Source of the DNA: Escherichia coli
GTDB lineage: Bacteria > Pseudomonadota > Gammaproteobacteria > Enterobacterales > Enterobacteriaceae
Assembly (NCBI RefSeq): GCF_003334255.1
Contig: NZ_QOWU01000034.1
Direction: 5' to 3' (one strand)
Length of the DNA stretch: 56,700 bases
Shown here: positions 1 through 56,700 of the stretch, piece after piece
How positions within the stretch are numbered: the first letter of the stretch is position 1
Layout of the letters: each line of letters starts with the position of its first letter
The notes under the pieces: generated by a model
The model's input: only the letters and a program-made list of their open reading frames with translations
Told to the model about the DNA's origin: nothing
Databases searched by the model: none
Program-made: the position numbers and the translations under genes

Positions 1-567
1 AGCTGATAGAAACAGAAGCCACTGGAGCACCTCAAAAACACCATCATACACTAAATCAGTAAGTTGGCAGCATCACCCAAAGTTATGTTATGTTAGGCAA
101 AGTAATCTTCTATTATTAATAAGCACATCAAAACCTTTTTGAATATTAAATAATAATTAATTAGCATCATCCTCATTCATTAATTCCGCTTAACAATAGT
201 TTCACACCTTGCCCCCATTGCGACACCTCGGAAATCATCACGCAGTTAAACTCTCCGTAATGAGGAAATATCATCATCGCGTTTCATTAGTGAATTCTTA
301 AATGAGGCATTTTCACACAATTATCTTACAGATAAAAAAACCAGACTTACAATTAAGAATCAGAACAATTCACTATATAACATTGCATGTAAAGCATATA
401 CACCTCATTATTTTGTCATTATTAAGTTATTAACAGCACAATCGAGCCTTCCCCTCTGGCAAAATCTTATTCTGCAGACCTTCAAAACACCGTCCTGGGG
501 GAGTACATTGTTCTAAGCTGACTTCCACGGCAGGGAGTGGCGATAACAGCAAAAAAGGTCAAGATTC

Positions 568-1785
568 ATGTCCCCCATTGAAAAATCCAGCAAATTAGAG
601 AATGTCTGTTATGACATCCGTGGTCCGGTGCTGAAAGAAGCAAAACGCCTGGAAGAAGAAGGTAACAAGGTACTGAAACTGAACATCGGCAACCCAGCCC
701 CGTTCGGTTTTGACGCGCCAGATGAAATCCTCGTTGACGTGATACGCAACCTGCCTACCGCTCAAGGGTATTGCGATTCCAAAGGTCTTTACTCCGCGCG
801 TAAAGCCATCATGCAGCACTACCAGGCTCGTGGCATGCGTGATGTTACCGTGGAAGATATTTACATCGGCAATGGTGTATCGGAGCTTATCGTTCAGGCA
901 ATGCAGGCATTGCTGAACAGCGGGGACGAAATGTTGGTTCCTGCACCAGATTACCCACTCTGGACCGCGGCGGTTTCGCTTTCCAGCGGTAAAGCGGTGC
1001 ATTATCTTTGCGATGAATCCTCTGACTGGTTCCCGGACCTCGATGATATTCGCGCTAAAATTACGCCTCGTACGCGTGGGATCGTTATTATCAACCCAAA
1101 TAACCCAACCGGCGCGGTATATTCCAAAGAGCTTTTAATGGAGATTGTGGAGATTGCACGTCAGCATAATCTCATTATCTTCGCCGATGAAATTTATGAC
1201 AAAATTCTCTACGACGACGCTGAGCATCACTCAATTGCGCCGCTGGCACCTGACCTGCTGACCATTACCTTTAACGGACTGTCGAAAACGTACCGCGTTG
1301 CAGGCTTCCGTCAGGGGTGGATGGTGTTGAACGGGCCGAAAAAACACGCCAAAGGCTACATCGAAGGTCTGGAAATGCTGGCTTCAATGCGCCTGTGTGC
1401 TAACGTTCCTGCGCAACACGCCATTCAGACCGCGCTAGGTGGTTATCAGAGCATCAGTGAATTTATTACCCCTGGCGGTCGTCTTTATGAGCAGCGTAAC
1501 CGCGCGTGGGAACTGATCAACGATATTCCGGGCGTTTCCTGCGTGAAACCTCGTGGTGCGCTGTATATGTTCCCGAAAATCGACGCCAAACGCTTTAACA
1601 TTCACGACGATCAGAAAATGGTGCTGGATTTCCTGTTGCAGGAAAAAGTTCTGTTGGTGCAAGGGACGGCATTCAACTGGCCGTGGCCGGATCACTTCCG
1701 CATTGTCACGCTACCGCGTGTCGATGATATCGAGCTGTCTTTGAGCAAGTTCGCGCGTTTCCTTTCTGGTTATCATCAGCTGTAA
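568..1785 (+). CDS. alaA: Glutamate-pyruvate aminotransferase AlaA (PLP-dependent class I aminotransferase)
   Basis: ATG at 568; 405-aa ORF with aminotransferase class I fold features (NGLSKTY lysine region); protein recognised as AlaA/YfbQ. Confidence 0.93.
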   Translation: MSPIEKSSKLENVCYDIRGPVLKEAKRLEEEGNKVLKLNIGNPAPFGFDAPDEILVDVIRNLPTAQGYCDSKGLYSARKAIMQHYQARGMRDVTVEDIYIGNGVSELIVQAMQALLNSGDEMLVPAPDYPLWTAAVSLSSGKAVHYLCDESSDWFPDLDDIRAKITPRTRGIVIINPNNPTGAVYSKELLMEIVEIARQHNLIIFADEIYDKILYDDAEHHSIAPLAPDLLTITFNGLSKTYRVAGFRQGWMVLNGPKKHAKGYIEGLEMLASMRLCANVPAQHAIQTALGGYQSISEFITPGGRLYEQRNRAWELINDIPGVSCVKPRGALYMFPKIDAKRFNIHDDQKMVLDFLLQEKVLLVQGTAFNWPWPDHFRIVTLPRVDDIELSLSKFARFLSGYHQL

Positions 1786-1868
1786 TCTTAATTTCACTGC
1801 CGGAGATTGCATCCGGCAGCGTTATCCCGCCACAATGACCTGATGATGTCATCATACGTAAGGTCACT

Positions 1869-2468
1869 ATGAAACAGAGCCATTTTTTTGCCCATCTCTC
1901 CCGCCTGAAACTCATTAACCGCTGGCCGCTCATGCGCAACGTGCGGACGGAAAATGTGTCCGAACACAGTTTGCAGGTAGCGATGGTCGCCCATGCGCTG
2001 GCAGCTATCAAAAATCGAAAATTTGGCGGTAATGTCAACGCCGAACGTATCGCTTTACTGGCGATGTACCACGATGCCTCAGAAGTGCTCACCGGCGATC
2101 TCCCTACTCCGGTGAAATACTTCAATTCGCAAATCGCTCAGGAGTACAAGGCTATTGAAAAAATCGCTCAGCAAAAACTGGTCGATATGGTTCCGGAAGA
2201 GCTGCGGGATATCTTTGCGCCGTTAATTGACGAGCATGCATATAGCGATGAAGAAAAATCGCTGGTGAAACAGGCAGATGCACTGTGTGCATATCTGAAA
2301 TGTCTGGAAGAACTCGCGGCCGGAAATAATGAATTCTTGCTGGCAAAAACGCGACTGGAAGCGACGCTTGAAGCGCGTCGCAGCCAGGAGATGGACTACT
2401 TCATGGAAATATTTGTTCCCAGCTTCCATCTTTCGCTCGATGAGATTAGCCAGGATTCACCGCTGTAA
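1869..2468 (+). CDS. yfbR: HD-domain 5'-deoxynucleotidase YfbR
   Basis: 199-aa ORF with HD-domain metal-binding residues (SEHS...HD); recognised as YfbR. Confidence 0.9.
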
Positions 2469-2475
2469 GCAGCCG

Positions 2476-2520
2476 GAGTCTGCGTCGCATCAGGCAATAA
2501 GCGCCGGATGCGACATCAGG
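2476..2520. repeat. REP-like palindromic element between convergent yfbR and yfbS
   Basis: Inverted repeat tgcgtcgcatcaggc...gccggatgcgaca, typical of enterobacterial REP sequences; sits between two convergent stop codons. Confidence 0.6.
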
Positions 2521-2526
2521 CTCTTG

Positions 2527-4359
2527 TCAAAACGGAAACAGCATCGGGATCATCACCACACAAACCGCCATCACGATAATGGTGAACGGTACCCCCAACT
2601 TCACAAAGTCACTGAAGCTGTAATTTCCCGGACCTAAAACCAGTGTGTTAACAGGTGAAGAAACCGGTGTCATAAAGGCGGCGGATGCTGCCATCGCCAC
2701 GACCATCGCGAATGGATAAGGCGACACCCCCATCGTTTTGGCAGCAGCCAGCGCAATCGGAGCCATCAACACCGCCGTCGCGGTATTAGAGATAAATAGC
2801 CCAATAACCGCCGACAAGACAAACAAACACCCCAGCATCATATGTGGCCCGTAACCACCGCCAATGTCCATCAGCCCTTTCACCGCCAGCGCGACACCTC
2901 CCGTTTTCTGTAATGCCACAGCAAACGGCATCATCCCAACGATCAAAATAATGCTCGGCCAGTGAATGGATTTATAGGCGCTTTCAGCATCTATACAGCG
3001 GAATTTCCCCATCAGCAGGCAGGCGATGATAGCGGCAACAGGATTAGGAATTTCATCTGTCAGCATTAACGCCACCATTAGCACCAGACAGAAAATGGCA
3101 TGGGGTGCCTGGCTGTGCGCGGGTGATGCTTCACTCACCTCTTCCGGTAAGTTCAGCGCTACGAAGTCGCGGCCCTGTTTGGCCAGCATACCGATCAGTT
3201 TCCAGTTACCCACAACCAGGATGATATCGCCCAGCAGCAGAGGCTCATCCGCCAGCGAACCTTCCAGCGCCACGCCATTGCGCTTTAGCCCCACCACATT
3301 CAGTCCGTAGCGGGTACGAAAACCAATTTCGCGCACCGATTTACCAATCAGTTCTGACTCAGGAATTAATGAAATCTCTGCCATGCCCACATCAAGGGCC
3401 TGGTCAGAAAAATACTCGCCGCGCAGTACCATCGGCTCCAGCAATTGCTCACTACAAAATTGCCGGAGATCGACATCAGCCGCAGACATATCAATAAGCA
3501 AAACGTCACGCGCGCGAAATTCAGAAACCCCATTAACGTTCACGATAACGCGACGAAAACGCCGCCAGCGTTCAACACCGATGACGTTAGCGCCATAACG
3601 CTCACGTAATTTGAGATCATCCAGCCGTTGACCAATCATTGGCGATCCGGGGCGAATAGCCAGACGTCGCGCACGCCCGGTCAGTCGATATTCACGGATA
3701 AGATCGCGAAAGGTTCGACGCGTCCAGCCTTCGCGCTGCGGGGTCTGGGTATCCCCTTTCAGCATGAAACGCATCACTAACATATACAAAATACCCAGCA
3801 CCAGCACGACCAGGCCAATAGGTGTTACGCTAAAGAAACTGAAGCCGTGATAGCCTTCACGCAGCAATTCACTGTTGACTACCAGGTTCGGCGGCGTCGC
3901 CACCAGCGTCATCATGCCGCTAATCAGCCCGGCAAAACTTAACGGCATCATCAGACGTGACGGCGACGTTTGCATACGCATGGCAACGCTTAACACCACG
4001 GGAATAAAGATAGCGACAACGCCGGTTGAACTCATAAACGCGCCAAGCCCCGCGACGGTCAGCATCAACAAAACCAACATTTTGATTTCACTATTGCCCG
4101 CAACTTTGACCAGCCATGTTCCCATTACGGTGGCAACACCGGTACGGACCAAACCATCGCCAATAATAAACAAGGCGGCAATCAGGACAACGTTAGGATC
4201 AGAAAAGCCGGAAAATACTTCTGGGACTGTCAGCGTTCCGCTTAATGCAAACGCGACAATAACAAACAAAGCGACCGCATCCATACGCACTCTGCCCGTC
4301 GCAAACAAGACGATGGCAACGGCCAGTAATGAAAGAACCCAAATCAATTCACCGTTCAC
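2527..4359 (-). CDS. yfbS: Putative anion transporter YfbS (permease with two internal TrkA-C/RCK_C-like domains)
   Basis: 610-aa ORF, hydrophobic N- and C-terminal halves separated by a soluble central region with two repeated RCK_C-like segments; recognised as YfbS. Confidence 0.88.
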
Positions 4360-4402
4360 AACTTATCCTTGTTAATTGAGGGGGATGACTTGATTCTGCC
4401 AT

Positions 4403-4427
4403 AAAAAAGCCCCGACGAGACGGGGCT
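4403..4427 (-). terminator. Rho-independent terminator downstream of yfbT
   Basis: Minus-strand reading gives agccccgtctcgtcggggct followed by a T-run (plus strand aaaaaagccccgacgagacggggct). Confidence 0.65.
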
Positions 4428-4445
4428 AAATCATGATCAGGTGTT

Positions 4446-5096
4446 TCACTGAATAATAACATCGCCATTTGGCTGTTTGGTCACAGTAATTTGCTCCAGA
4501 CTGTGGAGGACCAAATCGACCTCATTCAGGCGCGGGGTATCTGCCGGAGCGTTAACCGCAATGACATGACAACCCGCCGCCAGGCCAGAAAGCACGCCAG
4601 CGGGAGCATCTTCCACCACCACACACTCCTGCGGCGCAAGCCCCAGCAGCTGCGCGCCTAACAGATACGCATCAGGTTCTGGTTTTCCGCGCTTCACTCG
4701 CTCAGCGGTTACAAACACCTCTGGTGCGGGAAGCCCAGCTATTTTATGGCGCGCTCGCGCTACCGGCATGGAGCCAGAAGTCACAATGGCCCACGGAATA
4801 CCTGCTTTATTCAAATGACTGAGTAAGGCGATTGCCCCCGGAAGCGCGGTAATACCTTCGGTTTCCGTGGCCTCGATGTGCTCCAGACGCGTAAACTCGG
4901 CGGCAATATCAGCCTCGGATTTGCCCGCCATAAAATGGCGCAGAGAGGTGATCGCCTGTTTACCGTGAATGAAAGCCAGCACCTCTTCCGGCGCTAACCC
5001 ATGACGTCTGGCCCAGTTGCTCCACGCCCGTTCTACCGCAGGCAGGGAATCCACCAGCGTTCCATCAAGATCAAACAGAAAACCTTTGCACCGCAC
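4446..5096 (-). CDS. yfbT: HAD-family sugar phosphatase YfbT (HxpA)
   Basis: HAD motif I DxDGTL (FLFDLDGTLVDS) near the N-terminus; start trimmed to GTG at 5094-5096 (216 aa) to match the remembered N-terminus, track ORF starts 6 codons upstream at ATG 5114. Confidence 0.85.
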   Translation of the reverse strand: MRCKGFLFDLDGTLVDSLPAVERAWSNWARRHGLAPEEVLAFIHGKQAITSLRHFMAGKSEADIAAEFTRLEHIEATETEGITALPGAIALLSHLNKAGIPWAIVTSGSMPVARARHKIAGLPAPEVFVTAERVKRGKPEPDAYLLGAQLLGLAPQECVVVEDAPAGVLSGLAAGCHVIAVNAPADTPRLNEVDLVLHSLEQITVTKQPNGDVIIQ

Positions 5097-5106
5097 GCGG
5101 GCCTCC

Positions 5107-5679
<573 letters not shown>

Positions 5680-5683
5680 TCAA

Positions 5684-6139
5684 TTACAAATCATCAAGGA
5701 AAGTTTTATCCAGTTGTTTGAAGGCGCGCTTAAGCGTGTCAGCTAATGCCTGGTAATCAGGCTTGCCTTCAACGGGTGCCAACACCTGTCCAGACTCCTG
5801 CAATTTACCGCGAACTTCATAAAACCAGTTAAGGATTGCAGGGGGTAATGGCGTGACAGAACGCTTGCCCAGCCACCACAATCCCTGCATGGGTAAACTT
5901 AAGGCGAACAGGGCAGTGGCAACTGCCGGCCCAAGCTGACCGCCCAGGGCAATCTGCCAGCAGAGAGTAAATACGGCGATCGGCGGCATAAAACGGATCG
6001 CATAACGCGTCATCTTGATAACGCGATTTTCGACAAAGACCGGGGCAAGGCGTTTTTCCAGCGGCCACGTCTTTGAGTAATGCTGTCCCCGGCGAAACAA
6101 GCTAAAAAAATTAACAGAACGATTATCCGGCGTTGACAT
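5684..6139 (-). CDS. yfbV: UPF0208 inner-membrane protein YfbV
   Basis: 151-aa ORF with two hydrophobic helices; recognised as YfbV. Confidence 0.85.
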
Positions 6140-6476
6140 GCTTCACCTCAACTTCACATATAAAGATTCAAAAATTTGTGCAAATTCACAACTCAGCGGG
6201 ACAACGTTCAAAACATTTTGTCTTCCATACCCACTATCAGGTATCCTTTAGCAGCCTGAAGGCCTAAGTAGTACATATTCATTGAGTCGTCAAATTCATA
6301 TACATTATGCCATTGGCTGAAAATTACGCAAAATGGCATAGACTCAAGATATTTCTTCCATCATGCAAAAAAAATTTGCAGTGCATGATGTTAATCATAA
6401 ATGTCGGTGTCATCATGCGCTACGCTCTATGGCTCCCTGACGTTTTTTTAGCCACGTATCAATTATAGGTACTTCC

Positions 6477-7679
6477 ATGTCGAGTAAGTTAGTACTGGTT
6501 CTGAACTGCGGTAGTTCTTCACTGAAATTTGCCATCATCGATGCAGTAAATGGTGAAGAGTACCTTTCTGGTTTAGCCGAATGTTTCCACCTGCCCGAAG
6601 CACGTATCAAATGGAAAATGGACGGCAATAAACAGGAAGCGGCTTTAGGTGCAGGCGCCGCTCACAGCGAAGCGCTCAACTTTATCGTTAATACTATTCT
6701 GGCACAAAAACCAGAACTGTCTGCGCAGCTGACTGCTATCGGTCACCGTATCGTACACGGCGGCGAAAAGTATACCAGCTCCGTAGTGATCGATGAGTCT
6801 GTTATTCAGGGTATCAAAGATGCAGCTTCTTTTGCACCGCTGCACAACCCGGCTCACCTGATCGGTATCGAAGAAGCTCTGAAATCTTTCCCACAGCTGA
6901 AAGACAAAAACGTTGCTGTATTTGACACCGCGTTCCACCAGACTATGCCGGAAGAGTCTTACCTCTACGCCCTGCCTTACAACCTGTACAAAGAGCACGG
7001 CATCCGTCGTTACGGCGCGCACGGCACCAGCCACTTCTATGTAACCCAGGAAGCGGCAAAAATGCTGAACAAACCGGTAGAAGAACTGAACATCATCACC
7101 TGCCACCTGGGCAACGGTGGTTCCGTTTCTGCTATCCGCAACGGTAAATGCGTTGACACCTCTATGGGCCTGACCCCGCTGGAAGGTCTGGTCATGGGTA
7201 CCCGTTCTGGTGATATCGATCCGGCGATCATCTTCCACCTGCACGACACCCTGGGCATGAGCGTTGACGCAATCAACAAACTGCTGACCAAAGAGTCTGG
7301 CCTGCTGGGTCTGACCGAAGTGACCAGCGACTGCCGCTATGTTGAAGACAACTACGCGACGAAAGAAGACGCGAAGCGCGCAATGGACGTTTACTGCCAC
7401 CGCCTGGCGAAATACATCGGTGCCTACACTGCGCTGATGGATGGTCGTCTGGACGCTGTTGTATTCACTGGTGGTATCGGTGAAAATGCCGCAATGGTTC
7501 GTGAACTGTCTCTGGGCAAACTGGGCGTGCTGGGCTTTGAAGTTGATCATGAACGCAACCTGGCTGCACGTTTCGGCAAATCTGGTTTCATCAACAAAGA
7601 AGGTACCCGTCCTGCGGTGGTTATCCCAACCAACGAAGAACTGGTTATCGCGCAAGACGCGAGCCGCCTGACTGCCTGA
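6477..7679 (+). CDS. ackA: Acetate kinase
   Basis: 400-aa ORF with the N-terminal acetate kinase signature [12 protein letters not shown]; followed directly by pta. Confidence 0.96.
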
Positions 7680-7753
7680 TTTCACACCGCCAGCTCAGCT
7701 GGCGGTGCTGTTTTGTAACCCGCCAAATCGGCGGTAACGAAAGAGGATAAACC

Positions 7754-9898
7754 GTGTCCCGTATTATTATGCTGATCCCTACCGGAACCAGCGTCGGTCT
7801 GACCAGCGTCAGCCTTGGCGTGATCCGTGCAATGGAACGCAAAGGCGTTCGTCTGAGCGTTTTCAAACCTATCGCTCAGCCGCGTACCGGTGGCGATGCG
7901 CCCGATCAGACTACGACTATCGTGCGTGCGAACTCTTCCACCACGACGGCCGCTGAACCGCTGAAAATGAGCTACGTTGAAGGTCTGCTTTCCAGCAATC
8001 AGAAAGATGTGCTGATGGAAGAGATCGTCGCAAACTACCACGCTAACACCAAAGACGCTGAAGTCGTTCTGGTTGAAGGTCTGGTCCCGACACGTAAGCA
8101 CCAGTTTGCCCAGTCTCTGAACTACGAAATCGCTAAAACGCTGAATGCGGAAATCGTCTTCGTTATGTCTCAGGGCACTGACACCCCGGAACAGCTGAAA
8201 GAGCGTATCGAACTGACCCGCAACAGCTTCGGCGGTGCCAAAAACACCAACATCACCGGCGTTATCGTTAACAAACTGAACGCACCGGTTGATGAACAGG
8301 GTCGTACTCGCCCGGATCTGTCCGAGATTTTCGACGACTCTTCCAAAGCTAAAGTAAACAATGTTGATCCGGCGAAGCTGCAAGAATCCAGCCCGCTGCC
8401 GGTTCTCGGCGCTGTACCGTGGAGCTTTGACCTGATCGCGACTCGTGCGATCGATATGGCTCGCCACCTGAATGCGACCATCATCAACGAAGGCGACATC
8501 AATACTCGCCGCGTTAAATCCGTCACTTTCTGCGCACGCAGCATTCCGCACATGCTGGAGCACTTCCGTGCCGGTTCTCTGCTGGTGACTTCCGCAGACC
8601 GTCCTGACGTGCTGGTGGCCGCTTGCCTGGCAGCCATGAACGGCGTAGAAATCGGTGCCCTGCTGCTGACTGGCGGTTACGAAATGGACGCGCGCATTTC
8701 TAAACTGTGCGAACGTGCTTTCGCTACCGGCCTGCCGGTATTTATGGTGAACACCAACACCTGGCAGACCTCTCTGAGCCTGCAGAGCTTCAACCTGGAA
8801 GTTCCGGTTGACGATCACGAACGTATCGAGAAAGTTCAGGAATACGTTGCTAACTACATCAACGCTGACTGGATCGAATCTCTGACTGCCACTTCTGAGC
8901 GCAGCCGTCGTCTGTCTCCGCCTGCGTTCCGTTATCAGCTGACTGAACTTGCGCGCAAAGCGGGCAAACGTATCGTACTGCCGGAAGGTGACGAACCGCG
9001 TACCGTTAAAGCAGCCGCTATCTGTGCTGAACGTGGTATCGCAACTTGCGTACTGCTGGGTAATCCGGCAGAGATCAACCGTGTTGCAGCGTCTCAGGGT
9101 GTAGAACTGGGTGCAGGGATTGAAATCGTTGATCCAGAAGTGGTTCGCGAAAGCTATGTTGGTCGTCTGGTCGAACTGCGTAAGAACAAAGGCATGACCG
9201 AAACCGTTGCCCGCGAACAGCTGGAAGACAACGTGGTGCTCGGTACGCTGATGCTGGAACAGGATGAAGTTGATGGTCTGGTTTCCGGTGCTGTTCACAC
9301 TACCGCAAACACCATCCGTCCGCCGCTGCAGCTGATCAAAACTGCACCGGGCAGCTCCCTGGTATCTTCCGTGTTCTTCATGCTGCTGCCGGAACAGGTT
9401 TACGTTTACGGTGACTGTGCGATCAACCCGGATCCGACCGCTGAACAGCTGGCAGAAATCGCGATTCAGTCCGCTGATTCCGCTGCGGCCTTCGGTATCG
9501 AACCGCGCGTTGCTATGCTCTCCTACTCCACCGGTACTTCTGGTGCAGGTAGCGACGTAGAAAAAGTTCGCGAAGCAACTCGTCTGGCGCAGGAAAAACG
9601 TCCTGACCTGATGATCGACGGTCCGCTGCAGTACGACGCTGCGGTAATGGCTGACGTTGCGAAATCCAAAGCGCCGAACTCTCCGGTTGCAGGTCGCGCT
9701 ACCGTGTTCATCTTCCCGGATCTGAACACCGGTAACACCACCTACAAAGCGGTACAGCGTTCTGCCGACCTGATCTCCATCGGGCCGATGCTGCAGGGTA
9801 TGCGCAAGCCGGTTAACGACCTGTCCCGTGGCGCACTGGTTGACGATATCGTCTACACCATCGCGCTGACTGCGATTCAGTCTGCACAGCAGCAGTAA
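7754..9898 (+). CDS. pta: Phosphate acetyltransferase
   Basis: 714-aa ORF starting at GTG 7754; long N-terminal domain plus C-terminal PTA catalytic domain; ackA-pta operon arrangement. Confidence 0.96.
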
Positions 9899-9938
9899 TC
9901 TCGTCATCATCCGCAGCTTTGCGCTGCGGATATCTGAA

Positions 9939-9967
9939 CCGGAAATAATCACTATTTCCGGTTTTTT
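9939..9967 (+). terminator. Rho-independent terminator of ackA-pta
   Basis: ccggaaataatcactatttccgg hairpin followed by tttttt; preceded by a second hairpin ccgcagctttgcgctgcgg at 9911-9929. Confidence 0.85.
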
Positions 9968-10087
9968 ATTCTCTTAATTTGCATTAATCCTTTCTGATTA
10001 TCTTGCTTAACTGCGCTGCATCAATGAATTGCGCCATCCCACTTTGCATACTTACCACTTTGTTTTGTGCAAGGGAATATTTGCGCT

Positions 10088-11608
10088 ATGTCCGCAATCA
10101 CTGAATCCAAACCAACAAGAAGATGGGCAATGCCCGATACGTTGGTGATTATCTTTTTTGTTGCTATTTTAACCAGCCTTGCCACCTGGGTAGTTCCGGT
10201 GGGGATGTTTGACAGTCAGGAAGTGCAGTATCAGGTTGATGGTCAAACAAAAACACGCAAAGTCGTAGATCCACACTCATTTCGCATTCTGACTAACGAA
10301 GCAGGCGAACCTGAGTATCACCGCGTACAGCTGTTCACGACGGGCGATGAACGCCCGGGCCTGATGAACTTCCCGTTTGAAGGATTAACCTCAGGATCGA
10401 AATACGGGACAGCCGTTGGCATCATCATGTTTATGCTGGTGATTGGCGGCGCGTTTGGCATTGTGATGCGTACAGGAACCATTGATAACGGTATCCTGGC
10501 GCTTATTCGCCATACCCGCGGGAATGAAATTCTCTTTATTCCTGCGCTGTTTATTCTGTTTTCACTTGGCGGCGCGGTATTTGGTATGGGAGAAGAGGCC
10601 GTCGCCTTTGCCATTATCATCGCACCGCTAATGGTCCGGCTGGGCTATGACAGTATTACCACCGTCCTGGTGACCTATATTGCCACGCAAATCGGTTTTG
10701 CCAGTTCGTGGATGAACCCGTTTTGTGTGGTCGTTGCTCAGGGGATTGCCGGCGTTCCGGTGCTTTCTGGCTCCGGGTTGCGCATCGTGGTGTGGGTTAT
10801 CGCCACTCTGATTGGCCTGATCTTTACCATGGTGTACGCCTCACGAGTGAAAAAGAATCCTCTTCTGTCACGCGTGCATGAGTCCGACCGCTTCTTTCGT
10901 GAAAAGCAGGCTGATGTTGAACAACGTCCGTTTACCTTTGGTGACTGGCTGGTATTGATTGTCCTGACCGCCGTAATGGTCTGGGTGATTTGGGGCGTGA
11001 TCGTTAATGCCTGGTTTATTCCAGAAATTGCCAGCCAGTTCTTCACCATGGGTCTGGTGATTGGCATCATCGGCGTTGTTTTCCGCCTTAACGGCATGAC
11101 GGTTAATACCATGGCTTCATCCTTTACCGAAGGGGCGCGAATGATGATCGCCCCTGCCCTGCTGGTGGGTTTCGCCAAAGGGATTTTGCTGCTGGTCGGT
11201 AATGGTGAAGCGGGTGATGCCAGCGTGTTAAATACCATCCTCAACAGCATTGCCAATGCCATTAGCGGTCTGGACAACGCGGTCGCGGCCTGGTTTATGT
11301 TGCTCTTCCAGGCGGTATTTAATTTCTTCGTGACGTCCGGTTCTGGTCAGGCGGCGTTAACCATGCCGTTACTGGCACCGCTTGGCGATCTGGTCGGTGT
11401 TAACCGTCAGGTTACCGTGCTGGCGTTCCAGTTTGGTGATGGCTTCAGTCACATCATTTACCCAACCTCAGCGTCGTTAATGGCAACGCTCGGTGTGTGC
11501 AGGGTGGACTTCCGTAACTGGCTGAAGGTGGGCGCGACCCTACTTGGACTGCTGTTTATTATGTCCAGCGTCGTAGTGATCGGCGCTCAGTTGATGGGCT
11601 ACCACTAA
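10088..11608 (+). CDS. yfcC: YfcC-family inner-membrane transporter (putative)
   Basis: Polytopic membrane protein; start trimmed to ATG 10088 (506 aa) with AAGGGA RBS about 10 nt upstream; the track ORF starts at an upstream GTG. Confidence 0.85.
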   Translation: MSAITESKPTRRWAMPDTLVIIFFVAILTSLATWVVPVGMFDSQEVQYQVDGQTKTRKVVDPHSFRILTNEAGEPEYHRVQLFTTGDERPGLMNFPFEGLTSGSKYGTAVGIIMFMLVIGGAFGIVMRTGTIDNGILALIRHTRGNEILFIPALFILFSLGGAVFGMGEEAVAFAIIIAPLMVRLGYDSITTVLVTYIATQIGFASSWMNPFCVVVAQGIAGVPVLSGSGLRIVVWVIATLIGLIFTMVYASRVKKNPLLSRVHESDRFFREKQADVEQRPFTFGDWLVLIVLTAVMVWVIWGVIVNAWFIPEIASQFFTMGLVIGIIGVVFRLNGMTVNTMASSFTEGARMMIAPALLVGFAKGILLLVGNGEAGDASVLNTILNSIANAISGLDNAVAAWFMLLFQAVFNFFVTSGSGQAALTMPLLAPLGDLVGVNRQVTVLAFQFGDGFSHIIYPTSASLMATLGVCRVDFRNWLKVGATLLGLLFIMSSVVVIGAQLMGYH

Positions 11609-11616
11609 AAATGTTA

Positions 11617-11641
11617 AGAGCCGCAATTGCGGCTCTTTTTT
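11617..11641. terminator. Bidirectional terminator between convergent yfcC and yfcD
   Basis: agagccgcaattgcggctct hairpin with A-run upstream and T-run downstream. Confidence 0.8.
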
Positions 11642-12183
11642 CATTCTGCCGTTTCAGTCTCTACGGCTTCATTTTTGGCATTGCGCTTCATCCACAACGC
11701 TAGCGCTTTCAGCGAGTCTGGAGTGAACTCATCGCAGCGTGCGGTGATTTCTTCCGGCGTCAGCCAGCAAACTTCACTGACTTCATCTTCCTGTAGTGCG
11801 AAGGGACCGTGAGAGACGCAGCTGAACAATGCGCCCCAGACACGGCAATTTTTATCTTCGAAATAGAACTGCCCGTGCTCGGCAAAGGGGACACCGGCAA
11901 TGCCCAACTCTTCTTCCGCTTCGCGACGCGCGGATTCCAGCAGTTGCTCATCGGCCTGGACTACACCGCCTGCGGTCGCATCTAACATGCCGGGTAAAAA
12001 GTCTTTTGTCTCGGTACGACGCTGGACCAGAATTTTGCCCATGCCATCATGCACGACGATGTAAGTTGCACGATGACGCAGACACTGTGCCCGCATTTGT
12101 TCCCGGCTGGCTTGTGCAATGACTTCGTTCTCTTCATTGACAATATCCACCCATTCAGTACTTGCCAAACGACGCTGTTCCAT
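11641..12183 (-). CDS. yfcD: Nudix hydrolase YfcD
   Basis: 180-aa ORF with Nudix box ([23 protein letters not shown]). Confidence 0.88.
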
Positions 12184-12240
12184 TATCAGGAAACCTTCTT
12201 TTTCTGGCGCTCTTACGGCGCATTTTGAGTTGTGGGTAAA

Positions 12241-12795
12241 TTACGGATTAATCGCGACCTGCGCAATAATACTTTGATCATTGAGTGCGATTACACTAAG
12301 TACGTCATTATCCAGCATGCCATAACTCGCCGGATTACCGCCTTTCGGAATACTCACCGAGCCGGGGTTGAAGTGGAAAATCTCCCCCCGCTGTTCTGCC
12401 ACTGGCAGATGGGTATGACCGTACACCAGCACATCGTTCTGGTTTAAAGCAGGCAGATTTTCCGGGCCAAAAAGATGACCATGCGTCAAAAACAGACGTT
12501 GTTTTTCCAGTAATACCTGTTGCCACGGCGCGGTTATCGGGAAATGCAGCAGCATTTGATCCACTTCGCTGTCGCAGTTGCCGCGCACAGCGATAACCTT
12601 ATGTGCCACTTCATTAAGCCGTTCAGCGACTTTGGCTGGCGCGTAACCCTCCGGTAAAGCATTACGCGGGCCGTGATTCAACACGTCGCCAAGGATCACC
12701 AGCCACTGGGCACCGCTTTGGGCAAACAACTCCAGAACACGTTCCGTCGCCGGTAACGACCCATGAATGTCCGATGCAAACATCAGTTTCATCAC
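12241..12795 (-). CDS. yfcE: Metallophosphoesterase (phosphodiesterase) YfcE
   Basis: 184-aa ORF with calcineurin-like motifs DIHG, GDVLNHG, GNCD, GHTH. Confidence 0.9.
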   Translation of the reverse strand: MMKLMFASDIHGSLPATERVLELFAQSGAQWLVILGDVLNHGPRNALPEGYAPAKVAERLNEVAHKVIAVRGNCDSEVDQMLLHFPITAPWQQVLLEKQRLFLTHGHLFGPENLPALNQNDVLVYGHTHLPVAEQRGEIFHFNPGSVSIPKGGNPASYGMLDNDVLSVIALNDQSIIAQVAINP

Positions 12796-12798
12796 TCA

Positions 12799-14275
<1,477 letters not shown>

Positions 14276-14331
14276 CAGAAACAGGTTCTCGTGTATTATT
14301 TCATCCTAAGTAAAACAACGGAGAACCTGCA

Positions 14332-14694
14332 ATGGCACAACCTGCCGCTATTATTCGTATAAAGAACCTTCGTTTGCGTACGTTTATCGGAATTAAGGAA
14401 GAAGAAATTAACAACCGTCAGGATATTGTTATCAATGTGACGATCCACTACCCCGCCGATAAAGCGCGCACTAGCGAAGATATCAACGATGCGCTGAATT
14501 ATCGCACCGTAACGAAAAACATTATTCAGCATGTAGAGAATAACCGTTTCTCTTTGCTGGAAAAATTAACTCAGGATGTGCTCGATATCGCACGTGAACA
14601 TCACTGGGTGACGTATGCTGAAGTGGAGATCGATAAACTGCACGCGCTGCGCTACGCCGATTCGGTATCCATGACCTTAAGCTGGCAGCGTTAA
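14332..14694 (+). CDS. folX: Dihydroneopterin triphosphate 2'-epimerase
   Basis: 120-aa ORF of the FolB/FolX family; recognised as FolX. Confidence 0.9.
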
Positions 14695-14714
14695 TCGCCA
14701 TATCGGGAGGCTGC

Positions 14715-15608
14715 ATGAACATAGTGATCACCGGAGGGACAGGATTAATTGGTCGCCATTTGATTCCGCGTTTGCTGGAGCTGGGCCATCAAATTACGGT
14801 AGTGACGCGTAACCCGCAGAAAGCCAGTTCCGTTCTCGGCCCTCGGGTGACACTATGGCAAGGGCTTGCCGATCAAAGCAACCTCAACGGCGTTGATGCG
14901 GTAATCAACCTGGCCGGAGAACCGATTGCTGATAAACGCTGGACTCACGAGCAAAAAGAGCGTCTCTGCCAAAGCCGCTGGAATATCACGCAAAAACTGG
15001 TCGATTTGATTAATGCCAGCGACACGCCACCGTCGGTACTCATTTCCGGCTCGGCAACGGGCTATTATGGTGACTTAGGTGAAGTGGTGGTTACCGAAGA
15101 GGAACCGCCGCATAACGAATTTACCCATAAACTCTGCGCTCGCTGGGAAGAAATTGCCTGCCGGGCGCAAAGTGACAAAACGCGAGTGTGCCTGCTGCGT
15201 ACCGGTGTAGTGCTGGCACCGGATGGCGGTATTCTCGGTAAAATGCTGCCGCCGTTTCGTCTTGGCCTGGGCGGGCCGATTGGCTCTGGTCGGCAGTATC
15301 TGGCCTGGATTCATATTGATGATATGGTCAACGGTATTCTCTGGCTGCTGGATAACGAGCTGCGCGGGCCATTTAATATGGTTTCGCCCTACCCGGTACG
15401 CAATGAACAATTTGCCCATGCGCTCGGTCATGCGCTGCATCGCCCGGCCATTTTGCGCGTCCCCGCGACCGCCATTCGACTGTTAATGGGCGAATCTTCA
15501 GTACGGGTATTAGGTGGACAACGCGCGCTGCCTAAACGGCTGGAAGAAGCGGGTTTTGCGTTTCGCTGGTACGATTTAGAAGAGGCGCTGGCGGATGTCG
15601 TTCGCTGA
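14715..15608 (+). CDS. yfcH: NAD-dependent epimerase/dehydratase family protein YfcH
   Basis: 297-aa ORF with N-terminal Rossmann motif ITGGTGLIG; 20 nt downstream of folX. Confidence 0.88.
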
Positions 15609-15655
15609 TGTGGTTTACAGCAAACATCCGCCAGTTAACTCCCGGTGTTACAGGA

Positions 15656-16546
15656 TTAGTGGCTTTGCGCGATAAGATCGTCTGGTGAAAGTCGGGTCAC
15701 CATCATAACTAACTCTCTGTCTAAACCTCTATCCAGCATCTCCTGAGCAATACGCAGGGCTTCTTCGTGTTTGCCCTGCATTGCGCCTTCTTCACGTAAT
15801 CTGTCAGCAATGGTCATCAGTTTCTCCTTTTCTTGTGGTGCGCGTTCCGCTATCTCACCAATAAATGCACGAAAACGCTGGGCATCCCCTGTTTGTAATA
15901 CGTAATTAAACAGGGCTTTTAGCTGTCTGTCATTAGTGTTCCCTGTAACTAGCAGCGAAACAATTTGGTCGACTAATCCCAACAGATCGCGCTGACGAAT
16001 ATGTTTCTGAATTAACTCCAACAGCGCCATTTTGCGGTGTTGCATAATCTCGTCATCCGGCACCACGGTAATATCCACCAACGGAAAAGCCGATGAATAT
16101 ATTTTGCGGGCTATAGCAGGCTCGGCAAATTCATCAAGCCAGCAGAGTGAATAAGGATAAGGACTTCTGCAACCATGATAAAACAGCATCGGGAGCACCA
16201 ATGGAAGCTCTTTATAGCCCGCATCAAGATGGTTTTGCATTGCCGCAATGGAATAACGCATCATGCGAAAAGCCATTAATTCTTCCGGCTTACTTTGGTG
16301 CTCTATCACTACATAAATATAACCCACTCCCTCCTGCGTTTTCACAGACCACAAGAGGTCGGAATAATATTGCCGCAGGTCTTCATCAATAAAACTGTTT
16401 GGTTCCAGTTTAAGCGTCGTTAAATCACACAGTTTGCGCAGCGGCGCGGGAAGATGAATATCAATAAAATCCCGCGCGGTGTCTGGATGGCGTAAAAAAG
16501 ATTTAAATACCGCATCATGCGGCGTGGAAGTTGTCGATATTGTCAT
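15656..16546 (-). CDS. rpnB: Recombination-promoting nuclease RpnB (PD-(D/E)XK transposase-like, Rpn/YhgA family)
   Basis: 296-aa ORF recognised as YfcI/RpnB; stand-alone gene flanked by its own intergenic regions. Confidence 0.85.
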
Positions 16547-16704
16547 GGCGTTCCGTCACCCCTCAAATTTAAGATGACGCGACAATAACCACGATTAACA
16601 CCCAATGCAGCAGGCAGTTTTTATCTTTGGACAGCGAATTCAGAAGTATTTTTAGCGGACTGTAACTTTTACATTTCAGCGGAAGCTGACTCGCAAATTC
16701 CCCA

Positions 16705-16736
16705 TGAAAATACTCCGGCAGCGTTAGCCACCGGAG
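16705..16736 (-). terminator. Rho-independent terminator of the hisJQMP operon
   Basis: On the minus strand ctccggtggctaacgctgccggag is followed by tatttt, directly after the hisP stop. Confidence 0.75.
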
Positions 16737-16742
16737 AGGAAA

Positions 16743-17516
16743 TTATTTCAGCGATCCCTTAAGGAACCGTTGCAGACGAGGGCTTTGCGGGTTGCCAAAT
16801 AACTGCTCCGGCGCGCCCTCTTCTTCTATTTTCCCCTGATGGAGGAAAATGACATGAGTAGAAACATGGCGAGCAAAGCCCATTTCGTGAGTCACTACCA
16901 CCATGGTTTTCCCCTCTTCTGCCAGTTGCTGCATAATACGCAACACTTCGCCTACCAGTTCAGGATCGAGCGCCGAGGTAGGTTCATCAAACAGTAAAAC
17001 TTCCGGTTCCATCGCCAGCGCCCGCGCGATAGAAACACGCTGTTGCTGACCGCCGGAAAGATGCACCGGATATTTCCCCTGCGCACGTTCGTCTATCCCG
17101 ACTTTTGCCAGATACTTCACCGCCCGCTCGCGCGCTTCCTGCTTGCTCAGGCCCAACACCTGAATCGGCGCTTCCATGACGTTTTCCAGCACCGTCATAT
17201 GGCTCCAGAGATTGAAGTGCTGGAATACCATCGTCAGGCGTGTGCGCAGTAAGCGCAGTTGATTTTTATCGGCGACTTTGAGTTGACCGTCTTTGTCGCG
17301 CACCAGATTGATCGTCTGGCCATTGACCACGATCGACCCTTCACTCGGTTTTTCGAGGAAGTTAATGCAGCGCAGAAAGGTACTTTTCCCCGATCCCGAC
17401 GATCCGATGATGCTTATTACATCTCCGGCATTCGCTTGCAGTGATACCCCTTTCAGCACTTCATGTTCGCCGTAGCGTTTGTGCAAATCGATAACGTTTA
17501 ATTTATTCTCGGACAT
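16743..17516 (-). CDS. hisP: Histidine/basic amino acid ABC transporter ATP-binding protein
   Basis: 257-aa ORF with Walker [13 protein letters not shown] signature LSGGQQQR and Walker [12 protein letters not shown]. Confidence 0.95.
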
Positions 17517-17523
17517 CGTATTC

Positions 17524-18240
17524 TCAGTGCGTTGAAGAAGGTTTCACATGCTGCAACCAGCGTTTTTCCGCTCTGCGAAAGAGGCTGATCAGGACATAAG
17601 AGATGATTAAATAGAGCACCGCGGCAATGCCGAAGGCGGTAAAAGGTTGATACGTGGCGGCGTTAATATCGCGGGCTATTTTCAGCAGATCCGGCACCGT
17701 GGCAGTAAATGCCAACGCAGTAGAGTGCAGCATCAGGATCACTTCGTTGCTGTATGCCGGTAACGCAATACGCAGCGCAGAAGGCAAAATAATGCAGCGA
17801 TACATTTTAAAAGTCGAGAAGCCATAGGCTCTGGCGGCTTCAATTTCCCCATGCGGAACCGAACGGATTGCCCCAGCAAAAATCTCGGTAGTGTAAGCGC
17901 AGGTGTTAAGCGTCAGCGCCAGCACGGTACAGTTCAGGCCACTGCGGAAGAAAGCGTTAAGGAATTCGGTTCCCTTAACAATCTCAAGCGTGTACATGCC
18001 GGAATAGAACACCAGCAACTGAACATACAGCGGCGTACCGCGAAAAATATAGGTAAATAACCAGATTGGAAACTGGATGTATTTATTACTGGAGACACGA
18101 CCAATCGCCAGAAACAGCGCCAGGACTCCGCCTATCACTACCGACAAAATAAGCAGCCACAGAGTGATCGCCACACCAGTAAAGCGATAACCGTCGGTCC
18201 ACAGCAGCGGTTTCCAGTATTCATGTAAGATTTCGATCAC
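17524..18240 (-). CDS. hisM: Histidine ABC transporter permease
   Basis: 238-aa polar amino acid ABC permease; overlaps hisQ stop by 4 nt. Confidence 0.93.
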
Positions 18241-18923
18241 AGGTCAGCCCTCTTCACACCCACGGAGTAGCGGCGCTCAAGGAACAGCAGCACACCATTG
18301 GAAACAGTGGTGAAAACCAGGTAAATCACGCCACAGACGATGGCGAAATAGAACGGTTCCCAGGTACTTTTGCCTGCCAGTTGGGTGGCTTTGACCACAT
18401 CTTCCAGGCCGAGTAACGAAACCAGTGCGGTAGATTTGAGGATCACCTGCCAGTTGTTGCCAATGCCTGGCAGGGCGTAACGCATCATCGACGGAAACAT
18501 GATCCGCCGAAACACTTGCCCACGAGTAAAACCGAACGCCGTCGCCGCCTCTATATGTCCTTTCGGCACTGCCATAAAAGCACCACGGAACGTTTCGGTA
18601 AAATAAGCACCGTAGATAAAACCGAGAGTGATAATACCAGCGACCATCGGATCGATATCAATCTGCCCGACGCCCATCGCCTCCGTCACCGTGTTTAGCG
18701 CAATCTGCAAACCGTAGAAAATCAGCAGCATCAACACTAAGTCCGGCACGCCACGAATCAGCGTGGTGTACCCTTCGAAAATCAGCCCCGAAAGCCGATT
18801 TTGCGAGAGCTTACCGCCAGCGCCAATTAAACCGATGATTACAGCGAGCACTACAGAGCTGATAGCCAGCTCCAGCGTGACGAGCGCACCCTGTAAAATA
18901 ACACCTGAAAACCCATACAACAT
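18237..18923 (-). CDS. hisQ: Histidine ABC transporter permease
   Basis: 228-aa ABC permease; part of hisJQMP. Confidence 0.93.
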   Translation of the reverse strand: MLYGFSGVILQGALVTLELAISSVVLAVIIGLIGAGGKLSQNRLSGLIFEGYTTLIRGVPDLVLMLLIFYGLQIALNTVTEAMGVGQIDIDPMVAGIITLGFIYGAYFTETFRGAFMAVPKGHIEAATAFGFTRGQVFRRIMFPSMMRYALPGIGNNWQVILKSTALVSLLGLEDVVKATQLAGKSTWEPFYFAIVCGVIYLVFTTVSNGVLLFLERRYSVGVKRADL

Positions 18924-18964
18924 GCTGCCTGTCCTGTCGTGTGTGGTGAATTACCGCCTCTTGT

Positions 18965-18988
18965 CTCCCTCCGGTTACCCGAAGGGAG
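18965..18988 (-). promoter_or_regulatory. Intercistronic hisJ-hisQ stem-loop (REP-like mRNA-stabilising hairpin)
   Basis: ctccctccgg-ttac-ccgaagggag near-perfect inverted repeat between the hisJ stop and hisQ start; the homologous Salmonella interval is the classic intercistronic palindrome. Confidence 0.6.
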
Positions 18989-19012
18989 CGGGCTTTCTTT
19001 CACCGATGGCGA

Positions 19013-19795
19013 TTAGCCACCATAAACATCAAAATCGAAGTACTTTTTCGCTAATTTCTCGTAAGTACCGTCAGCGCGCATTTCGGCAAAGGCTTTGTTC
19101 AGTGCTTCGCGCAGTTCGTTATCTTCTTTACGCAGGCCCATGCCGGTCCCTACGCCAAACAGTTTTTCATCTTTAACAGACGGGCCACCGAATTTGTAAT
19201 CTTTACCGACAGGTTGTTTGAGGAAACCTTCGCTGGCAGCGACCTCATCCTGGAACGCGGCATCAATACGTCCGGCAGTCAGGTCAGAATAAATGTTGTC
19301 CTGCCCCTGATACGAGACGATTTCAATGCCTTTTGGTGCCCAATGTTCATTACCGAACGTCTCCTGGGTGGTGCCCTGCAATACGCCTACCCGTTTGCCT
19401 TTCAGCGACTCGACTGTCGGCTGAATGTCAGAATTTTTCGCCACCACCAAACGAGAATCGGCAGCGTACAGTTTGTCGGTGAAGGCTATTTCTTGCTGAC
19501 GTTTTTCCGTAATGGAAAGCGATGACATGATGGCGTCAATCTTCTTCGCTTTTAAGGACGGGATTAACGCATCCAGCGGATTTTCGACAAACGTACATTG
19601 CGTATTGATGCGTTTGCATAATTCCTTTGCCAGATCGATATCGAAGCCAACCAGTTCGCCTTGTGAATTTTTTGATTCAAATGGCGCATAGGTCGGGTCG
19701 GTACCGATGCGGATGTTTTGCGGAATCGCAGCAAACGCCGCAGTTGCGCTGGAGAAGGCCAGAACCAGAGAGAGCGATAGCACCAGTTTTTTCAT
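19013..19795 (-). CDS. hisJ: Histidine-binding periplasmic protein
   Basis: 260-aa ORF with signal peptide and periplasmic binding-protein fold; paralogous to argT immediately upstream. Confidence 0.95.
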
Positions 19796-20015
19796 AATGT
19801 CCTCAACTGACAGTCTTTTTATAGGGAATATTTACAGGTTTGTTACACTTATCGTGCCATAAAATTGACCATCAAGGCAAAATATCCCGCCCCGTTAGAC
19901 GTATTATTTTTCATTAAAAATGCTTAAGTATGCATTTCAATGCACCACGATAGTGCAACAAACCTGGCGTGCACCATGATGATCATTCCATCAGGTACAG
20001 CTTCCCAGCGACGTA

Positions 20016-20798
20016 TCAGTCACCGTAGACATTAAAGTCGAAATACTTTTTCGCCATCTTGTCGTAGGTGCCGTCCTGACGCAGCTCGCCAAGCGCCTTA
20101 TTGAAGGCAGCCGTCAGTTCAGCATCATCTTTACGTAGCCCTACACCGGTGCCATCACCGAAGTATTTTTTGTCTTTTACTGATGAGCCAGCAAAGGCGA
20201 AATCTTTACCAGCAGGTTGCTTGAGGAATCCTTCGCTGGCAGCAACTTCATCTTGTAACGCAGCATCCAGACGTCCTGCAGCCAGATCGGAATAGACCAA
20301 ATCCTGGTTGGCATAGGCCACCACATCCACGCCTTTACTACGCCAGGTCTCGTTAGCGTAAGCTTCCTGGGTTGATCCCTGCAGCACACCAACATGTTTA
20401 CCTTTCAGTGAATCCAGCGTTGGCTGAATCGGTGAACCTTTGGCCGCAATCAAACGAGAATCTGCGGCGTACAGCTTGTCGGAGAAGGCAATCTCCTGCT
20501 GACGTTTATCGGTAATGGAAAGCGACGAAATAATAGCGTCGATTTTTTTCGCTTTCAGTGAGGGGATCAGCGCGTCAAAGTCACTGGCAACCCAGGTACA
20601 TTTCACCTGCATCCGTTTGCACATCTCGTTACCGAGATCGATATCAAAGCCAACAAAATCACCTTTAGCATCTTTCGATGAGAACGGTGCGTAGGTGGTA
20701 TCGGTTCCGATACGTACCGTCTCCGGTAGCGCCGCATAGCTGGAAGCCGCTGTGGAGAGACCGACTAACAAAGACAGAGCGAGAATCGACTTCTTCAT
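20016..20798 (-). CDS. argT: Lysine/arginine/ornithine-binding periplasmic protein
   Basis: 260-aa ORF, signal peptide, closely similar to HisJ; recognised as ArgT. Confidence 0.95.
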
Positions 20799-20866
20799 AC
20801 ATAACCCTCAAGTGAAAATGGCTTTTTTATGTTGTGTATTGTGTTGTGTGTTTGCAGGCTCTTTCA

Positions 20867-20882
20867 TGCAGGTCTTATGCCA
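20867..20882 (-). promoter_or_regulatory. Sigma54 (-24/-12) promoter for argT
   Basis: Minus-strand TGGCATAAGACCTGCA: GG and GC separated by exactly 10 nt, matching TGGCAC-N5-TTGCA; about 70 nt upstream of the argT ATG. Confidence 0.7.
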
Positions 20883-21029
20883 TCTTGACGACAACAGTAA
20901 CATTCAACGTTAAATATGTTAATAAGACGTTGCATTATTGTCCTGAAGTTGAAGATAGCAGGTATAGCGGTTGAATCGCAGCGTTTCGATTGAATGGCAG
21001 AAACAAAATGTCGAGGATTTGATCGCGGT

Positions 21030-21056
21030 TGCAAAATTGCCCTGAAACAGGGCAAC
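21030..21056 (-). terminator. Rho-independent terminator after ubiX
   Basis: Minus-strand ttgccctgtttcagggcaa hairpin followed by ttttgc, directly after the ubiX stop. Confidence 0.8.
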
Positions 21057-21063
21057 AGCGGAG

Positions 21064-21633
21064 TTATGCGCCCTGCCAGCGGGCAAAGAGATCTTCAGGA
21101 AGGGTTATCGCAAACTGGTCAAGAACACGATTAACCGTCTGATTTATCACATCATCAAGGGATTGCGGGCGATGATAAAACGCCGGAACGGGAGGCATAA
21201 TCACCGCACCGATTTCTGCCGCCTGAGTCATTAAACGCAGATGGCCTAAGTGCAATGGTGTTTCACGCACGCAGAGCACCAACGGGCGACGCTCTTTCAG
21301 CACCACATCTGCCGCACGGGTCAGTAAGCCATCAGTATAGCTATGGACAATGCCGGAAAGGGTTTTGATTGAACAGGGTAAAATCACCATCCCCAGCGTC
21401 TGGAAAGAACCGGAAGAGATGCTGGCGGCAATATCGCGCGCATCGTGCGTGACATCGGCTAATGCCTGCACTTCGCGCAGAGAAAAATCCGTTTCGAGGG
21501 ATAAGGTCTGGCGCGCTGCCTGGCTCATCACCAGATGCGTTTCGATATCTGTGACATCGCGCAGAACCTGTAATAAGCGCACGCCATAAATCGCGCCGCT
21601 GGCACCGCTGATGCCTACAATGAGTCGTTTCAT
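21064..21633 (-). CDS. ubiX: Flavin prenyltransferase UbiX
   Basis: 189-aa flavoprotein ORF with N-terminal GISGASG motif. Confidence 0.93.
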   Translation of the reverse strand: MKRLIVGISGASGAIYGVRLLQVLRDVTDIETHLVMSQAARQTLSLETDFSLREVQALADVTHDARDIAASISSGSFQTLGMVILPCSIKTLSGIVHSYTDGLLTRAADVVLKERRPLVLCVRETPLHLGHLRLMTQAAEIGAVIMPPVPAFYHRPQSLDDVINQTVNRVLDQFAITLPEDLFARWQGA

Positions 21634-21727
21634 AAATAGTTGCCCTGTCAGACTTGCAGGCAGACTTTGCAGGATTTCGGCGGGAGTTGCAAGTCAGGGT
21701 GCCAGACCGGCACCCTCAGCGAAGGCA

Positions 21728-23245
21728 TCATCCTTCGTTATGCATTTCGAGATTTTCCACTTCGTTCTGACGTTGCACTGCTTTGGCGTCATCATTACGT
21801 AACGTATCGAGGAAATCGAGGTAGCCCTGATCAACATCTTTGGTGACGTAGACGCCGTTGAACACCGAGCATTCAAACTGCTGGATATCCGGATTTTCAG
21901 CGCGAACGGCGTCGATCAGATCGTTCAGATCCTGGAAAATCAACCCGTCAGCACCGATGATCTGGCGAATTTCATCAACTTCGCGACCGTGAGCGATCAG
22001 TTCCGTGGCGCTCGGCATATCAATACCATAAACGTTCGGGAAGCGAATTTCCGGTGCCGCAGAAGCGAGGTACACTTTCTTCGCTCCGGCTTCGCGTGCC
22101 ATCTCGATAATCTGCTCAGAAGTGGTGCCACGGACGATGGAGTCGTCGACCAGCAGGACGTTTTTATCGCGGAACTCGGCGCGGTTGGCATTCAGTTTAC
22201 GGCGCACGGACTTACGACGCAGCTGCTGGCCCGGCATGATAAAGGTGCGGCCAACATAGCGGTTTTTAACGAAGCCCTGGCGGTACGGTTTGCCCAGAAT
22301 ACGAGCAATTTCCAGCGCGATATCACACGAGGTTTCTGGGATCGGGATCACCACGTCGATATCCAGATCTTCCCATTCGCGGGCAATTTTCTCGCCCAGT
22401 TTCGTGCCCATATTCACACGCGCGCTGTAAACGGAAATTTTGTCGATAAACGAGTCCGGGCGGGCAAAGTATACATACTCAAACAGGCACGGATTGCTGA
22501 CCGGATTGTCAGCACATTGACGGGTAAACAACTGCCCTTCTTCAGTGATGTAAATCGCTTCGCCCGGCGCGACGTCACGCAGGAAATCAAAGCCCAGCGT
22601 ATCGAGCGCTACGCTTTCGGAAGCGACCATATATTCTGTACGGTTCTCGTCAATATCACGTTTTCCCAGTACCAGCGGACGAATCCCGTTTGGATCGCGG
22701 AAAGCAACCATACCGTGGCCGATAATCATCGCCACACAGGCATACGCGCCGCGGATTAAGCGGTTTGTGGCAGCAATGGCAGCGAAAATATTGTCGGCTT
22801 CCAGCGGGTAGTGGCGGAAGTTGTCCAGCTCGCTGGCGAAGATATTAAGCAGAATTTCCGAGTCGGAAGTGGTGTTGATGTGGCGGCGTTTTTCTTCAAA
22901 CAGTTTTTTACGCAACTCGTGAGCGTTGGTCAGATTGCCGTTGTGGGCAAGCGTAATGCCATACGGGGAGTTAACGTAAAACGGCTGCGCTTCAGAGGCG
23001 CTGGAGCTGCCAGCCGTGGGGTAACGCACATGACCAATGCCCATATTGCCCTGCAAACGCTGCATATGGCGAGCTTCAAATACATCGCTCACCAGCCCGT
23101 TCGCTTTACGCAAACGGAAGCAGTTATTGGCATCTATGGTGATGATGCCGGCGGCATCCTGACCGCGATGCTGAAGCACCGTTAAGGCATCATAAATCGA
23201 CTGGTTAACCGGCATAACACCGGCGATACCGACAATACCGCACAT
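21728..23245 (-). CDS. purF: Amidophosphoribosyltransferase
   Basis: 505-aa ORF with N-terminal catalytic Cys (MCGIVGI) and PRPP-binding motif [13 protein letters not shown]. Confidence 0.96.
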
Positions 23246-23281
23246 ACGTCTTTTTCCTCGTTAAGCCACATCTCAGAGCAC

Positions 23282-23770
23282 TTACGCTCTGGGCAAGAAA
23301 CTTGACGAGCTTTGCAGATAATCAAAAAACCATCTGATGATAAAACTGAATTGCGGGATCAGCTGTGATTTGCTCCAGTCTTCGCTTTTCGACACCCCGG
23401 TAAAGGAGTCGAGAAAGAAGAGAATGGCAGCAACAATCAACACACCGCGCAACGCACCGAAACAGACGCCCAGCACCCGATCGGTGCCTGACAACCCCGT
23501 TTTCTCCACCAACTGGCCTATCACGAAGTTCACGATAGCACCAACGATCAGGGTAGCGATAAACAGTACCGCGATGGCAATCCCATTTCGAACCAGTTCG
23601 TCTTCAAAGCCCGTAAACCAGACTGACAGGTAAGTGTAGTAATGACTGGCAACAAAGAAAGCACAACCCCATGTCACCAGCGATAACGCTTCACGAACAA
23701 AGCCGCGGATCAGGCTAACCAGAGAGGAAAAAGCAATCACCGCGATTATGGCGTAATCAATCCAGACCAT
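23282..23770 (-). CDS. cvpA: Colicin V production membrane protein CvpA
   Basis: 162-aa hydrophobic ORF upstream of purF in the same orientation. Confidence 0.92.
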   Translation of the reverse strand: MVWIDYAIIAVIAFSSLVSLIRGFVREALSLVTWGCAFFVASHYYTYLSVWFTGFEDELVRNGIAIAVLFIATLIVGAIVNFVIGQLVEKTGLSGTDRVLGVCFGALRGVLIVAAILFFLDSFTGVSKSEDWSKSQLIPQFSFIIRWFFDYLQSSSSFLPRA

Positions 23771-23826
23771 ATGTGTCCCACGATTTTACGCCCTGTCATC
23801 CTGTTCGGGGCGCATTCTAACAGAAA

Positions 23827-23842
23827 AAGAAAACGTTTGCGT
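23827..23842 (-). promoter_or_regulatory. PurR operator (PUR box) of the cvpA-purF-ubiX operon
   Basis: Minus strand reads ACGCAAACGTTTTCTT, the 16-bp PurR operator as I recall it; about 57 bp upstream of the cvpA start. Confidence 0.8.
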
Positions 23843-23904
23843 AGGGATTTCCTTCCCGCGCATCAATAAAAATGGCGCTGAAAAAATATTCAACGCCATC
23901 GACT

Positions 23905-24020
23905 TTTTATGCCTTTGCGGCATCGGGCAATGCGTGTCGGATGCGGCGTAAACGCCTTATCCGACCTACGGTTCTACCCCTGCGTAGGCCTGATAAGACG
24001 CGCCAGCGTCGCATCAGGCA
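23905..24020. repeat. BIME/REP cluster
   Basis: Tandem inverted REP units (gccggatgcggcgtaaacgccttatccgacctac ... gtaggcctgataagacgcgccagcgtcgcatcaggc) between dedD and cvpA. Confidence 0.8.
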
Positions 24021-24028
24021 AGACCGTA

Positions 24029-24691
24029 TTAATTCGGCGTATAGCCCATTACCACGCCACTTAAGCCAGAAAGTTGCTTCAACTCACCCAGCGAACCTTT
24101 CAGCTTATCTTTCGAGGCATCCGGCCCAACCAGAATACGGGTAATTTTACCCTGCACTGGCGTGGATGGCGACGTATAAACCCGATAACCGGCACCGCGC
24201 AGCTTACCGACAATCTCATTCACTTTATCGGCATTTTTCAGCGCACCCAGTTGCACAACATAGGCTTTACCCGTCGGTGCAGCTTTTTCTTCCACGACCG
24301 GCTTCGGTTCTGGCTTCGGCGCAGGTGGTGCTTCAACCTTTGGTTTAGGCGGCTCCACCGGTTTCGGCTTCGGTGGGGCGACCGGTGCAGGTTCCGGTTC
24401 AAACTCGGTGTTATTGGCTGCAATAGTGGCCGGATCGAGCGACGGTGCTGCGGCATCACCTGCCCGCACCTCTTCCGCTGCGCCTTCCGGCGGCTGCGTC
24501 GGTAACGCCTGGGTGGCGGCTGGCATCATATCAGGCTCATCACGATCGCCCGCTTTCGGCACCAGCGGGATAGCCGCGAACTCATCCTGATAATGTTTTT
24601 TCTGCCCGTCCAGCAGCCCTGGAAGTACAATCACCCCCAGCGCCACCAGCACGATCGTGCCCACTAACCGATTCTGAAACTTACTTGCCAC
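24029..24691 (-). CDS. dedD: Cell division protein DedD (SPOR domain)
   Basis: Start trimmed to GTG at 24689-24691 (220 aa) with GGAG RBS; TM helix, Pro/Lys-rich linker and C-terminal SPOR domain. Confidence 0.88.
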   Translation of the reverse strand: MASKFQNRLVGTIVLVALGVIVLPGLLDGQKKHYQDEFAAIPLVPKAGDRDEPDMMPAATQALPTQPPEGAAEEVRAGDAAAPSLDPATIAANNTEFEPEPAPVAPPKPKPVEPPKPKVEAPPAPKPEPKPVVEEKAAPTGKAYVVQLGALKNADKVNEIVGKLRGAGYRVYTSPSTPVQGKITRILVGPDASKDKLKGSLGELKQLSGLSGVVMGYTPN

Positions 24692-25949
24692 CGCTTCTCC
24701 TCGCGTCAATCACTTCCATGACATGTGCGACCGTGTGGAAAGAACCACACACCAGCACGGTGTCTTCCGCTTTAGCGTCCGCCATTGCGGCATCCCATGC
24801 CTGCGCAACGCTATCAAATGATTTGCCGTTACCCAAATGCTCAAGCAGTTGTTCTGCCGTGGCACCGCGCGGCCCTTCCAGTGGCGCACAATACCAGTCA
24901 TCAACCACGCTTTTCAACCAGGCCAGAGTTCCGGCAATATCTTTATCATGTAGCATACCGATAACCGCCAGCACGCGCCCGTTTTTCGGTAGCGCTTTCA
25001 TACGCCCGGTGAGATATTCCGCCGCATGTGGATTATGCGCGACATCAAAAATAACGCGTGGCGACTCGCTCACAATCTGGAAACGTCCCGGCAAAATTGC
25101 GCTGGCAATCCCGTCGCGAATGGCATTTTCACTGACTTCCAGCCCGCTGGCACGCAGTGCCGCCAGCGCTGTTGCGGCATTCGGTTGCGGGACAAGCGGC
25201 AACGGCAGATTTTCCAGCGTGCCGTGAGCATCGCTAAACGCCCAGTCATGATCGGTGACGGAATAGTTCCACTCAACGCCCCGACGTTGTAACAGTGCAC
25301 CTTTTTCCTGCGCCACATCAGCAATGGTAGAAGGCATTTCCGGCTCACCGACAATTGCCGGTTTTTCGCTGCGGAAGATGCCTGCTTTCTCGCGACCAAT
25401 ACTTTCGCGATCTGGACCCAGCCAGTCGGTATGATCCAGCGCAATACTGGTTACTACCGCGACATCGGCGTCGACAATATTGGTTGCGTCCAGACGACCG
25501 CCCAGCCCTACTTCCAGAATCACCACGTCAAGTTGTGCCTGCTTGAACAGCCACAACGCCGACAGCGTACCGTACTCGAAATAGGTCAGGGAAATATCAC
25601 CGCGTGCCGATTCAATCTCCGCAAAAGAGGCGGTGTGGGCCGATTCCGGCAATTCCTGGCCCTGCACACGTACGCGCTCGGTATAACGCACCAGATGAGG
25701 CGAACTGTAGACGCCCACTTTGTACCCTGCCGCCATCAGAATCGACTCCAGCGTACGGCAGGTGGTGCCTTTGCCATTCGTACCCGCAACGGTAAACACA
25801 AATGGCGCTGGTTTCAGGACGCCAAGACGCGCCGCGACCAGGCTCACGCGCTCAAGGCCGAGATCGATAGTTTTACTGTGCAGGTTTTCCAGATAAGAAA
25901 GCCACGAAGCCAGAGGCGACGCGGCTTGAGGAGTGCGTTTGATAATCAT
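24681..25949 (-). CDS. folC: Dihydrofolate synthase / folylpolyglutamate synthase
   Basis: 422-aa ORF with Mur-ligase P-loop GTNGKGTT; 3' end overlaps the dedD start by 11 nt. Confidence 0.95.
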   Translation of the reverse strand: MIIKRTPQAASPLASWLSYLENLHSKTIDLGLERVSLVAARLGVLKPAPFVFTVAGTNGKGTTCRTLESILMAAGYKVGVYSSPHLVRYTERVRVQGQELPESAHTASFAEIESARGDISLTYFEYGTLSALWLFKQAQLDVVILEVGLGGRLDATNIVDADVAVVTSIALDHTDWLGPDRESIGREKAGIFRSEKPAIVGEPEMPSTIADVAQEKGALLQRRGVEWNYSVTDHDWAFSDAHGTLENLPLPLVPQPNAATALAALRASGLEVSENAIRDGIASAILPGRFQIVSESPRVIFDVAHNPHAAEYLTGRMKALPKNGRVLAVIGMLHDKDIAGTLAWLKSVVDDWYCAPLEGPRGATAEQLLEHLGNGKSFDSVAQAWDAAMADAKAEDTVLVCGSFHTVAHVMEVIDARRSGGK

Positions 25950-25980
25950 GGTATCCGCTGATTCGTTACGGTGAGAATAG

Positions 25981-26010
25981 CAAAAGGGCAGAGCCAGTGG
26001 CCCTGCCCTT
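25981..26010 (-). terminator. Hairpin (terminator/attenuator) between accD and folC
   Basis: Minus strand aagggcagggccactggctctgccctt followed by ttgc, T-run is short; sits 9 nt after the accD stop and about 30 nt before the folC ATG. Confidence 0.6.
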
Positions 26011-26018
26011 ATCAGTTA

Positions 26019-26933
26019 TCAGGCCTCAGGTTCCTGATCCGGTACCGGGGGTACCACTACGCCTTCACGCGGCGCTTCAGGATTCGGCGCTGGCAGATTC
26101 ATCAACTTCGCCAGAATGCTCGCCAGTTTCAGGCGCATTTCCGGACGACGGACGATCATGTCGATCGCGCCTTTCTCGATCAGGAATTCACTGCGCTGGA
26201 ATCCAGGCGGCAGTTTTTCGCGAACGGTCTGTTCGATAACACGCGGACCGGCAAAGCCGATTAACGCTTTCGGTTCAGCGATGTTGAGATCGCCCAGCAT
26301 GGCGAAACTTGCAGAAACACCGCCCATCGTCGGGTCGGTCAGCACGGAGATGTACGGCAAGCCGCGCTCCTGCATTTTTGCCAGTGCCGCAGAGGTTTTC
26401 GCCATCTGCATCAGCGACATCAGTGCTTCCTGCATACGTGCGCCACCAGAGGCGGAGAAGCAGATCAGCGGGCAGTTATCTTCCAGCGCCTGCTCAACGG
26501 CACGCACGAAACGTGCACCCACAACAGACCCCATTGAACCGCCCATAAAGGCGAACTCGAATGCCGCAGCGACAACCGGCATTCCATACAGAGTGCCTTT
26601 CATCACCACCAGCGCATCTTTTTCGCCGGTTTCTTTCTGCGCAGATGCCAGACGGTCTTTATACTTCTTGGAGTCACGAAACTTCAGCACATCTTTCGGC
26701 TCAAGCTCGCTACCCAGCTCCACAAGGCTTCCTTCATCTAACAGGCTATGCAGGCGATTACGCGCTGTCATACGCATGTGATGGTCACACTTCGGACAGA
26801 CCTCAAGATTACGTTCCAGCTCAGCGCGGTATAAAACCTGACCGCAGCTATCACACTTAGTCCACACCCCTTCAGGAATGCTCGCCTTGCGGGTGGGAGT
26901 AATGTTGCTTTTAATTCGTTCAATCCAGCTCAT
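26019..26933 (-). CDS. accD: Acetyl-CoA carboxylase carboxyltransferase beta subunit
   Basis: Start trimmed to ATG 26931-26933 (304 aa, MSWIERIK...); N-terminal C4 zinc ribbon (CDSC...CPKC) and carboxyltransferase domain. Confidence 0.95.
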
Positions 26934-27088
26934 TAGGGACCTTTCTGTCTGAACCTGGTTCGATGCCAGTTTTATCTTTGGGGACGCATAATGCCATTTT
27001 TGCCCCCAACAGACCATGAATGTTGCACATTAAAACATAACAGCCCGAAACTTTGGATAAAAAAGTGGTCGAACCGCGGAGTTACTTT

Positions 27089-27748
27089 TTATTTTGCGGC
27101 GCGTGCCGCAGCGCGTTTGTGACGGATTATTTCGATGACGCCCGGCAAAATAGAAACCACAATAATCCCGACGATCAGCAGCTTAAGGTTATCCTGAACC
27201 ATCGGGATTGTACCGAAGAAATAGCCTGCGTAGGTAAAAAGCAGTACCCACAACAGTGCGCCGATCACGTTATAAGCGGCGAAATGACGGTACGACATGT
27301 GGCCCATTCCCGCAACAAACGGGGCGAACGTTCTGACGATCGGCACAAAACGGGCGAGAATAATCGTTTTGCCGCCATGTTTCTCATAAAACTGATGGGT
27401 TTTGTCGAGATAACTGCGACGGAAAATTTTCGAATTGGGATTACTGAACAACTTTTCACCGAACAACCGCCCGATAGTGTAATTGACCGCGTCACCCACA
27501 ATCGCGGCGATCAGCATCAGCACCACCATCATATGGACGTTGAGATCGTTGGTTTCCAGTGATGCCAACGCTCCGGCAACAAACAGCAATGAATCACCCG
27601 GTAAAAACGGCGTTACCACCAGACCGGTTTCACAGAACAAAATTAAGAACAAAATGGCATAAACCCAGACGCCGTACTCCGCGACCAGCTCTGCCAGATG
27701 CACGTCAATGTGCAGGATAAAATCGATGAGGAAATAAATCAGGTCCAT
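27089..27748 (-). CDS. dedA: DedA-family inner membrane protein
   Basis: 219-aa hydrophobic ORF of the DedA/SNARE-associated family. Confidence 0.92.
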
Positions 27749-27830
27749 ATTTGCCTATGCCTTGTACTCGTCATCTTTCAGGCTGTAACTACGTTGGCTA
27801 CAGCCTGAAATGTTCCGAGCATTATTCTCG

Positions 27831-28643
27831 TTAGTCCGCCAGAAATAGCGGGCCCATTGGCGGTTTTGGAAGATCATACCGGTCAGGGTAATCCACCGCG
27901 ACCAGATACAGCCCTTCCGCTTTTGCCGTTGCTGCCGCCAGCGTTCTGTCCTTTGCCGCCAGCAACTCTGCTATCCAGCTCTCCGGCTGGTTGTGGGCAC
28001 CGACTTCCATCAGGCTGCCGACAATATTCCTGACCATATGATGTACAAAAGCATTCGCTTTAATATCTACCACCACATAAGGACCGTGACGCGTGACATT
28101 AATATGCATAACGTTGCGCCACGGGGTTCGGGACTGGCACTGCACCGCACGGAACGAGGTGAAATCATTCTCGCCCAGCAAGCATTGCGCAGCCCGATGC
28201 ATCCGTTCAGCGTCCAGCGGTTCGTAAAAATGGGTTACCCCTTTACTCAGTACCGCCGGGCGCAGCCGATGATTGTAGATGATGTAGCGATAACGGCGAG
28301 CCGTGGCGCTAAATCGGGCATGAAAATCATCAGGTACAGCTTTAACCCAACGCACAGCGATGTCACCAGGTAAATTCGCATTTACGCCCAAGGTCCACGC
28401 CGCGTCTTTGCGCAGCGCGGTTGTTTCGAAATGCACAACCTGCCCGGTACCGTGTACCCCTGCGTCAGTACGCCCGGCGCAGAAGACGGTGATGGGTTCG
28501 TTCGCCACCTGGGAGAGCGCCTTTTCCAGCTTCTCCTGCACACTGCGGACTTCGTTCTGCCGTTGCCAGCCGTAATACTTACTGCCGTCGTACTCAATGC
28601 CCAGCGCAATTTTATAAACTGGCGGTTGTTGCTGGTCGGACAT
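27831..28643 (-). CDS. truA: tRNA pseudouridine(38-40) synthase
   Basis: 270-aa ORF of the TruA family; start overlaps the usg stop by 1 nt. Confidence 0.95.
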
Positions 28644-29656
28644 TAGTACAGATACTCCTGCACCAGTTTCTCGGCGATTTTTACTGCCATCAGCGCGCCG
28701 CCAAAGCGAACGTTATCGGCCACCGACCAGAACTGGACTTGCTCCGGCATACCGTAGTCATTACGCACGCAGCCAACAGAAAGATGCGGCGTACCCGAAG
28801 CATCACCTACCTGAGTTGGGAATTCGTTCTCTTCAGAGAGCACAATATCTTCGCCTTGAACAAACGCATCACGCGCTTCTTCTGCTGCCAGTGGACGCAG
28901 AGCTTCAAAGTTGACCATCTGGGCATGACCGTAGAATACCGGTGCCTGGACGACGCTAGCCGAAATCATCAGCCCTTCGTCCTGCAGGATTTTGCGTACT
29001 TCGTCAACGATACGACGTTCTTCACGCACGCTACCTTCGCTATCCGGCAGTAACGGCAGCATGTTGAACGCCAGCTGACGCCCGAAGAAATCTTCTTCGT
29101 CAATCGGAATGCCGTTGAGCAATTTCGCACTCTGCCCCGCTAACGCATCGACCGCTTTTTTGCCCTGGGCGGAGGCTGAAATCAGGCTGGTAACGCTGAT
29201 ACGTGATAAACCGCCCTGATCGATTAACGGTTTCAGTGCCGCCAGCAGCTGGCTGGTCAGACTGTCTGGTACGGCGATGACATTCCGGTTCCGGTAATCT
29301 GTCAGTACAAACGGGTTTACTTCCGGCACCACCAGCGGTACGTCGGGTTCGAGAGCAAACAATCCACTGCTGTCGATCACCAGGCAACCTGAGTTGGTCG
29401 CTTCTTCAACCCAGGCAGCGGTAGCTTCTTTGCCTGCGACAAAAAATGCCAGCTGCGCCTGCGTCCAGTCGAATTCAGCGGCATCCTGCACGGTGATTGT
29501 CTTACCACCAAAGCGCAGTTGTTCGCCTGCGCTTTCGTTACGTGCCAGTGCATAAATTTCCCCAACCGGGAACTGACGTTCAGCCAGCGTTTCAAGCAGG
29601 GCTTCGCCCACAGCGCCAGTTGCGCCCAGGACGGCAATGTTCCAGCCTTCAGACAT
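28643..29656 (-). CDS. usg: USG-1 protein (aspartate-semialdehyde dehydrogenase paralogue)
   Basis: 337-aa ORF with N-terminal Rossmann motif VLGATGAVG and semialdehyde dehydrogenase fold. Confidence 0.92.
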
Positions 29657-29721
29657 GGTGGTTTACTCCAGAAATAGCAAAGCTCCCTGCCAATGTTACA
29701 GCAGAGAGCATGAAGAAGAGA

Positions 29722-30858
29722 TTAACGTGCCGGATGATGAACGGCGTTAAAACCCAGTTTACACAGCAATGATGCCGCACTGGCGTCATCACAAATTACA
29801 TACAGAGATGACCATTCACGGCGCTCAAGATAGTTTTTGCGCAGTTTATCGAACTCACCCGGTATCCCGGCGACTTTACGCAGCGGTGCGTCATCGCGGC
29901 GCACATCATACACCAAATGCACCAGCCTTTTCAGCGTCGGTTGATCGAGCGGGCCATGCAGCGTAATGCGACCAAACTCTGGCGCAGGCAGTAATGTATC
30001 CAGCGCAACGTGCTGTTCATGCCCAATAAACTTGCTATAAGCTTCAAACACTTGCGTAGTACCGCGTGCTTTACCTTCCAGGGTATAGCCTGCGATATGC
30101 GGCGTGCCGATATCCACTTTTTTCAGCAGCTCGACGTTGAGTTCCGGTTCGCCTTCCCAGACATCCAGCACTACGCTTAACTTCTGGCCTTCATTCAGGC
30201 AGGTCAGCAACGCAGTATTATCGACGACTGCGCCACGGCAGGCGTTAATCAGAATCGCTCCGGGCTTCAGGCTACGGATCAGTTTTTCATCCGCCAGATG
30301 TAGCGTTTTGTACGGACCATCTTTAAAGAGTGGCGTATGGAAAGTCAGAATATCCGCGCGCTGGACTAACTCATCCAGCGAGCGGAAATCACCCTCATCC
30401 CCACGGTCGGCGCGAGGCGGATCGCAAAGTAAGGTTTTAATCCCTAACGCTTCCAGTCGCGCCTGCAATCGACGTCCAACGTTACCAACGCCCACGATCC
30501 CCACCGTACGGTCGTACAGTGAAAATCCATCGCGTTCGGCAAGCATCAGCAGGGAGGAGAAAACATATTCCACCACCGCAATCGCATTACAGCCAGGTGC
30601 AGCGGAAAAACCAATTCCCGCCTGCTTCAACCATGCTTCATCGACATGGTCGGTCCCCGCAGTGGCAGTGCCAACAAATTTAATGGGTTTTCCTGCCAGC
30701 AAAGATTCATTCACTTTCGTGACCGAACGCACCATCAGCGCATCCGCGTCTGCCAGTTGAGCGACGGGGATTGGACGCCCGGGAACCGCGGTCACCTCAC
30801 CCAAACGGCTAAATAAGTCGCGGGCATAAGGCATATTTTCATCAACAAGGATTTTCAC
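29722..30858 (-). CDS. pdxB: Erythronate-4-phosphate dehydrogenase
   Basis: 378-aa D-isomer 2-hydroxyacid dehydrogenase with NAD motif [12 protein letters not shown]. Confidence 0.95.
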
Positions 30859-30956
30859 GTTTGTGTTACCTGTATGAGACGAGAGTTAACCGGACAAGTG
30901 TGCCATAATCTCGCGGCCAGGCATACTTGCGAAGATTTCAGGTATAAGGATACGTA

Positions 30957-33130
<2,174 letters not shown>

Positions 33131-33319
33131 TTACTCCAGAATGCAGCGCAAGGCGAGGAGTATCCCCGTCTCATCTCTCTGGTTTCAGGGTTACGGTGCG
33201 TTGGCAGGATTTAACGCGTACGTCTTTTCAGAAGGAAATCGACAAAGCGGGAAGTTTGCCTGGAACTGGCGGCGATTGTCAATGATGTGAAAAAGGGAAC
33301 CATCAGGTTCCCTTTTGCG

Positions 33320-33385
33320 TTAGTGCCGGAGGCCGCATTGGCGCGTAACGTCGGATGCGACGCTGGCGCGTCTACTCCGACCTAC
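33320..33385. repeat. REP element
   Basis: gccggaggccgcattggcgcgtaacgtcggatgcgacgctggcgcgtctactccgacctac palindromic unit downstream of fabB. Confidence 0.7.
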
Positions 33386-33391
33386 TGCGAA

Positions 33392-34612
33392 TTAATCTTT
33401 CAGCTTGCGCATTACCAGCGTGGCGTTGGTGCCGCCGAAGCCGAAGCTGTTAGACATAACGGTGGTCAGTTCGCGATCGGTCGTTTCGGTCACGATGTTC
33501 AGACCCGCAGCCTGCTCGTCCAGCTCTTCAATGTTGATGCTCGGGGCGATAAAGCCGTGTTCCAGCATCAGCAGAGAGTAGATAGCTTCCTGTACGCCAG
33601 CAGCGCCCAGAGAGTGACCGGTCATGGCTTTGGTTGCAGAAATCGCCGGGCTCTTATCGCCGAACACTTCACGGATAGCTGCCAGCTCTTTCACGTCGCC
33701 AACCGGAGTCGAAGTACCGTGGGAGTTCAGGTAATCGATTGGGGTATCAACGCCATGCATCGCCATCTTCATGCAGCGTACTGCGCCTTCGCCAGACGGA
33801 GCAACCATGTCTGCACCATCAGAGGTTGCGCCGTAGCCAACGATTTCAGCATAGATGTGAGCACCACGCGCCAGCGCGTGTTCCAGCTCTTCAACCACTA
33901 CCATACCGCCGCCGCCAGCGATAACGAAACCGTCACGGTGAGCGTCGTAAGTACGGGAGGCTTTTTCCGGGGTGTCGTTGTATTTAGTAGACAGCGCACC
34001 CATTGCGTCGAATTCGCAAGCCATTTCCCAGCACAGCTCTTCGCCGCCGCCAGCAAACACGATGTCCTGTTTGCCCAGTTGGATCTGCTCTACTGCGTTA
34101 CCGATACAGTGTGCGGAAGTCGCACACGCGGAGCTGATGGAGTAGTTAACGCCATGAATTTTAAACGGGGTGGCGAGGCAGGCAGAAACGCCGGATGCCA
34201 TCGCTTTGGTGACCACATACGGGCCAACCGCTTTCAGGCCGCGCGGGCCGCGCATTGCGTCAGCGCCGAACACCTGGAAACGCGGGGAGCCGCCGCCGGA
34301 ACCTGCAATCAGGCCAACGCGCGGGTTATTCTGGTAAGCTTCCGGAGAGAGGCCCGCATCAGCGATTGCCTGCTCCATAGAAAGGAATGCATAAATGGAT
34401 GCGTCGCTCATAAAGCGCACAACTTTGCGGTCAATGAGGCCAGTGGTATCCAGTTTTACGTTGCCCCAGACGTGGCTACGCATGCCGGAATCCTTCAGCT
34501 CCTGAGAGAAAGTGATCCCTGAACGTCCTTCACGCAGAGATGCCAGGACTTCCTGCTGGTTATTACCGATGCTGGAAACAATGCCCAGGCCAGTAATCAC
34601 TGCACGTTTCAT
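33392..34612 (-). CDS. fabB: 3-oxoacyl-[acyl-carrier-protein] synthase I
   Basis: 406-aa ORF with active-site Cys (SACATS) and the two catalytic His motifs of elongating beta-ketoacyl synthases. Confidence 0.96.
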
Positions 34613-34658
34613 TCAATACCTCTGTAAGTCGCACATAGAGTAAGTTTCGAATGCACAA

Positions 34659-34675
34659 TAGCGTACACTTGTACG
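34659..34675 (-). promoter_or_regulatory. FabR operator-like palindrome in the fabB promoter
   Basis: Near-perfect palindrome agcgtacacttgtacgc 47-63 bp upstream of the fabB ATG, resembling the FabR site AGCGTACACGTGTTAGCT as I recall it. Confidence 0.55.
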
Positions 34676-34677
34676 CC

Positions 34678-34694
34678 GAACAAGTCCGATCAGC
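34678..34694 (-). promoter_or_regulatory. FadR-like site in the fabB promoter
   Basis: Minus strand ggctgatcggacttgtt, about 12/17 match to the FadR consensus AACTGGTCCGACCTGTT, just upstream of the FabR-like palindrome. Confidence 0.5.
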
Positions 34695-34704
34695 CATTTA
34701 ATAG

Positions 34705-36777
<2,073 letters not shown>

Positions 36778-36794
36778 TCTGCTCTCGCAGTGTT

Positions 36795-36891
<97 letters not shown>

Positions 36892-36897
36892 CGCAAC

Positions 36898-37176
36898 TTA
36901 CTGCTGTGACGCCTGCTGAAACAGGTTTTCCCACATATCGGTCACCAGCGCCTGGTCACGCGGCGACAATTCACCGGCACCAATGGCTTTTTCCAGACTC
37001 TGGCTAACGGTCGTATGCACCGCCTGAGCGGAGTGGTCATCACCACTTTCCAGTTCTGCGATGGCTAATGTCAGGTGGCCACGCAAATACCCACTGGCAA
37101 ACAACTCATCATCACTGGCATGGTCAACCATACCGTCGATTAATGCCAGAATGCGTGATTCAAACTCCGCGATCAT
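36898..37176 (-). CDS. yfcL: Uncharacterised small acidic protein YfcL
   Basis: 92-aa ORF, first gene of a co-directional cluster ending in prmB; recognised as YfcL. Confidence 0.8.
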
Positions 37177-37209
37177 CTTCTTTCCTCATTGTAAAACGTG
37201 GCACCGGCT

Positions 37210-37758
37210 TCAGTTGAGCGCTTCCGGCCACGGGAACTGTTCCGCCGTAAGTTCCGGCGTGTGATAATAATTTTGTAGTGCTTTAATGAAGCGTGCCGGA
37301 CGCTCGGGAATGCCATTTGTCAGATAATCCATCACCTGCGCATGTACCCGCCGTTGAAACACCACACGATCCGGTTCGAAGTCGCCTTCCAGATTGTCGC
37401 AACTGACGTTAAACGGATATCCCGCCGCCACACAGAACAACCAGTCGAGTGCCTGCGGCTTCACTTCAACATCTTCAAACTGGCTTTGCGTTTGGGCATC
37501 ACGCCCATCCGGGCAATACCAGTAGCCGAAATCAACCAGCTCACGGCGCGCTTTTCCGGCAATACACCAGTGCGAAATCTCATGAATTGCGCTGGCATAA
37601 AAGCCGTGGGCAAAGACAATTCGGTTATACGGTACTTCCGCATCAGCAGGAAGATAGATCGGTTCGTCGTCGCCTTTAATCAGACGGGTATTAAATTCAT
37701 CGGCAAAGCAGCTATTAAAAATTTCAATCAACTGCTCATAGTGGTGTGTACTGTTCAT
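37210..37758 (-). CDS. epmC: Elongation factor P hydroxylase EpmC (YfcM)
   Basis: 182-aa ORF recognised as YfcM/EpmC; start overlaps the yfcA stop by 1 nt. Confidence 0.85.
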   Translation of the reverse strand: MNSTHHYEQLIEIFNSCFADEFNTRLIKGDDEPIYLPADAEVPYNRIVFAHGFYASAIHEISHWCIAGKARRELVDFGYWYCPDGRDAQTQSQFEDVEVKPQALDWLFCVAAGYPFNVSCDNLEGDFEPDRVVFQRRVHAQVMDYLTNGIPERPARFIKALQNYYHTPELTAEQFPWPEALN

Positions 37759-38567
37759 TAGTTCATCCCCAACCAGTGGAGGATCTCCTGTCCGTGGCTA
37801 TCGTAAAGTAATTTGGCACTCATCACCGCCGAGACGATAACAATCATCGGGCGGATCAGCTTTTGTCCTTTGCTCAACACCAGCCGTGAACCCATGCGCG
37901 CGCCGAGGAACTGCCCCACCAGCATGACAAAGCCCGTCGCCCAAATCACTTTGCCGCCGAGAATAAACAGCAGCAGACCGCCAATGTTTGACGTTGCGTT
38001 GAGTAATTTGGCGTGAGCCGTGGCTTTGGCGAGGTTAAATCCGCACAGCGTAACGAAGGCCAGCGCGTAAAACGACCCGGCAGCCGGGCCAAAGAATCCA
38101 TCATAAAAACCGACGCAGCCACCGGCTATTAACGCGAAGGGTAAACCGTACATCCGGCGCTGGCGGTCTTCTTCACCTAGCTTTGGCATCAGCAAGAAAT
38201 AGAGGCCGATACAAATTACCAGAATGGGCAAAATCTGCCGTAAGACATCAGCCTGAACGTATTGCACCAGCAGTGCGCCGCTCATTGAGCCGACAAAGGT
38301 CATGGCGATATTGAGTTTCTGATCGCTTAAACTAACCACTTTGCGGCGAATAAAGTAGATAGTAGCGGAAATAGAGCCGCCGCAGGCTTGCAGTTTATTG
38401 GTTGCCAGCGCATTAGCGGGAGACATCCCCGCTGCCATCAATGCCGGAATGGTGAGTAACCCACCGCCACCGGCAATCGAGTCGATAAATCCCGCCAGCA
38501 TGGCGACAAAAAAGAGAACTCCCAGCAACAGCGGGGAAACCATAAACAGGCTATTAAACGTTTCCAT
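37758..38567 (-). CDS. yfcA: TauE/SafE-family inner-membrane protein YfcA
   Basis: 269-aa ORF with about 8 TM helices and Gly-rich helices typical of TauE/SafE. Confidence 0.88.
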   Translation of the reverse strand: METFNSLFMVSPLLLGVLFFVAMLAGFIDSIAGGGGLLTIPALMAAGMSPANALATNKLQACGGSISATIYFIRRKVVSLSDQKLNIAMTFVGSMSGALLVQYVQADVLRQILPILVICIGLYFLLMPKLGEEDRQRRMYGLPFALIAGGCVGFYDGFFGPAAGSFYALAFVTLCGFNLAKATAHAKLLNATSNIGGLLLFILGGKVIWATGFVMLVGQFLGARMGSRLVLSKGQKLIRPMIVIVSAVMSAKLLYDSHGQEILHWLGMN

Positions 38568-39391
38568 TAGATCACGTGCTCATCCAGTAGCGCCTGGCAG
38601 GAAGGCGGCAACGGAGGCGGTGTCTTCTTCTCAGGCTTTGTTGTTCCCGGTTTTGGAGGTTCAAACCAGCTTTGCAGTTCTGCCCCGCAACCATCGCCTG
38701 ATGGCGGTAAAGGTTGATCTTCACACTCCAGACTATCGGCAGGGCAACGTAATCGTACATGCATATGCGCGCGATGCTGGAACCAGGGTCGCACTTTGCG
38801 CAACCAGTCGCGATCGGTGCCCGCATCAAGGCAAAGTTGTTGTTTAATCGCCGGATTAACAAAAATGCGCGTGACGTCTTTGTCCTGGGCGGCGAGTTTG
38901 ATCAAGCTGAAAATTTCTGGCTTCCACAGCGTGGAGACAACGTGTTTACCGTCGCGGGAAACTAAGTCCAGTGCTTGCGGGCGCAAGAGCTGCGCGGAGG
39001 TCCAGCGAGTTTTCGGCAGTTGCAGAAAGATATCGACATCCAGTCCGGTCTGGTGGCTGGCATGACCGCCGTTGAAACGCCCACCAGCGGGCATCCCCAT
39101 ATCGCCAATCAGCACCGTACCCATGCCCAGATTGCTCACCTGGCTACTCAGACGCTGGATAAACATCACCAGATCCGGGTGACCGAAATAGCGACGCTGA
39201 TCGGTACGCATGACCTGATAATGTTCGGACTGTATCGGCAGCGTGTCAGCGCCGACAATACAGCCATTAGAAAAACTGCCTATCGATTGTGCGCTACCCG
39301 GCACAGGTTGGGTTATTTTTTGCCACGGCGTCGCTGCCAGGCTGGCGCTACTGGCAAGCAGAGCCAGCAGCGCAATCGCGGTTTTATTCAT
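38567..39391 (-). CDS. mepA: Penicillin-insensitive murein endopeptidase MepA
   Basis: 274-aa ORF with signal peptide and LAS metallopeptidase His/Asp motifs ([11 protein letters not shown]). Confidence 0.93.
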
Positions 39392-39394
39392 TTT

Positions 39395-56700: not shown

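Follow-up and report, generated by a model that had tools for sequence, protein, structure and literature searches.

The 567 nucleotides that precede alaA at the left end of the window (the whole stretch of Escherichia coli DNA analysed here, 56,700 nucleotides) are very probably, at about 85%, a composite of two parts: the end of an IS1 element (positions 1-77) and the alaA-proximal 490 bp of the divergent control region shared by lrhA and alaA (78-567). The product of lrhA is a LysR-type master repressor of flhDC, and that of alaA is an alanine transaminase. Both components, IS1 and the lrhA–alaA control region, are already known; the novelty lies in the insertion allele, with IS1 placed just upstream of the lrhA promoter, which is new among complete genomes. 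Smaller additions are an alaA promoter and hairpin conserved across the order, and a block at 139-198 conserved within Enterobacteriaceae. The main segments of the interval are the following.

1-77, minus strand: left end of IS1, terminal 77 nt, identical at 77/77 positions to the end of the W3110 IS1A copy.
78-86, no strand: presumed alaA-side copy of the target-site duplication, CAAAGTTAT; position 78 is the first native base after IS1.
78-458, no strand: AT-rich upstream part of the lrhA–alaA spacer, 32% GC (MG1655 2407071-2407451).

Positions 1-77, with a GC content of 44%, include the 23-bp inverted repeat of IS1, GGTGATGCTGCCAACTTACTGAT, which is exact when read from 77 to 55; a 39-nt pattern of the IS1 end has one match in the window, where none is expected, and the same 77-nt end finds matches in thousands of IS1 copies among E. 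coli genomes. Deeper in the element, an insA promoter-like pair is found on the minus strand, CTGCCA (70-65) and TATGAT (48-43) with a 16-bp spacer, and the insA start codon GTG follows at 22-20 on the same strand; its first seven codons (VASVSIS) can be read before the frame runs off the left edge, and the ORF starts about 55 nt inside the IS1 end, as expected of IS1. The window begins inside IS1, and the transposase genes read leftwards, in the same direction as lrhA. A complete IS1 measures 768 bp, carries both insA and insB', is closed by a second inverted repeat and generates a duplication of 8-9 bp. The remaining 691 bp would extend leftwards and end in ...GGAGTCATTACC (lrhA strand), followed by a second CAAAGTTA(T). 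In the closest relative the native sequence is uninterrupted (...ctgatgCAAAGTTATgtt...), whereas here CAAAGTTAT follows directly on the IS1 end; the target-site duplication in this strain is presumed from this comparison, since just one flank lies in the window. The first-pass annotation had taken the whole interval for non-coding DNA with no convincing ORF; this is borne out for 78-567, where the longest ORF with a start codon encodes 43 aa and lies in unconserved DNA, but not for the IS1 end, the first ~22 bases of which are the beginning of a coding gene, insA.

To the right of the junction, the DNA is that of E. coli K-12. Positions 78-567 are 100% identical to the K-12 sequence upstream of alaA and likewise to that of many other E. 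coli genomes; the identity is still 100% over 78-700 in K-12 and further strains, with the synteny of alaA and yfbR kept downstream, and over 78-25000 in phylogroup A genomes, e.g. G1/2. The alaA coding sequence occupies 568-1785 (405 aa), with the start where it had first been placed, at 568, and RefSeq genomes annotate the corresponding positions. In MG1655, in G1/2 and in W3110 once its IS1 is removed, lrhA on the minus strand and alaA on the plus strand are separated by a 919-bp spacer; a window position p corresponds to MG1655 p + 2,406,993, and the window contains the alaA-proximal 53% only of this spacer. As judged from all related genomes, lrhA should lie beyond IS1, outside the window; thus the idea that the regulatory region is shared with a divergent gene upstream was correct, and lrhA is that gene. 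When compared with the K-12 region of 919/920 bp and its hexA/pigU/pecT–alaA counterparts, which receive several regulator inputs, the stretch 78-567 has the same sequence as in K-12; unlike the K-12 region, it is here split off by IS1 and no longer adjoins lrhA.

The low GC content reported at first pass was confirmed, being 0.353 for 78-567 against 0.515 for the whole window, a value within the lowest 1.6% of all 490-bp windows of the stretch; it falls to 0.320 for 78-458 and to 0.244 for 78-200, and in 200-bp windows it stays at 0.32-0.35 across 1-500, compared with about 0.5 in alaA. The multiple A/T tracts described together with it are present but few and modest, with four runs of 5 or more. 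Within 1-700, a search for repeats gave short chance-like matches only, and a tRNA search of the region found none; an Rfam search at permissive and gathering thresholds returned only rliB (Listeria) with E = 0.34, at chance level, and no match at the gathering threshold. A second very low-GC stretch is located near the right end of the window, at ~55971-56460 (about 0.30 in 490-bp windows).

A similarly AT-rich spacer is found far beyond E. coli. Eighty loci encoding AlaA relatives were compared, 69 of them enterobacterial, and in 61 of the 69 alaA was preceded by a divergent lrhA/hexA/pigU homologue; the spacers of these loci measure 500-1100 bp, mostly 750-1000 bp, with a GC content about 10 points under the locus average. 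Judging from these loci, the long AT-rich divergent spacer is an ancient conserved arrangement. Lengths off the usual range were observed in Pectobacterium and Brenneria (~500 bp; L050, L053, L054), in Dickeya (1591 bp; L040) and in Budvicia (2511 bp; L072), where the two longer spacers may hold inserted genes. The 24% GC of 78-200 and the attraction of IS1 to it could recall horizontally acquired DNA silenced by H-NS. This origin is highly improbable and was discarded, as the AT-rich spacer keeps its syntenic position throughout the order. As for silencing, no match to the high-affinity H-NS motif TCGATAAATT was found with up to two mismatches, where 1.2 would be expected, and the W3110 SELEX table flags other spacers as H-NS-bound, not the lrhA–alaA one (PMC3946193). 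The other two regulators proposed at first pass gave matches at chance level for Fis and a mild enrichment for Lrp (6 matches vs 2.1 expected); motif scans of the region for IHF, Fis, CRP and OmpR were uninformative.

The position of the insertion with respect to lrhA can be derived from data on its transcript. The lrhA mRNA has a 371-nt 5' UTR, targeted by UhpU, ArcZ and RprA (PMC10578931), and Hfq-bound fragments of this UTR had earlier been named ig-lrhA-alaA (PMC4152368). Counting 371 nt back from the lrhA ATG, transcription starts at MG1655 2,407,012, exactly 7 nt downstream of a -10 hexamer, TAAAAT, with the -35 hexamer TTATAA 17 bp further upstream; both hexamers are conserved in the 23 aligned enterobacterial spacers. 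The IS1 junction (77/78) is located 59 bp upstream of this start, or 67 bp assuming a 9-bp duplication. Thus, the lrhA core promoter and the sRNA-targeted UTR stay with lrhA beyond IS1, and all the DNA of 78-567 is displaced by 768 bp from lrhA, since IS1 stands between them.

Such a displacement would change lrhA expression, and alaA should be unaffected. The change is probably upwards, although with low confidence, if transposon insertions in the E. coli and Serratia spacers are a guide: in E. coli they raise lrhA expression, according to the account of Gibson and Silhavy (1999) given in PMC10810281, and in Serratia an insertion in the pigU–alaA spacer raises pigU expression (PMC10810281). 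Conversely, ST131 becomes hypermotile when transposons insert in this spacer, upstream of lrhA (PMC5425062), which implies a loss of lrhA expression, opposite to the increases in E. coli and Serratia; these opposed outcomes indicate that the direction of the effect depends on position. The spacer has indeed been cited, at 920 bp, as a long multi-factor control region with SELEX peaks of RNA polymerase holoenzyme (PMC3946193), and an elevated OmpR ChIP signal was found within it (PMC3945435), in agreement with the multi-factor promoter region first supposed here; in Pantoea, about 921 bp of the spacer are required for full lrhA complementation (PMC10810281).

The closest known counterpart of this insertion is the IS1 copy of W3110, which has the same element end (77/77), the same orientation and the same lrhA–yfbQ(alaA) spacer, and which is recorded as a known difference between W3110 and MG1655 (PMC2072959). 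The W3110 copy, however, is 291 bp further from alaA and interrupts the 371-nt UTR, 161 bp ahead of the lrhA ATG, so that lrhA is cut off from its native promoter in W3110-derived strains; in the insertion described here, unlike in W3110, the lrhA promoter and UTR are intact. The W3110 element itself spans positions 1810-2577 of its locus (L001) and is flanked by a duplication of AAAAAAGC. A SELEX-chip study of W3110 lists CTGCCA-16-TATGAT as the lrhA promoter (PMC3946193), and this sequence is identical to the IS1 insA promoter found here at 70 to 43. Since W3110 has IS1 in the spacer, the listed signal appears to belong to IS1 and not to be the native lrhA promoter.

Insertions of IS1 in this spacer were then counted with queries made of 50 nt of the IS1 end and a 50-nt native anchor, against 5,426 complete RefSeq E. 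coli genomes, among which the source genome is absent; insertion positions, read off the match spans, carry an uncertainty of a few bp. The exact junction in the same orientation was found in 0 of the 5,426 genomes. IS1 is nevertheless present in or at the lrhA–alaA spacer in about 84 of them (raw genome counts), 53 in the same orientation and 31 in the opposite one, and these copies occupy at least 30 site/orientation combinations, many of them 30-165 bp upstream of the lrhA start or inside its 5' UTR. Two genomes, EH01-18-04-A and EC19, have IS1 at the identical site in the opposite orientation, as established by one-piece 100-nt matches and by the sequence of both junctions, with a flanking duplication of CAAAGTTA. 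They share with the window the same nucleotide junction (CAAAGTTA...) and differ from it both in orientation and in the isoform of the element, which is divergent (end GGTAATGGTGCC...); this indicates that their insertions are independent of the one described here.

Taken at face value, this picture could point to an adaptive hotspot, in which spacer insertions are positively selected because they rewire lrhA and, with it, motility, fimbriae and RpoS. The clustering of the sites around the lrhA start and 5' UTR, the use of one site in both orientations by different IS1 isoforms, a rough expectation of about 12 genomes under uniform density, and the recurrence of lrhA as a target in gut evolution and motility screens would fit such a scenario. 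A like-for-like control gave a different indication: in the yfcV–sixA spacer, with the same IS1 end and one anchor, 35 genomes with at least 15 distinct spans were recovered, against per-anchor counts of 33 and 25 genomes at lrhA–alaA. Moreover, the orientations are about equally represented, as expected from target preference and not from promoter capture, and the counts include shared ancestry, with 14 records of W3110-type laboratory derivatives that go back to one event. Positive selection of these insertions is thus rather unlikely: the control spacer is hit equally often, so that a generic preference of IS1 for AT-rich intergenic DNA suffices and selection at lrhA is not required. By the same preference IS1 would have landed in the spacer described here. 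No stretch of the window has a lower GC content than the yfcV–sixA spacer (48704-49383; 0.29), a frequent landing site of IS1, where the copies recovered are in one orientation and within 550 bp of the anchor.

The composite nature of the interval leaves the AT-rich DNA between the junction and the alaA-proximal elements to be accounted for. In an alignment of 23 spacers from Enterobacteriaceae genera (that of E. coli and 22 others), three conserved blocks are recognized: the lrhA promoter (equivalent to window positions 19-78, beyond IS1), 139-198 and 459-567; apart from the second block, 78-458 is poorly conserved, 200-458 included (0.2-0.47). The second block has the following position.

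139-198, no strand: conserved AT-rich block, 120-180 bp upstream of the native lrhA start.

Its identity to the E. coli base across the 22 other spacers is 0.63, 0.46 and 0.66 in successive 20-nt bins. A palindrome of the T-N11-A form that LysR-type boxes take, ATTAA-N7-TTAAT, occurs at 145-161, and the block also has the motifs CATTAAT and CTTAACA; the palindrome is perfect, with 2 such occurrences observed vs 0.27 expected (p ~0.13), a frequency within chance in DNA so rich in A and T. From its conservation and location, the block would serve lrhA as an upstream operator module, a coupling that IS1 has now broken, and 78-458 as a whole would be mainly upstream regulatory DNA of lrhA. A stronger version of this proposal is that IS1, at -59, separates lrhA from a putative LrhA autoregulatory or OmpR site at 139-198 and that the natural cluster of IS1 insertions works as a recurrent selectable switch in wild E. 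coli; we regard it as doubtful, but, if it were true, the uncoupling would bring the master repressor of motility, type 1 fimbriae and RpoS turnover to a new level.

We also considered whether the AT-rich stretch hides a small RNA or an unannotated gene for a small protein. A study on Serratia speculated on sRNAs in the alaA–pigU spacer and the long spacer requirement for lrhA complementation in Pantoea comes from the same report (PMC10810281); the Hfq-bound ig-lrhA-alaA RNA and a native 84-aa ORF that crosses the insertion site could be read in the same way. However, the lrhA 5' UTR, on the left side of IS1, accounts for the Hfq-bound RNA, no Rfam family matched, and the 43-aa ORF mentioned above is the longest in 78-567, so that such a gene or RNA is very unlikely. 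The 84-aa ORF, which starts with ATG, is unannotated in MG1655, mostly poorly conserved and cut by IS1, and is probably not a gene; it corresponds to L004 1755-2009 on the minus strand (window-equivalent -112 to 142), where it overlaps the lrhA promoter and the beginning of the UTR in antisense.

The signals of alaA itself are concentrated at the right end of the interval, where the elements conserved between genera are confined to 459-567, the last ~110 bp. They are listed here together with a candidate promoter located further upstream.

353-381, plus strand: candidate secondary alaA promoter, TTAAGA-17-TATAAC, proposed in a SELEX-chip study of W3110 (PMC3946193).
460-474, no strand: candidate Lrp operator, CAAAATCTTATTCTG, with two mismatches to the Lrp SELEX consensus.
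481-509, plus strand: putative alaA core promoter, recognized by conservation, with -35 TTCAAA (481-486), a 17-bp spacer and -10 TACATT (504-509).
517-541, plus strand: stem-loop at the 5' end of the predicted alaA mRNA, with stem and loop sequences both conserved in many Enterobacteriaceae.
555-570, plus strand: Shine-Dalgarno AAGG (555-558, conserved) and alaA ATG (568-570).

The promoter at 481-509 was identified through conservation and not through the consensus promoter scan; indeed, TTCAAA-17-TACATT agrees with the consensus at 8 of 12 positions, under the scan threshold of 9. In a wider alignment of the alaA end, comprising 39 taxa, the arrangement CTTCAAAA-N14/15-GGAGTACATT is conserved from Escherichia to Yersinia, Serratia, Dickeya, Photorhabdus, Xenorhabdus, Providencia and Arsenophonus, suggesting that alaA is transcribed from a short sigma-70 promoter that is deeply conserved. 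From conservation and hexamer spacing alone, transcription is predicted to start at about 516, leaving a 5' UTR of ~52 nt. Just upstream of the -35 hexamer, CAAAATCTTATTCTG is conserved among close genera, and it is probably an Lrp site, as its resemblance to the SELEX consensus suggests. Regulation of alaA by Lrp was reportedly described by Kim, Schneider and Reitzer in 2010.

These results bear on the earlier description of the interval as a leader of more than 560 nt, that is, on the view that its ~500 bp are a long transcribed alaA leader, or hold distal alaA promoters with sites for nucleoid proteins that control alaA. Some data agree with it: an RNA polymerase SELEX peak with TTAAGA-17-TATAAC at 353-381 was assigned to alaA, so that longer alaA transcripts may exist; two more promoter-like matches lie on the plus strand (325-353 and 413-442); Lrp-like matches are mildly enriched; and in the Serratia spacer mutant the increase in pigU was accompanied by one in alaA (PMC10810281). 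These upstream motifs, however, are located in the least conserved part of the spacer, where the 353-381 motif itself scores 0.29-0.47 between genera, and the consensus promoter scan gave 3 matches vs 1.6 +/- 1.2 in shuffles, which is not above expectation; there is neither an Rfam leader or riboswitch match nor a terminator or attenuator on the plus strand, and the promoter conserved across the order is only ~60-85 bp upstream of the ATG. The length of the region is accounted for by the 371-nt UTR of lrhA and by the region upstream of it. A long alaA leader is thus quite unlikely, and the 560-nt leader gives way to the predicted UTR of ~52 nt.

Within this short predicted UTR, the hairpin core is formed by ACUUCC (521-526) pairing with GGGAGU (533-538) around the loop ACGGCA (527-532). 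The hairpin is present in both the minimum-free-energy and the centroid fold, with an energy that is not unusual (z = -0.2); across 21 taxa its pairing is kept in 73% of cells vs 66.6% in shuffles, none of 500 shuffles reaching 73%, and its outer pairs covary yet are often broken. RNAalifold predicted no structure in the alaA 5' UTR, the hairpin having been specified manually. Overall, the comparison suggests, and does not prove, a conserved hairpin in the alaA UTR; the segment 517-541 could act in the mRNA, as a stabilising 5' hairpin, or in the DNA, as an operator spanning about +5 to +25.

The signals of alaA are thus short and conventional, and they add little that is new for the region itself; the alaA promoter with its hairpin and the 139-198 block nevertheless represent concrete targets for studies on the control of alaA and of lrhA/hexA/pigU. 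For the annotation of this strain, the relevant point is that IS1 stands between lrhA and the DNA originally upstream of it. The lrhA gene controls flhDC, fimbriae and RpoS degradation, and thus motility and biofilm formation of the strain may differ from those of IS1-free relatives. A comparable situation is offered by the IS1 and IS5 insertions upstream of flhDC in K-12 stocks, where an IS likewise occupies the AT-rich spacer of a motility regulator, alters motility and recurs in laboratory and natural strains; that locus is a different one, and at lrhA–alaA, where IS1 may affect lrhA, the control spacer indicates that the frequency of insertion is not special.

Finally, the sequence TTGCGAATTATCTGAT, 42-57 bp upstream of the lrhA start, adjoins the IS1 target site on the lrhA side; it is found at L004 1821-1836 (window-equivalent 61-76, outside the window), it may bear a loose resemblance to an RcsAB-type box, and it is conserved in several distant genera (Cedecea, Enterobacter sp. 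Ag1, Shimwellia).

Follow-up and report, generated by a model that had tools for sequence, protein, structure and literature searches.

YfbS of Escherichia coli: a predicted DASS/SLC13-type carrier with a tandem RCK_C insertion between its transport repeats

Introduction

Carriers of the SLC13/DASS group, which include VcINDY, NaDC1/3, NaCT and NaS1, are built from inverted repeats with two re-entrant hairpins and two broken helices, and their fold is known for the handling of small di- and trivalent anions. In SLC13 proteins the scaffold consists of TM1-4 and TM7-9 and the remainder forms the core, and most DASS carriers dimerise via the scaffold with no RCK_C module taking part. NaDC1 is inhibited by a small molecule that ties the scaffold to the core, which provides a precedent for control at the core-scaffold interface. 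The structures of NaS1 and NaDC1 also assign a Na1-coordinating role to the asparagine residue at the tip of the first hairpin (HPin).

RCK_C domains are found in KtrA/KtrC, KhtT, BusR, MthK and GsuK, where they dimerise and relay the binding of a ligand (c-di-AMP, Ca2+ or nucleotides) to the channel, antiporter or repressor concerned. For isolated RCK_C dimers, c-di-AMP is the ligand documented best. The only solved transporter that contains an RCK_C-like module is AspT, an aspartate:alanine antiporter of the AAE family (PDB 8XW5, 9VDC and 9OQY), in which two inverted repeats with hairpins are separated by a cytoplasmic S-domain of two similar alpha/beta subdomains and both termini are periplasmic. 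The AspT T-domain ends at residue 201 and the S-domain spans residues 210-357, rotating by 9.5 degrees between states; its first subdomain forms a 687 Å^2 dimer interface, and its authors assign it no role beyond this dimer contact. AspT is a precursor/product exchanger whose structures contain no Na+ density.

In Chlamydomonas, SAC1 is an SLC13-like protein with two TrkA-C domains in its central intracellular loop and with bacterial homologues (PMC8780407), and a putative role in sulfur sensing is attributed to it. [quoted passage not shown] Here we describe how the E. coli protein YfbS compares with these systems.

Results

The window analysed is a 56,700-nucleotide stretch of E. coli DNA (assembly GCF_003334255.1, contig NZ_QOWU01000034.1), and the gene studied on its minus strand (Table 1) is the yfbS of E. 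coli K-12, as its product is 100% identical to WP_001012899.1. RefSeq names this product ‘SLC13 family permease’ and places the limits of the coding sequence where the open reading frame in the window has them. The GTG start appears sound because an AAGGA element lies 7 nt upstream and because the homologues, which align end to end, do so from residue 1-3; the Shine-Dalgarno sequence is kept as AGGA or GGGA across the enteric alignment. A search of 5,426 complete E. coli genomes found the gene, which is chromosomal and single-copy, in every one. It is a catalogued but uncharacterised gene, and its architecture (CitMHS/SLC13 plus two RCK_C domains) is already in public annotation and very common in bacteria, with ~2,500 clusters at 50% identity. 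The searched literature contained no functional study of yfbS, or of carriers described as TrkA-C+SLC13, DASS+TrkA or CitMHS+TrkA, and no transport, binding or phenotype data for YfbS or its close homologues. The accessible text of the relevant reports records detection of the protein by proteomics and includes two labels for the gene in omics papers, ‘sulfate transporter’ (one transcriptome paper) and ‘cation transporter / virulence’, neither accompanied there by supporting data. A word-indexed homologue search returned only orthologues of at least 91% identity with uninformative names, and an AFDB50 search returned automatic names only.

Table 1. Features of the yfbS locus, given in window coordinates.
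Feature	Position	Strand	Basis and remarks
yfbS coding sequence	2527..4359	-	610 codons plus TGA stop (2527-2529); GTG start (4357-4359); ORF list, RefSeq identity
Shine-Dalgarno AAGGA	4366..4370	-	7 nt 5' of the yfbS GTG; read from upstream sequence
hxpA/yfbT intrinsic terminator, stem AGCCCCG/CGGGGCT plus T-run	4402..4427	-	Terminator scan; lies after the hxpA stop and ahead of the yfbS start
N-terminal membrane half (repeat 1), residues 1-205	3745..4359	-	AF2 secondary structure; homology to C half
HPin tip S110-S111-T112	4024..4032	-	Internal repeat alignment; counterpart of the first DASS SNT motif, Na1 Asn replaced by Ser
L5 break T155-P156-P157-N158	3886..3897	-	Family profile; equivalent to VcINDY S200-P201-P202-N203 (VcINDY segment tlvgsppnai)
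Central cytoplasmic region (predicted), residues 206-412	3124..3744	-	Basic linker plus tandem RCK_C modules
TrkA_C / RCK_C module 1, residues 232-297	3469..3666	-	Pfam PF02080, E=8.7e-9; profile matches KhtT and BusR RCK_C
TrkA_C / RCK_C module 2, residues 326-394	3178..3384	-	Pfam PF02080, E=4.8e-11; profile matches KtrC, MthK and KtrA RCK_C
C-terminal membrane half (repeat 2), residues 413-610	2530..3123	-	AF2: TM7-TM11 equivalents plus hairpin HPout 505-543
HPout tip S524-N525-T526	2782..2790	-	Canonical SNT, aligned to VcINDY fasntas; Na2 / substrate site in DASS carriers
Sodium:sulfate symporter signature, residues 558-574	2638..2688	-	Regular-expression match; aligned to VcINDY ascafmlpvatppnaiv

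The preliminary description of the gene, made from the letters alone, had noted a 610-residue protein with two hydrophobic halves around central repeated TrkA-C-like segments, and the open reading frame, hydropathy and Pfam matches bear this out. The regions comprising residues 1-205 and 411-610 have mean Kyte-Doolittle values of 1.22 and 1.16, respectively, whereas residues 206-410 are hydrophilic (mean -0.18) and contain 32 lysine and arginine residues. Pfam matches the protein to CitMHS (PF03600, ion-transporter clan) at residues 16-544 (E=8.6e-85), with a further match at 496-607. The two halves are 26% identical to one another (E=4e-6), an internal duplication beyond chance. In the AF2 model (pLDDT 91.3, pTM 0.87), repeat 1 comprises two TM helices, a broken helix, the HPin hairpin (residues 91-128), a broken TM5a/b (133-167) and a TM6 equivalent (179-199). 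Each inverted repeat has a re-entrant hairpin and a broken helix, with the breaks located at residues 148-155 and 560-568, and the count for the whole protein is 10 TM helices and two hairpins.

Several comparisons place this membrane part among the DASS/SLC13 carriers. A Foldseek search with the AF2 model matched VcINDY, NaS1, NaCT and Pho90 (E down to 7e-13, TMt 0.7-0.77), and the family profile, searched against PDB sequences, scored highest among the named relatives for VcINDY (1.5e-51, 179 bits), followed by NaDC3, NaCT and NaDC1 (115-127 bits), NaS1 (~100), Pho90 (63), LaINDY (50) and ArsB (33). Considered separately, the N half matches the N halves of Pho90, DiT1 and LaINDY, and the C half has its best-matching stretch at VcINDY 281-448. 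From these profiles and the model, the membrane part of YfbS is predicted to have the DASS/SLC13 elevator fold, with VcINDY as the closest relative. YfbS also departs from this group. It scores 144.1 bits against the NCBIfam DASS model TIGR00785, below its curated cut-off of 198.6, and Pfam places it best in CitMHS; in addition, the extra N-terminal TM1 of DASS carriers is apparently missing from YfbS, as judged from the AF2 helix count.

The motifs of the predicted transport site are shared with the SLC13/DASS carriers to differing degrees. The HPout SNT, the T-P-P-N and S-P-x-N breaks and the signature at residues 558-574 are all present. Among 100 YfbS homologues, the HPout residues are conserved as Ser in 90, Asn in 94 and Thr in 80, while Asn158 is invariant in the family profile and Pro565 is also conserved. 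The signature, for which we used the pattern that we take to be PROSITE PS01271, is matched by 56 of the 100 homologues and also by VcINDY, and hence is not specific to sulfate carriers. In contrast, E. coli YfbS lacks the SNT motif that DASS carriers have at the HPin tip, part of their Na1 / substrate site, and has SST in its place. Position 111 is serine in 66 of the homologues and asparagine in 28, and the pairing of SST (HPin) with SNT (HPout) occurs in 59 of the 100. Canonical two-Na+ coupling is therefore doubtful, and YfbS is probably short of one canonical Na+ site, as this reading of the sequence places a serine where the Na1 asparagine would be. Two positions have been proposed to separate NaS1 from the carboxylate carriers; there, YfbS has Pro156 in L5 where NaS1 has Ser260, and Ser/Thr (Ser568) in L10 where NaS1 has Asn533. 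The most likely substrate is, in our view, a divalent anion that would enter together with a cation, and we lean towards a VcINDY-like di/tricarboxylate site rather than a NaS1-like sulfate site on account of the binding-site residues and the profile scores.

The two membrane halves are separated by a tandem of RCK_C modules. A Pfam search of the full protein returned two TrkA_C domains in addition to CitMHS, and the modules resemble one another (E=9e-7), a second duplication beyond chance. A profile of the central region matched KtrC (2.9e-11), MthK (1e-8) and KhtT (2e-8) among PDB sequences, and when the region was modeled separately by AF2 (pLDDT 87.7), all 34 of the PDB entries matched by Foldseek with E<=1e-3 were RCK domains or the AspT S-domain, so an RCK_C fold is seen in this part of the predicted structure. 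Two transport halves around two cytoplasmic RCK_C-like domains, as first described, are thus supported by both sequence profiles and the predicted structure; the earlier estimate of roughly 180 central residues was too short, as the region spans about 205. The YfbS modules share fold and sequence motifs with the RCK_C domains of KtrA/KtrC, KhtT, BusR, MthK and GsuK, but differ from them in forming a fused tandem of two within the carrier polypeptide, without an RCK_N lobe: no Pfam match to RCK_N (TrkA_N Rossmann) was found in YfbS, and the insert fits two C-lobes only. The near-invariant positions (S239/S335, D285/D378, G377, G384 and W386) belong to the generic TrkA_C structural motif, and for this reason the conservation of the modules reveals no ligand pocket. 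A subclass of the family has four TrkA_C domains, which compares with the three to four copies of the SLT proteins.

The RCK_C pair is most readily placed in the cytoplasm. Of the loops between AF2 helices, the short ones at residues 22-25, 128-135 and 452-454 are rich in arginine and lysine and those at 41-54 and 435-438 are acidic or neutral; this pattern, the basic character of the insert and the AspT precedent argue for a cytoplasmic location. Along the chain, the pair sits between the TM6 equivalent, the last core helix, and the TM7 equivalent, the first scaffold helix of repeat 2, and this connectivity is the sole basis for positioning it with respect to scaffold and core. No RCK_C insert separates TM6 from TM7 in any DASS carrier of solved structure. 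AspT does follow the same plan as YfbS, with its tandem soluble domain at the position of the YfbS insert, and its S-domain aligns with the YfbS central domain over ~180 columns (TMq 0.46-0.47). Their membrane families differ, however, as YfbS has no Asp-Al_Ex Pfam match, the profile search of PDB sequences misses AspT, and the full-length TM-score is ~0.2. By sequence and model, YfbS thus appears to resemble the AAE family (AspT / YidE / YbjL) in plan without being a member of it. The layout of carrier plus central TrkA-C domains is also that of SAC1/SLT, a likeness drawn from published descriptions; those proteins are eukaryotic and tied to sulfur acclimation, whereas the binding-site residues of YfbS are VcINDY-like rather than NaS1-like.

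The genes next to yfbS were correctly named in the preliminary description, as RefSeq annotates yfbR as a 5'-deoxynucleotidase and yfbT, now called hxpA (hexitol phosphatase), as a sugar-alcohol phosphatase. In a tblastn survey of 80 loci across many phyla, yfbR, hxpA, yfbU and yfbV flank yfbS only in ~10 loci, all from Enterobacterales; none of these E. coli-type neighbours was found beside yfbS in Pasteurellaceae, Pseudomonas, alpha- and betaproteobacteria, Bacteroidales or the other groups covered. We considered gene context as a clue to the substrate and set it aside, as this survey, de novo clustering of 539 neighbour ORFs and annotation of linked neighbours yielded only lineage-specific synteny. 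The tightly linked partners of the family are mutually unrelated: RNase HII, MogA, an AbgT transporter, an arginine-ornithine antiporter, a thioredoxin-like protein, a radical SAM enzyme and a K+/H+ antiporter. The nucleotide or sugar-phosphate context suggested by the E. coli neighbours does not hold up, since they are lineage-limited, no neighbour family of any kind recurs across lineages and a conserved terminator lies between hxpA and yfbS.

The terminator belongs to hxpA and is located outside yfbS, but bears on yfbS transcription. Its stem has 7 pairs, 6 of them G-C. In 8 enteric loci the terminator is conserved while its stem changes in a compensatory manner, and loci that lack hxpA lack the terminator as well. 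The 86-nt spacer between the two genes contains no recognizable riboswitch or leader, as no Rfam match approached threshold (the best, which owed its score to the terminator, reached 20.9 bits where the gathering score is 70), and no sigma-70 promoter was found in it. Because yfbS is induced 2.7-fold on overproduction of PspF, a sigma-54 promoter was also sought and rejected: no TGGCAC-N5-TTGCW match within 3 mismatches occurs upstream of the gene, and matches across the window number below chance expectation.

Discussion

We propose that YfbS is an inner-membrane secondary transporter with two inverted repeats, each composed of five TM segments and a re-entrant hairpin. In the proposed elevator mechanism, a mobile core formed by the hairpins and the TM5/6 and TM10/11 equivalents would move past a static scaffold, taking with it a small anion and the cation coupled to it. 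The tandem RCK_C pair would span the junction that must move in transport, and from there a cytoplasmic signal may act through it to set or modulate how fast transport runs; it may also add a dimer contact. To this overall reading, a cation-coupled carrier of divalent anions whose elevator movement would be modulated by its RCK_C pair, we give about even credence. Ligand-gated transport, suggested when the gene was first described, is plausible from the position of the insertion only. A stronger and more tentative version, which we consider possible at well short of even confidence, is that an RCK_C insert between the TM6 core and TM7 scaffold helices is a ligand-operated clamp, such that the YfbS family, and convergently AspT/YidE/YbjL, would be gated by a metabolite or ion; the E. 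coli signal would then not be c-di-AMP. We considered c-di-AMP as the ligand, since the RCK_C domains of KhtT, BusR and KtrA bind it, and rejected it because E. coli is not known to synthesise this nucleotide.

The role of the RCK_C tandem is one point on which readings diverge. The same carrier might use it purely as a cytoplasmic platform that stabilises the protein and joins repeats and protomers by dimerisation, with neither ligand nor gating. The AspT interface, where a ligand or regulatory role has not been found, is consistent with such a platform, as are the fold-forming nature of the conserved module positions, the lack of an RCK_N nucleotide-binding lobe and the fact that c-di-AMP synthesis is not known from E. 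coli. However, RCK_C domains are regulatory elsewhere (KtrA/C, KhtT, BusR and MthK), scaffold dimerisation in most DASS carriers does without them, and the variant with four copies fits a tuning of regulation better than it does dimerisation; we regard a purely structural role as conceivable but somewhat doubtful. SAC1, which has an architecture of the same kind, is viewed as a putative sensor, and YfbS could by analogy act mainly as a ‘transceptor’ of external or internal anion levels with no bulk transport. This appears very improbable, as 100 diverse homologues strongly conserve the transport motifs of the hairpin tips and broken helices, no conserved kinase or regulator gene lies beside yfbS in any lineage examined, and no output function is known for RCK_C by itself.

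The substrate is the other point on which readings diverge. Instead of carboxylates, YfbS could carry an inorganic oxyanion (sulfate, thiosulfate or similar), as the bacterial counterpart of SAC1/SLT. Among proteins described as having its architecture, the only ones studied are tied to sulfate and not to carboxylates, namely SAC1 with its bacterial homologues and the SLT1-3 sulfate transporters, and the symporter signature, the match of the N half to the phosphate carrier Pho90 and the unsupported ‘sulfate transporter’ label in the accessible text of the transcriptome paper point the same way. Against this, the two distinguishing positions are VcINDY-like and not Ser plus Asn, the profile scores VcINDY and NaDC above NaS1 and Pho90, the signature is shared with VcINDY, no cys or sulfur genes occur among the yfbS neighbours in the 80 loci, and the activity of the SLT proteins itself awaits verification, so we consider an oxyanion carrier unlikely. 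The neighbouring genes gave rise to the further idea that YfbS works with yfbR and hxpA/yfbT in moving a compound related to nucleotides or sugar phosphates; the three genes are adjacent in E. coli, and in Dickeya and Pectobacterium low oxygen raises yfbS and yfbU in parallel. We find this scarcely credible, as the adjacency is confined to 9-10 of the 80 loci in Enterobacterales, yfbR is on the opposite strand, the terminator between hxpA and yfbS covaries, one locus (L006) is without hxpA yet keeps yfbS, and the DASS fold is known for small anions.

The present finding itself adds little about YfbS, as the gene was catalogued and its domain composition annotated. It does point to a gap, the role of tandem RCK_C domains in elevator transporters: thousands of bacterial and archaeal carriers share this layout with the algal SAC1/SLT proteins, and none has a defined substrate-plus-regulator pair. 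If the RCK_C insert is indeed a ligand-operated clamp, it would represent a general and so far undescribed way to regulate elevator transporters, and E. coli YfbS would be a convenient model for both the substrate of the family and the function of its tandem RCK_C domains.

Domain architecture and gene model

The product of yfbS, a catalogued E. coli gene that is still uncharacterised, belongs to a very large family, and public annotation already records its domain composition. The region spanning positions 2400-4500 is present as a single chromosomal copy in each of the 5,426 complete E. coli genomes searched by megablast, and in one of them less than 80% of the query is covered. The K-12 MG1655 counterpart is yfbS (WP_001012899.1, 'SLC13 family permease'), with identical CDS limits. 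The predicted GTG start is supported by a Shine-Dalgarno sequence (AAGGA) 7 nt upstream and by distant homologues, which align end to end beginning at residue 1-3. Public data also contain shortened E. coli-type variants, P0121 (484 aa; residues 1-365 are 100% identical to E. coli YfbS and are followed by a second matching stretch) and P0090 (578 aa, 95% identical), which probably arose in some isolates by internal deletion or frameshift.

The preliminary description, two hydrophobic halves around two repeated TrkA-C-like segments, is borne out by hydropathy, Pfam and internal alignments. Residues 1-205 and 411-610 are hydrophobic, and residues 206-410 are hydrophilic with 32 Lys+Arg; the central region is thus nearer 205 residues than the ~180 originally claimed, the rest of the description being accurate. 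Duplications of both the membrane half (N versus C half, 26% identity, E=4e-6) and the TrkA_C segment (segment 1 versus segment 2, E=9e-7) within YfbS itself are statistically supported.

Features of yfbS and its surroundings
Feature	Position	Strand	Details
yfbS ORF	2527..4359	-	610 codons, GTG start, TGA stop
Intrinsic terminator	4402-4427	-	stem AGCCCCG/CGGGGCT + T-run; after hxpA stop, before yfbS start
yfbU	5107-5601	-	
CitMHS	residues 16-544		Pfam, 8.6e-85
TrkA_C, module 1	residues 232-297		Pfam, 8.7e-9
TrkA_C, module 2	residues 326-394		Pfam, 4.8e-11
Helical hairpins	residues 91-106/111-128 and 505-520/525-543		AlphaFold2 helices
Second broken helices	residues 133-147/156-167 and 547-559/569-578		AlphaFold2 helices
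HPin tip	4024-4032		S110-S111-T112
L5			A154-T155-P156-P157-N158
HPout tip			S524-N525-T526
L10			S567-S568-P569-V570-N571

Relatives and distribution

Searched as a single sequence, YfbS is closest among solved proteins to VcINDY (8e-21), followed by NaCT, NaDC1, NaS1 and Pho90. A profile built on 100 diverse homologues ranks VcINDY first (179 bits), then NaDC3, NaCT and NaDC1 (115-127), Drosophila INDY and NaS1 (~100), DiT1 (70), Pho90 (63), LaINDY (50) and ArsB (33). The AlphaFold2 model made from the same alignment is confident (mean pLDDT 91.3, pTM 0.87) and retrieves the same DASS/SLC13 proteins with Foldseek (E down to 7e-13, target-normalised TM-score 0.7-0.77). Each modelled half comprises two TM helices, a broken helix, a helical hairpin, a second broken helix and a last TM helix. 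The resulting 10 TM helices and 2 hairpins follow the same plan as the aspartate:alanine antiporter AspT, and are one helix short of the 11 TM helices of SLC13 proteins. YfbS is a divergent relative and not a core DASS member, because it scores 144 bits against the curated NCBIfam DASS model, under the 198.6 cut-off.

Searching 1.84 billion representatives exhaustively gave 15,891 proteins at E<=1e-3, of which 2,495 also passed E<=1e-30; most are ~600 aa and align end to end. Family loci occur in Enterobacterales, Pasteurellaceae, Pseudomonas/Stutzerimonas and alpha-, beta- and deltaproteobacteria, as well as in Verrucomicrobia, Planctomycetes, Actinobacteria, Firmicutes, Chloroflexi and Bacteroidales; AFDB50 adds archaeal members, under automatic names only. 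Such an architecture is therefore ordinary, and it is already annotated. A subclass of ~785 aa, made up of P0171 and ~25 other proteins of ~780-790 aa, has four TrkA_C domains rather than two in the region that separates the membrane halves.

Putative substrate and ion sites

The sites of YfbS were mapped through a HMMER alignment to VcINDY and the internal repeat alignment. In the NaS1/NaDC1 structure paper, Ser and Thr of the hairpin tips bind substrate, the Asn residues of the first and second SNT motifs bind Na1 and Na2, respectively, and the broken-helix loops L5 and L10 make up the rest of the sites; two positions set NaS1 apart from carboxylate carriers, one in L5 (Ser260 versus Pro201 of VcINDY) and one in L10 (Asn533 versus Thr421). 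Among the 100 homologues, N158 and P565 are invariant, S524 and N525 are kept in 90% and 94%, position 111 carries Ser in 66 sequences and Asn in 28, Pro occupies position 156 in 74, Ser or Thr occupies position 568 in 86, and SST+SNT is the commonest tip pair (59). Since the mapped residues are kept across these homologues, the transport machinery is conserved. The second Na+ site looks canonical; the first has lost its Asn. Both proposed selectivity positions look VcINDY-like and not NaS1-like, a weak lean towards carboxylates as substrate. Residues 558-574 fit the sodium:sulfate symporter signature; VcINDY fits it as well, and the signature is therefore uninformative on sulfate.

At the first hairpin tip, E. 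coli and 59% of homologues have SST, ~15% have SNT, and a minority has NNI/NNV together with SNA at the other tip. Because these combinations vary, the family may comprise subgroups that differ in ion coupling or in substrate.

The central RCK_C pair and its possible role in gating

The absence of an RCK_C fold from the centre of YfbS had been named beforehand as the finding that would refute this reading; the fold was instead found by profile, model and Foldseek. A central-region profile built from 66 diverse loci matches RCK C-lobes only, namely KtrC (2.9e-11), MthK (~1e-8), KtrA and GsuK for module 2, and KhtT (2e-8) and BusR for module 1. Predicted alone, the region folds confidently (pLDDT 87.7) into two beta-rich modules, and its 34 Foldseek PDB matches at E<=1e-3 consist entirely of RCK domains and the AspT soluble domain, the latter aligning over ~180 columns that span both modules. 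Pfam found no RCK_N lobe in YfbS.

With loops placed by sequence and model helices, basic residues mark the short loops 22-25 (RVR), 128-135 and 452-454, and the insert is strongly basic; loops 41-54 and 435-438 are neutral or acidic. The positive-inside rule accordingly places the insert in the cytoplasm and both termini in the periplasm. This is the topology determined experimentally for AspT. In SLC13 proteins the N half is TM2-6 and the C half TM7-11, and TM1-4 and TM7-9 form the scaffold, the remainder being the mobile core. Given this TM6/TM7 division, the insert of YfbS connects the core helix that ends repeat 1 with the scaffold helix that opens repeat 2. AspT is connected in the same way, its T-domain running to 201 and its S-domain spanning 210-357; the S-domain turns by 9.5 degrees between states, and the first of its subdomains contributes a dimer contact of 687 A^2. 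Its authors left the function of the S-domain open and described AspT as the sole PDB transporter with such a soluble domain. NaDC1 is blocked by an inhibitor tethering its scaffold to its core, which shows that control at this interface is workable. From the insert position, the AspT connectivity and rotation and the NaDC1 inhibitor, we infer that the RCK_C pair would modulate elevator movement. Of the ligand-gated transport proposed earlier, the architecture is supported (Pfam, profile, model), and gating is no more than plausible.

Gene context, transcription and literature

The gene order, alaA(+), yfbR(+), yfbS(-), hxpA(-; formerly yfbT), yfbU(-), yfbV(-), ackA(+), pta(+), is shared with K-12 MG1655. 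The nucleotide or sugar-phosphate context once read from yfbR and yfbT is not supported and reduces to local synteny: homologues of alaA, yfbR, hxpA, yfbU, yfbV and ackA adjoin yfbS only in 9-10 Enterobacterales loci. Clustering of 539 neighbour ORFs gave no neighbour family common to different lineages, and the neighbours lying close by on the same strand have no functional relation to each other. In a single lineage, a Bacteroidales MAG (L073), a K+/H+ antiporter with a C-terminal TrkA_C (7918-9438, +; NF003716, 549 bits) lies 49 nt downstream of the yfbS homologue, placing two RCK_C-bearing carriers side by side on the same strand.

The strong hairpin after hxpA, ~48 nt from the yfbS GTG, is a genuine terminator: it is kept throughout Enterobacterales, its stem varying from genus to genus by compensatory substitutions, and it is missing in L006, the sole enteric locus without hxpA. 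Between hxpA and yfbS we found no sigma-70 promoter, sigma-54 promoter or Rfam element. In PMC3349551, yfbS and yfbU transcripts rise 3- to 7-fold at low oxygen in Dickeya and Pectobacterium, not E. coli; this hints at read-through co-transcription there despite the terminator.

Our literature search found no functional study of yfbS, the mentions coming from omics work only. The protein is down-regulated by lignocellulose inhibitors, and yfbS is up 2.7-fold on PspF overproduction and down in intracellular UPEC. Among studied proteins, this architecture is described only for Chlamydomonas SAC1, which has two TrkA-C domains and is a putative sensor of sulfur, and for SLT1-3, which are sulfate transporters containing three to four; they are likened to YfbS by description only. 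YfbS would be a tractable model for the role of tandem RCK_C domains in elevator-type carriers.

Follow-up and report, generated by a model that had tools for sequence, protein, structure and literature searches.

ABC importers require their binding protein in large surplus over the membrane transporter encoded in the same operon, an excess reported to be 10- to 200-fold for type I importers, and a hairpin between the cistrons is one textbook-style way of providing for this. The histidine transport operon is one such case, its Salmonella form having been a classic since the 1980s. REP elements were reportedly first described, by Higgins in 1982, at the hisJ-hisQ site of Salmonella typhimurium, and deletion of the REPs is said to lower the expression of hisJ, an observation attributed to the work of Stern, Prossnitz and Ames in 1988 on post-transcriptional control of the histidine transport operon.

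In E. coli BW25113 RNA half-lives and RNA 3' ends have been determined on a genome-wide scale (Dar & Sorek 2018, PLoS Genet, PMC5927463), with histidine named among the ABC transporters whose binding-protein gene is stabilised. Within table S6 of that study hisJ|hisQ is one of 26 '3' protective structures', a class of sites that taken as a whole has no U tract and shows no significant Rho-dependent termination in bicyclomycin data. Whilst 17 of these 26 structures are inside the downstream coding sequence, the hisJ-hisQ hairpin is truly intercistronic. The hairpin, its protective role, the 3' end and the difference in decay are therefore already known (Dar & Sorek 2018) and are no new biology. 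In E. coli, hisQ has also been verified as a target of the small RNA GcvB, which represses it via its R1 seed region, as found with a hisJ-hisQ intra-operon reporter (Miyakoshi 2021, PMC9299463).

The DNA analysed here is a stretch of 56,700 nt from E. coli, referred to as the window throughout, in which the genes and the functional RNA at this locus are on the minus strand, a point absent from the preliminary description of the sequence. All 5426 of the 5426 complete E. coli genomes contain a match to a 351-nt query spanning the hairpin site (95-100% identity), which falls on genes annotated as hisJ and hisQ. The gene order on the minus strand is purF, ubiX, argT, hisJ, hisQ, hisM, hisP and rpnB. 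hisJ (19013-19795, minus strand), an ORF that is 100% identical to the annotated E. coli hisJ, encodes the periplasmic histidine-binding protein and is the stabilised upstream cistron, with hisQ (18237-18923, minus strand), recognised by its ORF and annotation, encoding a permease and being, from the published half-life ratio, the less stable downstream cistron. The intercistronic spacer between them is 89 nt long (18924-19012, minus strand), is bounded by the hisJ stop and the hisQ start and is found in all 5426 genomes. Read 5' to 3' it is laid out as hisJ stop codon, hairpin, mapped 3' end, GcvB and ribosome-binding region and hisQ start. A plus-strand ORF at 18763-19176 was rejected as a mechanical antisense ORF over the two real genes.

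The core hairpin, CUCCCUUCGG-GUAA-CCGGAGGGAG in mRNA sense, is at 18965-18988 on the minus strand, where it is identified by a repeat finder, by folding and by table S6 of Dar & Sorek. Its 5' arm runs from 18988 to 18979, the loop from 18978 to 18975 and the 3' arm from 18974 to 18965, with the stem beginning 24 nt past the hisJ stop codon. It is the sole inverted repeat that the repeat finder reported in the spacer, having 10-nt arms, a 4-nt gap and 90% complementarity as DNA; the single DNA mismatch becomes a G.U wobble in the minus-strand RNA, and the stem pairs at 10 of 10 positions around the GUAA loop. The preliminary description had claimed a near-perfect 10-bp stem in this 89-nt spacer, which both the repeat finder and folding confirm, and it had proposed folding of the spacer RNA as a check, which gives a stable structure of -33.2 kcal/mol (z = -3.3) for the whole 89 nt. 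The 24-nt hairpin alone folds at -18.6 kcal/mol (z = -4.2), with none of 200 shuffles equally stable, and the 45 nt up to the published 3' end, comprising the 5' flank, the hairpin and a 6-nt tail, fold at -19.9 kcal/mol (z = -3.4, again none of 200 shuffles). When the whole 56.7-kb window is shuffled by mononucleotides, the two strands together yield about 4.3 uninterrupted stems of 10 bp or longer, so that the probability of one arising by chance in any particular 89-nt spacer, on one particular strand, is a few per thousand.

In the window as a whole, uninterrupted stems of at least 10 bp with G.U allowed show a strong strand bias, with 23 on the minus strand and 3 on the plus strand, compared with about 4 on both strands together in shuffles. 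Minus-strand stems with U-rich tails at 53690-53662, 26010-25984 and 16736-16713 resemble terminators of minus-strand genes, and at 55721-55749 both strands give a perfect palindromic stem of 13 bp, TAAAGTCACCTGC...GCAGGTGACTTTA.

The conserved form of the stem at 18965-18988, which occurs in about 40 species, consists of an anti-Shine-Dalgarno-like CCUCC paired to a Shine-Dalgarno-like GGAGG. A small ORF following the GGAGG of the 3' arm was rejected, with direct reading finding no start codon downstream. As no start codon follows the motif and the stems of other genera do without it, the motif is probably incidental.

The published 3' end from Term-seq is at BW25113 position 2419431, directly past ...CUCCCUUCGGGUAACCGGAGGGAGACAAGA, with an upstream sequence given as GGCTAATCGCCATCGGTGAAAGAAAGCCCGCTCCCTTCGGGTAACCGGAGGGAGACAAGA and a fold of ...............((((((((((....))))))))))...... 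at -19.9 kcal/mol (table S6, PMC5927463). Sequence, structure and energy are all reproduced here, and placing the table S6 sequence on the window puts the RNA 3' end at 18959 on the minus strand, 6 nt past the stem with the tail ACAAGA. Processing by RNase III was rejected as the main idea, as this end is 6 nt outside the stem and not within a long duplex. The half-life ratio of hisJ to hisQ is 3.72, which is listed without a standard deviation, and the ratio of steady-state mRNA is 5.83 +/- 2.81 (table S3, PMC5927463); in the independent data of Moffitt 2016, given in the same table, the half-life ratio is just 1.39. In Salmonella the differential abundance is 4.77 +/- 0.47 and the 3' end is past the distal REP of a pair (table S5, PMC5927463).

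These data bear directly on what the preliminary description had proposed, namely that a 3' hairpin would protect the upstream hisJ mRNA and that a step in mRNA abundance should be looked for between hisJ and hisQ. Protection of hisJ is supported by the published 3' end, by the half-life ratio of 3.72 and by conservation across 80 species, and the steady-state ratio of 5.83 +/- 2.81 is the abundance step, with the mRNA not uniform across the two genes. That the hairpin 'helps explain' the excess of binding protein was also fair wording, the approximately 6-fold mRNA effect being part of the 10- to 200-fold excess. The mRNA difference alone cannot explain an excess of that size; as it is smaller than the protein excess, weak translation of hisQ and repression by GcvB must supply the rest.

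The hairpin very probably serves as a barrier to 3'-to-5' exonucleases where the hisJ cistron ends within the polycistronic hisJQMP mRNA. An endonuclease, most likely RNase E, would first cleave the hisQMP part, which is poorly translated, at a putative site, and exonucleases, for which PNPase and RNase II are candidates, would trim back from the cut until they stall a few nt 3' of the 10-bp G+C-rich stem. The product would be a translatable hisJ mRNA that ends at 18959 and outlives the hisQMP part, with a half-life about 4-fold longer and about 6-fold more hisJ than hisQ mRNA as the expected outcome. Pairing of GcvB to the CA-rich hisQ leader lowers the translation of hisQ further, and probably feeds the same route of decay. 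We infer that in E. coli this outcome depends causally on the hairpin.

The core stem is not the only structure predicted in the spacer. In the full-length mRNA the minimum-energy fold of the spacer extends the core stem by an interrupted outer helix, in which GCCC at 18990-18993 forms the 5' strand and pairs with the 3' strand G.GGC at 18956-18960 (both minus strand). The covariance-model alignment described below recovers the same pairing as its helix 1, with 99% of cells paired and 2 pairs changed on both sides. An outermost helix of GGUGAA (18999-19004) with UUCACC (18945-18950, minus strand) is weakly predicted for Escherichia in the minimum-energy fold, and in the comparison of 80 species it is not conserved outside Escherichia. 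As the outer helix has the mapped 3' end at 18959 within its 3' strand, the coordinates suggest that processed hisJ RNA would retain the core hairpin only. On that reading this covarying outer helix is present only in the unprocessed mRNA, beside the GcvB site.

Downstream of the hairpin the hisQ leader is CA-rich and unstructured (UUCACCACACACGACAGGACAGGCAGC, 18924-18950, minus strand), includes the ribosome-binding site and ends at the hisQ AUG. It is conserved across genera and, from the duplex profile, is the predicted site of pairing to GcvB R1. The GcvB query sequence is present at 100% between gcvA and ygdI. In a sliding duplex profile of 18 nt the best R1 pairing is at 18946-18921 with -16 to -17.5 kcal/mol, compared with a mean of -7 kcal/mol for all windows across 18864-19072, and this best stretch spans the ribosome-binding site and the AUG as well as the CA tract. 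The sliding profile was substituted for two other predictions: unrestricted duplex prediction of GcvB against 149 nt of mRNA returned a meaningless interaction of 140 nt, and prediction with R1 only did not outperform shuffles (44 of 500).

The E. coli hairpin does not belong to the REP elements. No match to the REP consensus (e.g. CTTATCMGGCCTAC, 1 mismatch allowed) was found within 18924-19012, and the covariance models of Rfam 15 gave no match at 16000-22000 on either strand with E-values up to 10. It is also single-copy, with queries of a 60-nt extended palindrome and of the 34-nt core each matching a median of 1 place per genome in the 5426 E. coli genomes, and it matches once within the 56.7-kb window. 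The REP pattern matches the window only at 23956-23997 and 36816-36852, which are two inverted pairs of REP cores (CTTATCCGACCTAC / CTTATCAGGCCTAC); these are genuine REP/BIME elements and act as a positive control for the pattern.

A comparative set of 80 hisQ loci was assembled, with one genome per species, and the hisJ-hisQ spacer was extracted from each. A stable hairpin is found in the spacer of 80 of the 80 enterobacterial species, with energies between -13 and -51 kcal/mol, and the stems comprise at least seven sequences unrelated to one another. The CCCUCC/GGAGGG stem is found in Escherichia, Enterobacter, Lelliottia, Kosakonia, Leclercia, Phytobacter, Silvania and four Citrobacter species, a CCCAUCG(CGCG) stem in Kluyvera, Klebsiella and Raoultella, and other stems in Atlantibacter, Pluralibacter, Pseudocitrobacter, Superficieibacter and one Enterobacter species. 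An inverted REP pair is found in Salmonella and most Citrobacter (loci L007-L009, L011-L013, L016-L023, L025 and L026), with a single REP in one C. amalonaticus (L011). The genus Citrobacter shows both states, as four other species (L010, L014, L015 and L024) have a simple CUCCCUCC/GGGAGGGAG hairpin. On direct reading the REP-bearing spacers share the flanks of E. coli, AAAGCCC upstream and AAAAGAGGC...CACCACACACGACAGGACAGGC downstream, and the REPs thus sit just where E. coli has its hairpin. The spacer of Citrobacter freundii M-21 is unusually long at 289 nt, with an Atlantibacter-like hairpin and about 200 nt of extra sequence. Folding of whole spacers gave z-scores with a median of -2.5, of which 75 of 77 were negative, the signal being weak for several very G+C-rich spacers.

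Covariation was assessed with a covariance model that was built on, and used to align, 40 distinct spacers of the CCCUCC/GGAGGG type. An alignment of the 40 spacers with MAFFT and RNAalifold placed the 5' arm of Escherichia one column off and under-called the stem, and the covariance-model alignment was used instead. A first search with the model took in REP spacers through their flanks only (24-33 bits), and these were left out of the pair counts. In the alignment 94.2% of cells are standard pairs, compared with 43-62% when the 3' partners are slid by 1-3 columns. Changes on both sides are seen in 6 of the 13 pairs and none of 500 shuffles attains the covariation score of the real alignment, numbers that are supportive and not a strict probability, as kinship among the species and the fitting of the alignment to the structure make these statistics overstate independence.

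On a shorter evolutionary scale, the changes seen in Escherichia and in sampled E. coli variants are in the loop (GUAA to GUAU or GCUA) and the flank (GCCCG to GUCCG). In E. albertii the loop and the loop-closing pair are altered and a 9-bp stem is kept, and among the sampled Escherichia and E. coli variants no change was found that breaks the rest of the stem. That these variants alter loop or flank and not stem argues for a role that would depend on the structure and not on the sequence of the loop. A natural disruption is seen in 1 of the 5426 E. coli genomes, strain TUM14697 (NZ_CP128888.1, 911-2560), where the IS4-like element ISEc13 has inserted at the hairpin apex (window 18975-18984), duplicating TCGGGTAACC and parting the arms of the hairpin by about 1.5 kb.

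The CCCUCC/GGAGGG hairpin is probably the ancestral type, as it is found in roughly ten genera (among them Escherichia, Enterobacter, Kosakonia, Lelliottia and some Citrobacter). It is possible, if rather doubtful, that the spacer is an evolutionary slot in which any hairpin that is stable enough will serve, the CCCUCC/GGAGGG hairpin having been replaced by REP pairs in Salmonella and most Citrobacter, or by unrelated hairpins in Klebsiella, Raoultella, Kluyvera, Pluralibacter, Atlantibacter and others, and in which the outer helix might couple the decay of hisQMP triggered by GcvB to the release of stable hisJ mRNA. Were this to be true, the locus would offer a clean natural case of a mobile REP fixed as the substitute for an existing stabiliser of mRNA. 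That one site has a unique hairpin, unrelated hairpins or REPs depending on the genus supports the functional equivalence of REPs and ordinary hairpins as stabilisers of mRNA, a comparative angle that is mildly new.

With its high G+C, its stability and an RNA 3' end closely following it, the hairpin superficially resembles a terminator, and the structure could be read as a partial terminator or attenuator, intrinsic or Rho-assisted, such that fewer polymerases reach hisQMP and the 18959 end is a product of termination or of trimming after it. The fall of 5.8-fold in steady-state mRNA across the hairpin exceeds the 3.7-fold ratio of half-lives, as such a reading would have it. Like intrinsic terminators the element is a G+C-rich stem-loop of similar size and stability, and the terminator-like hairpin just past hisP (16713-16736, minus strand), where the hisJQMP transcript probably ends, likewise combines a 10-bp stem with a 4-nt loop. 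However, the hisP hairpin is followed by TATTTTCA, whereas in E. coli the hisJ-hisQ stem is followed by ACAAGAGG, with A-rich tails in the other 79 species and no U run after the spacer hairpin in any of the 80. A terminator scan of the minus strand did not call the hairpin at 18965-18988, yet the same scan does detect the operon terminator past hisP at 16736-16713. Furthermore, Dar & Sorek filtered out any operon that had a terminator motif inside it or was known to undergo Rho termination, they saw no bicyclomycin-sensitive signal at this class of sites, and their data class the hisJ-hisQ site as a non-terminator, one which polymerase reads through to hisQMP. Termination is thus a quite unlikely account of the drop in mRNA. 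It is likewise unlikely that the structure mainly sets the translation of hisQ, with an extended helix that organises the leader, insulates initiation at hisQ from ribosomes terminating at hisJ or tunes the access of GcvB and Hfq, and with the protection of hisJ as a side effect. The outer helix is predicted and covaries, its 3' strand adjoins the verified GcvB target region, and the GGAGG of the 3' arm is paired to CCUCC in about 40 species, all of which would suit control of translation. Yet the best GcvB windows and the ribosome-binding site (18946-18921) fall almost completely outside the predicted helices, sharing just two terminal bases with the outermost helix, which is weakly supported and is not conserved beyond Escherichia, and the GGAGG has no start codon after it. 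Stems without GGAGG in Klebsiella, Raoultella, Kluyvera, Pluralibacter and others, together with the REPs of Salmonella, indicate that neither the sequence nor a precise geometry is required.

The idea that the palindrome has no function at all, and either arose as an inverted repeat by chance or was left behind by a mobile repeat (a REP, for example, or a miniature transposable element), is hardly credible. REP pairs do fill the same slot in Salmonella and Citrobacter, and ISEc13 has landed in the hairpin loop of one E. coli strain, so mobile DNA has a history at this site; but the hairpin folds better than shuffles, is single-copy in the 5426 E. coli genomes, with no REP consensus in its spacer, and has a structure that is conserved and covarying across enterobacterial species with an RNA 3' end mapped to it. 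The absence of a U tract, the published Rho data, the mapped 3' end and a structure that is kept while its stem sequence turns over all speak against termination, control of translation and a relic, and protection of hisJ mRNA from exonucleases is the preferred role for the hairpin.

It is apparent that the closest match amongst described systems is with the 3' protective hairpins of Dar & Sorek, as the E. coli hisJ-hisQ hairpin is the same object as the one they list, with identical sequence, fold and energy. Like the GcvB target sites of other amino-acid ABC transporter mRNAs, the hisJ-hisQ spacer bears a CA-rich site targeted by GcvB R1, which represses hisQ, although this site is a separate unstructured element 15-40 nt downstream of the hairpin and the hairpin itself is not the pairing site. 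Compared with the hisJ-hisQ REPs of Salmonella typhimurium the hairpin has the same position in the operon and the same AAAGCCC ... AAAAGAGGC flanks. Unlike REPs, it is a unique single-copy sequence without the REP consensus and is not mobile, and it is one 24-nt stem-loop whereas the REPs are paired, inverted and about 35 nt each. Both with these REPs and with malE-malF of E. coli it shares the stabilisation of the upstream mRNA and an RNA 3' end past the palindrome, and the best-supported model for hisJ and hisQ is differential decay of the malE-malF type.

Follow-up and report, generated by a model that had tools for sequence, protein, structure and literature searches.

The argT-hisJQMP locus of Escherichia coli: tandem binding-protein paralogues and one shared importer

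Gene content and identity of the locus

The window analyzed here is a 56.7-kb stretch of E. coli DNA that runs from alaA to yfdF. Its segment at positions 16700-21100 carries two genes for periplasmic binding proteins, followed on the same strand by the genes of a single ABC importer. Genes, spacers and the 3′ hairpin are as follows.

20016-20798, minus strand: argT, lysine/arginine/ornithine-binding periplasmic protein, 260 aa (ORF list, NCBIfam, RefSeq)
19796-20015, minus strand: argT-hisJ spacer, 220 bp, hisJ control region and 3′ end of the argT transcript
19013-19795, minus strand: hisJ, histidine-binding periplasmic protein, 260 aa, first gene of hisJQMP (ORF list, NCBIfam, RefSeq)
18924-19012, minus strand: hisJ-hisQ spacer, 89 bp, a hairpin and then a C/A-rich stretch before hisQ
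18237-18923, minus strand: hisQ, permease subunit (NF011714, 478.6 bits; RefSeq)
17524-18240, minus strand: hisM, permease subunit, GTG start (NF011651, 464.7 bits; RefSeq)
16743-17516, minus strand: hisP, ATP-binding subunit (NF007908, 576.1 bits; RefSeq)
16713-16736, minus strand: terminator-like hairpin 3′ of hisP, 10-pair stem (7 G-C), tail TATTTTCATG

This 4.4-kb segment matches E. coli K-12 MG1655 with 100% identity, and there the RefSeq gene names on the matching stretch are hisP, hisM, hisQ, hisJ, argT, ubiX, purF, and cvpA. It is present in all 5426 of 5426 complete E. coli genomes, with a coverage of at least 80% in 5425 of them. The segment is the argT-hisJQMP locus of E. coli K-12, that is, the histidine/LAO permease itself and not a mere lookalike, and nothing was found that speaks against this identification. 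All five proteins exceed the cut-offs of their NCBIfam equivalog models, and each of the two binding proteins does so on its own model only. HisJ reaches 599.4 bits on NF011965 (cut-off 459) and 434.7 bits on the ArgT model, below the cut-off of 440; ArgT reaches 582.5 bits on NF011586 (cut-off 440) and 425.2 bits on the HisJ model, again below the cut-off of 459. The two permease genes and the ATPase gene lie side by side on one strand and form the only such set at the locus. hisM and hisQ overlap by 4 bp, and the translation of hisP shows Walker A, the signature LSGGQQQR, and Walker B. No RNA family of Rfam reached its gathering threshold anywhere in the window.

The original prediction, made from the letters of the sequence and its open reading frames, had described two same-strand genes for 260-aa proteins separated by 220 bp, and the ORF list reproduces this layout exactly. 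The gene names that it proposed, the paralogy and tandem arrangement of the pair, and the single downstream set of permease and ATPase genes agree with the ORFs, NCBIfam, RefSeq, and BLASTP. Its interpretation of the argT/hisJ pair is thus right, but it has stood in textbooks since the early 1980s, and the genes, structures, and regulators of argT-hisJQMP are already described. The locus is a founding model for ABC-transporter biology and has small value as a discovery; it serves as a positive control, in which a tandem paralogue pair is recognisable from raw sequence.

One point of wording needs adjustment. The downstream binding-protein gene had been called fused to the permease genes; there is no fusion, as the 89-bp spacer with its hairpin separates hisJ from hisQ, but according to the literature hisJQMP does form one transcription unit. 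The hairpin core at 18965-18988 consists of a 10-bp G+C-rich stem with a GUAA loop, and the spacer folds at -33.2 kcal/mol (z = -3.3), with no T-run after the hairpin in the spacer sequence. Judged from this sequence, the hairpin may protect the hisJ message or partly terminate transcription behind it, and it would probably help to keep the binding protein in excess over the membrane subunits. The E. coli spacer carries a plain G+C-rich hairpin, in contrast to the Salmonella hisJ-hisQ spacer, which is described as carrying REP sequences. Between the hairpin and hisQ, positions 18935-18948 form a C/A-rich stretch, which fits the action of the small RNA GcvB on hisQ. According to published work, GcvB acts on argT by way of its R1 seed and on hisQ by way of the region between hisJ and hisQ (PMC9299463).

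Control regions of argT and hisJ

Five elements were placed upstream of the two binding-protein genes, two before argT and three in the argT-hisJ spacer.

20867-20882, minus strand: argT sigma54 promoter (-24/-12), TGGCATAAGACCTGCA, 69 nt before the ATG
20831-20854, minus strand: C/A-rich argT leader, CAAACACACAACACAAUACACAAC, likely GcvB R1 target
19941-19957, no strand assigned: NtrC-like palindromic site, TGCACTATCGTGGTGCA, one mismatch to TGCACCA-N3-TGGTGCA
19913-19940, minus strand: candidate sigma70 promoter of hisJQMP, TTGAAA-16-TTTAAT, placed by reading the spacer sequence
19844-19859, minus strand: sigma54-like box upstream of hisJ, TGGCACGATAAGTGTA, with GT instead of GC at -12 in Escherichia

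The argT box has GG at -24 and GC at -12 in the canonical spacing. It is the motif of the E. coli argT sigma54 ChIP-seq peak, centred at genome position 2425890 (PMC4591121), and is identical to the Salmonella argT promoter (PMC3844500). This motif centre fixed the offset between the two numbering systems (window coordinate = genome coordinate - 2405015). The argT promoter is known to depend on sigma54 and NtrC (PMC6640053). Its published NtrC ChIP-seq peak is weak, with an enrichment of 5.4 (PMC4066584), and within 330 nt upstream of K-12 argT we found no NtrC site at up to two mismatches. Downstream of the promoter, the C/A-rich block of the leader is kept both in argT and in the single-copy genes described below, and positions 20831-20854 are a likely pairing site for GcvB.

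The hisJQMP genes have a control region of their own in the 220-bp spacer, where a sigma70 promoter is combined with an NtrC site and with control by ArgR. The spacer had indeed been predicted to contain a promoter, and this agrees with three lines of evidence. SELEX with the RpoD holoenzyme located a promoter, TTGAAA-16-TTTAAT, between argT and hisJ (PMC3946193). Fusions of PhisJ to lacZ and in vitro transcription with ArgR are published, and hisJQMP is described as having a sigma70 promoter under weak ArgR repression (PMC6640053). Finally, the near-consensus NtrC site TGCACTATCGTGGTGCA, which is the sole NtrC match at up to one mismatch in the window, lies under a ChIP-seq peak that has been attributed to hisJQMP (2424941-2425021, enrichment 23.7; PMC4066584); the peak corresponds to window positions 19926-20006, in the promoter-distal half of the spacer. 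A stricter sigma70 consensus scan called no promoter in the argT-hisJ spacer or in the hisJ-hisQ spacer, so that the evidence for the spacer promoter comes from the literature and from motif reading. A search of the argT-hisJ spacer for the ARG-box consensus TGAATWWWWATTCA at up to two mismatches gave no match. The conserved block TGCATA(C/G)TTAAGCA at 19921-19934 is a candidate ArgR box.

The sigma54-like box upstream of hisJ is less regular. In K-12 it failed the test for a canonical sigma54 box, as its -12 element reads GT, and the published E. coli sigma54 ChIP-seq tables and supplements hold no hisJ entry. The pspA promoter likewise has TTGT at -12 (PMC4591121), and given this precedent the hisJ box may function in E. 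coli.

The RNA of the argT-hisJ spacer folds with a z-score of -5.3, and a terminator scan of the spacer found weak terminator-like sites only. An inverted repeat (19835-19849 and 19952-19966) is specific to Escherichia. We rejected it as a conserved RNA element, since other genera have different hairpins, which mostly stem from the palindromic TGCACC...GGTGCA.

ArgT would obtain HisQMP from the hisJ promoter, from read-through of argT transcripts, or from both. With NtrC acting on the control regions of both genes, the argT and hisJ routes would be expected to rise together under nitrogen limitation. The spacer NtrC site may even be an enhancer shared by both promoters, including that of argT about 920 bp upstream. 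The separate control of hisJ stands against another scheme, in which argT-hisJQMP is one five-gene operon transcribed from the argT promoter only and the spacer is structured but promoterless. Several papers, among them PMC9299463, do speak of an argT-hisJQMP operon, and in one study the locus was driven by a single replaced argT promoter. The negative sigma70 scan fits this scheme, as does a strongly folding spacer that has no canonical hairpin-plus-T-run terminator right after argT. We nevertheless consider it improbable: the SELEX promoter is placed between argT and hisJ, the NtrC peak in the spacer is stronger than that of argT, and PhisJ-lacZ fusions as well as in vitro transcription with ArgR are published. 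Read-through from argT may supplement the internal hisJ promoter without replacing it.

Ligand pockets and divergence of the two binding proteins

Both precursors begin with a hydrophobic leader of 22 residues that ends in A-x-A, and the predicted mature proteins are two-lobed, comprise 238 residues, and start at residue 23. Residues 23-260 of ArgT align end to end with LAO chains in the PDB (1laf, 2lao, 1lst, and others), and residues 23-260 of HisJ do so with chains of the histidine-binding protein (2m8c, 1hpb/1hsl). In mature numbering, 10 of the 12 listed pocket positions are identical between the two proteins (D11, Y14, S69, S70, S72, R77, L117, T121, Q122, and D161). The other two differ: position 52 is Leu in HisJ and Phe in ArgT, and position 120 is Thr in HisJ and Ser in ArgT. 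In LAO, the ligand stacks between Tyr14 and Phe52 (PMC3102756), and the difference between L52 of HisJ and F52 of LAOBP has been counted among the key residues (PMC10609312). Inspection of the ligand-binding residues, which the original prediction had proposed as a check, thus points to residue 52 as the site of the difference in specificity.

LAO and HisJ are reported to be about 70% identical and to have a common receptor in HisQ/HisM/HisP (PMC3102756); similarly, ArgT and HisJ have been described as 70% identical and as working through HisQMP2 (PMC6640053). ArgT and HisJ are secreted to the periplasm, where each catches basic amino acids of its own and hands them to the one HisQ-HisM-HisP2 importer, with docking as described in the literature. 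Specificity is split mainly by pocket residue 52, with the Phe of ArgT stacking on the ligand and Leu taking its place in HisJ.

The paralogy of the two proteins is evident from their alignment. BLASTP gave 175 identities over 259 residues (68%), with 84% positives, no gaps, and E = 9e-139, so that the low identity named beforehand as the sign of separate origins was not found. Such an ungapped match between proteins of equal length and the same fold family leaves no room for an independent origin with likeness by convergence, an idea to which we give no credence and for which nothing was found to speak. The genes have the marks of a tandem duplicate: they are adjacent and on the same strand, they are similar over their full length, and their orthologues form separate clades. 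In a repeat search of the window they appear as a direct repeat (D1) with a start-to-start distance of 1003 bp.

At the nucleotide level argT and hisJ are 69% identical, with 77%, 85%, and 44% identity at the first, second, and third codon positions. Of the 175 residues that the proteins have in common, only 87 share their codon as well, and no stretch of identity between the genes is longer than 14 nt. The low third-position identity and the short longest run indicate that the duplication is old and left no recent conversion tract. Local nucleotide identity does rise to 82-87% at codons of about 81-120 and 171-200, as might be expected had the genes been duplicated recently or been homogenized by recent gene conversion. 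These stretches, however, code for the most conserved segments of the protein, and third-position identity within them is 0.5-0.65, compared with 0.44 overall. Moreover, HisJ and ArgT orthologues fall into two clean clades over 27 species. Recent gene conversion between argT and hisJ was rejected on the codon-position identities and the orthologue clades, and a recent origin of their likeness by either route is extremely unlikely.

Distribution in Enterobacterales and proposed polarity of the duplication

Related loci were collected by a DNA-pattern scan of contigs from one genome per species for the C-terminal motif KKYFDF(N/D)VYG, which yielded at least 120 loci. The scan detects only genes that encode this motif; "single-copy" here refers to one gene at the ubiX-hisQ locus, and a second paralogue may lie elsewhere in these genomes. 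Among the matches listed, the tandem pair is confined to loci of Enterobacteriaceae, in which the order ubiX-argT-hisJ-hisQMP was found for 27 gene pairs and at every locus with enough flanking sequence. The genera with a tandem pair among these matches are Escherichia, Citrobacter, Enterobacter, Kluyvera, Pluralibacter, Cedecea, Siccibacter, Shimwellia, Superficieibacter, Pseudescherichia, Pseudocitrobacter, Phytobacter, and Mangrovibacter. In the sister families, 16 of 16 loci among the matches listed have one binding-protein gene between ubiX and hisQ; in the same set of matches, the single-gene genera are Erwinia, Pantoea, Tatumella, Dickeya, Pectobacterium, Brenneria, Yersinia, Serratia, Rahnella, and Hafnia. 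These single-gene operons of Erwiniaceae, Pectobacteriaceae, Yersiniaceae, and Hafniaceae share with the E. coli locus the flanking genes, the permease genes, the sigma54 box, a homologue of the C/A-rich argT leader, and a pocket with Phe52. They lack the E. coli division of labour, as only one binding-protein gene is present at the locus.

Residue 52 follows this distribution closely. Among the matches listed, Leu52 occurs in all 27 HisJ proteins and in no other protein compared, and Phe52 is found in 27 of 27 ArgT proteins, in 16 of 16 single-copy proteins, and in two betaproteobacterial relatives. In the neighbor-joining tree, the HisJ and ArgT clades have bootstrap values of 1.00 and 0.99, respectively; the support for HisJ and ArgT as sisters is 0.02, and the tree is star-like with respect to the single-copy proteins. 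Distances are 0.316 between HisJ and the single-copy proteins, 0.307 between ArgT and the single-copy proteins, and 0.376 between HisJ and ArgT, and the single-copy proteins are 67-77% and 65-73% identical to the two paralogues.

Upstream regions provide a second set of characters. A sigma54 box precedes argT at 25 of 25 Enterobacteriaceae loci and the single-copy gene at 13 of 16 loci (both among the matches listed). Before hisJ, Enterobacteriaceae maintain the -24 half ATGGCACGATAA, but the -12 half varies, with GC in about half of the species; a canonical box is present in Citrobacter, Kluyvera, Pseudocitrobacter, and Superficieibacter. An nhmmer profile built from the promoter plus leader of the single-copy genes matched all 25 of 25 argT upstream regions, reaching the last profile position in 19 and stopping at most seven positions short of it in the others. 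The same profile matched 6 of 24 hisJ upstream regions, in the promoter box only, and none of 49 shuffled controls. Direct comparison of the two K-12 upstream regions by pairwise local alignment gave a score of 18, which is not significant against shuffled sequences (17.2 ± 2.3), and a duplication that carried the promoter along is therefore undemonstrated in E. coli. Only in Enterobacter sp. R1 and Shimwellia did the regions before argT and hisJ resemble each other significantly, and there the likeness is confined to the sigma54 box.

Since argT has the ancestral sigma54 promoter and leader, hisJ, the copy attached to the permease genes, looks derived. On sequence grounds, the most economical reading would be one tandem duplication on the Enterobacteriaceae stem, with argT as the conservative and hisJ as the derived copy. 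In this history argT, lying upstream, would have preserved the pocket, promoter, and leader of the ancestor. The downstream gene, hisJ, would have kept its linkage to the operon and gained Leu52 and with it the preference for histidine, and its control would have been rebuilt with the NtrC site, regulation by ArgR and sigma70, and a sigma54 box that in Escherichia has a non-canonical -12 element. We hold it to be about an even call that hisJ is the newcomer in this specific sense, arising from a single duplication on that stem of an LAO-like Phe52 gene that lay between ubiX and hisQMP and was controlled by sigma54 and GcvB.

A competing history places the duplication before Enterobacterales and lets each of the single-copy families lose one paralogue, so that neither copy would be ancestral-like. 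The star-like tree, with its negligible support for HisJ and ArgT as sisters, is compatible with such an early date, and so is the roughly equal distance of the single-copy proteins from both paralogues. This history would demand several independent losses, each of which ended in the identical order of ubiX, one gene, and hisQ. It also sits poorly with the uniform Phe52 of the single-copy proteins, with the sigma54 box upstream of most of their genes, and with a promoter-plus-leader profile that matches the argT upstream regions. That HisJ and ArgT are both nearer to the single-copy group than to each other is what an ancestor resembling the single-copy genes would lead one to expect. We therefore regard the early duplication with repeated loss as rather unlikely.

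Considered jointly, the account that is very probably the best explanation of the locus identifies it as argT-hisJQMP, with two paralogues that serve one importer, are separately controlled, differ in specificity mainly through residue 52, and may descend from an ancestor with Phe52. The polarity of the pair, with argT conservative and hisJ derived, would be a modest addition to what is known of this locus. If it holds, argT-hisJQMP offers a clean, testable case of which duplicate innovates and of how control is divided anew once a gene has been duplicated in tandem.

Two characterized systems invite comparison. The HisJ-LAO/HisQMP2 system of Salmonella Typhimurium and E. coli, studied by the Ames laboratory, is the same system and differs in nothing of substance; it matches the locus in gene order, 260-residue precursors, an identity of about 70% between the binding proteins, the shared HisQMP2, the F52/L52 difference, and the argT promoter TGGCATAAGACCTGCA. 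The artPIQM-artJ genes of E. coli have a like design, in which the paralogues ArtI and ArtJ are proposed to serve one ArtQMP2 under ArgR control (PMC6640053). The ArtJ and ArtI models are the next-best NCBIfam matches to HisJ and ArgT, but at 177-191 bits these scores are far below the cut-offs of 510 and 522, which marks the art proteins as a different paralogue group. The layout also differs from that of argT-hisJQMP: artI lies inside its operon, and artJ is located downstream with a promoter of its own.

Sequence elements of the argT-hisJ spacer

Among the loci fetched for comparison, two share one form of the canonical box in the region upstream of hisJ:

Locus L077 (Enterobacter sp. R1), 5565-5580: canonical sigma54 box TGGCATGAAACCTGCA, 5' of hisJ
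Locus L090 (Shimwellia): the same box TGGCATGAAACCTGCA, 5' of hisJ

An identical TGGCATGAAACCTGCA precedes the single-copy gene of Pantoea sp. IMH, that is, the sole binding-protein gene between ubiX and hisQ, and the remaining single-copy genera carry close variants of it. In both L077 and L090, significant similarity between the regions upstream of argT and hisJ is confined to the surroundings of this box. In the hisJ box of the two loci, the ancestral promoter may survive in a copy that has decayed less; alternatively, the box may have arisen by local conversion.

In many genera, a run of A residues leads into a strong hairpin (as in AAAAAAAAGCGTCCGGCAGGGCAGAATATTTTGCCTTGCCGGGC) immediately 5' of the hisJ -24 box. 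This arrangement was found in the argT-hisJ spacers of L061 (Escherichia sp. ESNIH1), L053, L006, and other loci, and looks like an intrinsic terminator on the opposite strand. Its K-12 counterpart, CGGGGCGGGATATTTTGCCTTGATGG, is weakened.

Two further elements were identified within the spacer of the window:

19835-19849 and 19952-19966: long-range inverted repeat with 15-nt arms, 93% complementary and 102 nt apart
19921-19934, minus strand: conserved block TGCATACTTAAGCA

The inverted repeat, which extends to about 22 nt when a single indel is permitted, pairs the stretch directly past the hisJ sigma54-like box with the NtrC site's left half, and drives the strong predicted fold of the spacer (z = -5.3). 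It is carried by E. coli and E. albertii, whereas other genera lack it and have hairpins of their own. The block at 19921-19934, which reads TGCATA(C/G)TTAAGCA in most species, is among the most conserved in the spacer across Enterobacteriaceae. It sits between the -35 and -10 elements of the reported hisJ sigma70 promoter, and is a tentative candidate for an ARG box.

The hisJ-hisQ spacer and the borders of the locus

Three features, all on the minus strand, were found downstream of hisJ or at the ends of the locus:

18935-18993, minus strand: G+C-rich hairpin whose GUAA loop is of the GNRA type, then CACCACACACGACA, in the hisJ-hisQ spacer
21033-21055, minus strand: hairpin TTGCCCTG-TTT-CAGGGCAA, then TTTT, 9 nt past the ubiX stop codon
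15656-16546, minus strand: rpnB, a recombination-promoting nuclease of a transposase-like family, directly downstream of the hisP terminator

The C/A-rich stretch CACCACACACGACA immediately precedes the hisQ ribosome-binding site, which agrees with the published repression of hisQ by GcvB R1. The hairpin past ubiX, which fell narrowly under the T-run threshold of the terminator scan, is likely an intrinsic terminator of the cvpA-purF-ubiX unit.

Other features of the window

54011-54026, minus strand: sigma54-type box TGGCACCTTGGGTGCA, yfcZ-fadL spacer, 70 nt upstream of yfcZ
1244-1259, plus strand: loose sigma54 pattern match inside alaA
11246-11261, minus strand: loose sigma54 pattern match inside yfcC
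45363-48008, minus strand: yfcU, fimbrial usher gene

The box upstream of yfcZ adjoins a published RpoN SELEX peak (genome coordinate 2458968, corresponding to window position 53953). The matches inside alaA and yfcC are probably due to chance, since the window is expected to hold 1.7 matches to the loose pattern by chance alone. The usher gene yfcU, which belongs to the yfcOPQRSUV fimbrial cluster, is annotated as a pseudogene with an internal stop in K-12.

Follow-up and report, generated by a model that had tools for sequence, protein, structure and literature searches.

A sigma-70 promoter core on a sigma-54-type element upstream of Escherichia coli hisJ, with a conserved NtrC enhancer site

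The hisJQMP and argT genes are among the oldest models of nitrogen-regulated transport. Databases credit sigma-54 control to the argT promoter (argTp) only; the strongest NtrC binding of the locus sits before hisJ. This raises the question whether NtrC acts at hisJ, on argTp from afar, or both. We analysed the locus in a stretch of 56,700 nucleotides of E. coli DNA (contig NZ_QOWU01000034.1 of assembly GCF_003334255.1), hereafter referred to as the window. A first-pass annotation, made from the letters alone, had noticed a sigma-54-like element shortly upstream of hisJ and had offered two readings of it: a weak sigma-54 promoter that would place hisJQMP under the same nitrogen control as argT, or an accidental match beside a sigma-70 promoter. 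The coordinates of the features involved are given in Table 1.

Table 1. Features of the hisJ/argT region, in window coordinates
Feature	Position	Strand	Basis or remark
hisJ coding sequence, first gene of hisJQMP	19013..19795	-	
Sigma-54-type -24/-12 element	19843..19859	-	Sequence; orthologous position conserved; Salmonella orthologue listed as predicted promoter
Mapped hisJ transcription start, A	19844	-	PMC3415461 (supplement) and coordinate conversion
Extended -10 of PhisJ: TG 19859-58, n 19857, hexamer CACGAT 19856-51	19851..19859	-	Geometry relative to mapped start
-35 hexamer TTGCCT of PhisJ	19875..19880	-	Conserved at fixed spacing; 17 bp downstream of ARG boxes
Tandem ARG boxes (ArgR operator): AATGCATACTTAAGCATT, 3 bp, AATGAAAAATAATACGTC	19898..19936	-	Predicted
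High-affinity NtrC site TGCACCACGATAGTGCA	19941..19957	.	1 mismatch to TGCACCA-N3-TGGTGCA
Weaker second NtrC-like site	19970..19986	-	4 mismatches; centre ~119 bp upstream of TGGCAC
Established argT sigma-54 promoter TGGCATAAGACCTGCA	20867..20882	-	ChIP-seq site OS22; RpoN gSELEX peak

The genes had been named correctly in the first-pass annotation. The 401 bp around the element match many E. coli chromosomes at 100% identity and were found in all 5,426 complete E. coli genomes, and the hisJ/argT region maps to b2309/b2310 of MG1655. Window coordinates correspond to those of NC_000913.3 minus 2,406,993 and to those of NC_000913.2/U00096.2 minus 2,405,015. The gene order on the minus strand is hisP-hisM-hisQ-hisJ-argT-ubiX-purF. 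The description of the element itself was also exact: the 17-mer TGGCACGATAAGTGTAA, with a perfect -24 box TGGCAC and GT at -12, is read on the minus strand precisely at 19859..19843. Its 3' end lies 48 nt upstream of the A of the hisJ ATG at 19795, where about 50 nt had been given. In the sigma-54 reading of the 17-mer, GG occupies 19858/19857 and the GG-N10 spacing is correct, and the dinucleotide at 19846/19845 is GT instead of the consensus GC. A sigma-54 start would, as predicted from this geometry, fall at ~19833. The 60-nt promoter core is identical in 5,401 of 5,422 E. coli genomes. An Rfam search of positions 18800-21100 gave no match at E<=1, indicating that this region contains no known RNA element.

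Taken by itself, the motif does not stand out from the rest of the window. For TGGCAC-N7-GT, 1.99 matches are expected in the window and at least one was present in 84 of 100 shuffles. Allowing two mismatches to TGGCAC-N5-TTGCW, we found 27 matches in the window, the hisJ 17-mer among them, versus 39 expected. A sigma-54 position-specific scoring matrix (PSSM) built from 26 accepted Salmonella promoters gave the 17-mer 10.5 bits, as compared with 16.4-24.1 bits for the training promoters, and unrelated positions in the window reach scores about equal to that of the 17-mer. The bare TGGCAC...GT pattern is no rarer than chance. Since neither the pattern counts nor the PSSM separate the site from chance, they were not used as support; the non-randomness of the 17-mer comes from its context and its conservation, not from the motif itself.

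The context consists, in the first place, of a sigma-70 promoter. According to Charlier's group, growing cells use a sigma-70 promoter for hisJQMP (PMC6640053), and a peak of RpoD holoenzyme obtained by gSELEX is located in the hisJ/argT spacer. In the supplement of Kim et al. 2012 (PMC3415461), hisJ has a single start at 2424859 (NC_000913.2) on the minus strand, with a 49-nt 5' UTR, and the upstream sequence listed there for this start ends ...TGGCACGATAAGTGTA. In the part of this supplement that was covered, no start site was found for KPN_02699 of Klebsiella. After conversion of coordinates, the hisJ start of that supplement is A19844, which falls within the 17-mer and 11 nt upstream of the would-be sigma-54 start at ~19833; the growth conditions were not aimed at nitrogen limitation. 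Because A19844 is located inside the 17-mer, the mapped start cannot be the sigma-54 start. The geometry is that of an extended -10 promoter. The extended -10 reads TGgCACGAT, with TG at -15/-14 relative to A19844, which is 7 nt after the hexamer CACGAT (6-8 nt being the sigma-70 start distance), and the spacer between TTGCCT and CACGAT measures 18 bp, where 16-19 bp belongs to this architecture. These data show that the sigma-70 promoter PhisJ of hisJQMP (Salmonella 'dhuA') has the 17-mer as its core. The element is thus not next to a sigma-70 promoter, as had been suggested: TG plus CACGAT form the extended -10, A19844 is inside the 17-mer, and the two occupy the same DNA.

Other assignments of the sigma-70 promoter were considered and discarded. 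With GATAAG (19853-48) as the -10 hexamer, only 3 nt would remain to the start, and the spacer from the conserved -35 would have to be 21 bp long. The RpoD gSELEX paper prints TTGAAA-16-TTTAAT as the hisJQMP promoter; this sequence lies over the ARG boxes and misfits the mapped start, and we treated it as an in-silico pick. PhisJ was missed by a generic sigma-70 scan whose hexamer rules are stricter, its -10 hexamer being weak and the promoter relying on the TG; given the mapped transcription start, this miss was not taken as evidence against the promoter.

The second part of the context lies further upstream. ArgR binds two 18-bp boxes located 17 bp upstream of the hisJ -35 and represses hisJ weakly, also in pure in vitro transcription (PMC6640053). 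In agreement with this, the predicted ARG boxes end exactly 17 bp before TTGCCT. Among the tandem ARG-box matches of the window they rank joint second; they form a conserved block in alignment A1, and are placed between the NtrC site and the promoter core. Matches to the NtrC consensus as good as that at 19941-19957 are expected by chance 0.01 times. From the centre of this site, the T of TGGCAC lies 90 bp and the predicted sigma-54 start ~116 bp downstream. Conservation of the weaker NtrC-like site is restricted to its GGTGCA half, GGTGC being invariant in alignment A1.

The NtrC site is occupied in vivo. In the ChIP-seq of Brown et al. 2014 (PMC4066584) on nitrogen-starved E. coli, an NtrC peak at 2424941-2425021 was assigned to hisJQMP and was enriched 23.7-fold; a peak upstream of argT, added by visual inspection, reached 5.4-fold. 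Coordinate conversion places the hisJQMP peak at window positions 19926-20006, a region that contains the NtrC site at 19941-19957. The site search and the published ChIP-seq together thus reveal an enhancer site within the ~80-150 bp upstream range that is occupied under inducing conditions. The same study detected RNA polymerase at all 21 NtrC-associated promoters, found all 21 units induced, included hisJQMP, which was induced in nitrogen-starved cells, in its NtrC regulon listing, and stated that NtrC activates sigma-54 promoters only (PMC4066584). Nitrogen induction of hisJQMP may nevertheless be due to read-through from argTp.

Conservation was studied by a protein-guided scan that yielded 80 hisJ loci from ~30 genera of Enterobacteriaceae, 79 of them usable. 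TGGCAC or TGGCAT (TGGCAY) is present at most 130 nt upstream of the hisJ ATG in 74 of the 79 loci, TGGCAC itself being located 63-72 nt upstream. In 58 of the 79, the canonical GC is found at the exact -12 spacing (GG-N10-GC), examples being Citrobacter and Franconibacter (TGGCACGATAACTGCA), Atlantibacter (TGGCACGATACGTGCT), Mangrovibacter (TGGCACAGAATCTGCT) and Buttiauxella (TGGCATGGAACATGCA). GT at -12 is limited to six of the 79 loci, namely all five of Escherichia and that of Pluralibacter, and ten loci have other dinucleotides (Klebsiella pneumoniae, Raoultella, some Enterobacter, Pseudescherichia and others).

NtrC-like sites with three mismatches at most are found in essentially all loci, at 88, 110, 139 or 151 bp from the T of the -24 box, and these spacings amount to whole helical turns (74 loci). 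Best sites have on average 1.7-2.4 mismatches versus 6.8 in a coding-sequence control. The mean is 1.69 in lineages that lack the -12 GC as compared with 2.38 in those that have it; lineages without GC have thus kept equal or better NtrC sites, which suggests that a poor -12 may be compatible with function. The NtrC site is near-perfect in all Escherichia species examined. Alignment A1 shows that, from the NtrC site to the first ARG box, Escherichia is ~21 bp shorter than other genera, in which the missing stretch contains an additional NtrC-like site.

A conservation profile weighted by 24 genus-level groups allowed the contributions of the two sigma factors to be compared. Information content is ~1.15 bits at the GC columns (13/14), 0.1-0.4 bits at columns 12 and 16, and 0.86 bits at column 15, which is the A of the sigma-70 start. 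The raised information at the two GC columns reads as a sigma-54 signature. Part of the GC signal could be shared, as GCA at this place also fits the pyrimidine(-1)/A(+1) start of a sigma-70 promoter. The -35 sequence TTTGCC is invariant or nearly so across genera and has a fixed spacing; TG, together with the A (position 2) and the T (position 6) of the -10 hexamer, is invariant in the 24 groups, the T being kept in CACGAT and in the Enterobacter-type CACATT. By the same kind of reading, conserved TTTGCC and the A and T of the hexamer make up a sigma-70 signature. The comparison shows TGGCAC to be the -24 box of an ancestral NtrC-dependent sigma-54 promoter conserved across the Enterobacteriaceae.

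These data bear directly on the possibility that the resemblance is accidental, TGGCAC being owed to the sigma-70 extended -10 alone and never having been linked to sigma-54. The statistics presented above agree with this, as about two occurrences of the bare pattern are expected in the window and its PSSM score is matched elsewhere, and TG, A and T are accounted for by the sigma-70 reading. However, all six bases of TGGCAC are more than an extended -10 of sigma-70 requires. An accident would also leave unexplained the GC exactly 10 bp after GG in 58 of 79 loci, the Buttiauxella-type TGGCAT-N5-ATGCA variants, and the phased upstream sites for a protein stated to activate sigma-54 promoters only. 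The comparative data already contradict chance, and we consider it very improbable. This half of the first-pass proposal was therefore rejected: the position of the -24 hexamer and the -12 GC are conserved, the NtrC sites are phased, and the E. coli site is occupied by NtrC in nitrogen-starved cells.

Published assays of sigma-54 itself speak a different language. Among the intergenic sites of sigma-54 ChIP-seq on E. coli, listed by genome position, atoD (2321425) is directly followed by argT (2425886), with no site at hisJ, and hisJ appears nowhere in the text or supplements of that study (Bonocora et al. 2015, PMC4591121). gSELEX with RpoN holoenzyme, in the presence or absence of NtrC, gave a peak at argT and none at hisJ, and the list obtained with NtrC alone does not contain the hisJ/argT spacer (Shimada et al. 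2021, PMC8743547). Zhao 2010 mentions neither hisJ nor argT. The Salmonella orthologue, STM2354 hisJ (TGGCACGATAGTCGCATC), was among 27 sequences used for a sigma-54 PSSM and is footnoted there as 'not an active promoter', a footnote that rests on a 1985 paper (Samuels et al. 2013, PMC3844500). ChIP-chip showed no sigma-54 enrichment of the hisJ ORF in Salmonella, where the promiscuous activator DctD250 induced argT but not hisJ. Binding of sigma-54 holoenzyme to the hisJ element is thus absent from the published genome-wide surveys. These negative results come from conditions in which sigma-70 RNA polymerase may occupy the site.

It is against this background that a weak but working sigma-54 promoter has to be weighed. 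Phosphorylated NtrC bound at 19941-19957 would loop to the sigma-54 holoenzyme and transcription would start near 19833; ArgR might aid the bend, and the sigma-70 promoter would serve nitrogen-replete growth. The geometry is that of the textbook, the NtrC site is occupied in nitrogen-starved cells, and hisJQMP belongs to a set of NtrC-associated promoters all of which have RNA polymerase and are induced (PMC4066584). The module is conserved family-wide, Escherichia keeping the NtrC site despite the change at -12. Moreover, T or A at -12 does not prevent binding of sigma-54 in vivo: ChIP-positive sigma-54 promoters without C at this position are pspA and pspG (both TTGTA) and hydN of Salmonella (GTGTA) and of E. 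coli (GTGAA). Identity of the 60-nt core in almost all E. coli genomes fits as well, but is equally explained by the sigma-70 promoter. On the other side, no signal was obtained at hisJ by ChIP-seq or gSELEX although both methods detect weak-motif sites, the PSSM score is below threshold, and the Salmonella orthologue, whose GC is intact, is reported inactive and is not ChIP-enriched. The sole mapped start, finally, falls inside the element. We regard such a promoter as possible but doubtful.

Sigma-54 might also act negatively at this site. Unless activated, a closed complex of sigma-54 holoenzyme would compete with sigma-70 holoenzyme for the same 17 bp and thereby damp PhisJ. The complete overlap of the two promoters would permit this, and similar competition has been described for Salmonella glmY/glmZ, for relA P4/P2 and for several E. 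coli promoters including argT. In the RNA-seq data of Schaefer et al. 2015 (PMC4551910), hisJ reached 703 RPKM in the absence of sigma-54 and 651 with its deltaRI form, but only 109, a 6-fold lower level, with the wild-type protein. However, argT, hisM, hisP and the unrelated aceA, adhE and alaA shift like hisJ in these data, and physiology or read-through from argT may explain the effect. As many unrelated genes move alike, the drop in hisJ was not taken as evidence of direct repression. In addition, hisJ is absent from the ChIP-seq sigma-54 motif sites of that study, in which a C at -12 is associated with silencing and is missing from activator-bypass promoters (PMC4551910). All repressive sites described there have this C, which the hisJ site lacks, and ChIP-seq and gSELEX detected no binding of sigma-54 at hisJ. 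A negative docking site is improbable.

Induction of hisJQMP could, on the other hand, come from further upstream. The argT promoter is situated ~1.02 kb upstream of the hisJ element and its sigma-54 sequence is conserved in all loci examined. Enhancer action of NtrC over ~1 kb was reportedly established by Reitzer and Magasanik in 1986. The NtrC sites upstream of argT itself are poor in E. coli, and the position that NtrC-like sites have upstream of argT in Klebsiella and others is taken in E. coli by a terminator-like hairpin of ubiX. A search for a terminator between argT and hisJ gave weak hairpins only, none of them convincing, so that read-through stays plausible. The literature treats argT-hisJQMP as one unit (PMC8743547 among the sources).

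The same bases are thus a mapped sigma-70 promoter and a slightly damaged NtrC/sigma-54-type promoter, and in E. coli an ancestral sigma-54 element overlaps the working sigma-70 promoter and is itself probably weak or silent. Transcription starts at A19844 from TTGCCT and TG/CACGAT by means of sigma-70, weakly repressed by ArgR bound just upstream. The ancestral state would have been two superimposed promoters, as in glmY/glmZ and relA P2/P4. In the lineage leading to Escherichia, the C at -12 would have changed to T, and ~21 bp with the second NtrC site would have been deleted. The residual element would bind sigma-54 holoenzyme below detection and would be a minor promoter at most. Being too weak for the holoenzyme, it would leave nitrogen induction of hisJQMP mainly to read-through from the sigma-54 promoter of argT, and the NtrC site between argT and hisJ may serve as enhancer for whichever sigma-54 promoter is within reach. 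We favour this explanation as a whole, that is, a sigma-70 promoter core on an ancestral sigma-54 element, an E. coli remnant that is minor at most, and induction mainly by argT read-through, though with moderate confidence. The original suggestion of a weak sigma-54 promoter that shares nitrogen control with argT survives in part. NtrC occupancy and conservation speak for nitrogen control and for a sigma-54-type ancestry; the published ChIP-seq, gSELEX and Salmonella evidence speaks against sigma-54 activity.

Not everything sits easily with the favoured explanation. The near-perfect NtrC site of Escherichia, with 23.7-fold enrichment versus 5.4-fold at argT, is hard to square with a dead neighbouring promoter, and genuine ChIP-positive sigma-54 promoters with a base other than C at -12 exist. 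Retention of the NtrC site may be explained in two ways, either by a hisJ promoter that is weakly alive or by action at a distance on argTp. A more elaborate arrangement would combine both in a conserved two-sigma switch. NtrC sites, a bend at the ARG boxes as proposed for astC, and a sigma-54 promoter superimposed on the sigma-70 extended -10 would then form one module, in which the two holoenzymes compete for a single 17-bp site, control passing from one to the other as growth changes between nitrogen-replete and nitrogen-limited. The C-to-T change at -12 in Escherichia would retune the promoter (weaken or de-silence it) rather than kill it. The intergenic NtrC site would in addition enhance argTp from a position ~0.9 kb downstream of it, the sites upstream of argTp having decayed in E. 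coli. We think such a switch unlikely.

Much of what is described here was already in the literature, namely a sigma-54-like sequence before hisJ in Salmonella, NtrC binding before hisJQMP in E. coli, nitrogen control of hisJQMP, and the sigma-70/ArgR promoter, and the hisJ element is not a new kind of element. What our analysis adds is that the two promoters share their bases and that the module is family-wide, that among the 79 loci the GT lesion at -12 is specific to Escherichia and Pluralibacter, and that the -12 has decayed in several lineages without accompanying decay of the enhancer. At this locus the -12 has been lost in nature, by C to T in Escherichia and by other changes in Klebsiella and Enterobacter, while the enhancer was kept, and such a case would help to gauge how far sigma-54 promoters tolerate variation at -12.

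Several known systems resemble the hisJ element in one or more respects. Salmonella glmY/glmZ and E. coli relA P2/P4 are alike in that two holoenzymes use the same or adjacent DNA, so that mutual exclusion is possible; at these promoters sigma-54 binding and activator-dependent starts have been demonstrated, whereas for hisJ the start demonstrated is that of sigma-70 only. The pspA (TGGCACGCAAATTGTAT), pspG, Salmonella hydN (TGGCACGATTCGTGTATA) and E. coli hydN (CTGGCATGATTTGTGAA) promoters have T or A at -12 and so share the non-C of hisJ, the Salmonella hydN sequence being identical to the E. coli hisJ element at 14 of 18 positions. Unlike the hisJ element, the pspA, pspG and hydN promoters are ChIP-positive and activator-dependent, and pspA and pspG have a T-tract before GT that hisJ (AAGTGT) lacks.

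A similar layout is reported for astCADBE. Kiupakis and Reitzer are said to have described in 2002 the order NtrC sites, ArgR sites and sigma-54 promoter for this operon, and ArgR reportedly helps activation of the proven sigma-54 promoter at astC. This is the order of NtrC enhancer, ARG boxes and -24/-12 element found at hisJ. Both are arginine-related nitrogen-scavenging operons and NtrC ChIP targets; unlike at astC, ArgR is known at hisJ only as a weak repressor of the sigma-70 promoter.

The closest relatives are Salmonella hisJ and argTp. The Salmonella element (STM2354, 'dhuA'; TGGCACGATAGTCGCATC) is at the orthologous position and its first 10 bases, TGGCACGATA, are identical to those of E. 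coli. It keeps the GC at -12 where E. coli has GT, and there are ~21 bp more than in E. coli between the NtrC site and the ARG boxes. In two loci from Salmonella subspecies (L021 and L022), the NtrC site is 111 bp upstream and has 0 and 2 mismatches, respectively. Like the hisJ element, argTp precedes a binding-protein gene of the same transporter, the two genes being paralogous, is controlled by NtrC and is of the TGGCAY-N5-nTGCA type. Unlike the hisJ element, it has kept its GC intact and shows up in sigma-54 ChIP-seq, gSELEX and expression data, and its NtrC ChIP signal is the weaker of the two.

Judged from its sequence, the TGCCCTGTTTCAGGGCA element and the AATTTT that follows it look like the terminator hairpin of ubiX. 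Good NtrC sites are present in Klebsiella, Raoultella and Pseudocitrobacter at the exact position of this E. coli hairpin, which precedes the -24 box of argT by 164 bp. Therefore argTp, the established sigma-54 promoter of argT, lacks a good proximal NtrC site in E. coli. The weak NtrC ChIP signal of E. coli argTp agrees with this absence.

Alignment of the hisJ upstream regions (A1) showed that the segment from the NtrC site to ARG box 1 is shorter in Escherichia species by about 21 bp, or two helical turns. The stretch missing there contains a further NtrC-like site in other genera, Kosakonia and Pseudocitrobacter among them. The deletion preserves the helical phase of the NtrC site that remains in Escherichia. 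Among tandem ARG-box-like matches, the best one in the window, marginally better than the hisJ operator itself, is located upstream of cvpA; it could be due to chance, this DNA being AT-rich.

Features discussed in the text and their positions in the window
Feature	Position	Strand	Remarks
Escherichia gap relative to other genera	about 19937-19940		A1 columns 118-138
Tandem ARG-box-like match	23877-23915		upstream of cvpA; 7 mismatches in 32 specified positions
TGCCCTGTTTCAGGGCA then AATTTT	21038-21054	-	10 nt past ubiX stop codon
hisJ-hisQ spacer	18924-19012	-	holds GC-rich hairpin GCTCCCTTCGGGTAACCGGAGGGAG
Sigma-54-like TGGCACCTTGGGTGCA	54011-54026	-	points toward yfcZ from about 70 bp upstream
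Sigma-54-like TGGCACAACATCCGCATG	42049-42066	+	intragenic, sense, near 3' end of smrB

Downstream of hisJ, the hisJ-hisQ spacer contains the GC-rich hairpin and no canonical REP sequence; motifs of the REP-like type GCCGGATGCGGCG are absent from this spacer and present elsewhere in the window. In published RNA-seq tables hisJ is several-fold higher than hisM/hisP (PMC4551910), which is consistent with attenuation after hisJ.

Two other sigma-54-like matches were found. TGGCACCTTGGGTGCA has one mismatch to the consensus, and published gSELEX peaks of both RpoN holoenzyme and NtrC in the yfcZ/fadL spacer coincide with it (PMC8743547). The second-best match in the window to the sigma-54 PSSM, TGGCACAACATCCGCATG, scored 15.9 bits, near the 16.4 of argTp. 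Many sigma-54 sites within genes have been described in E. coli, and this may be one of them.

The element upstream of hisJ diverges in some genera. Loci of the Cedecea group (L051, L052 and L055) retain an NtrC site upstream of hisJ; TGGCAY is absent from this upstream region, and TTCGCA-N5-TTGCG is in its place. In Dryocola and Enterobacter sp. R1 (L034 and L064) the element is TGGCATAAAACCTGCA / TGGCATGAAACCTGCA, located about 85 nt upstream of hisJ, and is more like the promoter type of argT than the one usual for hisJ.

Follow-up and report, generated by a model that had tools for sequence, protein, structure and literature searches.

The argT promoter of Escherichia coli and Salmonella, argTp (or "argTr" in the older Salmonella literature), is described as dependent on NtrC and sigma-54, and the element discussed here is the same one; as a sigma-54 promoter it is already published and an ordinary known feature. 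When nitrogen is limiting, NtrC activates the sigma-54 promoter from which argT is transcribed (PMC6640053), and metabolic engineers have already made use of "argTp" as a strong promoter that responds to nitrogen (PMC7045595). ChIP-seq of sigma-54 in strain MG1655 yielded a site upstream of argT, OS22, with an occupancy of 12 times the calling threshold and a predicted start 58 nt from the argT ATG; the supplement of that study scored the site as conserved across many species (cross-species PSSM), and the status of the E. coli argT promoter in EcoCyc was given there as "predicted", not confirmed, in 2015 (Bonocora et al. 2015, PMC4591121). In vitro, the sigma-54 holoenzyme alone selects the argT region in gSELEX with 61% peak height, and this selection does not rise when NtrC is added (61% versus 55%; Shimada 2021, PMC8743547). 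Salmonella argT (STM2355) has the same core, TGGCATAAGACCTGCATG, which is bound by sigma-54 in ChIP-chip; its wild-type to delta-rpoN ratio is 3.5 in the presence of the promiscuous activator DctD250, and it was counted among four operons already experimentally shown to be sigma-54 regulated (PMC3844500). For the exact E. coli promoter, neither start-site mapping nor an rpoN or ntrC mutant test was found in the accessible literature. An "argT" which we take to be, most likely, a tRNA-Arg gene at another locus also appears in older work. The "E. coli argT promoter" in question, that of Hsu et al. 1991 (cited in PMC7408454), was disregarded as evidence on the argT considered here.

The second close comparison is with glnAp2. 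Both promoters have a sigma-54 core of the -24/-12 type, are activated by phosphorylated NtrC when nitrogen is limiting and have a sigma-70 promoter next to them. At glnAp2, a pair of strong NtrC sites has a spacing comparable to about 30 bp, and NtrC can act there over a distance and from positions on both sides of the promoter. The upstream regions of argT in other genera, with two dyads about 30 bp apart, resemble this strong pair, whereas E. coli argT has no strong proximal NtrC sites (best score 9/14), and the NtrC ChIP signal is 5.4-fold at argT as against 71-fold at glnA. A third described group is class II of Schumacher et al. 2015 (argT, mdfA, topA), where sigma-54 represses an overlapping sigma-70 promoter; argT is a named member of this class but differs in also being an activatable Ntr promoter, repression being its second role.

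The window, that is, the whole stretch of 56,700 nucleotides that was analysed, is E. coli chromosome with the gene run hisPMQJ-argT-ubiX-purF; its open reading frames agree with the gene order cvpA-purF-ubiX-argT-hisJ-hisQ-hisM of a K-12-type record. A query of 701 nt over the argT site matches 5,426/5,426 complete E. coli genomes, many of them at 100% identity, and the RefSeq annotation beneath it is ubiX and argT. Coordinates of MG1655 (U00096.2) are obtained by adding 2,405,015 to the window coordinate. According to the list of open reading frames and the RefSeq annotation, the argT coding sequence, for a lysine/arginine/ornithine periplasmic binding protein, occupies 20016-20798 on the minus strand, with the A of its ATG at 20798. 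The spacer between ubiX and argT is 265 nt long and non-coding, and the sigma-54 motif lies inside it on the argT strand.

Read on the minus strand, 20882..20867 is TGGCATAAGACCTGCA, i.e., TGGCAT-AAGAC-CTGCA. The -24 element TGGCA occupies 20882-20878, the T after it is followed by a variable spacer of 6 nt, and the -12 element TGCA occupies 20870-20867. An earlier, sequence-only reading of this DNA had placed a TGGCAT-N6-TGCA on the minus strand within 20862-20882, with exact GG-N10-GC spacing and about 70 nt upstream of argT. Each of these particulars was recovered: the gap between GG (20881-20880) and GC (20869-20868) is exactly 10 nt, and the final base of the motif, 20867, lies 69 nt from the ATG. 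The element thus has its GG and GC doublets 10 nt apart in a TGGCAC-N5-TTGCW-like context, is oriented towards argT, lies in non-coding DNA and stands at a plausible distance from the gene (predicted start 58 nt from the ATG). At the -12 region it reads CTGCA, as opposed to the TTGCA or TTGCT which predominate among published sigma-54 sites.

How much such a match means by itself was assessed against chance. TGGCAT-N6-TGCA occurs once in the window where 0.22 occurrences are expected, and 22 of 100 shuffles contain at least one; the bare GG-N10-GC pattern is uninformative (585 seen, 571 expected). With a leave-one-out weight matrix built from the 134 other sigma-54 ChIP-seq motifs of Bonocora et al. 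2015, the argT site scores 13.29 bits, which ranks first among 113,368 window positions and exceeds the score of 32% of the 134 ChIP-seq sites. First-order random sequence matched to the window in size and composition yields 3.6 +/- 2.1 matches that score as well, and the number of these expected to fall, correctly oriented, 40-170 nt ahead of a gene is about 0.21. The argT motif is real and well placed, yet its sequence alone is weak evidence, suggestive rather than decisive; its significance derives from conservation and from the published binding data rather than from the score.

For conservation, 80 argT loci were compared, each from a different species and together covering about 25 enterobacterial genera. 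All 80 have a single TGGCAY-N6-TGCW, located 66-105 nt upstream of argT. In an alignment made independently of the motif, TGGCA and TGC are 100% identical, as compared with 20-60% in the immediate flanks, and the spacing between the two is fixed in 80/80 loci, which is the mark of purifying selection at the contact positions. The spacer itself varies (AAGACC, AAAACC, AAAAAC, AAAACG, GGTAAG, and others), such that the 80 loci hold 22 distinct 17-mers. Invariant TGGCA and TGC around a variable spacer are the pattern expected of sigma-54 contacts, not of RNA structure. Within the species, the motif segment is present in 5,423/5,426 complete E. coli genomes, and in the most divergent alleles examined the substitutions all lie outside the 16-mer.

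The published binding data fall on the same bases. The 17-mer of OS22, ATGGCATAAGACCTGCA, is identical to that of the window; the peak is at 2425886 and the motif centre at 2425890 on the minus strand, which is window position 20875 (PMC4591121). The coordinates thereby map exactly, and as the window is 100% identical to many E. coli genomes there is no difference between the described element and the present one. In Salmonella STM2355, an 18-mer core is identical to that of the window. Published binding and conservation together support the reading as a sigma-54 promoter and mark it as already known. We therefore hold with high confidence that the motif at 20867-20882 (minus strand), the top weight-matrix match, conserved and coincident with OS22, is the sigma-54 (RpoN) dependent core promoter of argT and probably also of a readthrough transcript argT-hisJQMP. 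The proposal of a sigma-54 promoter upstream of argT in the sequence-only reading is thus borne out by the identical OS22 17-mer, by holoenzyme binding in vitro, by rpoN dependence in Salmonella and by conservation in 80/80 loci; its statement that argT is nitrogen-regulated agrees with the sigma-54/NtrC control given in PMC6640053, with the NtrC ChIP-seq signal and with the response of argTp-lacZ in a glnK mutant. By way of this promoter, the uptake of arginine, lysine, and ornithine is coupled to nitrogen starvation.

By the convention of PMC4591121, in which the start is set 19 nt downstream of the motif centre (20875), sigma-54-dependent transcription is predicted to begin at about 20856 (20854-20858, minus strand), which leaves 20856 - 20798 = 58 nt to the ATG. 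The course of events at this promoter may be envisaged as follows. RNA polymerase with sigma-54 would contact TGGCA at -24 and TGC at -12 and wait there as a closed complex, which under nitrogen limitation would be opened by phosphorylated NtrC with ATP. Transcription from near 20856 would then give an mRNA with a C/A-rich leader of 58 nt, which would in turn come under control of the sRNA GcvB. With nitrogen in sufficient supply, the sigma-54 polymerase, bound yet inactive, would lower transcription from an overlapping sigma-70 promoter whose start lies about 32 nt farther upstream. The control by NtrC and nitrogen is taken from the literature; the exact E. coli start site and the DNA sites used by NtrC we infer.

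NtrC enhancer sites usually lie no more than about 100-200 bp upstream of the promoters of the Ntr regulon. Scored against the published NtrC consensus TGCACCAnnnTGGTGCA (14 positions), the 220 nt upstream of the E. coli -24 element contain nothing better than 9/14, which is background level; exactly 9/14 is reached at 248 strand-specific positions of the window, i.e., 124 sites counted on both strands. That enhancer sites for NtrC could not be picked out by eye, as had been remarked from the sequence, is therefore what the consensus scan finds as well, and upstream of argT E. coli seems to have no proximal NtrC site that can be recognised. In vivo, an NtrC ChIP-seq signal does fall on the promoter (2425861-2425941, window 20846-20926); at 5.4-fold it is the weakest of 21, and having been missed by the peak caller it was added by the authors by eye (Brown et al.).

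Strong boxes are found instead on the other side of the gene, in the argT-hisJ spacer (19941-19986), by consensus scan and beneath an NtrC ChIP-seq peak. The first of them, TGCACTATCGTGGTGCA at 19941-19957, scores 13/14 and is the sole site of the window above 11/14; the second, ATGATCATCATGGTGCA at 19970-19986, scores 10/14 and is 29 bp from the first. Both are some 0.9 kb from the argT promoter, on its downstream side, and beneath a 23.7-fold peak (2424941-2425021, window 19926-20006) assigned to hisJQMP (Brown et al.). Boxes of at least 10/14 are present in the argT-hisJ spacer of 80/80 loci.

The same spacer holds a sigma-54-like element, ATGGCACGATAAGTGTA, at 19844-19860 on the minus strand (10.96 bits), which begins 65 nt upstream of the hisJ ATG. 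In Escherichia it has GT in place of the GC at -12, while Citrobacter, Pseudocitrobacter, Franconibacter, and others have the canonical TGGCACGATAACTGCA/T at this position. No sigma-54 ChIP peak is given for this motif in the main tables or the searchable supplementary files of PMC4591121. It may be a decaying NtrC/sigma-54 promoter of hisJQMP.

In other enterobacteria the upstream side of argT is organised differently. Most genera outside Escherichia have an NtrC-type box there, termed box 1, which scores 10-13/14 and whose position, about 195 nt upstream from TGGCA, is fixed; it is a palindrome, TGCAC-N7-GTGCA, located 30 bp upstream of a second dyad. The NtrC score averages 10.3/14 in the argT upstream regions, compared with 7.7-8.4/14 in coding-sequence controls. 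Box 1 sits in a segment of about 29 nt directly after the ubiX stop (columns 81-109 of alignment A1), and this segment is missing from Escherichia, the corresponding place in the window being about 21056-21063. The box is intact in Klebsiella, Raoultella, Trabulsiella, Yokenella, Pluralibacter, and Pseudocitrobacter, weaker in Enterobacter and Kosakonia, and degenerate in Citrobacter and Salmonella. The evolutionary interest of the locus lies herein, the core promoter being invariant across the family and the activator sites not.

One alternative, a rival for the enhancer step alone, accepts a real sigma-54 promoter and has it activated in Escherichia not from a proximal upstream enhancer but mainly through the spacer sites 0.9 kb downstream by looping, or else by NtrC from solution, at high levels of its phosphorylated form, or from very weak sites; we regard this as possible, if on the unlikely side. 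In its favour are the location of the only near-perfect NtrC box of the window at 19941-19957, with a second at 19970-19986, under the 23.7-fold peak, and the absence from Escherichia of the box 1 segment that most genera have. The spacer boxes are, moreover, without an obvious local promoter, because the hisJ-proximal element has GT at -12 and is absent from the searchable sigma-54 ChIP-seq lists. Action of NtrC from afar and from either side, as at glnAp2, would suit such an arrangement. Against it stand experiments in which the argT promoter functioned away from the spacer: among 12 sigma-54 promoters, a 198-bp argTp fragment (21054..20857) gave the top GFP signal, and an argTp-lacZ fusion moved to the lac locus rose 2.4-fold upon loss of glnK, much as the mRNA of the native gene (3.2-fold), although these ectopic tests are imperfect, since the 198-bp fragment includes the sigma-70 promoter too, one construct was multicopy and it is not stated where the lacZ fragment begins and ends. 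A more explicit version, in which the Escherichia promoter lost its upstream NtrC box at about 195 nt and now relies on the spacer sites as a shared remote enhancer, the hisJ-proximal element having decayed, is offered as a tentative and rather doubtful idea; if true, nature would here offer an example of an enhancer being re-used once a proximal site had been lost.

The sigma-54 promoter of argT overlaps a second promoter, at 20894-20922 on the minus strand, which is recognised by sigma-70. Published data place the sigma-54 motif at +6 to +22 relative to the argT sigma-70 start (Schumacher et al. 2015, PMC4551910), and this puts the start at about 20888. From the sequence, the candidate hexamers are TTAACA for the -35 (20922-20917) and, after a spacer of 17 nt, TACTGT for the -10 (20899-20894), which would likewise lead to a start at about 20888; in the alignment of orthologous loci this -35 is conserved and the -10 is not. 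Consensus scans for sigma-70 promoters and terminators in 20600-21200 gave no match; the -10 of the published sigma-70 promoter is weak, and the hairpin behind ubiX is followed by only four T's. In the presence of rpoN, argT RNA amounts to 23% of the vector control, and in vitro sigma-70 initiation at argT is lowered by sigma-54 (both PMC4551910). It is thus probable that, with nitrogen in plenty, the sigma-54 complex holds down sigma-70 transcription as well.

That the E. coli site is mainly a place where sigma-54 is parked to repress the sigma-70 promoter, with the nitrogen control of argT coming from elsewhere, we consider very unlikely. The roughly fourfold higher argT RNA without sigma-54 in non-limiting medium and the reduced sigma-70 initiation in vitro are in line with it, as are the very weak NtrC ChIP signal at argT and the result that the 220 nt upstream of the E. 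coli -24 element contain no canonical NtrC box. Repression does not exclude activation, however, and Salmonella argT, which has the same core, is rpoN-dependent once an activator is supplied. The ectopic argTp-lacZ fusion tracks the levels of phosphorylated NtrC, and in most of the other genera this core is preceded, at a constant distance, by canonical NtrC boxes, an arrangement that makes sense only for an activated promoter.

That the motif is present by chance, or is conserved for a reason other than sigma-54, e.g., as an RNA element in the longer leader made from the sigma-70 start, is scarcely credible: a random 56.7-kb sequence does yield 3.6 matches equal in weight-matrix score, and the motif does lie within the sigma-70 transcript, but in 80/80 loci exactly the sigma-54 contact positions are invariant with the spacer free and no covariation needed, sigma-54 occupancy is published in two species and in vitro, and a search of 19700-21200 against Rfam (E <= 1) returned zero RNA families.

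Further upstream in the ubiX-argT spacer lies a dyad, box 2, at 21033-21055 (minus strand), seen by RNA folding and in the conservation profile. It reads TTGCCCTG-TTT-CAGGGCAA followed by TTTT, with its centre 164 nt upstream of the T of TGGCA; the RNA folds with -15.1 kcal/mol, and between genera the stem shows compensatory changes (T-A to C-G). Box 2 is probably the intrinsic terminator of ubiX. At the corresponding position the aligned Enterobacter sequences have no T-run. Its match to the NtrC consensus is 8/14 in E. coli and 12-13/14 in Raoultella terrigena (L050) and "Enterobacter sp. 10-1" (L051). The E. coli dyad (TGCCCTGTTTCAGGGCA) was considered as a cryptic NtrC site and rejected, for it fails at 4/8 of the most conserved core positions and its compensatory changes are terminator-like.

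Two further blocks of the upstream region stand out in the conservation profile and the alignment as near-invariant, GCAACCGCGATCAAATCCTCGACATTTT at 21005-21032 and the A/T-rich TGCAACGTCTTATTAACATATTTAACG at 20908-20934 (both minus strand); they lie between the dyads and the core promoter, and across about 25 genera their conservation is above that of any NtrC box. The latter has its centre some 65 nt upstream from the predicted start and includes the sigma-70 -35 hexamer; it could be a site for DNA bending or for an architectural protein. Scans of the argT upstream region for IHF (WATCAANNNNTTR, at most one mismatch) and Nac (ATA-N9-TAT) sites gave no match, and the best match to an ARG-box there has 5 mismatches.

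Other sigma-54-like matches are found elsewhere in the window, at 1244-1259 (+), 42048-42064 (+), and 29058-29074 (-), e.g., TGGCACCTGACCTGCT and CTGGCACAACATCCGCA, scoring at most 12.6 bits. The published high-stringency list of sigma-54 ChIP sites for this interval of the genome includes none of them, their number is below random expectation, and they probably reflect chance.

The 5' leader of argT as predicted from the sigma-54 start (20799-20856, minus strand) is conserved in orthologues. Its 58 nt contain a Shine-Dalgarno sequence, GAGGG, at 20809-20805 and a C/A-rich tract, CAAACACACAACACAATACACAACA, at 20854-20830, itself conserved in orthologues, and they are predicted to be largely unstructured. 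The gene is a target of GcvB via the seed R1 of this sRNA; the targeting has been verified in Salmonella, and for E. coli it is listed as conserved (PMC9299463). The C/A-rich tract of the leader is the type of site which the GcvB R1 seed targets.

Follow-up and report, generated by a model that had tools for sequence, protein, structure and literature searches.

The purF operator of Escherichia coli is a textbook regulatory site, and PurR–DNA recognition was first defined on it. PurR is a member of the LacI/GalR family and uses hypoxanthine or guanine as corepressor. The PurR site at purF was reportedly footprinted by Rolfes and Zalkin in 1988, and purF operator DNA is said to be present in the PurR-corepressor-operator crystal structures that Schumacher and coworkers described in 1994 and 1997, reportedly in a symmetrised form derived from the consensus-like left half-site.

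Several described systems are close enough for comparison. The boxes of purT, purHD, purMN, purL, purEK and purC are 16-bp imperfect palindromes with a central CG. PurR sites are mostly located between the -35 and -10 elements and act on initiation, with purB and purR as roadblock exceptions (Cho et al., 2011, PMC3159470; review PMC6245113). The purB and purR sites lie downstream of the transcription start, in transcribed or coding sequence, where they block elongation. At the P1 promoter of carAB, the upstream PUR box is centred at -128.5, a position from which PurR alone cannot repress (PMC6245113). A more distant relative is the LacI-lacO system, which shares with PurR the protein family and the mode of DNA binding, with a helix-turn-helix and a hinge helix inserted at the central step of a pseudo-palindrome; however, LacI is released by its inducer whereas PurR needs its corepressor to bind, and the recognition sequences differ.

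The site described here lies at positions 23827–23842 on the minus strand of a 56.7-kb window, i.e., the whole stretch of E. coli DNA that was analyzed. The 16-mer ACGCAAACGTTTTCTT is present in this window as a single exact copy, and no match to it was found in 100 dinucleotide-preserving shuffles. Its left half-site (ACGCAAAC) is identical to the consensus and its right half-site (AAGAAAAC, read on the other strand) deviates from it at two positions. Accordingly, the box agrees with the perfect palindrome ACGCAAACGTTTGCGT at 14 of the 16 positions, including the central CG at 23834–23835, and has the form of a 16-bp imperfect palindrome (ACGCAAACGTTTGCGT / ACGNAAACGTTTGCNT) like the pur boxes mentioned above. 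Compared to these, the right half of the cvpA box is more degenerate, with TTTTCTT instead of TTTGCGT. The box is separated at its 3′ end from the ATG of cvpA (23770) by 56 nt, giving an offset of 57. The initial annotation had noted a minus-strand match to the canonical PUR box about 57 bp upstream of cvpA, within 23771–23900, and both the match and its distance were correct. Taking together the exact match, the weight-matrix score, the published ChIP-chip motif and the conservation, we consider it about 97% probable that 23827–23842 is the PurR operator of the E. coli cvpA-purF-ubiX operon, that is, the classical purF operator.

A scan with a PurR weight matrix, which the initial annotation had proposed as a check, ranked this site first in the window. 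The matrix was constructed from 26 PurR ChIP-chip motifs (Cho et al., 2011; PMC3159470, Table 1), leaving out both published sites that fall inside the window, so the cvpA site did not contribute to its own score of 22.13 bits. The reverse reading of the same box scored 17.4 bits with this 26-site matrix, and the best independent locus reached 12.61 bits. With all other loci at 12.6 bits or below, the scan revealed no auxiliary PUR box in the window. The score places the cvpA box among those of purB, purEK, pyrD and purL (22–23 bits), within the range of 19–25 bits covered by the classical pur operators. The exact score distribution gives a probability of 2.1e-8 per position for a 22.13-bit site. 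A 16-bp motif can of course arise by chance, and about 0.2 hits of at least 22.1 bits are expected per whole E. coli genome. Only 0.0024 such hits are expected in the window, however, and the observed one is located exactly at the promoter of the gene for the first committed enzyme of purine synthesis. Furthermore, the 16-mer is invariant in 78 of 79 species loci while the adjacent intergenic DNA has diverged, and binding has been published on the basis of both ChIP-chip and gel-shift experiments, which for practical purposes refutes the notion that ACGCAAACGTTTTCTT resembles a PUR box fortuitously and has no regulatory role. We regard such a coincidence as having a negligible probability.

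The window contains a second PurR ChIP-chip region of Cho et al., fabB-mnmC, with the motif ACCAAAGCGATGGCAT at 34195–34210 (minus strand). This motif scored 9.2 bits, a level at which about six hits in the window are expected by chance, and judged by its sequence it is indistinguishable from background.

The published PurR map lists the same 16-mer, in its plus-strand reading AAGAAAACGTTTGCGT, under the transcription unit cvpA-purF-ubiX (Cho et al., 2011; PMC3159470, Table 1). The coordinates given there, 2,428,842–2,428,857, refer to an older genome version. Window coordinates are converted to NC_000913.3 coordinates by adding 2,406,993, and the positions thus obtained differ from those of Cho et al. 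by 1978 bp, which is consistent with a shift between genome versions and with both descriptions referring to the same site. In these ChIP-chip experiments, PurR binding at cvpA-purF-ubiX gave a log-ratio of 1.77 with adenine and no peak without adenine (PMC3159470). Adenine addition was thus needed for a peak to be seen at the cvpA box, whereas purC, purMN, purT and purEK gave one under both conditions (PMC3159470). The authors attributed the earlier characterisation of the cvpA-purF-ubiX site to Makaroff and Zalkin (1985) and to Rolfes and Zalkin (1988), and reported that targets in the IMP pathway are repressed by PurR (PMC3159470). Purified PurR also causes a gel shift of the cvpA-purF regulatory fragment (PMC5829826). 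The promoter region in the window is identical to that of MG1655 base for base, and compared to the purF operator of the earlier studies (Makaroff and Zalkin, 1985; Rolfes and Zalkin, 1988) we find the same site without any difference, its sequence being that of MG1655 and of the motif in the regulon map.

To describe the position of the box within the promoter, we read the region along the minus strand, where a terminator hairpin is followed by its U-tract, GGAAATCCCT, the PUR box, TTTC, TGT-TAGAAT, a leader of about 35 nt and the ATG at 23770. The sequence suggests an extended -10 element, TGTTAGAAT, at 23814–23822, with the TG at 23822–23821 and the hexamer TAGAAT at 23819–23814; its TG is separated from the end of the PUR box by 4 nt. 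Two weak candidates for the -35 element were recognised at 23837–23843, TACGCA with an 18-nt spacer and ACGCAA with a 17-nt spacer, matching TTGACA at 3/6 and 2/6 positions, respectively. Six of the seven bases that make up these candidates are inside the left half of the PUR box. Transcription would start at 23805–23807, 7–9 nt past the -10 hexamer, which would put the box at approximately -36 to -21 relative to +1. A consensus promoter scan found no canonical -35/-10 pair near cvpA on the minus strand, since the -35 element is weak. A full-text literature search for the cvpA transcription start yielded nothing new. In the cvpA leader, GCGCCC...GGGCGU might form a hairpin, but this element was dropped from the analysis because, with a z-score of -0.2, it was no more stable than its shuffled counterparts, and an Rfam scan of the whole window gave no known RNA family.

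The box thus overlaps the probable -35 element and the spacer of a promoter that serves cvpA and, directly after it, purF. This arrangement suggests how repression might operate. When purines are abundant, a PurR dimer loaded with hypoxanthine or guanine would occupy the imperfect palindrome. Since the promoter would be a sigma-70 promoter of the extended -10 type, with its weak -35 element and most of its spacer covered by the box, bound PurR most likely excludes RNA polymerase from the promoter, and initiation would be switched off. Expression of cvpA and purF would then decrease, as would that of ubiX to the extent that it depends on read-through. When purines are scarce, corepressor-free PurR would leave the site and the operon would be transcribed. 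Such a mechanism would correspond to that of the pur regulon in general, where the boxes usually occupy the -35 to -10 interval and repression uses hypoxanthine or guanine as corepressor, as for the cvpA box. The purB and purR roadblock operators share the protein and the 16-bp motif with the cvpA box; the latter overlaps the promoter, however, and it is most likely initiation rather than elongation that is blocked there. The carAB P1 box likewise shares motif and protein, but it acts from far upstream whereas the cvpA box is promoter-proximal.

To examine conservation, species-representative genomes were scanned for CvpA, which gave 80 loci, all from Enterobacteriaceae and with CvpA sequences that are 90–100% identical. 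They include Escherichia, Salmonella, Citrobacter, Enterobacter, Klebsiella, Raoultella, Kosakonia, Buttiauxella and Cedecea. Within this family, the identical 16-mer was found in 78 of the 79 loci for which sufficient upstream sequence was available, at 54–59 nt from the ATG. The sole variant, ACGCAATCGTTTTCTT, has an A to T change; a T at this position also occurs in the tsx and glyA operators, which indicates that the change is tolerated. The box is thus retained at the orthologous promoter of relatives with a CvpA identity of at least 90%. When the 200 nt upstream of cvpA were aligned with MAFFT, the mean identity to the window sequence was 0.999 for the PUR box, 0.985 for the spacer plus -10 element, 0.90 for the leader, 0.87 for the 28 nt upstream of the box, and 0.53 for the REP/terminator side (23871–23970). 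The PUR box is therefore the most conserved stretch of the intergenic region in these approximately 80 Enterobacteriaceae loci, accompanied by the extended -10 element TGTTAGAAT, which is conserved to about 98–99% in the 80 species.

Conservation is also evident within the species. A 901-nt query around the site matched all complete E. coli genomes (5426/5426), many of them at 100% identity, in a context annotated as purF, cvpA and dedD. The 60-nt core is single-copy in each of the 5426 genomes; it is identical in 4342 of them and differs at one or two positions in the other 1084. In two of the non-identical genomes that were inspected, the differences were at 23858 and 23808, outside the box.

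The position of the box also complicates the interpretation of its conservation. Because it overlaps promoter elements, part of the conservation could reflect contacts with RNA polymerase instead of PurR. A stronger version of this argument holds that the block is retained as a core promoter (-35, spacer and extended -10) or as the site of another LacI/GalR-family regulator, with PurR binding being incidental. The overlap with the -35 element and the spacer agrees with this, as does the fact that conservation of about 99% continues through the -10 element into the leader, and that the 10 nt directly upstream of the box (GGAAATCCCT, 23843–23852, minus strand) are nearly invariant in the 80 species as well and equal the box in their degree of conservation. 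However, the -35 element is poor compared to the consensus, and contacts with RNA polymerase alone would therefore not demand an exact 16-bp palindrome-like sequence. Moreover, a matrix to which the cvpA site did not contribute scores this site as highly as the purB, purEK and pyrD operators, and PurR occupancy in vivo depends on adenine (PMC3159470). Incidental binding is thus very improbable, and we retain the assignment of the box as a genuine PurR operator.

The conserved region is larger than the operator itself. Unusual conservation extends over about 100 nt, a block that comprises the terminator hairpin, the A/T tract, GGAAATCCCT, the box and the leader (GCGCCCCGAAC...GGGCG) and in which conservation comes close to that of the box. 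The A/T tract past the terminator (ATTTTTATT) could double as an UP-like element. That the block carries a second regulatory input to cvpA-purF, such as a protein site abutting that of PurR or a leader-based control, appears unlikely to us but deserves mention.

The genes downstream of the operator have the layout of an operon. The product of purF catalyzes the first committed step of de novo purine synthesis. The genes dedD, cvpA, purF and ubiX are all located on the minus strand in the same order as in MG1655. The first gene of the operon, cvpA (23282–23770), encodes an inner-membrane colicin V production protein of 162 aa (NCBIfam NF008100 equivalog, E 9e-102; E. coli genomes carry the same annotation), which is also connected with the cell envelope and with bile resistance. 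It is followed by purF (21728–23245), encoding an amidophosphoribosyltransferase of 505 aa (TIGR01134 equivalog, E 1.6e-162), and by the annotated third gene, ubiX (21064–21633), encoding a flavin prenyltransferase of 189 aa (NF004685, E 5.6e-93). The cvpA-purF gap is 36 nt long and unstructured, the purF-ubiX gap measures 94 nt, and neither of them contained a terminator-like site according to a terminator scan and RNA folding. Just past the ubiX stop codon, a probable operon terminator is found at 21033–21057 (minus strand), GUUGCCCUG-UUU-CAGGGCAA followed by UUUU, with a folding energy of -15.1 kcal/mol and a z-score of -3.3; it failed the criteria of the terminator scan because there are only four U residues. 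In the species comparison, cvpA adjoins purF in 80/80 loci, ubiX follows purF in at least 71 of the 80, and the full order dedD-cvpA-purF-ubiX is present in 70, most of the others probably being truncated loci. The operon layout is thus characterised by a common strand, short gaps without terminators, terminators at both flanks and a conserved gene order.

An operator alone does not prove co-transcription, for which we rely on the gene layout and on published polar effects. Mutations in cvpA are reported to be polar on purF (PMC6705877, citing Fath et al., 1989), and the Pur-1 iModulon contains cvpA-purF. Co-transcription of cvpA and purF is therefore well supported. The initial annotation had proposed that cvpA, purF and possibly ubiX are co-transcribed under purine control; this holds for cvpA and purF, and for ubiX, where the case is less certain, the word "possibly" was the right caution.

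The operator might indeed govern cvpA and purF while ubiX is largely independent, either by partial termination or processing at a hairpin after purF or by use of an internal promoter. The 94-nt gap contains an 8-bp GC-rich hairpin, ubiX is missing from the Pur-1 iModulon list, which does include cvpA-purF, and in a stress meta-analysis ubiX was among the up-regulated genes whereas cvpA and purF were among the down-regulated ones. On the other hand, the hairpin lacks a U-tract, the purF-ubiX gap showed neither a terminator nor a convincing promoter, and the purF-ubiX adjacency is kept in at least 71 of the 80 species. In vitro run-off arrays gave similar sigma-70/sigma-S ratios for cvpA (1.85), purF (2.12) and ubiX (1.90), and their authors list one operon; Cho et al. 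likewise group all three into a single unit (PMC3159470), and RegulonDB-style annotation places ubiX in the cvpA-purF unit. We consider independence of ubiX a possibility to be taken seriously, although the less probable one, and purine control of ubiX remains plausible with less certainty than that of cvpA and purF. The identity of the operator is unaffected by whether ubiX is independent. The hairpin itself (AGGGUGCC...GGCACCCU, 21696–21716, minus strand) lies 12 nt past the purF stop codon. A role in RNA processing or stability, or in partial termination, is conceivable, and bears on whether ubiX expression tracks that of purF.

Upstream of cvpA, the operon is bordered by dedD and folC. An intrinsic terminator hairpin at 23871–23900 on the minus strand, with a U-tract extending to about 23863, was identified by a terminator scan and RNA folding. 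Its folding energy is -18.0 kcal/mol (z-score -5.4), and none of 200 shuffled sequences was as stable. This terminator ends the folC-dedD transcript and insulates the cvpA promoter. The terminator sequence itself, and not just its pairing, is mostly more than 90% conserved in the 80 Enterobacteriaceae species.

Between dedD and the terminator there are two opposed REP-type palindromes at 23936–23965 and 23988–24019, resembling a BIME-like pair, and the window contains related copies near 2481, 33350 and 36843–36875. The REP part of the intergenic region (23935–24020) is poorly conserved between species. For the plus strand of the cvpA-dedD intergenic region (23769–24026), an in vitro transcript running opposite to cvpA has been reported, which is sigma-S-preferred with a ratio of 1.71 (Maciag et al., 2011; PMC3141248, Table 1); a consensus scan found no plus-strand promoter in 23769–24026. 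The start of dedD on the minus strand is at TTG 24709 in the mechanically derived open reading frame (226 aa) and at 24691 in the MG1655 annotation (220 aa). With either start, dedD overlaps the end of folC (24681), which suggests that folC and dedD are translationally coupled.

The site at 23827–23842 has long been characterised and nothing in its identification is new; the confirmation shows only that a real operator can be recognised from sequence alone. A second regulatory input in the conserved block, if it does exist, might explain why PurR occupancy requires adenine at this operator and might also account for the connection of cvpA with envelope stress phenotypes.

Follow-up and report, generated by a model that had tools for sequence, protein, structure and literature searches.

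Three intergenic sites in the Escherichia coli DNA analysed here (a stretch of 56,700 nucleotides, called the window below) carry genuine members of the REP family, and at two of them, between cvpA and dedD and between mnmC and yfcL, a Y-type and a Z2-type unit stand head to head as a BIME. By alignment the four units of these two sites are unambiguous Y/Z2 members, and the single unit beside fabB is a divergent Z2-like member of the family. An earlier note, made from the sequence alone, had named four REP/BIME clusters; its call was largely right and the REP/BIME identity is essentially confirmed, the exception being the site between yfbR and yfbS, which is at most a relic. The explanation that accounts best for all of the observations, and which we hold to be highly probable, is that the units belong to the E. 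coli REP family and that those beside dedD and fabB would be modest, context-dependent modulators in the 3′ UTR.

Sequence, references and scans

The window is 99.83 % identical to K-12 MG1655 across positions 78–42286 (~42 kb), and gene context was taken from the MG1655 annotation, a window coordinate being the MG1655 locus coordinate minus 2994. At 42286–46057, from the yfcO/fimbrial (yfcP-yfcS) region onward, identity to MG1655 falls from 99.8 % to ~80 %, and the source of the window is therefore a strain other than K-12 whose fimbrial cluster is divergent. Strain comparisons were made against 5,426 complete E. coli genomes, and a megablast query covering cvpA, dedD and folC (23300–24700) found matches in 5,426/5,426 of them. 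Family assignment relied on the Y and Z2 sequences of Table 1 in Nunvar et al. 2010 (PMC2817692) and on the three reference REPs given by Durrant et al. 2024 (PMC11208160). The consensus scan was semi-global and covered both strands of the 56.7 kb, with 20 dinucleotide shuffles of the whole window as the null; z-scores of folds were also computed against dinucleotide shuffles.

Family membership of the four sites

All four sites are extragenic, between annotated CDS, in the gene order yfbR> <yfbS; <cvpA (BIME) <dedD; <yfcJ (REP) <fabB; mnmC> (BIME) <yfcL. The earlier note had placed them at the 3′ ends of transcription units, and in the MG1655 annotation each does lie 3′ of at least one gene. 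The expected arms were present at all four sites in an inverted-repeat search, and the hairpins fold as RNA with z-scores of −3.9 to −6.1, with at most 1 in 200 shuffles folding as well; for the five units at dedD, fabB and mnmC-yfcL the same range of z-scores (−3.9 to −6.1) goes with energies of −15.3 to −21.9 kcal/mol. Of the REP tail core CGCATCMGRC the 56.7 kb contain 7 copies as against 0.83 expected; 7 copies were reached in 0/100 shuffles, and all 7 lie inside the four sites. The head motif GTAGGYCKGATAAG is found in the window as four exact copies and one with 2 mismatches, only at the dedD, fabB and mnmC-yfcL sites, and GTAG stands 5′ of the stem foot in all five units of these sites and is missing from the 2484–2514 element between yfbR and yfbS. 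Read in REP orientation, the Y and Z2 folds both contain a stem mismatch in the form of a 2-nt internal loop (AA opposite GC/CG); in the decayed unit at fabB this loop has grown to 3 nt.

Formal alignment to the Y, Z1 and Z2 families, which the earlier note had proposed as a check, bears out three of the sites. The distances of the five units to the published types (Table 1) compare with 9–12 edits for the closest approach to either consensus, Y or Z2, in the 20 shuffled windows, whereas the palindrome between yfbR and yfbS stays at 9 edits or more from every consensus, the level of chance. Assignment to Z1 was rejected, with 7/30 edits or worse against 0–4/37 for Z2. No further Y/Z2-like unit was found in the 56.7 kb by the semi-global consensus scan of both strands. 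The cluster boundaries given in the earlier note do contain the REP units, but three of them are better trimmed, to 23935–24020, 33350–33385 and 2484–2514. Two additional candidates in the trimmed flanks were considered and rejected: a second degenerate REP at 23905–23934 needs at least 12 edits over its full length, with only a 13-nt tail-like stretch being suggestive, and one at 33317–33349 has no full-length similarity (at least 12 edits).

The queries containing a Y+Z2 pair are dispersed in all 5,426 genomes, with medians of at least 15 and at least 38 places per genome (the dispersal matches include 2,607 records with at least 40 pieces). The fabB and yfbR queries have a median of 1 place per genome, obtained with a 28-nt megablast word that is too strict for divergent units. 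A search of the whole window against Rfam gave no family at the gathering threshold, which says nothing for or against the REP reading, and the RepRanger supplementary files, which hold no gene-level table, contain 0 mentions of dedD, cvpA, yfcL, fabB, yfbR or yfbS. The hisQ-hisJ spacer is where REPs were first described, in Salmonella. In the window this spacer (18924–19012) has a GC-rich hairpin at ~18966–18990, and no REP was found in it by any scan.

Table 1. Positions of the four sites and of the elements assigned within and beside them (edits are counted against the published types unless stated otherwise).
Feature	Position	Strand	Context and evidence
yfbR-yfbS site	2476–2520		Between convergent yfbR (+, stop 2466–2468) and yfbS (−, stop 2527–2529)
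Hairpin with 12-bp stem, two REP tails tail to tail	2484–2514		No GTAG heads; between convergent yfbR and yfbS
dedD-cvpA site (focal)	23905–24020		Between cvpA (−, start 23770) and dedD (−, stop 24029–24031)
Terminator-like hairpin (12 pairs) + TTTTATT	23861–23900	−	Downstream of the BIME relative to dedD, upstream of cvpA
REP-tail-like remnant GCGGCATCGGGCA (13 nt, 23917–23929) + 5-nt ATGCG	23917–23934	+	Comparison of empty and occupied alleles
Y-type REP	23935–23969	−	Reads 5′-GTAGGTCGGATAAGGCGTTTACGCCGCATCCGACA; 2/35 edits, 3/35 to the Nunvar Y consensus
Head-to-head linker, 14 nt	23970–23983		GGTTCTACCCCTGC between two GTAG heads
Z2-type REP	23984–24020	+	5′-GTAGGCCTGATAAGACGCGCCAGCGTCGCATCAGGCA; 0/37 edits
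yfcJ-fabB site	33320–33385		Between yfcJ (−) and fabB (−, stop 33392–33394)
Perfect 11-bp hairpin AAAAGGGAACC/GGTTCCCTTTT, bidirectional-terminator-like	33291–33316		Downstream of the fabB REP
Single Z2-like REP, degraded 3′ arm	33350–33385	−	7/37 edits; hairpin z −4.3; 6 nt after the fabB stop
mnmC-yfcL site	36795–36877		Between convergent mnmC (+, stop 36775–36777) and yfcL (−, stop 36898–36900)
Y-type REP	36795–36829	−	2/35 edits, 1/35 to the Nunvar Y consensus; hairpin z −3.9
Head-to-head linker, 9 nt	36830–36838		GTGTGACGT; read from the sequence
Z2-type REP, variant loop GATAA	36839–36876	+	4/37 edits; hairpin z −6.1; head contains ATCAGGCCTAC

The BIME between dedD and cvpA

The earlier note saw two inverted units at this site and at mnmC-yfcL, and both pairs are there, each with Y on the minus and Z2 on the plus strand, head to head across the 14-nt and 9-nt linkers, which is the BIME arrangement. 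At dedD the Y hairpin folds at −18.8 kcal/mol (z −5.5) with the 2-nt internal mismatch and the Z2 hairpin at −21.9 kcal/mol (z −5.5), and Z2 ends 8 nt from the dedD stop codon. Along dedD transcription on the minus strand the stop codon is followed by this 8-nt spacer, Z2, the 14-nt linker and Y, and beyond Y by ATGCG with the 13-nt remnant, the terminator-like hairpin, a PurR-box-like sequence and the cvpA start. The hairpin was picked up by the terminator scan at 23871–23900, where a GC-rich hairpin and a T-run qualify, and folding of 181 nt of RNA keeps both REP hairpins together with the terminator hairpin (−79.8 kcal/mol, z −6.0). The stretch at 23917–23934 resembles the Z2-tail/ACGGC junction of longer arrays and supplies a direct repeat flanking the 91-bp unit described below.

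Between the terminator-like hairpin and the cvpA start, the minus-strand sequence ACGCAAACGTTTTC at 23829–23842 is what we take to be a PurR-operator-like sequence, and its presence fits with a cvpA-purF unit separate from folC-dedD.

Variation of the dedD array across strains

Comparison of copy number across strains, which had been suggested in the earlier note, revealed a variable array. The cvpA-dedD spacer measures 258 bp in the window and 167, 235, 349, 440, 531 or 804 bp in sampled genomes, and the array holds 0, 1, 2, 3, 4 or 7 copies of a 91-bp unit between identical flanks, the window having 1 copy. Each unit consists of a 5-nt tail-to-tail linker, Y, the 14-nt linker and Z2; the alternation of Y and Z2 is strict in the 2- to 7-copy alleles, and the 14-nt linker is constant in length and near-identical in sequence in every unit of the 2-, 3-, 4- and 7-copy alleles. 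A junction-specific 44-nt probe found the BIME-less allele in 136/5,426 genomes, and this allele retains the terminator-like hairpin. In 1,402 genomes (26 %) the alignment breaks exactly at the Z2 tail, and 3/3 sampled genomes of that class have at least 3 copies. Since a 0-copy allele and a range of 0–7 copies exist, the BIME at dedD is not required.

The near-direct repeats GCATCGGGCA and GCATCAGGCA flank the 91-bp unit, and the empty allele reads ...GCATCGGGCA joined to AGACCGTA, a structure that slippage between the REP-tail remnant and the Z2 tail could produce by losing or gaining the unit precisely. Further variants were seen at this locus. The 235-bp allele (strain 2014C-3075, 2/60 sampled genomes; 615–677 of that locus) is 23 bp shorter and has lost both GTAG heads and the linker, which are replaced by TGTACCAG, and the remainders of Y and Z2 are fused into one long palindrome. 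In the 7-copy allele (1650–2454 of the extracted locus) Z2 units have GACGCGCTGGCGTC where the window has GACGCGCCAGCGTC, the tip of the hairpin being inverted (CCAG<->CTGG), and several units carry ACAG heads instead of GTAG.

The mnmC-yfcL BIME and IS621

Most of the 60 sampled genomes carry one Y+Z2 pair between mnmC and yfcL, and no tandem copy-number variant was found among them. A minority allele (5/60 sampled; strain MLI106K2, 379–433 of that locus) is shorter by 65 bp; it keeps one Y palindrome, whose outer stem is perfect, and has neither the CTAC/GTAG head nor Z2.

The Z2 head at this locus is also the site of an insertion in some strains. IS621, an IS110-family element with a bridge-RNA recombinase, interrupts the head at its CT (GTAG/GCC); the exact 44-nt junction was found in 197/5,426 genomes, and the locus was verified in three strains (L009, at 3743–5021, L015 and L016). 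The 11-nt sequence ATCAGGCCTAC in REPs is the natural target of IS621 (PMC11208160), and the window has two exact copies of it, one in each Z2 head, at 36839–36849 and, on the minus strand, at 23984–23994 in the focal Z2. Together with the 0–7 copies of the dedD array, these insertions uphold the suggestion of the earlier note that such elements are recombination hot spots.

The fabB REP

In other strains the fabB locus has a canonical unit ending ...GCGTCTTATCCGACCTAC followed by one to four CTACTCCGA repeats, and the allele of the window and K-12 has lost 10 nt, leaving the 3′ arm of the REP degraded. The repeats form a 9-bp microsatellite, (CTACTCCGA)n with n = 1–4 between strains, at the CTAC head of the REP (33370–33391; alignment A1, L010–L013). 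Each repeat bears the CTAC motif acted on by TnpA_REP and IS621, and any causal link would be speculative.

After the fabB stop come 6 nt, the REP and, ~33 nt further on, the 11-bp hairpin, which is flanked by an A-run and a T-run (33316–33291) and is invariant across 5 strains. This hairpin was called terminator-like by eye; the terminator scan misses it, as its greedy stem absorbs the T-run.

The yfbR-yfbS hairpin

The palindrome between yfbR and yfbS failed in full-length alignment, both halves being at chance level, and we conclude that it falls short of a REP and is at most a relic of two REP tails, or an ordinary hairpin. That it is a locus-specific bidirectional terminator or stabiliser, with a likeness to REP tails that arose by chance or convergence, would agree with its distance from every consensus, with the missing GTAG head, and with its one place per genome and constant length in sampled genomes. 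At least 80 % of the query was matched in 5,424/5,426 genomes, and the hairpin is single-copy; among the matches listed, the 39 full-length rows all span 420–421 bp, and 2/76 positions differ in the one strain aligned. Against a chance likeness, however, the site contains an exact 15-nt Z2 tail, GCGTCGCATCAGGCA, at 2482–2496 (+) and an exact 10-nt tail core, CGCATCCGGC, at 2503–2512 on the opposite strand (−), and the confinement of every copy of the core in the window to the four sites speaks against it as well. We therefore consider the ordinary hairpin rather unlikely.

Comparison with known elements

In the Gilson/Bachellier/Hofnung nomenclature, as given by Ton-Hoang et al. 2012 (PMC3333891), BIME-2 consists of z2 and y with a short linker, in tandem and in variable number, and BIME-1 of z1 and y with a long IHF-binding L linker. 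The sites at dedD and mnmC-yfcL are by their sequence of the BIME-2 type and not BIME-1: in the window Y and Z2 lie inverse and head to head with a short linker, extragenic and 3′ of genes, and the 91-bp tandem units at dedD vary in number between strains, with a unit sequence that is well conserved within the locus. They differ from typical BIME-2 in that each locus in the window holds one Y+Z2 pair and not a tandem array. BIME-1 (RIP/RIB) elements share with them the two inverted REPs at the 3′ ends of transcription units, but this class was rejected, as the units are Z2 and not Z1 (7/30 to Z1), the linkers are 9–14 nt long, and neither the 14-nt nor the 9-nt linker contains a match to the IHF consensus WATCAANNNNTTR.

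REPIN/RAYT systems (Bertels & Rainey; Nunvar et al. 2010) likewise have two inverted REPs with a GTAG head and are polymorphic in presence and absence, whereas the changes in the window look like expansion and contraction of a tandem at a fixed site and not like new insertions. No RAYT (tnpA_REP) gene was found in the window; in K-12, yafM (tnpA_REP) sits elsewhere on the chromosome (PMC2817692). REP325, an experimentally dissected model of 12 alternating Z2/Y units between yjdM and yjdN, has the same alternation of Y and Z2 between tandem genes and is comparable in size to the 7-copy dedD allele (14 units) of strain RIVM_C029670. It differs from the window, where the array is a single pair, and from the dedD locus, where a separate terminator-like hairpin comes next and then the promoter region of cvpA; because of this hairpin and promoter region, dedD and cvpA are probably not one operon. 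Rho-independent terminators have in common with the REP units that they are GC-rich hairpins 3′ of genes, but none of the units is followed by a U-run, and distinct terminator-like hairpins adjoin them at dedD and fabB. The REP/BIME types, their architecture, 3′ location and polymorphism between strains, and their targeting by IS621 are all already known.

Origin, function and alternative explanations

REPs are non-autonomous repeats related to IS200/IS605 ends, and their spread and reshuffling are generally attributed to a REP-associated Y1 transposase, TnpA_REP (RAYT, yafM in K-12), for which the 5′ GTAG and the stem mismatch are necessary. Recognition by TnpA_REP depends on the GTAG head and the stem mismatch, and its cleavage falls at CT within the iREP and the linkers (PMC3333891); the enzyme is a plausible source of the dedD rearrangements. 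Slippage between the 91-bp repeats or the flanking GCATC(G/A)GGCA direct repeats, or unequal recombination, would yield identical 91-bp steps as well. The units persist in intergenic DNA 3′ of genes. Those at dedD and fabB are probably transcribed within the 3′ UTR, given the separate hairpin with a U-run further downstream, and could there hold up 3′→5′ exonucleases or attenuate transcription partially and with the help of Rho. Because their distance from the stop codon is 8 nt at dedD and 6 nt at fabB, stalling of ribosomes during termination, with less of the upstream protein made, is a further possible effect. At the level of DNA, pairs of Y and Z2 are known as targets of gyrase (PMC1475751). 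For these loci we infer every one of these functional steps from other REPs, which have been described as dual partial terminators and stabilisers with a large variance by context (preprint 10.64898/2026.03.23.713779). The dedD element is dispensable, and any effect would therefore be one of tuning and not an essential function.

The REP/BIME hairpins could instead themselves terminate the folC-dedD, fabB, mnmC/yfcL and yfbR/yfbS units, and termination was among the roles offered in the earlier note. All sites are 3′ of genes, some REPs are partial Rho-dependent terminators (preprint 10.64898/2026.03.23.713779), and at mnmC/yfcL and yfbR/yfbS, where no separate terminator-like hairpin was found, the palindromes are the only strong hairpins between the convergent genes. 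Most REPs, however, are without a poly-U tract (same preprint), no REP unit followed by a T-run was seen in the terminator scan, and dedD and fabB both have a separate hairpin with a T-run just downstream, which at dedD is kept in the BIME-less allele. As the main role of the REPs, termination is unlikely at dedD and fabB, where the separate T-run hairpin makes the REPs passengers or modulators in the 3′ UTR, and as an explanation for all four sites we think it improbable. The repeats may also be purely selfish or neutral DNA, tolerated in 3′ spacers with no effect on the neighbouring genes. This explanation is possible, though we lean against it. It gains from the presence/absence and 0–7 copy variation at dedD with intact flanks, from the degeneration of the unit at fabB along the K-12-like lineage, and from the headless single-Y allele and the tolerated IS621 interruption (197 genomes) at mnmC-yfcL, but published deletions of other REPs alter the expression of neighbouring genes (preprint 10.64898/2026.03.23.713779), and REPs less than 16 nt from a stop codon (that is, within 15 nt) down-regulate translation of the upstream gene according to the summary of Liang et al. 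2015 given in PMC12306157, a distance that the units at dedD and fabB both keep. The yfbR/yfbS hairpin, with its constant length in the full-length rows among the matches listed and its few differences in one strain, also hints at constraint and not at neutrality.

A main role at the level of DNA, with the units serving as gyrase (and Pol I) sites that manage supercoiling from one transcription unit to the next or as contacts that organise the nucleoid, would draw on the finding that gyrase binds BIME-2 better than BIME-1 and that Y/Z2 elements are bound and cleaved (PMC1475751), and on the position of two of the sites between convergent genes, where positive supercoils accumulate. We regard it as very improbable, given that neither deletion of REP325 nor Hi-C analyses gave a measurable role in nucleoid compaction or in REP-REP contacts (preprint 10.64898/2026.03.23.713779), and that one Y+Z2 unit by itself makes a weaker site than a long array. 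These comparisons leave the modest 3′-UTR modulation by genuine REPs as the reading that we prefer for dedD and fabB. A more far-reaching proposal takes in two of the loci. The alleles of the dedD array, which begins 8 nt past the stop codon of a cell-division gene and has 0 to at least 7 copies, would form a natural series that determines how much DedD is made, by stalling ribosomes and protecting the 3′ end, and how far the gene is insulated from PurR-controlled cvpA-purF; the fixed headless hairpin at yfbR/yfbS would be a REP relic that has been domesticated and retained as a 3′ element working in both directions. We put this forward as a conjecture that is unlikely to hold.

For annotation, the segments 23935–24020, 33350–33385 and 36795–36876 should be labelled as REPs and not as terminators or small RNAs; the neighbouring T-run hairpins are likelier to terminate transcription. 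The dedD locus, with its 0–7 copies, offers a ready-made series for the effect of REP dosage in a 3′ UTR on the upstream gene.

Follow-up and report, generated by a model that had tools for sequence, protein, structure and literature searches.

A terminator hairpin and an embedded dedD start in the accD-folC-dedD cluster of Escherichia coli: ordinary, previously described features of a probable step-down architecture

Introduction

Terminators that are partially read through occur within gene clusters, with rpsU-dnaG-rpoD and rplL-rpoB as the classic cases. The accD-folC-dedD cluster of Escherichia coli shares with this type a GC-rich hairpin and a U-tract right after a well-expressed gene, as well as low-abundance downstream genes on the same strand that are predicted here to be at least partly dependent on read-through. 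It differs in that the E. coli U-tract also holds a weak extended -10 element for the downstream gene.

Two further groups of described systems resemble the distal part of the cluster. In secE-nusG and dnaT-dnaC, which are cited beside folC-dedD by Napolitano et al., the Shine-Dalgarno (SD) sequence of the downstream gene likewise lies inside the upstream coding sequence (CDS) and is made of rare AGR arginine codons, and recoding to CGU fails until the strength of the ribosome binding site (RBS) is restored. folC-dedD departs from the common 1- or 4-nt overlaps with its 11-nt overlap and GTG start. In addition, the catalogue of ORF-internal Term-seq 3' ends of Adams et al. 2021 (PMC7815308) holds entries for two ends in folC, one at position +55 and one near its 3' end, of which the former follows a hairpin and a U-rich tract.

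The transcription of the cluster has been described in two ways. A review states that folC and dedD are expressed through read-through of the accD terminator, giving an accD-folC-dedD mRNA (PMC7264889), and RegulonDB, relying on Li & Cronan 1993, has assigned accD and folC to different operons (per PMC2896540). Here the hairpin after accD and the folC/dedD overlap are found to be real but ordinary, and both were already known; each element of the layout has been annotated, reviewed or tested earlier, so that the layout as such matters little.

Results and discussion

The accD-folC-dedD locus

The window analysed, a 56,700-nt stretch of DNA, is 100% identical to E. coli K-12, and the segment of interest carries accD, folC and dedD, all on the minus strand, with gene limits that agree with the RefSeq annotation. 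The accD CDS (26019..26933), encoding the acetyl-CoA carboxyltransferase beta subunit as judged from the RefSeq annotation of the identical K-12 sequence and from its translation, ends in the tandem stops TGA TAA (TGA at 26021-26019). After a spacer of 69 nt, folC (24681..25949, 422 aa) extends from an ATG at 25949 to a TAA at 24683-24681, and dedD (24029..24691, 220 aa) begins at a GTG at 24691 inside folC. Two published transcription start sites (TSSs) of accD, at 27179 and 27200 on the minus strand, lie inside the 3' end of dedA and give 5' UTRs of 246 and 267 nt with 159 and 153 reads, respectively (Kim et al. 2012, supplementary table, PMC3415461); the positions of that study were converted to window coordinates using the folC ATG as anchor. 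At the other end, the unit is bounded by REP-like repeats (23910-24055), which gave sub-threshold matches to the REP-derived Rfam family naRNA4, and by a hairpin at 23900..23871 that is terminator-like in a pattern scan (d-score 9), the whole element (23871..24055, minus strand) preceding the cvpA promoter.

The gene order accD-folC-dedD is kept in 80 genomes of relatives and widely in Proteobacteria. The adjacency of accD and folC is old and widespread, with spacers that are short or missing in other Proteobacteria, and both the hairpin and the folC/dedD overlap are conserved across about 80 Enterobacteriaceae genomes.

The accD terminator

The hairpin between accD and folC, termed T1 (25984..26010, minus strand; GC core 26008..25986), is supported by its fold, its d-score and its conservation. 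It reads AAGGGCAGGGCC-ACT-GGCTCTGCCCTT from 26010 to 25984, followed by TTTTGCTATTCT, and forms a 12-bp stem with eight G-C pairs and a 3-nt loop. The hairpin alone has a folding energy of -21.6 kcal/mol and a z-score of -4.75, none of 200 shuffles being equally stable, and its d-score of 28 is well within the terminator range. The U-rich tail UUUUGCUAUUCU lies directly 3' of the stem (T-tail score 3.58) and is conserved in all relatives; the U-tract TTTTGCTATTCTCA (25972..25985, minus strand) retains 4-7 T in the first eight tail positions in every one of them. T1 begins 8 nt past the accD stop and ends 34 nt ahead of the folC ATG, close to the spacing of about 30 nt given in the first-pass annotation of this DNA.

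The hairpin with its U-tract is present in 82/82 Enterobacteriaceae sequences. A terminator pattern scan over the whole region returned four candidates against 3.6 expected from shuffles, showing no enrichment, and the significance of T1 therefore rests on its energy and conservation. This support is conservation rather than covariation, since the stems of T1 and of the folC hairpin described below are near-invariant among relatives, with compensatory changes in only one or two pairs. In 71/82 sequences T1 begins 5-9 nt past the accD stop, and it has been retained despite insertions that place it 5-206 nt from the accD stop and 26-154 nt from the folC ATG in relatives. The variable distance to both genes indicates a position-independent, terminator-like element with no action on folC translation. 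T1 is thus accD's ordinary intrinsic (Rho-independent) terminator and, as a predicted element of this type, should lower transcription after accD.

In the curated Term-seq list, no 3' end is found near K-12 position 2,432,970, corresponding to T1; since just one peak, the highest, is retained there for any 100 bp, an end at T1 could be masked by a stronger one about 84 nt away. A literature search with the T1 terminator sequence itself returned no papers. The junction had also been described as attenuated, which is apt only if a constitutive step-down is meant; a regulated attenuator, with a sensor such as a leader peptide, an antiterminator structure or a ligand- or protein-binding RNA family, was searched for and none was found. 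No Rfam family matched at E <= 1 except for a chance miRNA match over T1 (E = 0.54), and the only alternative pairing is rare and not conserved.

Step-down transcription into folC and dedD

For folC, Kim et al. 2012 (PMC3415461) mapped a TSS with 11 reads to 25967, a position past T1 and 18 nt ahead of the ATG. The extended -10 motif TGcTATTCT (25982..25974) sits within the T1 U-tract, exactly at -15 to -7 of this start, and the two together define a weak folC promoter (25967..25982, minus strand) that is restricted to E. coli and close relatives: the motif occurs in 3/81 loci and is absent from the other 78. This restriction suggests that read-through probably still matters. A second TSS, assigned to dedD and represented by 31 reads in the same study, lies inside folC at 24944, 253 nt before the GTG of dedD, with a candidate -10 TATGCT (24957..24952) in folC codons 331-333 (24944..24957, minus strand). 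The sequence GGT ATG CTN at this -10 is near-invariant in relatives but encodes conserved residues too. The mapping enriched for 5'-triphosphate ends (TEX), and both starts have low read counts in a single dataset. The first-pass annotation had favoured coupled expression rather than independent promoters and had named a folC start downstream of the hairpin as evidence against it; the published starts at 25967, which is such a start, and 24944 contradict this part of the annotation, weak as both are.

We consider it probable that the cluster has a step-down architecture, in which T1 read-through and weak local starts feed folC-dedD and dedD is translated from an SD inside folC. In this arrangement, accD is transcribed from the strong promoters within dedA, its message ends at T1, 8 nt past the stop codon, and the low-abundance folC and dedD mRNA would come from polymerases that read through T1, which we infer to terminate only partially in vivo. 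In E. coli, the two weak local starts, one with its -10 in the T1 U-tract and the other inside folC, would supply some additional folC-dedD mRNA. folC is translated from its ATG with a weak SD, and dedD from the GTG 11 nt inside folC by means of its strong AGGAG, where ribosomes may either load directly or re-initiate after the folC stop, 8 nt downstream.

Separate transcription units, with an efficient T1, a monocistronic accD and folC-dedD expressed essentially from promoters of their own, would agree with the RegulonDB entry, with the high terminator score of T1 and with the location of the folC TSS downstream of it. We regard this as rather unlikely, given that the folC TSS is represented by so few reads and its -10 by so few loci, yet conservation of the gene order, of T1 and of the short spacer is universal among the relatives, and that the review cited above describes an accD-folC-dedD read-through mRNA. 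Furthermore, the Term-seq 3' end at folC +55 outscores every peak within 100 bp, T1 included, indicating that transcripts run past T1 or begin just after it.

A pure single operon is unlikely. It would have one promoter before accD, T1 as an internal attenuator, no promoters for folC or dedD, and strictly coupled translation of dedD. Read-through as asserted in the review fits such an operon, and so does the gap between T1 and folC, just 34 nt long, in which a sigma-70 consensus scan found no -35/-10 pair. The 3' half of accD shows no significant synonymous constraint indicating an embedded conserved promoter, and the 78/81 relatives without the extended -10 must still transcribe folC, which is essential in E. 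coli. However, the cluster does not have one promoter with no internal starts: TEX-enriched starts are found past T1 and within folC (25967 and 24944), TGcTATTCT is placed precisely for the former, and the strong SD of dedD speaks against obligatory coupling. Other TSS resources gave no additional starts, the SMRT-Cappable-seq supplements having no entries for accD, folC or dedD, the Cappable-seq supplements no coordinates that match the locus, and the Klebsiella TSS table of Kim et al. (PMC3415461) none of the three genes among the rows listed. A "folC promoter" reported in PMC6079169 was set aside as an unmapped 150-bp upstream fragment used in gel shifts.

That T1 acts after transcription, either by controlling folC translation from its place near the RBS or by serving only to stabilise or process the mRNA, is highly improbable. 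In E. coli T1 is only 34 nt away from folC, and the accD stop region UGAUAA pairs long-range with UUAUCA of folC codons 2-3 in the minimum-energy fold of the junction. This pairing was rejected as rare (2% of the ensemble only) and not conserved, codons 2-3 showing no conservation outside Escherichia. Moreover, the folC SD and ATG lie outside the hairpin, the distance from T1 to the ATG ranges from 26 to 154 nt across relatives, and a hairpin that only stabilised the mRNA could do without the conserved U-tract, which is typical of terminators.

The dedD start within folC

The folC/dedD overlap, GTGGCAAGTAA (24681..24691, minus strand), runs from the dedD GTG to the folC TAA and measures exactly 11 nt, as the first-pass annotation had reported. 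Neither its length nor the GTG start differs in any of the relatives holding both genes (80/80), the GTG itself is present in 82/82 sequences, and nowhere in folC are synonymous sites more constrained than in the overlap region (z to -2.47). The annotation was also right in placing a GGAG-type RBS in the last folC codons: the dedD SD, AGGAG (24697..24701, minus strand), is formed by codons 417-418 (AGG AGA) and lies 5 nt before the GTG. GGAG with this 5-nt spacing is found in 78/81 relatives and is kept while the C-terminal residues of FolC vary (Arg/Gly, Ser/Thr/Ile, Lys/Glu).

The pairing energy of the dedD SD with the anti-SD is -8.9 kcal/mol (about -8 to -9), and the medians for accD, folC and dedD are -4.1, -2.5 and -8.1 kcal/mol, respectively, the folC value, from 82 sequences, reflecting the weak SD ahead of its ATG. 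With such a strong SD, dedD may initiate apart from folC translation; translational coupling between the two genes is possible from the arrangement of their signals. Napolitano et al. found that recoding of folC AGR codons to CGU failed until RBS strength was restored, demonstrating that the SD in codons 417-418 is needed for dedD. An alternative dedD start at TTG 24709, taken from the ORF list, was rejected because an in-frame TGA precedes it and it is not conserved in most relatives; in 57/81 loci there is no in-frame alternative start upstream of the GTG.

Three other candidate signals in this part of folC were considered. A Term-seq 3' end at 24715 (minus strand; 3' end 2431708, M63; Adams et al. 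2021) lies 24 nt before the dedD start codon and is probably a processing site or an exonuclease stop, since it has no U-tract; the fold around it is not significant (z -0.66). A terminator-like hairpin at 24763..24749 was rejected on its z-score of -0.06, and a promoter-like TTGAAA-18-TATTGT (24917..24888), which follows the published dedD TSS in the direction of transcription and is free of synonymous constraint, was taken as a chance occurrence.

The practical lesson concerns genome engineering, in that the signals of folC and dedD are intertwined: the U-tract of a terminator also provides a promoter -10, rare Arg codons form an SD, 11 nt are read in two frames, and a conserved hairpin lies early in folC. 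Synonymous recoding or deletions can therefore have unforeseen consequences, as Napolitano et al. saw. E. coli cannot do without FolC, and in the strain of those authors DedD proved essential as well.

A conserved hairpin early in folC

A second conserved hairpin with a U-tract, T2, lies in folC codons 8-19, where Term-seq has placed a 3' end. It occupies 25890..25927 on the minus strand (folC nt 23-51, AAGCCGCG..CGTGGCTT; stem 25927..25899; tail TCTTATCTG), as identified from its fold, its conservation and the Term-seq end. The folding energy is -17 with a z-score of -4.42, and a consensus structure is obtained across 70 distinct sequences; the core arms are intact in 80/81 loci and the tail is identical in 71/81. 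Synonymous sites are constrained with z from -1.3 to -1.6 (5% threshold -1.26), and the d-score is borderline, at 0.1-7. The Term-seq end, at 2432888 in M63 medium (Adams et al. 2021, PMC7815308), corresponds to window position 25895 or folC +55 and falls 4 nt past the extended stem, in the U-rich tail UUUCUUAUCU. Thus, T2 may be an intragenic intrinsic terminator. folC is unmentioned in the main text of that paper, and the synonymous-site conservation of T2 across Enterobacteriaceae is, as far as we found, a new observation.

It could be speculated, though we think it doubtful, that the tandem conserved terminators T1 and T2, the latter confined to the initial 55 nt of folC, set folC-dedD expression in Enterobacteriaceae, with T2 as a translation-sensitive attenuator and an additional effect of the accD ribosome on T1. 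If so, a ribosome terminating on accD could partly block T1, given the short distance from the stop, linking read-through to accD translation, and a polymerase without a folC-translating ribosome close behind would stop at +55. The proximity of T2 to a weak RBS would then tie the level of folC-dedD mRNA to the efficiency of folC initiation, and from the E. coli promoter starting at 25967, T2 would release a 73-nt RNA. Should T2 prove to terminate transcription within the gene, it would offer a compact case of expression control in synonymous sites.

Conserved junctions of the accD-folC-dedD locus

The features at the accD-folC-dedD junctions were confirmed and are clearly non-random, and they are already known as part of the biology of the best-studied bacterium. 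Over 24600-26100 the sequence matches E. coli K-12 MG1655 with 100% identity and is single-copy in all of the complete E. coli genomes searched (5,426/5,426), and the RefSeq gene order on the minus strand is accD, folC and dedD, then cvpA and purF. The accD-folC neighbourhood is common across Proteobacteria, often in the form trpFBA-accD-folC, and the synteny of folC-dedD reaches as far as Pseudomonas. The comparison set comprised 80 loci, one genome per species, all from Enterobacteriaceae, with FolC 80-99% identical to that of E. coli. One locus, L072 (CACSKA010000009.1), is a contig labelled Chryseobacterium sp. 18061 and carries a typical enterobacterial accD-folC-dedD locus, whose FolC shares 81% identity with the E. 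coli protein; another locus in the set has exactly the same accD-folC spacer, and L072 agrees in its features with L074, a 'Citrobacter sp. 18056' assembly of the same series. The L072 assembly is probably mislabelled or contaminated.

The accD terminator

The accD stop TGA (26021-26019, minus strand) is directly followed by a second stop, TAA, and the folC ATG lies at 25949 (minus strand). Between them, a hairpin termed T1 (AAGGGCAGGGCC-ACT-GGCTCTGCCCTT, 26010..25984, minus strand), with the tail TTTTGCTATTCT 3' of it, starts 8 nt past the accD stop and leaves 34 nt to the ATG, in agreement with the first-pass annotation, which had placed a hairpin about 30 nt upstream of folC. T1 alone folds with -21.6 kcal/mol (z = -4.75; 0 of 200 shuffles as stable), and its d'Aubenton-Carafa discriminant of 28 is well within the terminator range. 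No Rfam family matched T1, and a crude terminator pattern scan of the whole region was not enriched over shuffles, so that the case for T1 rests on energy and conservation. Hairpin and U-tract were found in 82/82 sequences (-16.6 to -25.9 kcal/mol), and the spacing varies from 5 to 206 nt to the accD stop and from 26 to 154 nt to the folC ATG because insertions shift T1 relative to its neighbours. Retention of T1 and its U-tract wherever they are located argues for terminator behaviour rather than for a structural effect on the ribosome-binding site of folC, and T1 is the intrinsic terminator of accD.

In several Citrobacter and one Enterobacter (L007, L008, L009, L011, L014, L017, L018, L022, L023 and L054; accD-folC spacer at roughly positions 2300-2440 of each locus), ~60-200 nt are inserted downstream of the accD stop and ahead of T1 (about 125 nt in several Citrobacter), with an additional insertion nested in that of L008; the inserted sequence resembles, and may be, an ERIC (enterobacterial repetitive intergenic consensus) element. 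Unrelated insertions of 60-120 nt between T1 and folC are present in Lelliottia, Raoultella, Klebsiella-like and Enterobacter loci (L043, L056, L063, L067, L069 and L080).

Transcription starts and routes to folC

Transcription starts mapped by 5'-triphosphate enrichment (Kim et al. 2012, PMC3415461) were converted to window coordinates with the folC ATG as anchor. The two accD starts, 27179 and 27200, lie inside dedA (159 and 153 reads; 5' UTRs of 246 and 267 nt, respectively), while folC has a start at 25967 (11 reads; 5' UTR of 18 nt) and dedD one at 24944, inside folC (31 reads; 5' UTR of 253 nt). Weak independent starts for folC and dedD thus exist in E. coli, that of folC downstream of the hairpin, where the first-pass annotation had itself said that a start would refute it. 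The first-pass proposal of coupled, attenuated expression rather than independent promoters is partly right, in its terminator step-down and its dedD Shine-Dalgarno (SD) sequence embedded in folC, and is partly contradicted by these weak starts.

The motif TGcTATTCT (25982..25974, minus strand) is an extended -10 element that covers exactly positions -15 to -7 relative to the published start of folC, 7 nt further on, and it is formed by the distal U-tract of T1, the terminator tail and the promoter sharing the same bases. It was found in only 3/81 loci, E. coli and its closest relatives, the other loci having TTTTCT or a similar tract without the -11 A, suggesting that read-through is most likely the family's conserved route to folC expression. 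According to an operon-prediction paper, RegulonDB assigned accD and folC to different operons on the basis of a single article, Li & Cronan 1993, and its authors argue that the two probably form one operon (PMC2896540).

For dedD, the start at 24944 and a candidate -10 element upstream of it, TATGCT (24952-24957, minus strand), lie inside folC codons 331-335. GTT ATC GGT ATG CTN is almost invariant in relatives, but the residues that it encodes in FolC are conserved as well, and the scan of synonymous sites gave no signal here.

A second hairpin in early folC

Codons 8-19 of folC form its second most constrained synonymous stretch (z -1.3 to -1.6), in which TGG CTT TCT TAT CTG GAA is almost invariant across 74 distinct sequences. 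Here a second hairpin, T2, was found by folding and consensus structure (25927..25899, minus strand), consisting of the arms AAGCCRCG and CGTGGCTT and, between them, a 13-nt loop that itself contains a small inner stem, with the U-rich tail UCUUAUCU 3' of the stem; hairpin and tail span 25890-25927, or folC nt 23-60. T2 (-17 kcal/mol, z -4.42) is also recovered as the consensus fold when 70 distinct sequences are compared, one of its pairs showing a compensatory change; its core arms are intact in 80/81 loci and its tail is identical in 71/81. A Term-seq 3' end (Adams et al. 2021; K-12 2432888, window 25895), seen in M63 glucose only, falls 4 nt past the stem. The curated list holds no T1 peak because only the strongest peak per 100 bp was retained, and by this rule the end at folC +55 outscored any T1 peak in the M63 sample. 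We hypothesise that T2 may act as a terminator within the gene, or as a pause site, further lowering folC-dedD transcription. Its terminator discriminant is only borderline (0.1-7), and trimming by exonucleases back to a stable hairpin would leave an identical 3' end. No discussion of T2 was found in the accessible literature, and it is the sole element here that might repay experiment.

The dedD start within folC

The dedD GTG (24691, minus strand) precedes the folC stop TAA (24683-24681, minus strand), giving an overlap of exactly 11 nt, and its SD sequence AGGAG (24701..24697, minus strand) falls in folC codons 417-418, with 5 nt between it and the GTG; every element described in the first-pass annotation is present. 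This arrangement is already annotated and experimentally tested: in an AGR-codon recoding study, the change of folC AGG-AGA to CGU-CGU failed, with a predicted 99% cut in dedD RBS strength, and RBS-preserving codons rescued it (bioRxiv 10.1101/069385). The overlap with its GTG start is identical in 80/80 loci having folC and dedD, and GGAG lies exactly 5 nt 5' of the GTG in 78/81. Among relatives, the amino acids that the SD bases encode at the C-terminus of FolC differ (Arg/Gly, Ser/Thr/Ile/Ala, Lys/Glu) while GGAG is kept, so that it is the SD, and not the protein, that is under selection. The last 14 codons also show the strongest synonymous-site constraint of folC (window z to -2.47 versus a gene-wide 5% threshold of -1.26). 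A TTG upstream of the GTG, chosen by the mechanical ORF call, was rejected as the start, not being conserved in relatives; the dedD start codon is GTG at all loci.

The overlap permits translational coupling of folC and dedD and is no proof of it. Median SD:anti-SD energies across loci are -4.1 (accD), -2.5 (folC) and -8.1 kcal/mol (dedD), and with so strong an SD dedD could initiate without help from folC-translating ribosomes. A second Term-seq 3' end of Adams et al. 2021 (24715, minus strand) lies 24 nt 5' of the dedD GTG. It lacks a U-tract, the local fold is not significant, and it looks like a processing product; the position may be an RNA processing site just ahead of the dedD ribosome-binding region.

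Downstream of dedD, REP-like repeats (23910-24055) matched Rfam naRNA4 below threshold on both strands (E ~2e-4), and a terminator-like hairpin (23900..23871) follows them, before the cvpA promoter. At the other end of the unit, codons 1-10 of accD (26904-26933, minus strand) have the lowest synonymous-site variation of that gene (z -1.61, right at the 5% threshold of -1.62), which could reflect a translation-initiation constraint or binding by the carboxyltransferase, an enzyme reported to bind its own mRNA.
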